From Gemmatimonadota bacterium (GTDB lineage: Bacteria > Gemmatimonadota > Gemmatimonadetes > Gemmatimonadales > GWC2-71-9), in the NCBI GenBank assembly GCA_039586365.1, contig JBDHKN010000107.1:1-15446 (forward strand): a DNA stretch of 15,446 bases. The letters run 5' to 3'. The position numbers were made by a program, and so were the translations under genes. The notes beneath the pieces were generated by a model, which did not search any database, had not been told where the DNA came from, and saw only the letters and a program-made list of their open reading frames with translations. Below, in pieces: positions 1 to 15,446 of this stretch. Numbering within the stretch: the stretch's first letter is position 1; the number at the start of each line of letters is the position of its first letter.

Positions 1-150
1 GAACTGTGCGAGTGCCGCGACCACGAAAAGGAAGACGCGGCACCCGACGACGACGAAATCTCAGTCGAGCCTCAGCTGCAGAGTACCCTCGCTAGCCTGG
101 TGACGTTGGAGTCAGCCACCTGAGCACCCTCGCCAACGCTCAGCCCAGCG

Positions 151-312
151 TCAGGTCTGGGACCCTTGAATACCCGCTTGCAGGCAGGGACTAGTCTGAG
201 ATCCCTGCCATCCGCAGTCCTGGCGCGGCGCAGTGATGTCGGAGCAGGCTGCAGCGCCGAGGGCGAAACCGGCCAGCATGGCAAAGGCCAACAGGCGGTT
301 ACGAAGAGACAT
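151..312 (-). CDS. Small secreted lipopeptide / peptide precursor, 53 aa (not in ORF track)
   Basis: Manual translation: MSLRNRLLAFAMLAGFALGAAACSDITAPRQDCGWQGSQTSPCLQAGIQGSQT*. Strong SD GGAGGT (317-322) 4 nt before the ATG. Basic N-region, hydrophobic core and lipobox-like AAAC (Cys23). Repeated GxQGSQT motif. Confidence 0.75.
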   Translation of the reverse strand: MSLRNRLLAFAMLAGFALGAAACSDITAPRQDCGWQGSQTSPCLQAGIQGSQT

Positions 313-330
313 GGTTACCTCCGCGGTTGG

Positions 331-344
331 ATTGAGCGCTCAAT
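331..344. promoter_or_regulatory. Perfect 14-bp palindrome ATTGAGCGCTCAAT, candidate operator
   Basis: Exact inverted symmetry just upstream of the SD of the 151-312 gene. The TGAGCGCTCA core resembles LacI-family operators. Confidence 0.45.
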
Positions 345-399
345 AGTTGGGGAACCACAAAGAAGTTCGGTCAATGTGCCAGCCTCCGTTAGTGCGGTA

Positions 400-711
400 T
401 TGGGACTTCATACGTCGTTTTTGGGACATCTGTGTGGGTTTGGGGGGGTGCTACCCCTTTTTCGGACCATCTAGATTGGAACAGCTGTCTGCTGCGGTCC
501 GGGTTTACCTGTCCTGAGGCTAGTGGAATTGAGGTGACGAGGCGCTCGCCATTCTGGTCATGTCGCCAACTGTTAGCGCACTGCTCGGCCCCCTCGAGTT
601 CGAAGTAGCTGTCCCAAATCCACGCTGCTCAAGCGAAGCTGGGACACTTTGGCCCTGACTTGACGATGTTTGGCGTCTCTCCAGGTGCTCCGAAGCACAT
701 GAAGTGGGACA
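400..711. repeat. Five TGGGAC boxes in intergenic DNA
   Basis: TTGGGAC at 400-406 and 421-427 (21-bp period); TGTCCCAA at 610-617 (reverse); TGGGACA at 640-646 and 705-711. Confidence 0.45.
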
Positions 712-857
712 TTGGACAACAAGGCACAGCAGCTGCGGGTCGGGTGGAGAGCCGATCTTGCTGGCCCCGGCGGGAGGCGTCACAGCACCCAAACGCAGCA
801 CAGCGCTGCCGGGTCCCGATGGAGTGGCAGCGCCGATTTATTGCTGGCCAGGGCTGG

Positions 858-1295
858 TCAGTGAGCGATGAACGACTCGGCTAGTGGCCTCATTACGTAG
901 AGCATGATCTTATCACCGGCACGCGCGGACAGCGGATTGGTCTTCACGGCCTGCAGGTATCCCCGCGTTGCCGAGGCTGCTAGGCTGGGCCTCAGCGAGT
1001 AGATCCTGAGACGGAACTCGGTGCTTCCGTCCGCAAGCTGCTCGGGCAGTGTCAATGTTTGGTCGGAAGTGCGCTGCACTATGCCGAGCCGGAAGCCCCT
1101 ACCAGCCTCTGACACCGCATAAACCACTACGTCGAGCGAGTTGTGGTTGCACACCACGACGGTTGCCTCGCTGTCCGTGGGAGCGCCGGGGGTCTCGGTA
1201 AGACCGGTTGGTATTGCGGCACTGAGCGGCAGCACTCCCAGCACCGTCAGCAACGCGGCGGTGCCCAGTGAGAAGCGAATCCTGTTTGCCAACAT
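858..1295 (-). CDS. Secreted hypothetical beta-rich protein, 145 aa
   Basis: SD GGAGGTG upstream of the ATG. Signal peptide MLANRIRFSLGTAALLTVLGVLPLSAA. Beta-strand pattern VVVCNHNSLDVVVYAV...RLGIV...LTLP. Confidence 0.8.
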   Translation of the reverse strand: MLANRIRFSLGTAALLTVLGVLPLSAAIPTGLTETPGAPTDSEATVVVCNHNSLDVVVYAVSEAGRGFRLGIVQRTSDQTLTLPEQLADGSTEFRLRIYSLRPSLAASATRGYLQAVKTNPLSARAGDKIMLYVMRPLAESFIAH

Positions 1296-1460
1296 ATCAC
1301 GTCACCTCCACAGCAATTCCATGGGTCAAATTAGCAACTCAATAGATATATACGGTTCATGGTGAGTATTTGTTTCCGGCGGCGGGATTACTGCTCCGGG
1401 ATAGGATTGCAGCACGACACCTGCGTTCAGTGCATCCTCCTGCATCTTCAGTCGCGCTGG

Positions 1461-1495
1461 CACTCACCACTCACCACTCGTCAATCGTCAATCGC
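1461..1495 (+). repeat. Degenerate heptamer tandem repeat, 5 units
   Basis: CACTCAC CACTCAC CACTCGT CAATCGT CAATCGC in the divergent intergenic region. Confidence 0.6.
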
Positions 1496-1608
1496 AGTCG
1501 TCGGTCTCGGGCTTGCCGCCGGGGGCTCCTGTCGGCATACTCTCGTCTTGCTTCTCGCTGCTGTGGGCCAGAAGGGAATACGGACTTCACTTCTCTAGGA
1601 GTCGCTCC

Positions 1609-3768
1609 ATGTCGCTTGCAGAGATCTGTTGCAGAACTCTTCGCCCGGCTCAAGTCGGCCTGGCGCTGGTTACGTTGTCGTTGCAGGTACCGCCACCGGC
1701 AACTGCTCAGAGTAGCCCGTTCCTGAGCGATCGCCTGTTCCAGATTCTGAACGGTGAGATCTCGGGCGACGCAGCCTTCGAGACAATCCGTGCGTTCACC
1801 CAATACCATCGTCCGACGAACAGCCCCGGTTTCACAGCGGCGGCCGAGTTCGTTTACGAGAAAGCGCTGGAGTTCGGACTCGAGGATGTGCTCAAGCTCA
1901 AGCAACCCTTGGATTACGCCGCGTGGAATGCGACCGAGGGGGAGATCTGGATCACCAGCCCGGTGCTCATGAAGCTGGCCGATCTCACCGACGTCCAGGT
2001 CATGCTGGCCGACAACAGCAGGTCGGTCGATGTGGAAACCGAACTGATTGATGTGGGTGACGGGACCAGCGCCTCGGACTATGCGGGTAAGGATGTGCGT
2101 GGGAAGGTGGTATTCGCCGCAGGCAATCCGGCAGCCGTGATCGAGCAAGCCGTGTTCAACCACGGAGCGCTGGGGATCGTGACTACCGCGCTGCGCTCCA
2201 CCAGCCAGCCCCTTGACCATCCTGACCAGATTCCTTGGCAGAGAGTGCAGACCGCGGCACCCCCGGGGGTGGCGACCCAGACCTGGTTCGCCTTCGTACT
2301 TTCGGCCCGGCGGGGCGGTGAACTGCAGGCGTTGCTCGCCGGCCGGTCTCTGCCGCAGGAAGTCGCGTTCACCGGGGCCGATCCGGCCGGTCCGGTCCGC
2401 GTCAAGGTGCTAATTGAATCAGCATTCGACGCCTCGGACATGGAAACCGAGTTCATTGAGGCCAGAATCAACGGTACCGACCCGTCGCTGCCTGGTCTGG
2501 TGTTCACCGGCCACATTCAGGAGGAGAAGTTCTCAGCCAACGACGACGCATCCGGATGCGCCAGCGTGCTGGAGATAGCTCGCGCTGTGAAGCACCTGAT
2601 TGCCACCGGCATGATCGAGCGTCCCAAACGTACGCTGCGGTTTTGGCTCTCCACTGAGATCCGGGGACCCTACTGGTACTTCCAGACCCACCCGGAAGCG
2701 CGGCAAGACTTCATCGTCAACCTGCATCAGGACATGGTGGGCGCTAAGCAGACAGAGGGGAGCAGGGTGCAGCATATCATCCGCAGCCCACATCACAACG
2801 CATCCTATCTGCCCGATGTGGTGCAGAGTCTTGCCGAGTTGGTGATCCACGGCAACTCCGGGTACCTCGCGGCCCTGCAGGTGGGTAGTCCCTATCCCTT
2901 CCCCAAGCCGATCTTCAGTCACCTGGGCACGCGTGACGGGTATCGAGCCGAGATAGTGCCGAACTTCAACAATTCGGACCACATGGTCTTCAACGACGCT
3001 ATCATTGGAATCCCGTCGGTGGGGTTCATCAACTGGCCGGATGACTACATCCACTCCAGTCTGGACGACCTCTGGCAGGTCGACCCCACCCAACTGAAGC
3101 GCAATGCTTTCATTATTGCAGCTGCCGCACTGTACTTGGCCAACGCCGGCACCGCGGAGGTGCCGACGCTCATCGCCGAAGTTGAGGGCCGCGGAGCCGA
3201 GCGTTTCGGTAAGGACCTGCGGGTCGCCATGGCCCGTTTGGCCAGCTCGGTGCCGGAGCAACGGGAAGAGGCCTACAAGGCAGGCACGTACATCATCGAG
3301 GCGGCCGCGTTGCGAGAGCAACGGGCGCTCGGGACGATCAGGGATTTCAGCGGGACGGACCGCCAGGCCGATCAGGCGATCGCGGACGCTGTCGGACGCG
3401 TTACAGACCTGGCGGGTGCTCAGCGGGCCGCGCTGGATGGCTACTATAGGAGCCTGACCGGTAGGAGCGCACCCAGAGTCACGCTGAGCGCAGCGGAGCG
3501 TGCAGCCTCGAGCAAGGTGCCGGCATCAATTGATGACGTTGAGCGCTACCTGAACGACCGGCCAAGGCCAGCCACCGGGCTGCACGGGCTCATGGCCTTT
3601 GCCGTCTGGGGTCATGTAGACGGCCAGACATCTTACCTGGATATCTACAAGCAGGTGATGGCTGAGGCGATGGTTCACGGTGACTGGTACTACGGGACCG
3701 TGACACTCGAGCAAGTGGCGCAAACGCTGGACGCTGGTGTCCAGGCGGGTGTACTGGAACTCCGATAG
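1609..3768 (+). CDS. Secreted M28-family-like metallopeptidase with PA domain (DUF4910-like), paralog 1
   Basis: Long ORF; likely start is ATG 1609 behind AGGAG rather than 1513. Signal peptide ending ATA-Q. PA motif DYAGKDVRGKVV. Motifs GHIQEE, SANDDASG, STEIRG, HQDMVG, NSDH, YIHSSLDD. Confidence 0.88.
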   Translation: MSLAEICCRTLRPAQVGLALVTLSLQVPPPATAQSSPFLSDRLFQILNGEISGDAAFETIRAFTQYHRPTNSPGFTAAAEFVYEKALEFGLEDVLKLKQPLDYAAWNATEGEIWITSPVLMKLADLTDVQVMLADNSRSVDVETELIDVGDGTSASDYAGKDVRGKVVFAAGNPAAVIEQAVFNHGALGIVTTALRSTSQPLDHPDQIPWQRVQTAAPPGVATQTWFAFVLSARRGGELQALLAGRSLPQEVAFTGADPAGPVRVKVLIESAFDASDMETEFIEARINGTDPSLPGLVFTGHIQEEKFSANDDASGCASVLEIARAVKHLIATGMIERPKRTLRFWLSTEIRGPYWYFQTHPEARQDFIVNLHQDMVGAKQTEGSRVQHIIRSPHHNASYLPDVVQSLAELVIHGNSGYLAALQVGSPYPFPKPIFSHLGTRDGYRAEIVPNFNNSDHMVFNDAIIGIPSVGFINWPDDYIHSSLDDLWQVDPTQLKRNAFIIAAAALYLANAGTAEVPTLIAEVEGRGAERFGKDLRVAMARLASSVPEQREEAYKAGTYIIEAAALREQRALGTIRDFSGTDRQADQAIADAVGRVTDLAGAQRAALDGYYRSLTGRSAPRVTLSAAERAASSKVPASIDDVERYLNDRPRPATGLHGLMAFAVWGHVDGQTSYLDIYKQVMAEAMVHGDWYYGTVTLEQVAQTLDAGVQAGVLELR

Positions 3769-3783
3769 TTCGTTGCAGGGCGA

Positions 3784-6237
3784 TTGGAGTTCCCGTTGCC
3801 GGGAGGGCGTTACGGCCGCAGAGGCGCGTTACACAATTGGGTGGAAGTGCGCCTTGGGACCAACTCGGCCTTGAAGCGGGCGCGGTCGCCGATTGGCTTT
3901 GTGGTGTTGACGCTCGTCGCGCTGCAGACGCTGGCGACCAGCCTGGTTGCTCAGAGCGAGCCCCTGGTGAGCCATGCTGTCAGCATCCCACGGGTAGACG
4001 CCCAAGTCGAGATCGACGGCTTGCTCGACGAACCCGTATGGCAGAGTGCAGCGGTGTTGCGCGGCTTCACCCAATACTTGCCAGTCGACGGCCGTCCGGC
4101 CCACGATTCGACCGAGGTGCTAGCCTGGTATGCGCCGACCGCCCTCCACTTCGGCGTTCGCTGCTATGACTCCAACGCGTCTGTACGGGCCACACTTGCT
4201 GAACGCGACAAGATCGAGGGTGACGACTACGTCCAGATCTTGCTGGATACGTTCAACGACCGCCGGCAAGCCTTTGTCATCGGAGTCAACCCGTTGGGTG
4301 TCCAGTCCGATGGAATCCTGCGCGACGCGGACCGCCGCGCGGGCAGTGGCTTCTCTGCCGGGGGATCCGGCGCATACACCATCGACTTGAGTCCCGACTT
4401 CGTCTACCAATCGAAGGGTAGGCTCACCGGCTCCGGCTACGAGATCGAGATCCGCATCCCGTTCAAGAGTCTGCCATATCAGGCCGATCCCGAGCAGGAC
4501 TGGGGTCTCAACGTAATCCGCAAGGTGCAACACTCGGGCTTCGAGGATACCTGGAGCCCGGTGCTCCAAGCGAACGCCTCGTTCCTGTCACAGAGCGGCG
4601 CTCTGACTGGCCTCGCCGAGCTGCGCCGTGGACTCGTACTGGATCTCAATCCCGAGACCACCGCCCGCGTGACGGGTGAGGAGGCCACTTCGGGCTGGGC
4701 GTACAGCGGTCCCGACCCCGAATTGGGCGGTAACCTCCGCTGGGGAGTGACCAACAATCTGACTCTGAGTGGCACGATGAACCCCGATTTCTCGCAGATC
4801 GAGGCCGACGTGGCCAGAGTCCAGTTCGACCCGCGGAGCGCCGTGTTCTTCCCAGAAAAGCGACCCTTCTTCCTCGAGGGAATCGAGCACTTCGAACTGC
4901 CCGAGCGGCTCATCTACACCAGGCGCATTGCCGCACCGATCGCGGCGGTGAAGCTTACGGGCAAGGTCTCGGGCACCAACGTAGCGCTACTGTCGGGTGT
5001 GGACGATCAAACGAGTTCCGCCACGGGTAGCGACAACCCCGTGCACAACTGGCTGCGCGTGCGCCGTGATCTGGGGGGCCAATCCCACTTGGGAATCGCC
5101 TACACCGACAAGGTAGACGGAGCTGATTACAACCGCGTACCCTCGGTCGACGGGCGCTGGGTGTTCGGTGGCCTGTATTCGGTGACGTTCCAGGGTGCCA
5201 CGAGCTTCACCCGGTCAGGTGGTACGGTGACCAACGCACCGCTATGGAACCTCGCGTTCAGCCGCTCGGGGCGCACGTTCGGATTCACTTCGTCGTTCCG
5301 CGGCGTGCATCCGGAGTTCAGTGCACAAGGTGGTTTCATCAACCGCAGCGACGTCGTGAACGCAAGCTTCGTCCCTCGTGTCACGTTGTTCGGCCGTGCT
5401 GGGGCCTTGCTCGAGAGCTGGACCGGGAGTGTCAGCATGAGCGGTGCGTGGGATTACGACCGGTTCATGGCCGGCAACATCCCGGACGATCCCAAACTGC
5501 ATCTCAACGGCGCCTTCGGCCTGCGGGGTGGCTGGCAGGTGGGCACGACGCTGGTCATCGAGTCGTTCAAGTACCCGCCACAGCTCTATAGCGATTACGT
5601 AATCGAGCGGACCACTTCCGCCGGCGTCGACACCATCCCGTACACGGGCACTGACCGCCTCTACAACCTGGACTTTCTTGGCAGCCTCACAACCCCGCGG
5701 TTCCAGAATCTCTCCGGCAACTTCCGCGTCATCTACGGCCGCGATGAGAACTTCTACGAATGGGCTCCGGCCAACGTTTTCTTTCTGACAGTGGACATCA
5801 ACTGGCGTCCCACCGAGCAACTGCGGGTGAACGCGCTATACAACCATCAGCAGTATATCCGTCCCAGCGACTGGAGCACGGTGGGAATGCGGCGCATTCC
5901 GCGGCTCAAGCTGGAGTATCAGCTCTCCCGGTCGATCTTCGTGAGGTTCGTCGGACAGTACGATGCCGAGGTCCAGGACTCCTTGCGGGACGACTCCCGC
6001 ACCAACGATCCGATTCTGATCTACGATTCCGAGACTGACACCTATGCGCGCGCGGGTCGCGAAGTGCGGAACGACCTGAGGGTCGATTGGCTGTTTTCCT
6101 ACCGTCCCACACCGGGGACCGTGTTCTTTCTGGGCTATGGCAGCAGTCTGGAGGAGCCGGCCGCTTTCAGATTCCGCAGGATTGGGCGTGTGAACGACGG
6201 GTTCTTTCTGAAGTTGAGCTATCTGTTCCGCGTTTGA
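3784..6237 (+). CDS. CBM9-like/DOMON N-terminal domain plus DUF5916 outer-membrane beta-barrel protein
   Basis: Motifs IDGLLDEPVW, LDTFNDRRQAF, NPLGVQSDG, EIRIPFKSL, NPDFSQIEAD, FFPEKRPFFLEG. C-terminal beta-signal-like FFLKLSYLFRV. True start is probably later (3841-3871). Confidence 0.85.
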   Translation: MEFPLPGGRYGRRGALHNWVEVRLGTNSALKRARSPIGFVVLTLVALQTLATSLVAQSEPLVSHAVSIPRVDAQVEIDGLLDEPVWQSAAVLRGFTQYLPVDGRPAHDSTEVLAWYAPTALHFGVRCYDSNASVRATLAERDKIEGDDYVQILLDTFNDRRQAFVIGVNPLGVQSDGILRDADRRAGSGFSAGGSGAYTIDLSPDFVYQSKGRLTGSGYEIEIRIPFKSLPYQADPEQDWGLNVIRKVQHSGFEDTWSPVLQANASFLSQSGALTGLAELRRGLVLDLNPETTARVTGEEATSGWAYSGPDPELGGNLRWGVTNNLTLSGTMNPDFSQIEADVARVQFDPRSAVFFPEKRPFFLEGIEHFELPERLIYTRRIAAPIAAVKLTGKVSGTNVALLSGVDDQTSSATGSDNPVHNWLRVRRDLGGQSHLGIAYTDKVDGADYNRVPSVDGRWVFGGLYSVTFQGATSFTRSGGTVTNAPLWNLAFSRSGRTFGFTSSFRGVHPEFSAQGGFINRSDVVNASFVPRVTLFGRAGALLESWTGSVSMSGAWDYDRFMAGNIPDDPKLHLNGAFGLRGGWQVGTTLVIESFKYPPQLYSDYVIERTTSAGVDTIPYTGTDRLYNLDFLGSLTTPRFQNLSGNFRVIYGRDENFYEWAPANVFFLTVDINWRPTEQLRVNALYNHQQYIRPSDWSTVGMRRIPRLKLEYQLSRSIFVRFVGQYDAEVQDSLRDDSRTNDPILIYDSETDTYARAGREVRNDLRVDWLFSYRPTPGTVFFLGYGSSLEEPAAFRFRRIGRVNDGFFLKLSYLFRV

Positions 6238-6610
6238 TTGTTGGGGAATGGGTGGTTTCAGAACGATCGGACGGTGGCGAAACCACACGATACGGGCGAC
6301 AATTAGCCTAGCATGAAGTTGGCAGAATCATTCAACACACGAAAAGAGGACACATGGCTGTGTACACTTGCGAGAAATGCGGCATGAGCGTCGGGAGCAT
6401 CACGTGCGGCAAGTGCGGCAAGGAACTCGTTCACGAAAAACTGACCACCCCCGAAGGGGCCGTGGTATTCATCTCCCAGTGCCCGGAAGGCCACGGGAAG
6501 ATAAAATCGCCCATGTGCTGCGGTCAGGACATGACGTGCTCCATCTGACCGCGTGACACCTGCTGCAGCAACCCGTGTCTTCTTGAAGTTGAGCTACCTG
6601 TTCCGCGTTT
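6209..6610 (+). repeat. Direct repeat of the DUF5916 gene 3' end (6209-6235 and 6584-6610)
   Basis: TGAAGTTGAGCTATCTGTTCCGCGTTT vs TGAAGTTGAGCTACCTGTTCCGCGTTT, 26/27 identical. Confidence 0.85.
6354..6548 (+). CDS. Small Cys-rich (zinc-ribbon-like) hypothetical protein, 64 aa
   Basis: SD-like AAGAGGA before the ATG. CEKC, CGKC, CPEGH and CCGQDM motifs. Confidence 0.82.
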   Translation: MAVYTCEKCGMSVGSITCGKCGKELVHEKLTTPEGAVVFISQCPEGHGKIKSPMCCGQDMTCSI

Positions 6611-6631
6611 CGTCCATGCGGAACAGGTAGC
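6593..6631. terminator. 14-bp perfect hairpin between convergent genes, candidate bidirectional terminator
   Basis: GCTACCTGTTCCGC (6593-6606), 11-nt loop, GCGGAACAGGTAGC (6618-6631). No clear U-tract. Confidence 0.5.
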
Positions 6632-6677
6632 GACGTTCGATCTTCCCCGTTGCGGGGCTTTGTGGTAGCGCTGGCTG

Positions 6678-8774
6678 CTACTGCAGACTGATCAAGTTGA
6701 GCTCTGCGGCGCTTTCCAGATACTGCAATACCGCTTCGGGGGCTACCAGCCCGTAGTAGTGCTCACCCGCCTCGCGTGCTTCGGCGGCCACATACTCGTA
6801 GATATCCAGGCCGGTCCGCTGGCCGTCGACGCAGTTGAGCACTTCGGAAGCCATCAAGTTGTGAAGCCCTGGGACTCCCCCGAGTCCAAAAAAGCCCGCC
6901 AGGAACTCCCTGGGCCCGCCGGTCACGGTCGGGCGAAGCTCGGCGAGGCGTCGCAGTGTCTCGGATCGCTGGATGGGTGGCGCGCGACGGCGATCAGTCA
7001 GGAGCCGGTAGTACTGCTCCAACTCACTCACAGCCTGCGTCTCACGTCGGTCCACTGCTTCGAGCAGCGAGGGTACCATTGCCGCACCGGTCGGGCCGAG
7101 TTCCTGCAACGAGGTCACGGCGAGGCGCTCGCGTGCGGCCGCGTAGCGGACCTGCTGGACGCCCCGGTGGTAGGCACCGGCTTTGTCAGCGTCCGTGCCG
7201 AGCCACGATAGGGCGAGGGCGAGGTTGTTTCCGATCCGCTGCGCGCCGCGGCCGACCGTCTCCGCCACCAAGGCCGGAGTGGTGGTCTCGTCGGCCGTCG
7301 CCATGATCCACGCCATGAGAGCAGTCGAGACAATGTTCCTGCCCAACTGCGTCCGATCGACGTTCCACAGGTCATCGTCCGAGCTGTGGATGTAGCGATC
7401 GGGCCAATTGGTAAACGTCACGCCCGGCACTCCGATGGGCGCTCCGTTGAATACGATATGGTCCGTGCTGCCGTGGAAGAAGATCATGCTGGCGTTGTAG
7501 CGGTGGCGCGTGCCGAGATGCGACAGGTGCGGCTTCGTATACAGGTCGGTGCCGAGAGTGACTCCGGGTCTCGTCTGCGCGAGCTGCGAGGTATTCGCGG
7601 CGACCATGTACTCGACGACCGCTTCCACCACGTCGTTGAAGAAGTGAAATCGGGACGCAGGAAGACGCGTCACGTTCTGCACTCGCATCACGTCCTGCGC
7701 CTGGTTTGCACCCACCATGTCGTTGTTGACGTTGACCCACATCTGATGGTGTGCCTCAGGATGATCGACAAAGTACTGGAACTCGCTCGAACCTTCCGTA
7801 GCCCACCAGAAGCGGATGTTGCGACGGGGCCTTGGGAGGTTCCCTTCGTCGATCAGCTTCTTGAACGCTCGTCCGATCTCGAGGAGGCTCGCCGTGCCGC
7901 TCGCATCGTCGTTGGCGGAGAACTTCTCTTCCTGGAGATGACCCGTGAGCACGATGTCCTGTCCCAGCTCTGGCTCGCTCCCACGGATGTAGGCCTCGAC
8001 CATCACCTGCCACGGTTCAGCTCCCGCCACGGATGTGAACTCGGCATCCACCGCCGCCCGCACTCTGACCGGCGTCTCGGCCCTGGCCAGGCGTGCCTTG
8101 AGCGCCAGGCCCTGCCGCAGCGACAACACGAAGGCGAAGGTACTCAACTGACCGTCCGGACCTTCGGGCGAGACCTGGGACCAGCGCAGCTGGTCAGGAC
8201 GGGAAATGGCCACGTCGCTCGACGTGCTCGGATACCAGACTAGACCTGCCGCACCTCGGTTCCAGACTGCCTCACTCATGACAACGGACATGGGTCCGTT
8301 GGCCAGCACGATCTTGCCGGACACGTCTTTGCCCGCGTAGTCCGCTTCCACGGTGCCGGTCCCCACGTCGATGATTTCTGTGGTCACGTCAGCCGCCCTG
8401 CTGTAGTCGGCCAAGTGCAGTGGGGTCTGTAGGGTACTGGCGATGCGTTCCCGCACCGGGTCTACGATCCACAGATCTGCAAACCGCCCGTTCCACGCTG
8501 GCGCCGGCCAGGGTATCGCTTGCTTGATCAACTGTACGTCCTCGAGCCCAAGCTCATTCGCTTTCCTCTCGTGGTACTGAGCCGCCTCCCACATGTCGTC
8601 CGAGCCTACAGCTCTGTGTAGTTGCGTCATGAAGCGGATGTGTTCGTAGGCGGCATCGCCCGAGATCTCTTGCGTGATGAGTTGGAGGTGTTCGGGTTTG
8701 ACAATCGGGAGCGTCTGCGCGTGGAGTGCCTGTACGCCAGCGAGCATGAGGAGAACTGTCAATGTGCGCGTCAT
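6678..8774 (-). CDS. Secreted M28-family-like metallopeptidase with PA domain, paralog 2
   Basis: Start set at ATG 8774 (MTRTLTVLL...) by match with paralog 3. Signal peptide. Motifs GHLQEEKFSANDDASG, WWATEGSS, NNDMVG, STDH, YIHSSDDD. Confidence 0.9.
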   Translation of the reverse strand: MTRTLTVLLMLAGVQALHAQTLPIVKPEHLQLITQEISGDAAYEHIRFMTQLHRAVGSDDMWEAAQYHERKANELGLEDVQLIKQAIPWPAPAWNGRFADLWIVDPVRERIASTLQTPLHLADYSRAADVTTEIIDVGTGTVEADYAGKDVSGKIVLANGPMSVVMSEAVWNRGAAGLVWYPSTSSDVAISRPDQLRWSQVSPEGPDGQLSTFAFVLSLRQGLALKARLARAETPVRVRAAVDAEFTSVAGAEPWQVMVEAYIRGSEPELGQDIVLTGHLQEEKFSANDDASGTASLLEIGRAFKKLIDEGNLPRPRRNIRFWWATEGSSEFQYFVDHPEAHHQMWVNVNNDMVGANQAQDVMRVQNVTRLPASRFHFFNDVVEAVVEYMVAANTSQLAQTRPGVTLGTDLYTKPHLSHLGTRHRYNASMIFFHGSTDHIVFNGAPIGVPGVTFTNWPDRYIHSSDDDLWNVDRTQLGRNIVSTALMAWIMATADETTTPALVAETVGRGAQRIGNNLALALSWLGTDADKAGAYHRGVQQVRYAAARERLAVTSLQELGPTGAAMVPSLLEAVDRRETQAVSELEQYYRLLTDRRRAPPIQRSETLRRLAELRPTVTGGPREFLAGFFGLGGVPGLHNLMASEVLNCVDGQRTGLDIYEYVAAEAREAGEHYYGLVAPEAVLQYLESAAELNLISLQ

Positions 8775-8840
8775 CTTTTGCACCGTGCCTTTCAGTAGCG
8801 AATTCCCCACAACCGTCTACTCTCTCTCGGCAATCTCTTC

Positions 8841-10940
8841 CTACCGCAAACCGATCAAGTCGAACTCAGCGAGTGCCTCCAGGTAGCGCTCCACGGCTTC
8901 CGGGGTCACCGTCCCATAGTAGTGCTCTCCCGCTTCACGGGCTTCCGCGGCCACGTACTCGTAGATCTCCAGACCGGTGCGCTCCCCGTCGATGCAGTTG
9001 AGTACCTCAAATGCCATCAAGTCGTGTAGTCCTGGGACGCCGGGGATCTGTTGCCTCACCGGCAGGAACTCCGTGGGGTCAGCAGTCACCGTCGGGTGCA
9101 GGTCAGCGAGGCGTCGCTGGGCGTCGGATCGCTCAACTTGAGGTGCCGGACGCTGGCCGGTGAGAAGACGGTAATACTGCTCCACCTCGCTCACCGCCTG
9201 CGTCTCCCGCTGGTTCACCGCCTCGAGCAACTGGGGAACCATCGCAGCACCCTCGGAGCCGAGTTCCTGCAACGACGTCACGGCCAAGCGCTCGCGTGCT
9301 GCTGCGTAGCGGACCTGCTTCACACCGCGGTGGTAGGCACCGGTCTTTTCGGTCTCCGTGCCGAGCCATGACAGAGCGAGGGCGAGGTTGTTTCCGATCC
9401 GCTGCGCGCCGCGACCGAGCGTCTCTGCCGCTAGGGCCGGAGTGGTGCTCTCGTCGGCGGTTGCCATGATCCACGCCATGAGCGCGGTCGAGACGATGTT
9501 CCTGCCGAACTGGGTGCGATCGACGTTCCACAGGTCATCGTCCGAGCTGTGGATGTAGCGGTCGGGCCAATTGGTGAAGGTTACGCCCGGTACTCCGATC
9601 GGTGCCTCGTTGAAAGTCATGTGGTCCGTGCTGTTGTGGAAGAAGATCATGCTGGCGTTGTAGCGGTGACGCGTACCTAGATGCGAGAGGTGCGGTTTGG
9701 TGTATAGATCGGTGCCGAGGACTACTCCGGCTCGCGTCTGTGCTAGCTGCGACGTATTCGCCGCGACCATGTACTCTATCACCGCTTCCGCCACGTCGTT
9801 GAAGAAGTGGAACCGAGATGCCGGCAGGCGCGTGATGTTCTGAACCCGCATTACGTCCTGTGCCTGGTTCGCGCCCACCATGTCGTTGTTGACGTTCACC
9901 CACATCTGATGGTGCGCCTCAGGATGATCGGCAAAGTACTGGCGCTGTGAGGAGATCTCGGTGACCCACCAGAAGCGGATGTTGCGCCGCGGACGCGGCA
10001 AGCTTCCCTCGTCGATCAGCTTCGTCAACGCGCGCCCAATCTCGAGCAAGCTCGCGGTGCCGCTCGCATCATCATTGGCTGAAGTCTTTTCCTCTTGGAG
10101 GTGTCCAGTTAGCACGACGTCCTGTCCCAGCTCCGGCTCTGTGCCCCGGATGTAAGCCTCCACCATCACTTGCCAGGGCTCGTCTCCTGCCTCGGAGGTG
10201 AACTCGGCGTCCACCACTGCTCGCACTCTGACGGGCGCTTGGGATCGGGCCAACCTTTGTTTGAGAGCGAGGCCCTGCCGTAACGACAAGCTGAAGGCGA
10301 AGGTGCTCAGCTGGCCGTCCGGCCCTTCGGGCGAGACCCGCGTCCAGCGCAACTGGTCCGGACGGGAGAGCGCGACGTCACTCATAGTGCTCGGGTACCA
10401 AACGACACCGGCTGCACCTTTGTTCCACACCGCTTCGCGCATCACCGCCTCCAGCGATCCGTTGGCGAGCACGATCTTACCTGAGACGTCTTTGCCTACG
10501 TAGTCCGCTGCATCGCTGCCTGTCCCTGCGTCGATGAGTTCGGTGGTCACGTCGGTTGCTCGGCTGTAATCGGCCAGGTGCAGTGGGGTCTGGAGCGTGC
10601 TGGCGATGCGTTCTCTCACCGGTTCTACGATCCACAGATCCGCGAAACGGGCGTTCCACGGGCGGCTTCCTCGAGAGTAGGCTTGCTTGATGAGTTGAAC
10701 GTCCTCGAGTTCGAACTCCATCGCTTTCTGCTCATGGTATGCAGCTGCATTCCAGAGACCGTCTCCCCCGCCCGTCGTCCGATGCAGATGTGTCATCACG
10801 CGGATGTGTTCGTAGGCGGCATCGCCCGAGATCTCTTGCGTGATGAGTTGGAGGTGCTCGGGTTTGATAATCGGGAGTGTCTGCGCGCCGAGCGCCTGCA
10901 CGCCGGCGAGCATGAGGAGAACTGTCAATGTGCGCGTCAT
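8841..10940 (-). CDS. Secreted M28-family-like metallopeptidase with PA domain, paralog 3
   Basis: 699 aa, collinear with and highly similar to paralog 2. Motifs GHLQEEKTSANDDASG, WWVTEISS, NNDMVG, YIHSSDDD. Confidence 0.9.
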   Translation of the reverse strand: MTRTLTVLLMLAGVQALGAQTLPIIKPEHLQLITQEISGDAAYEHIRVMTHLHRTTGGGDGLWNAAAYHEQKAMEFELEDVQLIKQAYSRGSRPWNARFADLWIVEPVRERIASTLQTPLHLADYSRATDVTTELIDAGTGSDAADYVGKDVSGKIVLANGSLEAVMREAVWNKGAAGVVWYPSTMSDVALSRPDQLRWTRVSPEGPDGQLSTFAFSLSLRQGLALKQRLARSQAPVRVRAVVDAEFTSEAGDEPWQVMVEAYIRGTEPELGQDVVLTGHLQEEKTSANDDASGTASLLEIGRALTKLIDEGSLPRPRRNIRFWWVTEISSQRQYFADHPEAHHQMWVNVNNDMVGANQAQDVMRVQNITRLPASRFHFFNDVAEAVIEYMVAANTSQLAQTRAGVVLGTDLYTKPHLSHLGTRHRYNASMIFFHNSTDHMTFNEAPIGVPGVTFTNWPDRYIHSSDDDLWNVDRTQFGRNIVSTALMAWIMATADESTTPALAAETLGRGAQRIGNNLALALSWLGTETEKTGAYHRGVKQVRYAAARERLAVTSLQELGSEGAAMVPQLLEAVNQRETQAVSEVEQYYRLLTGQRPAPQVERSDAQRRLADLHPTVTADPTEFLPVRQQIPGVPGLHDLMAFEVLNCIDGERTGLEIYEYVAAEAREAGEHYYGTVTPEAVERYLEALAEFDLIGLR

Positions 10941-11043
10941 TGTGATGCACCTTGCCTTTCCCCGCGTTGCGTTCGCGTTGAGCTTCAGTATTTGCTATGG
11001 AGTCGGACGGTAAGCGACATGTCACACCCTCCTCTACCGTTAC

Positions 11044-12756
11044 TCAGTATCTCCAGCTCCGGACGTCCGCTCCCGGAGGTGCCGTCCGTGTAAGATGCCT
11101 GGCCATCTGCGGCAGGACGAACTCCACGCTGCTCTGCCCGGGCGGGGCGCCGGTGTAGCAGTGCGGTTGCCGCTCACCCCATTCCACGCTGCCGGCGTAG
11201 TACGGATCTCGTGTGCCCTCGAGGAATTGCTCCATCAGGCGCATGGCTTCCTCCAGCACGAAGGTGTCCATGTCGCCCATGTAGATGTGGATCTTGCCGC
11301 GGAGCTTGGGGCCGAGTGTCGCCCAGTCGCGCTCCAGGATGTGGCGCAGGTCGTAGTTCTCCCGCCAGTAATCGATCACGCCCTTGTCGATTGCGCCCGT
11401 GCGTTTGTCGTAGAGCAGACGTGTGTAGCCGTCCTCCGCCACGGGACCGTACACGGCCTGAAAGATGTCCAGCTGTCCGCCGGAACGTCCCCTGGTGCCT
11501 AGCACCAATTCGACAGTGCTGGCGTCCTTGTAAGTCATCAGCACCTGGTCGTCCACGCCTCGCATCACGGGTCTGATGGGGTCGTGTTTCCACTCGCTGT
11601 TAGGGTAGTAGGCGTTGTCGTCCTCGTAGATGTTGACTAGCTGGAAGTAGCGGAAGTCTACGGGATCGGGACAGAACGACCAGGTGCCGTTGAACAGGTC
11701 CGGGTAGAAGATCTGCACCGCTAACGCCCGCCAGCCGCCGGTGGAGCCGCCGAACAGCGTGCGGGCCCAGCCCTCGCCGATGCCCCGGAACTGTTGCTCG
11801 ACGTAGGGGATCAGCTCCTGGGTGATCGCGTCCCCATACGGGCCCACGTTGGCGGAGTTCACGGCGTAGGAGTCATCGTAGTAGGGAGTTGGGTCCTGGG
11901 GCATGACGATGAGCATCTTGGGAAGCTGGCCCGACGTCCACTTGCGATAGAAGTCGTATGCGCTCGCCTGGCTGGCGCTGGCCCGGCCCGTTGCAGCGGG
12001 ATCGGGGGGCTGTTCGCGGAACCAACCGAACGTCGGAGCGAAGTGCCCCTGCGAATAGGCCACGGGGTAACGTGCGTCGGGATACGACTCGAAGCCCGGG
12101 GGCAACAGCACGACTGCGCCGATGTACATGTCGGTGCCCCAGAACTCGCTCACCAGTTCGCTCTTGATCTTCACATGCTTGACGTAGCGAGTGTCCTCGG
12201 GCGGTTCGATAGGCGGGATCTTGTTGGTCAGCTCGATGCGAACCGTGCCGCCACCCTCAGGATCGATGGTGATCTGTTGCACGTCGCTGTAGAGATTGCC
12301 GGGCGAGATGTTCCAGTGCTGCCCCTCCCACTGATCCATGTGCAACTTGACGACGTGTCCGTCGGCCCGGTGAAACGTGGTGTACACGTTCAGCACCGCC
12401 TGGACATTGTACTCGCGGGCGGGGAGGTCTGCGATGCTACTCACCGGATAGCCGAGCACCGCGTCGTCGATGACCGCGCGTTGGCCGGGTGCGAGTCCCT
12501 CCACCTCTATACCGAAGAACGGTTGTGTCTGCGGTCCCCAACTGGCGGCGTGAAACCGCGGCTCTTGGTCGTCCCGAGTTGACAGGAGTAGCAGTGCTCG
12601 GCCATCGAGCGGTTGCGTTTCGATCGAGGCGGGGAAGGAGATCTCGAACTTGAGGTCGCTGCGTCCGGCGCCCGCGCCTTGGCAGGCAATCGTCCCCAGG
12701 GCTAGCAATGCAAACAGTGCCGCGTGCGTGGCCGTGATCGACTGATTCGCAAGCAT
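11044..12756 (-). CDS. Lipoprotein alpha/beta-hydrolase (putative esterase, enterochelin-esterase-like fold)
   Basis: Nucleophile elbow FGGSTGGW, candidate Asp (GDMDTF) and His (QPHC), DDSYAVNSANVGPYGD motif. Lipobox-like GTIAC after a hydrophobic stretch. Start is ATG 12756, or 12810 (which has AGGAG). Confidence 0.85.
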   Translation of the reverse strand: MLANQSITATHAALFALLALGTIACQGAGAGRSDLKFEISFPASIETQPLDGRALLLLSTRDDQEPRFHAASWGPQTQPFFGIEVEGLAPGQRAVIDDAVLGYPVSSIADLPAREYNVQAVLNVYTTFHRADGHVVKLHMDQWEGQHWNISPGNLYSDVQQITIDPEGGGTVRIELTNKIPPIEPPEDTRYVKHVKIKSELVSEFWGTDMYIGAVVLLPPGFESYPDARYPVAYSQGHFAPTFGWFREQPPDPAATGRASASQASAYDFYRKWTSGQLPKMLIVMPQDPTPYYDDSYAVNSANVGPYGDAITQELIPYVEQQFRGIGEGWARTLFGGSTGGWRALAVQIFYPDLFNGTWSFCPDPVDFRYFQLVNIYEDDNAYYPNSEWKHDPIRPVMRGVDDQVLMTYKDASTVELVLGTRGRSGGQLDIFQAVYGPVAEDGYTRLLYDKRTGAIDKGVIDYWRENYDLRHILERDWATLGPKLRGKIHIYMGDMDTFVLEEAMRLMEQFLEGTRDPYYAGSVEWGERQPHCYTGAPPGQSSVEFVLPQMARHLTRTAPPGADVRSWRY

Positions 12757-13200
12757 ACTGCGTACCTTCTGACCATCATTTCTGGTGTGACTGAACGGCG
12801 GGACGTGCATGGTATCACTCCTGAGTTGTCGTCGGGTCGAGACACCTCCTCTCGGCCATGGACTTATCACGATTTCCTCGTCCCGGCAAGCACTACTTGA
12901 CGCGTGGTGGTCTCGCGGGACATACTATCCGGAGCGCTGTGGGCCCCCCTCCCTTTTTGCTTGGTCTGCAGCGTCGTGACCTGTAGGACAGGTAACAGCC
13001 CTAAAGAACTTCGTCTGCCACGGCGCCGCGTCTCTTGACTGGCGGTGAGCCGGGGGGAGTATTGCCGTTCCCGTGGTTGGCAGGCGGGTATGTAGTTTTT
13101 CGCTGGGACCGCCAGGGCAGTACTCTGGTTGCGGCCCCCTGTTCGACCCTCGCAGACCGGCTGCGGCCCTCCCGTTGCAGCGGTCGAAAGGAGGCAGGTC

Positions 13201-15446
13201 ATGGGCAGGAGACTTGTTCTTTGTGCGCTCGCGTTGCTGTTCGCTTTGGGTGGCGATGCGCTCGCGCAAACACGAGTGATCGCTGGGCGCGTCATGGACG
13301 CGACCGCCAACACACCCCTCTCCTCGGCACAGATCCTGGTAGTGGGCGCAACTATCTCGGCGACAACGAACGAGAACGGCAACTTCAGCATCGGGGTGCC
13401 CGACAGTACGGTCCGCCTGATGGTCCGCATGATCGGATACCGCCGGGCCGAAGTAGTCGTGCCGCGGACCCAGAGCAGCGTGTCGGTCTTTCTCGAGGCC
13501 GACATCCTGCGGCTGGAAGAGATCGTCGTGACCGGCACCGCGACGGGCGTAGAACGCCGCAACCTGGCTCAGGCGATCTCCACAATCAGCAGTGAGGAGA
13601 TCGCGCTGGCGCCAACCCAGACCGTCGAGGCAGCCTTCTACGGTAGGGTGGCGGGCGCCGACGTCCAGGCCAACAACGGTGCCCCCGGCGGAGGGATGCA
13701 GATTCGACTGCGGGGCGTATCGTCGATTCTCGGTGCTTCGTCGCCGTTGTACGTGGTCGACGGGGTTGTCGTGAACGACGGGTCCATCGGAACGCTGTTG
13801 GGCACGGGGAGCCGATTCATCACGCGAGCGAACGCCGGTACGGAGGAAAACTCGCCCAACCGGATCGCGGATCTGAACCCGAACGACATCGAGAACATCG
13901 AGATTCTGAAGGGCGCCGCTGCGGCGGCGATCTATGGGTCCAAAGCCAACAACGGGGTGATCTTGATCACGACGAAGCGTGGCCGTGTTGGCCGGCCGCA
14001 GTTCGACATCACGCAGCGCTTTGGCGTCCCGGCGATGTCCAACAAGCTTGGCTTGCGGACGTTCGAGACTCTGGACGATGCAATAGAGGCATTCGGCCCG
14101 TGTGCGGCGCCAGCCGGGCCGCAGCGCGACCCGACCGCGTCCTGCAAGTCTGACGACGGCTGGGTGGCTGGTAGGGCGTTCGATCACGAGCAGGAACTCG
14201 CCGGCAACAACCCGCTCTCGTATGAGACTTCTCTCAGCGTAACCGGTGGGACCGAGGACACTCGCTACTTCGTGTCGGCCCTTGTGAAACACGATGGTGG
14301 TATTGTCACCAACACCGGATACAACAAACAATCCCTCAAGCTGAACATCGATCAGGACGTGGGATCAGGCGTGCAGTTCCAGCTCAGCACCAATGCCGTC
14401 CACTCGTACGCGTCACGCGGACTGACCAACAACGACAACCGCAGCGTAAGCTATTGGATGGCGCTCCCGCAGGTACCGACCTTCATCGATATCAGGCAGC
14501 GCGACGACGGATCTTGGCCGGTTAGCCCGTTTGCGAACAGCAATCCCCTCGAGACGGCCGCGCTGGTCAAGAACGACGAGAACGTCTATCGCTTCATCGG
14601 TTCCGCGAACCTGAGCTGGGACGCTCTGAAGACTGCATCGCACGAACTCCGGTTCTCCGTGGTAGGAGGAACCGACTATTTCAGTCAGAAGAACTTCACT
14701 TTTGCGCCGCCGGAGGCTCAGTTCGAGCCCATCGACGGCAAGCCCGGGACGTCGATTCAGGGCACGGCCTCCAGTCTGAGCTACAACGTCAACTTCAATG
14801 GCGTGCACACCCTCACCCCGAGCGATGCGCTGTCGGCCACGACGTCCCTCGGGTGGCAGTATGAGGTGCGGGACATCGACAACATCATGAGCATTGCAGA
14901 GGACCTCGTAGGCGGTCTGGCGAACATAGAGGCCGGCACCGTGACGCAGCTCAACCAAGAGCGCCACCGGACCGAAGAGATGGGGTTGTTCGCTCAGGAG
15001 GAGGTGTTGATCGCCGAGCGATTGATGCTTACCGCTGGCCTGCGGGTGGATCGGAGCAGCAACAACTCCGATCCCGATAAGACCTACGTCTATCCCAAGG
15101 CCGCCGCATCCTACCGCGTCCCGGTGGGCGTCGGTGTCTTCAATGAGATCAAGTTGCGGGCGGCCTACGGCGAGTCCGGCAACCAGCCCCAATATGGGAC
15201 CAAGTTCAGCCCGCTGAATCCCGGGAACATCGTAGGGCTCCAGACTCTGCGACTTGGCACCACCGTCGCCGCTCCGGATATCCGGCCCGAGCGACAGAAA
15301 GAGATCGAGGGCGGCGTCGACGCCGCGTTGTTCGACAACCGGGCGTCGTTGGAGGTGACGGTGTACCAGAAGCGGATCACGGACTTGCTGGTGCGCCAGT
15401 CGTTGGCGCCATCGACCGGCTTCAATCGGCTCAACTTCAACGGTGG
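13201..15446 (+). CDS. SusC/RagA-family TonB-dependent outer-membrane transporter (3' end outside the window; not in ORF track)
   Basis: SD AAAGGAGG, ATG 13201, frame open to the window end. MGRRLVLCALALLFALGGDALAQ signal peptide, N-terminal extension domain, LEEIVVTG, IRLRGVSS, PLYVVDGV and the signature DLNPNDIENIEILKGAAAAAIYGSKANNGVILITTKRG. Confidence 0.95.
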   Translation, partial: MGRRLVLCALALLFALGGDALAQTRVIAGRVMDATANTPLSSAQILVVGATISATTNENGNFSIGVPDSTVRLMVRMIGYRRAEVVVPRTQSSVSVFLEADILRLEEIVVTGTATGVERRNLAQAISTISSEEIALAPTQTVEAAFYGRVAGADVQANNGAPGGGMQIRLRGVSSILGASSPLYVVDGVVVNDGSIGTLLGTGSRFITRANAGTEENSPNRIADLNPNDIENIEILKGAAAAAIYGSKANNGVILITTKRGRVGRPQFDITQRFGVPAMSNKLGLRTFETLDDAIEAFGPCAAPAGPQRDPTASCKSDDGWVAGRAFDHEQELAGNNPLSYETSLSVTGGTEDTRYFVSALVKHDGGIVTNTGYNKQSLKLNIDQDVGSGVQFQLSTNAVHSYASRGLTNNDNRSVSYWMALPQVPTFIDIRQRDDGSWPVSPFANSNPLETAALVKNDENVYRFIGSANLSWDALKTASHELRFSVVGGTDYFSQKNFTFAPPEAQFEPIDGKPGTSIQGTASSLSYNVNFNGVHTLTPSDALSATTSLGWQYEVRDIDNIMSIAEDLVGGLANIEAGTVTQLNQERHRTEEMGLFAQEEVLIAERLMLTAGLRVDRSSNNSDPDKTYVYPKAAASYRVPVGVGVFNEIKLRAAYGESGNQPQYGTKFSPLNPGNIVGLQTLRLGTTVAAPDIRPERQKEIEGGVDAALFDNRASLEVTVYQKRITDLLVRQSLAPSTGFNRLNFNG

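Follow-up and report, generated by a model that had tools for sequence, protein, structure and literature searches.

The 53-aa ORF near the start of a 15,446-nt stretch of Gemmatimonadota DNA (the window) is, judging from the substitutions among its orthologues, a real gene under purifying selection, and it encodes a predicted lipoprotein-type propeptide that carries two copies of a short core. In relatives, a gene for a TPR protein of ~425 aa converges on the peptide gene, and a gene for a 266-aa AraC-type regulator diverges from it. We infer a signaling role for the peptide, and the reading towards which we lean is a Rap-Phr-like circuit, in which the core, once released and imported, would bind to the TPR protein, and this protein would in turn control the AraC-type activator. 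The elements of the cassette that are present in the window are as follows.

1..123, plus strand: end of the convergent TPR gene, its final 40 codons (over 25 aa, 60% identical to the L011 TPR protein at its C-terminus)
151..312, minus strand: predicted lipoprotein-type propeptide gene, 53 aa, ATG start (from sequence, orthologues and dN/dS)
154..174, minus strand: core 2, GIQGSQT, at the free C-terminus (from sequence)
184..216, minus strand: Cys33-Cys43 loop enclosing core 1, predicted disulfide (from cysteine counts and spacing in the family)
193..213, minus strand: core 1, GWQGSQT (from sequence)
217..243, minus strand: tether S24-D32 with a T-A-P motif (from a family-wide motif count)
244..312, minus strand: predicted signal peptide (aa 1-22, ending AAA) and lipobox Cys23 (from pattern and hydropathy)
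317..322, minus strand: Shine-Dalgarno GGAGGT, 4 nt ahead of the peptide ATG (from sequence)
389..430, unstranded: tandem direct repeat with a 21-bp period, located 76 nt ahead of the peptide ATG and a candidate target of the AraC-type regulator

The original prediction had described the ORF with its GGAGGT, a signal peptide ending AAAC, a spacer and two GxQGSQT cores, and all of these were found as described, on the minus strand. Its suggestion that the synonymous differences between the cores reflect selection at the protein level was upheld by the comparison with relatives. The two DNA copies of QGSQT in the gene differ at four positions, every one a third codon position, and the five-residue copies show third-position differences only in all seven genes compared (the window gene and six same-genus orthologues). 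Pooled over the same seven genes, dN was 0.226 and dS 1.326, giving a dN/dS of ~0.17, and among 50 codons the variable positions comprised 45 third, 21 first and 17 second positions. The dN of the core was 0.119, compared to 0.21 in the signal and tether, in agreement with the claim that the precursor is exported and its C-terminal core is under selection; a core no better conserved than the spacer had been named in advance as an outcome that would speak against the idea. By this measure the core is the selected unit of the peptide.

A protein search returned eight sequences of 42-56 aa, counting the window peptide, with an identical build throughout, and peptide matches were obtained in 18 of the 61 genomes searched. 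The homologue search and table of neighbors proposed in the original prediction yielded true orthologues in six of the seven same-genus genomes, with TPR and AraC genes as neighbors; the match in the seventh genome was rejected as an orthologue, being an unrelated 163-aa lipoprotein. Exact 5-mer repeats occurred in 38 of 6258 small SD-preceded ORFs of the source genome, and the 53-aa ORF was the sole one of the 38 that also passed the short-lipoprotein filter. An overlapping 102-aa ORF on the plus strand (166-474) was rejected, since stops interrupt it in 7/7 relatives. The contig that begins with the window, C40, belongs to an 86%-complete assembly of 132 contigs, and the location of the gene 150 nt from the contig end could point to a chance ORF or an assembly artefact. 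We consider this explanation refuted, since a contig from an independent sequencing run matched window bases 1-336 without a difference, and since the conservation among orthologues and the dN/dS argue against it.

Pfam and NCBIfam searches gave no family for the window peptide. A scan of window positions 1-900 recovered no sigma-70-like promoter and no terminator near the peptide gene, and folding of the gap between the TPR and peptide genes was no better than that of shuffled sequences (z -0.57). A perfect 14-bp palindrome, which we take to resemble a LacI-type operator, is located at 331-344, 18 nt upstream of the peptide ATG; among 173 loci it is present only in the window and in a sister contig. 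The source genome harbors a signal peptidase II gene.

Across 111 family peptides the length ranges from 38 to 88 aa, every member has a lipobox, and a T/S-A/G-P-like tether motif is present in 109; a slightly stricter pattern of this motif matched 15 of the 153 long lipoproteins of the source genome. The tails beyond the tether are variable and rich in G, S, N, T and Q, with heterogeneous C-termini (H, N, C, T, K). The original prediction had raised the possibility of a Cys33-Cys43 disulfide ring, which the family makes more plausible. Two extra cysteines occur in 76 peptides, none in 35 and a single one in no peptide (n=111, one lipobox assignment having been corrected by hand), compared to ~37 of 106 peptides with one extra cysteine that independent occurrence would predict. 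The spacing between the paired cysteines is 6-11 in 70/72 peptides. That the extra cysteines are paired and never single supports a disulfide, and we predict that the pair forms one.

Exact core repeats are present in 11 of the 111 family peptides (one of them doubtful), with up to six copies; six, three and two exact repeats were observed at L027:2789-2986 (minus strand), L129:1829-1915 and L131:2236-2313 (minus strand), respectively, in three separate lineages. In the clade around the genus of the window, the QGS-x-T core is placed in the Cys loop, at the free end, or both. That the core is both looped and free-ended across this clade suggests that the linear form would be the one read. Within each of the six genus relatives the two copies are identical, and between these species the core varies at W/Y/I and Q/G. 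The identity of the copies within a species, together with the differences at synonymous sites, makes both copies look selected for one reader. In the lineage of the window (three sequences) the first copy has W and the second has I, and a sister cluster has I in both. Paralogous cassettes of one genome carried different tails in all 13 genomes compared.

Short repeated cores behind a leader-like N-terminus also fit a multicore RiPP precursor with enzymatically modified cores, as had been proposed for this ORF. We regard this explanation as very improbable, given that the leader is a lipoprotein signal, that no NCBIfam RiPP family scored above its cut-off, and that neither the 13-kb contexts of three relatives nor the upstream regions of 31 loci showed a recognizable tailoring enzyme; these cassette neighborhoods were covered by a scan (98 of the 125 frames upstream and 12 of the 80 in the contexts) and, for the remaining frames, by eye. 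The related expectation of a receptor or modifier to the left of the window was borne out for a receptor-type gene, the TPR gene that ends within window 1-123, but no tailoring enzyme was recognized beside the cassette in these neighborhoods. In the contexts and upstream frames examined, neither a releasing protease nor an importer was a fixed neighbor. A family-5 binding-protein gene is directly upstream of the TPR gene in four loci of one genus, and the source genome has four family-5 binding-protein matches, one with a stop.

The gene order is strongly maintained. A convergent lipobox peptide was found at 111 of 120 distinct TPR loci, and 106 of the 120 also have the divergent receiver-AraC gene. 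The sample comprised 128 TPR hits (110 from a phylum scan, part of its list, plus loci from other searches), from which seven duplicates and the unpublished L022 were removed; L009, with no TPR within its contig, and L016 had been set aside beforehand. Fifteen loci were first found through the peptide, and among the other 105, found through the TPR gene, 96 have a convergent peptide. As a control for the peptide finder, 55 of 600 gene ends matched, seven of them with the tether motif. The distance between the TPR and peptide genes is 28 nt in the window, compared to a median of 20 nt over 111 loci, and a lone receiver gene follows the AraC gene in 73 of 105 loci.

We recovered TPR-profile matches in 117 of 301 phylum genomes, including three unpublished ones (G100, G189 and G214); by group, these were 72/125 in the family of the source organism, 38/69 in a second family and 7/106 elsewhere. 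The source genome itself scores no match because its TPR gene is unassembled. In 300 phylum genomes, the TPR gene and the cassette-type AraC gene occurred together in 104, the TPR gene alone in 13, the AraC gene alone in seven and neither in 176; leaving out the unpublished genomes, both were present in 101 of 297. The AraC cut-off (1e-54) was placed at a score gap after the scores had been seen, and the co-occurrence counts are given without a significance test, kin genomes being non-independent. The seven AraC-only genomes comprised four with the gene at a contig edge, one with a peptide and a TPR fragment, one with a fragmented TPR gene and one with a divergent AraC gene without a cassette. 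A decaying cassette was observed at L173 (G237:C10:353700-357000), with the TPR gene in fragments and an internal stop in the AraC match. Neither 72,556 plasmids nor 50,697 phages contained a match to the TPR protein; a single-query GTDB scan yielded one locus and a metagenome scan at least one among the matches listed. At E <= 1e-30, 1,093 clusters (50% identity) matched the TPR protein, some of which are generic TPR proteins.

A pilin-like (N_methyl/GspH) gene is divergent from the TPR start at L035, L037, L044, L046, L048, L049, L053, L135, L164 and L166, and the pilin-like genes beside the TPR gene often follow a receiver-HD-GYP gene. An output of the cassette in pili or DNA uptake is possible.

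In the source genome the locus is split. Contigs C40 and C95 share their first 114 bases, which are the TPR end; the first codons of the TPR gene end contig C65, where two S9 peptidase genes lie ahead of the TPR start, and the middle of the gene is unassembled. The genes usually upstream of the TPR gene were not found in the source assembly. C40 retains the intact peptide gene and the box without an AraC gene. On C95 the peptide gene is decayed, with no start, two deletions and an in-frame stop, and the box is weak; after the box come AraC, lone receiver, MerR-like, LemA and M48 protease genes, in the same order as in G002, G004 and G006. The lone receiver on C95 (L002:1213-1611) has Asn at the position of the phospho-acceptor Asp of relatives (Glu in G002). 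The AraC-less layout recurs on a sister contig (L161, 86-89% identical), beside the same 145-aa and M28 genes. Both forms of the locus are present in two public runs, a third run spans window bases 1-336 exactly, and contigs of runs X1 and X4 part from the window sequence after base 483. These sequences are most simply read as a duplication followed by reciprocal loss, the alternative being two strains that co-occur. Compared to window 1-430, C95 (L002:1-1216) has a TPR end identical over 114 bases and a peptide region ~17% different, which hints at gene conversion.

The remainder of the window contains the following genes.

858-1295, minus strand: protein of 145 aa outside any Pfam family, its N-terminus signal-like (each of five genus genomes has 1-8 homologous matches)
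1513-3768, plus strand: M28 peptidase
3784-6237, plus strand: DUF5916 protein
6678-8810 and 8841-10940, minus strand: two M28 peptidases in tandem
11044-12870, minus strand: esterase
13129-end, plus strand: SusC-like TonB-dependent transporter

This peptidase and transporter stretch is an ordinary peptide-scavenging region. The original prediction had mentioned, as speculative, a link between the peptide and the nearby peptidases and TonB transporter, for which we found no support. In the single-contig relatives G004 and G006 the M28 homologues closest to the cassette are 0.4 and 1.1 Mb away, and the M28 peptidases were rejected as dedicated processing enzymes on account of this lack of linkage. 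Like these peptidases, the esterase and the transporter appear not to be fixed partners of the peptide.

The AraC-type protein combines a receiver fold with an AraC HTH. In 103 sequences, Asp48 of the receiver is present in 100 and Thr in 77; they lack the acidic pair, and the four commonest residues after strand 5 do not include Lys. By its residues, this receiver is outside the canonical phosphorylated response regulators, the canonical set being incomplete, and it is likely controlled by a protein partner. A second receiver-AraC paralogue, 30% identical, was observed in the source genome (G000 C125:25155-25859), and many genomes without the TPR gene have an AraC class that scores more weakly.

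Two-turn direct repeats are typical of AraC/XylS sites, and the 21-bp box, which in relatives ends one base before the AraC start codon, is likely where the AraC-type regulator binds. At 82 of 106 loci, compared to two after shuffling, a direct repeat with a lag of 21 precedes the peptide gene, and no other lag from 15 to 32 exceeded 14 loci. A box matrix scored in 94 of the 106 upstream regions, a circular figure since it was trained on the same regions, compared to none after shuffling, mostly 64-82 nt before the ATG. A matrix built from nine relatives gave eight hits above 18 bits at seven places in the source genome and none in two shuffles, and the box pattern had 25 matches in five relatives compared to four with a reversed control. 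Stand-alone receiver genes lie behind the box on C2 of the source genome, twice in G003, and in G004, G006 and G007; other recurrent genes behind it are one for a protein common to C73 and G002 and a pilin-like gene in G006 and G003, the source genome's copy of which gave no box hit. Window 431-490 resembles the sequence past two other box sites (G000 C18:105-210 and C2:1568-1624); with this likeness beyond three box sites, the element may have up to four half-sites.

The putative receptor is 421-441 aa long in relatives. All five TPR proteins tested scored above the Pfam TPR_12 cut-off, and searches of the protein gave no HTH family, no membrane helix and no signal segment. The predicted model of the G002 protein (106-row alignment, pLDDT 95.7) contains helices only, in our reading a head of three helices together with seven helix pairs, a cap and a tail helix. 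Its best fold match was LGN (Z 25.9, rmsd 4.0, 292 residues), over model residues 80-382 only. RapH aligned over 328 residues, 22-362 on 4-370 (Z 22.0, rmsd 6.3), and Rap of pLS20 also had a Z of 22.0; Rap proteins overall gave Z 20-22 at 10-13% identity. The PDB sequence-profile matches were LGN/Pins (best E 5e-18) and OGT, with no Rap protein among the best 60 of 96 hits. As modeled, the TPR protein appears built like Rap, a likeness in architecture that may or may not reflect common descent. The groove has conserved polar residues (R144 in 106/106, R251 in 97/106, D255 in 98/106).

Several results count against the proposed circuit. Groove columns showed no enrichment over other columns in covariation with the core (mean 0.011 vs 0.003, p = 0.28; groove positions were taken from a general TPR consensus and the pairs are non-independent), and core similarity tracks the AraC protein as well as the TPR protein (rho 0.39 each). 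The better fold match to LGN/Pins than to Rap, the heterogeneous C-termini of the peptides and the lack of a releasing protease or importer as a fixed neighbor also speak against it. Of 58 supported splits, 47 agreed between the receptor and regulator trees, a congruence that linkage by itself could produce. The lack of covariation fits a different arrangement, in which the AraC protein induces a small disulfide lipoprotein that feeds back on an envelope sensor kinase or an outer-membrane complex, with the TPR protein acting on the AraC protein independently; MgrB is a model for such a small envelope feedback protein. The box upstream of the peptide gene is as this arrangement would have it, and the stand-alone receivers, both in the cassette and behind boxes, point to two-component signaling. 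However, the source genome and the sister contig keep an intact peptide gene by the TPR end although the AraC gene is gone from that copy, the TPR groove is polar and conserved, and 35 of the 111 peptides lack the ring. We judge a feedback lipoprotein of this kind to be improbable.

In the Rap-Phr-like circuit that we favor, the precursor would be exported by Sec, lipidated at Cys23 and cleaved by signal peptidase II. A periplasmic disulfide would then turn core 1 into a ring while core 2 remains linear, and a protease would cut after or near the conserved T-A/G-P tether. An oligopeptide ABC transporter would bring in the core, the ring would be reduced, and the extended core would bind in the TPR groove. 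Without peptide, the TPR protein would keep the AraC protein inactive via its atypical receiver, as modeled on the control of ComA by Rap in Bacillus, and the peptide would release it. The AraC protein at the box would activate the peptide gene, a positive feedback, together with stand-alone receiver genes elsewhere, and would damp its own gene; in the source genome it would act in trans from contig C95. The lipobox would anchor the precursor, which counts against a free signal, and the path of an anchored periplasmic tail into the cytoplasm is the gap in the proposal.

The linkage of the genes fits cell-to-cell signaling and self-sensing alike. The same three proteins might interact as a private gauge of the envelope or export, in which the peptide never passes between cells and the TPR protein reads the unexported precursor or the cell's own recycled periplasmic tail fragments, reporting Sec/lipoprotein traffic, periplasmic proteolysis or the disulfide state. 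The universal lipobox and tether, which hold the product on the producing cell, favor such a gauge, as do the MerR-like, LemA and M48 protease genes after the AraC gene and lone receiver in the genus, and the lack of plasmid and phage matches, unlike Rap-Phr. A gauge has no need, however, for cores that diversify between species and paralogues or are repeated up to six times, and we consider this reading rather unlikely. Rather unlikely as well, and tentative, is a pheromone system in the style of Rap-Phr but of independent Gram-negative origin. In that system a lipid-anchored, ringed propeptide would act on a TPR anti-activator in the cytoplasm and an AraC master regulator that works without phosphorylation, a species-specific code would pass between cells by shedding, vesicles or contact, and the mixed W/I cores would be one gene with two dialects.

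RRNPP_detector sets five criteria for RRNPP systems, namely a propeptide of 10-100 aa, a Sec signal (SPI 'strict', SPII 'relaxed'), a receptor of 250-500 aa, TPRs and adjacency (PMC10075063). The cassette agrees with these in propeptide size, receptor size, TPRs and gene adjacency (four of the five), and in secretion its lipobox pattern and hydropathy fit Sec/SPII at the relaxed level only, as a pattern-based assignment. Of 2,734 classified RRNPPA propeptides, 211 use SPII (PMC9765709); that SPII is a minority there, while a lipobox is present in all members of our family, counts against the Rap-Phr-like circuit. Like the Rap-Phr systems (HTH-less RRNPP/RRNPPA, such as RapF-PhrF-ComA, RapH and Rap of pLS20), the cassette has a small exported propeptide beside a 250-500-aa TPR protein without an HTH, with a helical head and TPR body that align end to end in the predicted structure. 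Its likely target is a response-regulator-like transcription factor, in keeping with the Rap targets described in PMC11343458 and with the action of Rap receptors on a response regulator or repressor. Unlike Rap-Phr, it has a Gram-negative host, a lipobox in every member, convergent genes, a Cys ring in 76/111 peptides and an AraC pseudo-receiver encoded within, it is absent from the plasmids and phages searched, and its TPR protein, 10-13% identical to Rap, scores higher with LGN.

PMC11343458 also describes duplicated or pseudo-repeated pheromones in Rap3T-Phr3T and Rap105-Phr105 and states 1-4 copies. The likeness lies in several identical or slightly changed cores per precursor (W/I in the window, identical in relatives); the cassette differs in having one copy in the Cys loop and one at the free end, and up to six copies. 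Enterococcal pheromones of the cCF10/cAD1 type are cut from lipoprotein signal peptides and read by a cytoplasmic TPR-fold protein. They resemble the cassette in a lipoprotein precursor and a putative TPR-fold reader, but there the signal is the signal peptide of a large lipoprotein, whereas the repeated and best-conserved unit of the cassette is the C-terminal tail of a dedicated 53-aa gene. The TPR domain of LGN/Pins (GPSM2), the best fold and profile match, binds extended peptides; it is eukaryotic, and we take the match as generic TPR likeness with no functional link. By analogy, the cassette would work like Rap-Phr in the circuit proposed here, which has slightly more of our credence than of our doubt, and it stands as a candidate member of that family.

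For Bacillota, peptide signals with cytoplasmic TPR receptors as their readers have been described (PMC10075063, PMC11343458), and a search of the published literature, with subscription journals outside its coverage, recovered no paper on a peptide-TPR-AraC cassette of Gemmatimonadota. The TPR gene is carried by ~40% of the sampled Gemmatimonadota genomes (117/300). If the proposal is true, a circuit comparable to Rap-Phr would show that two membranes need not bar TPR-read peptide signals. This abundant, little-cultured phylum would also gain its first defined communication system, with ligand, receptor, regulator and DNA site named, and thereby directly testable in vitro and in E. coli.
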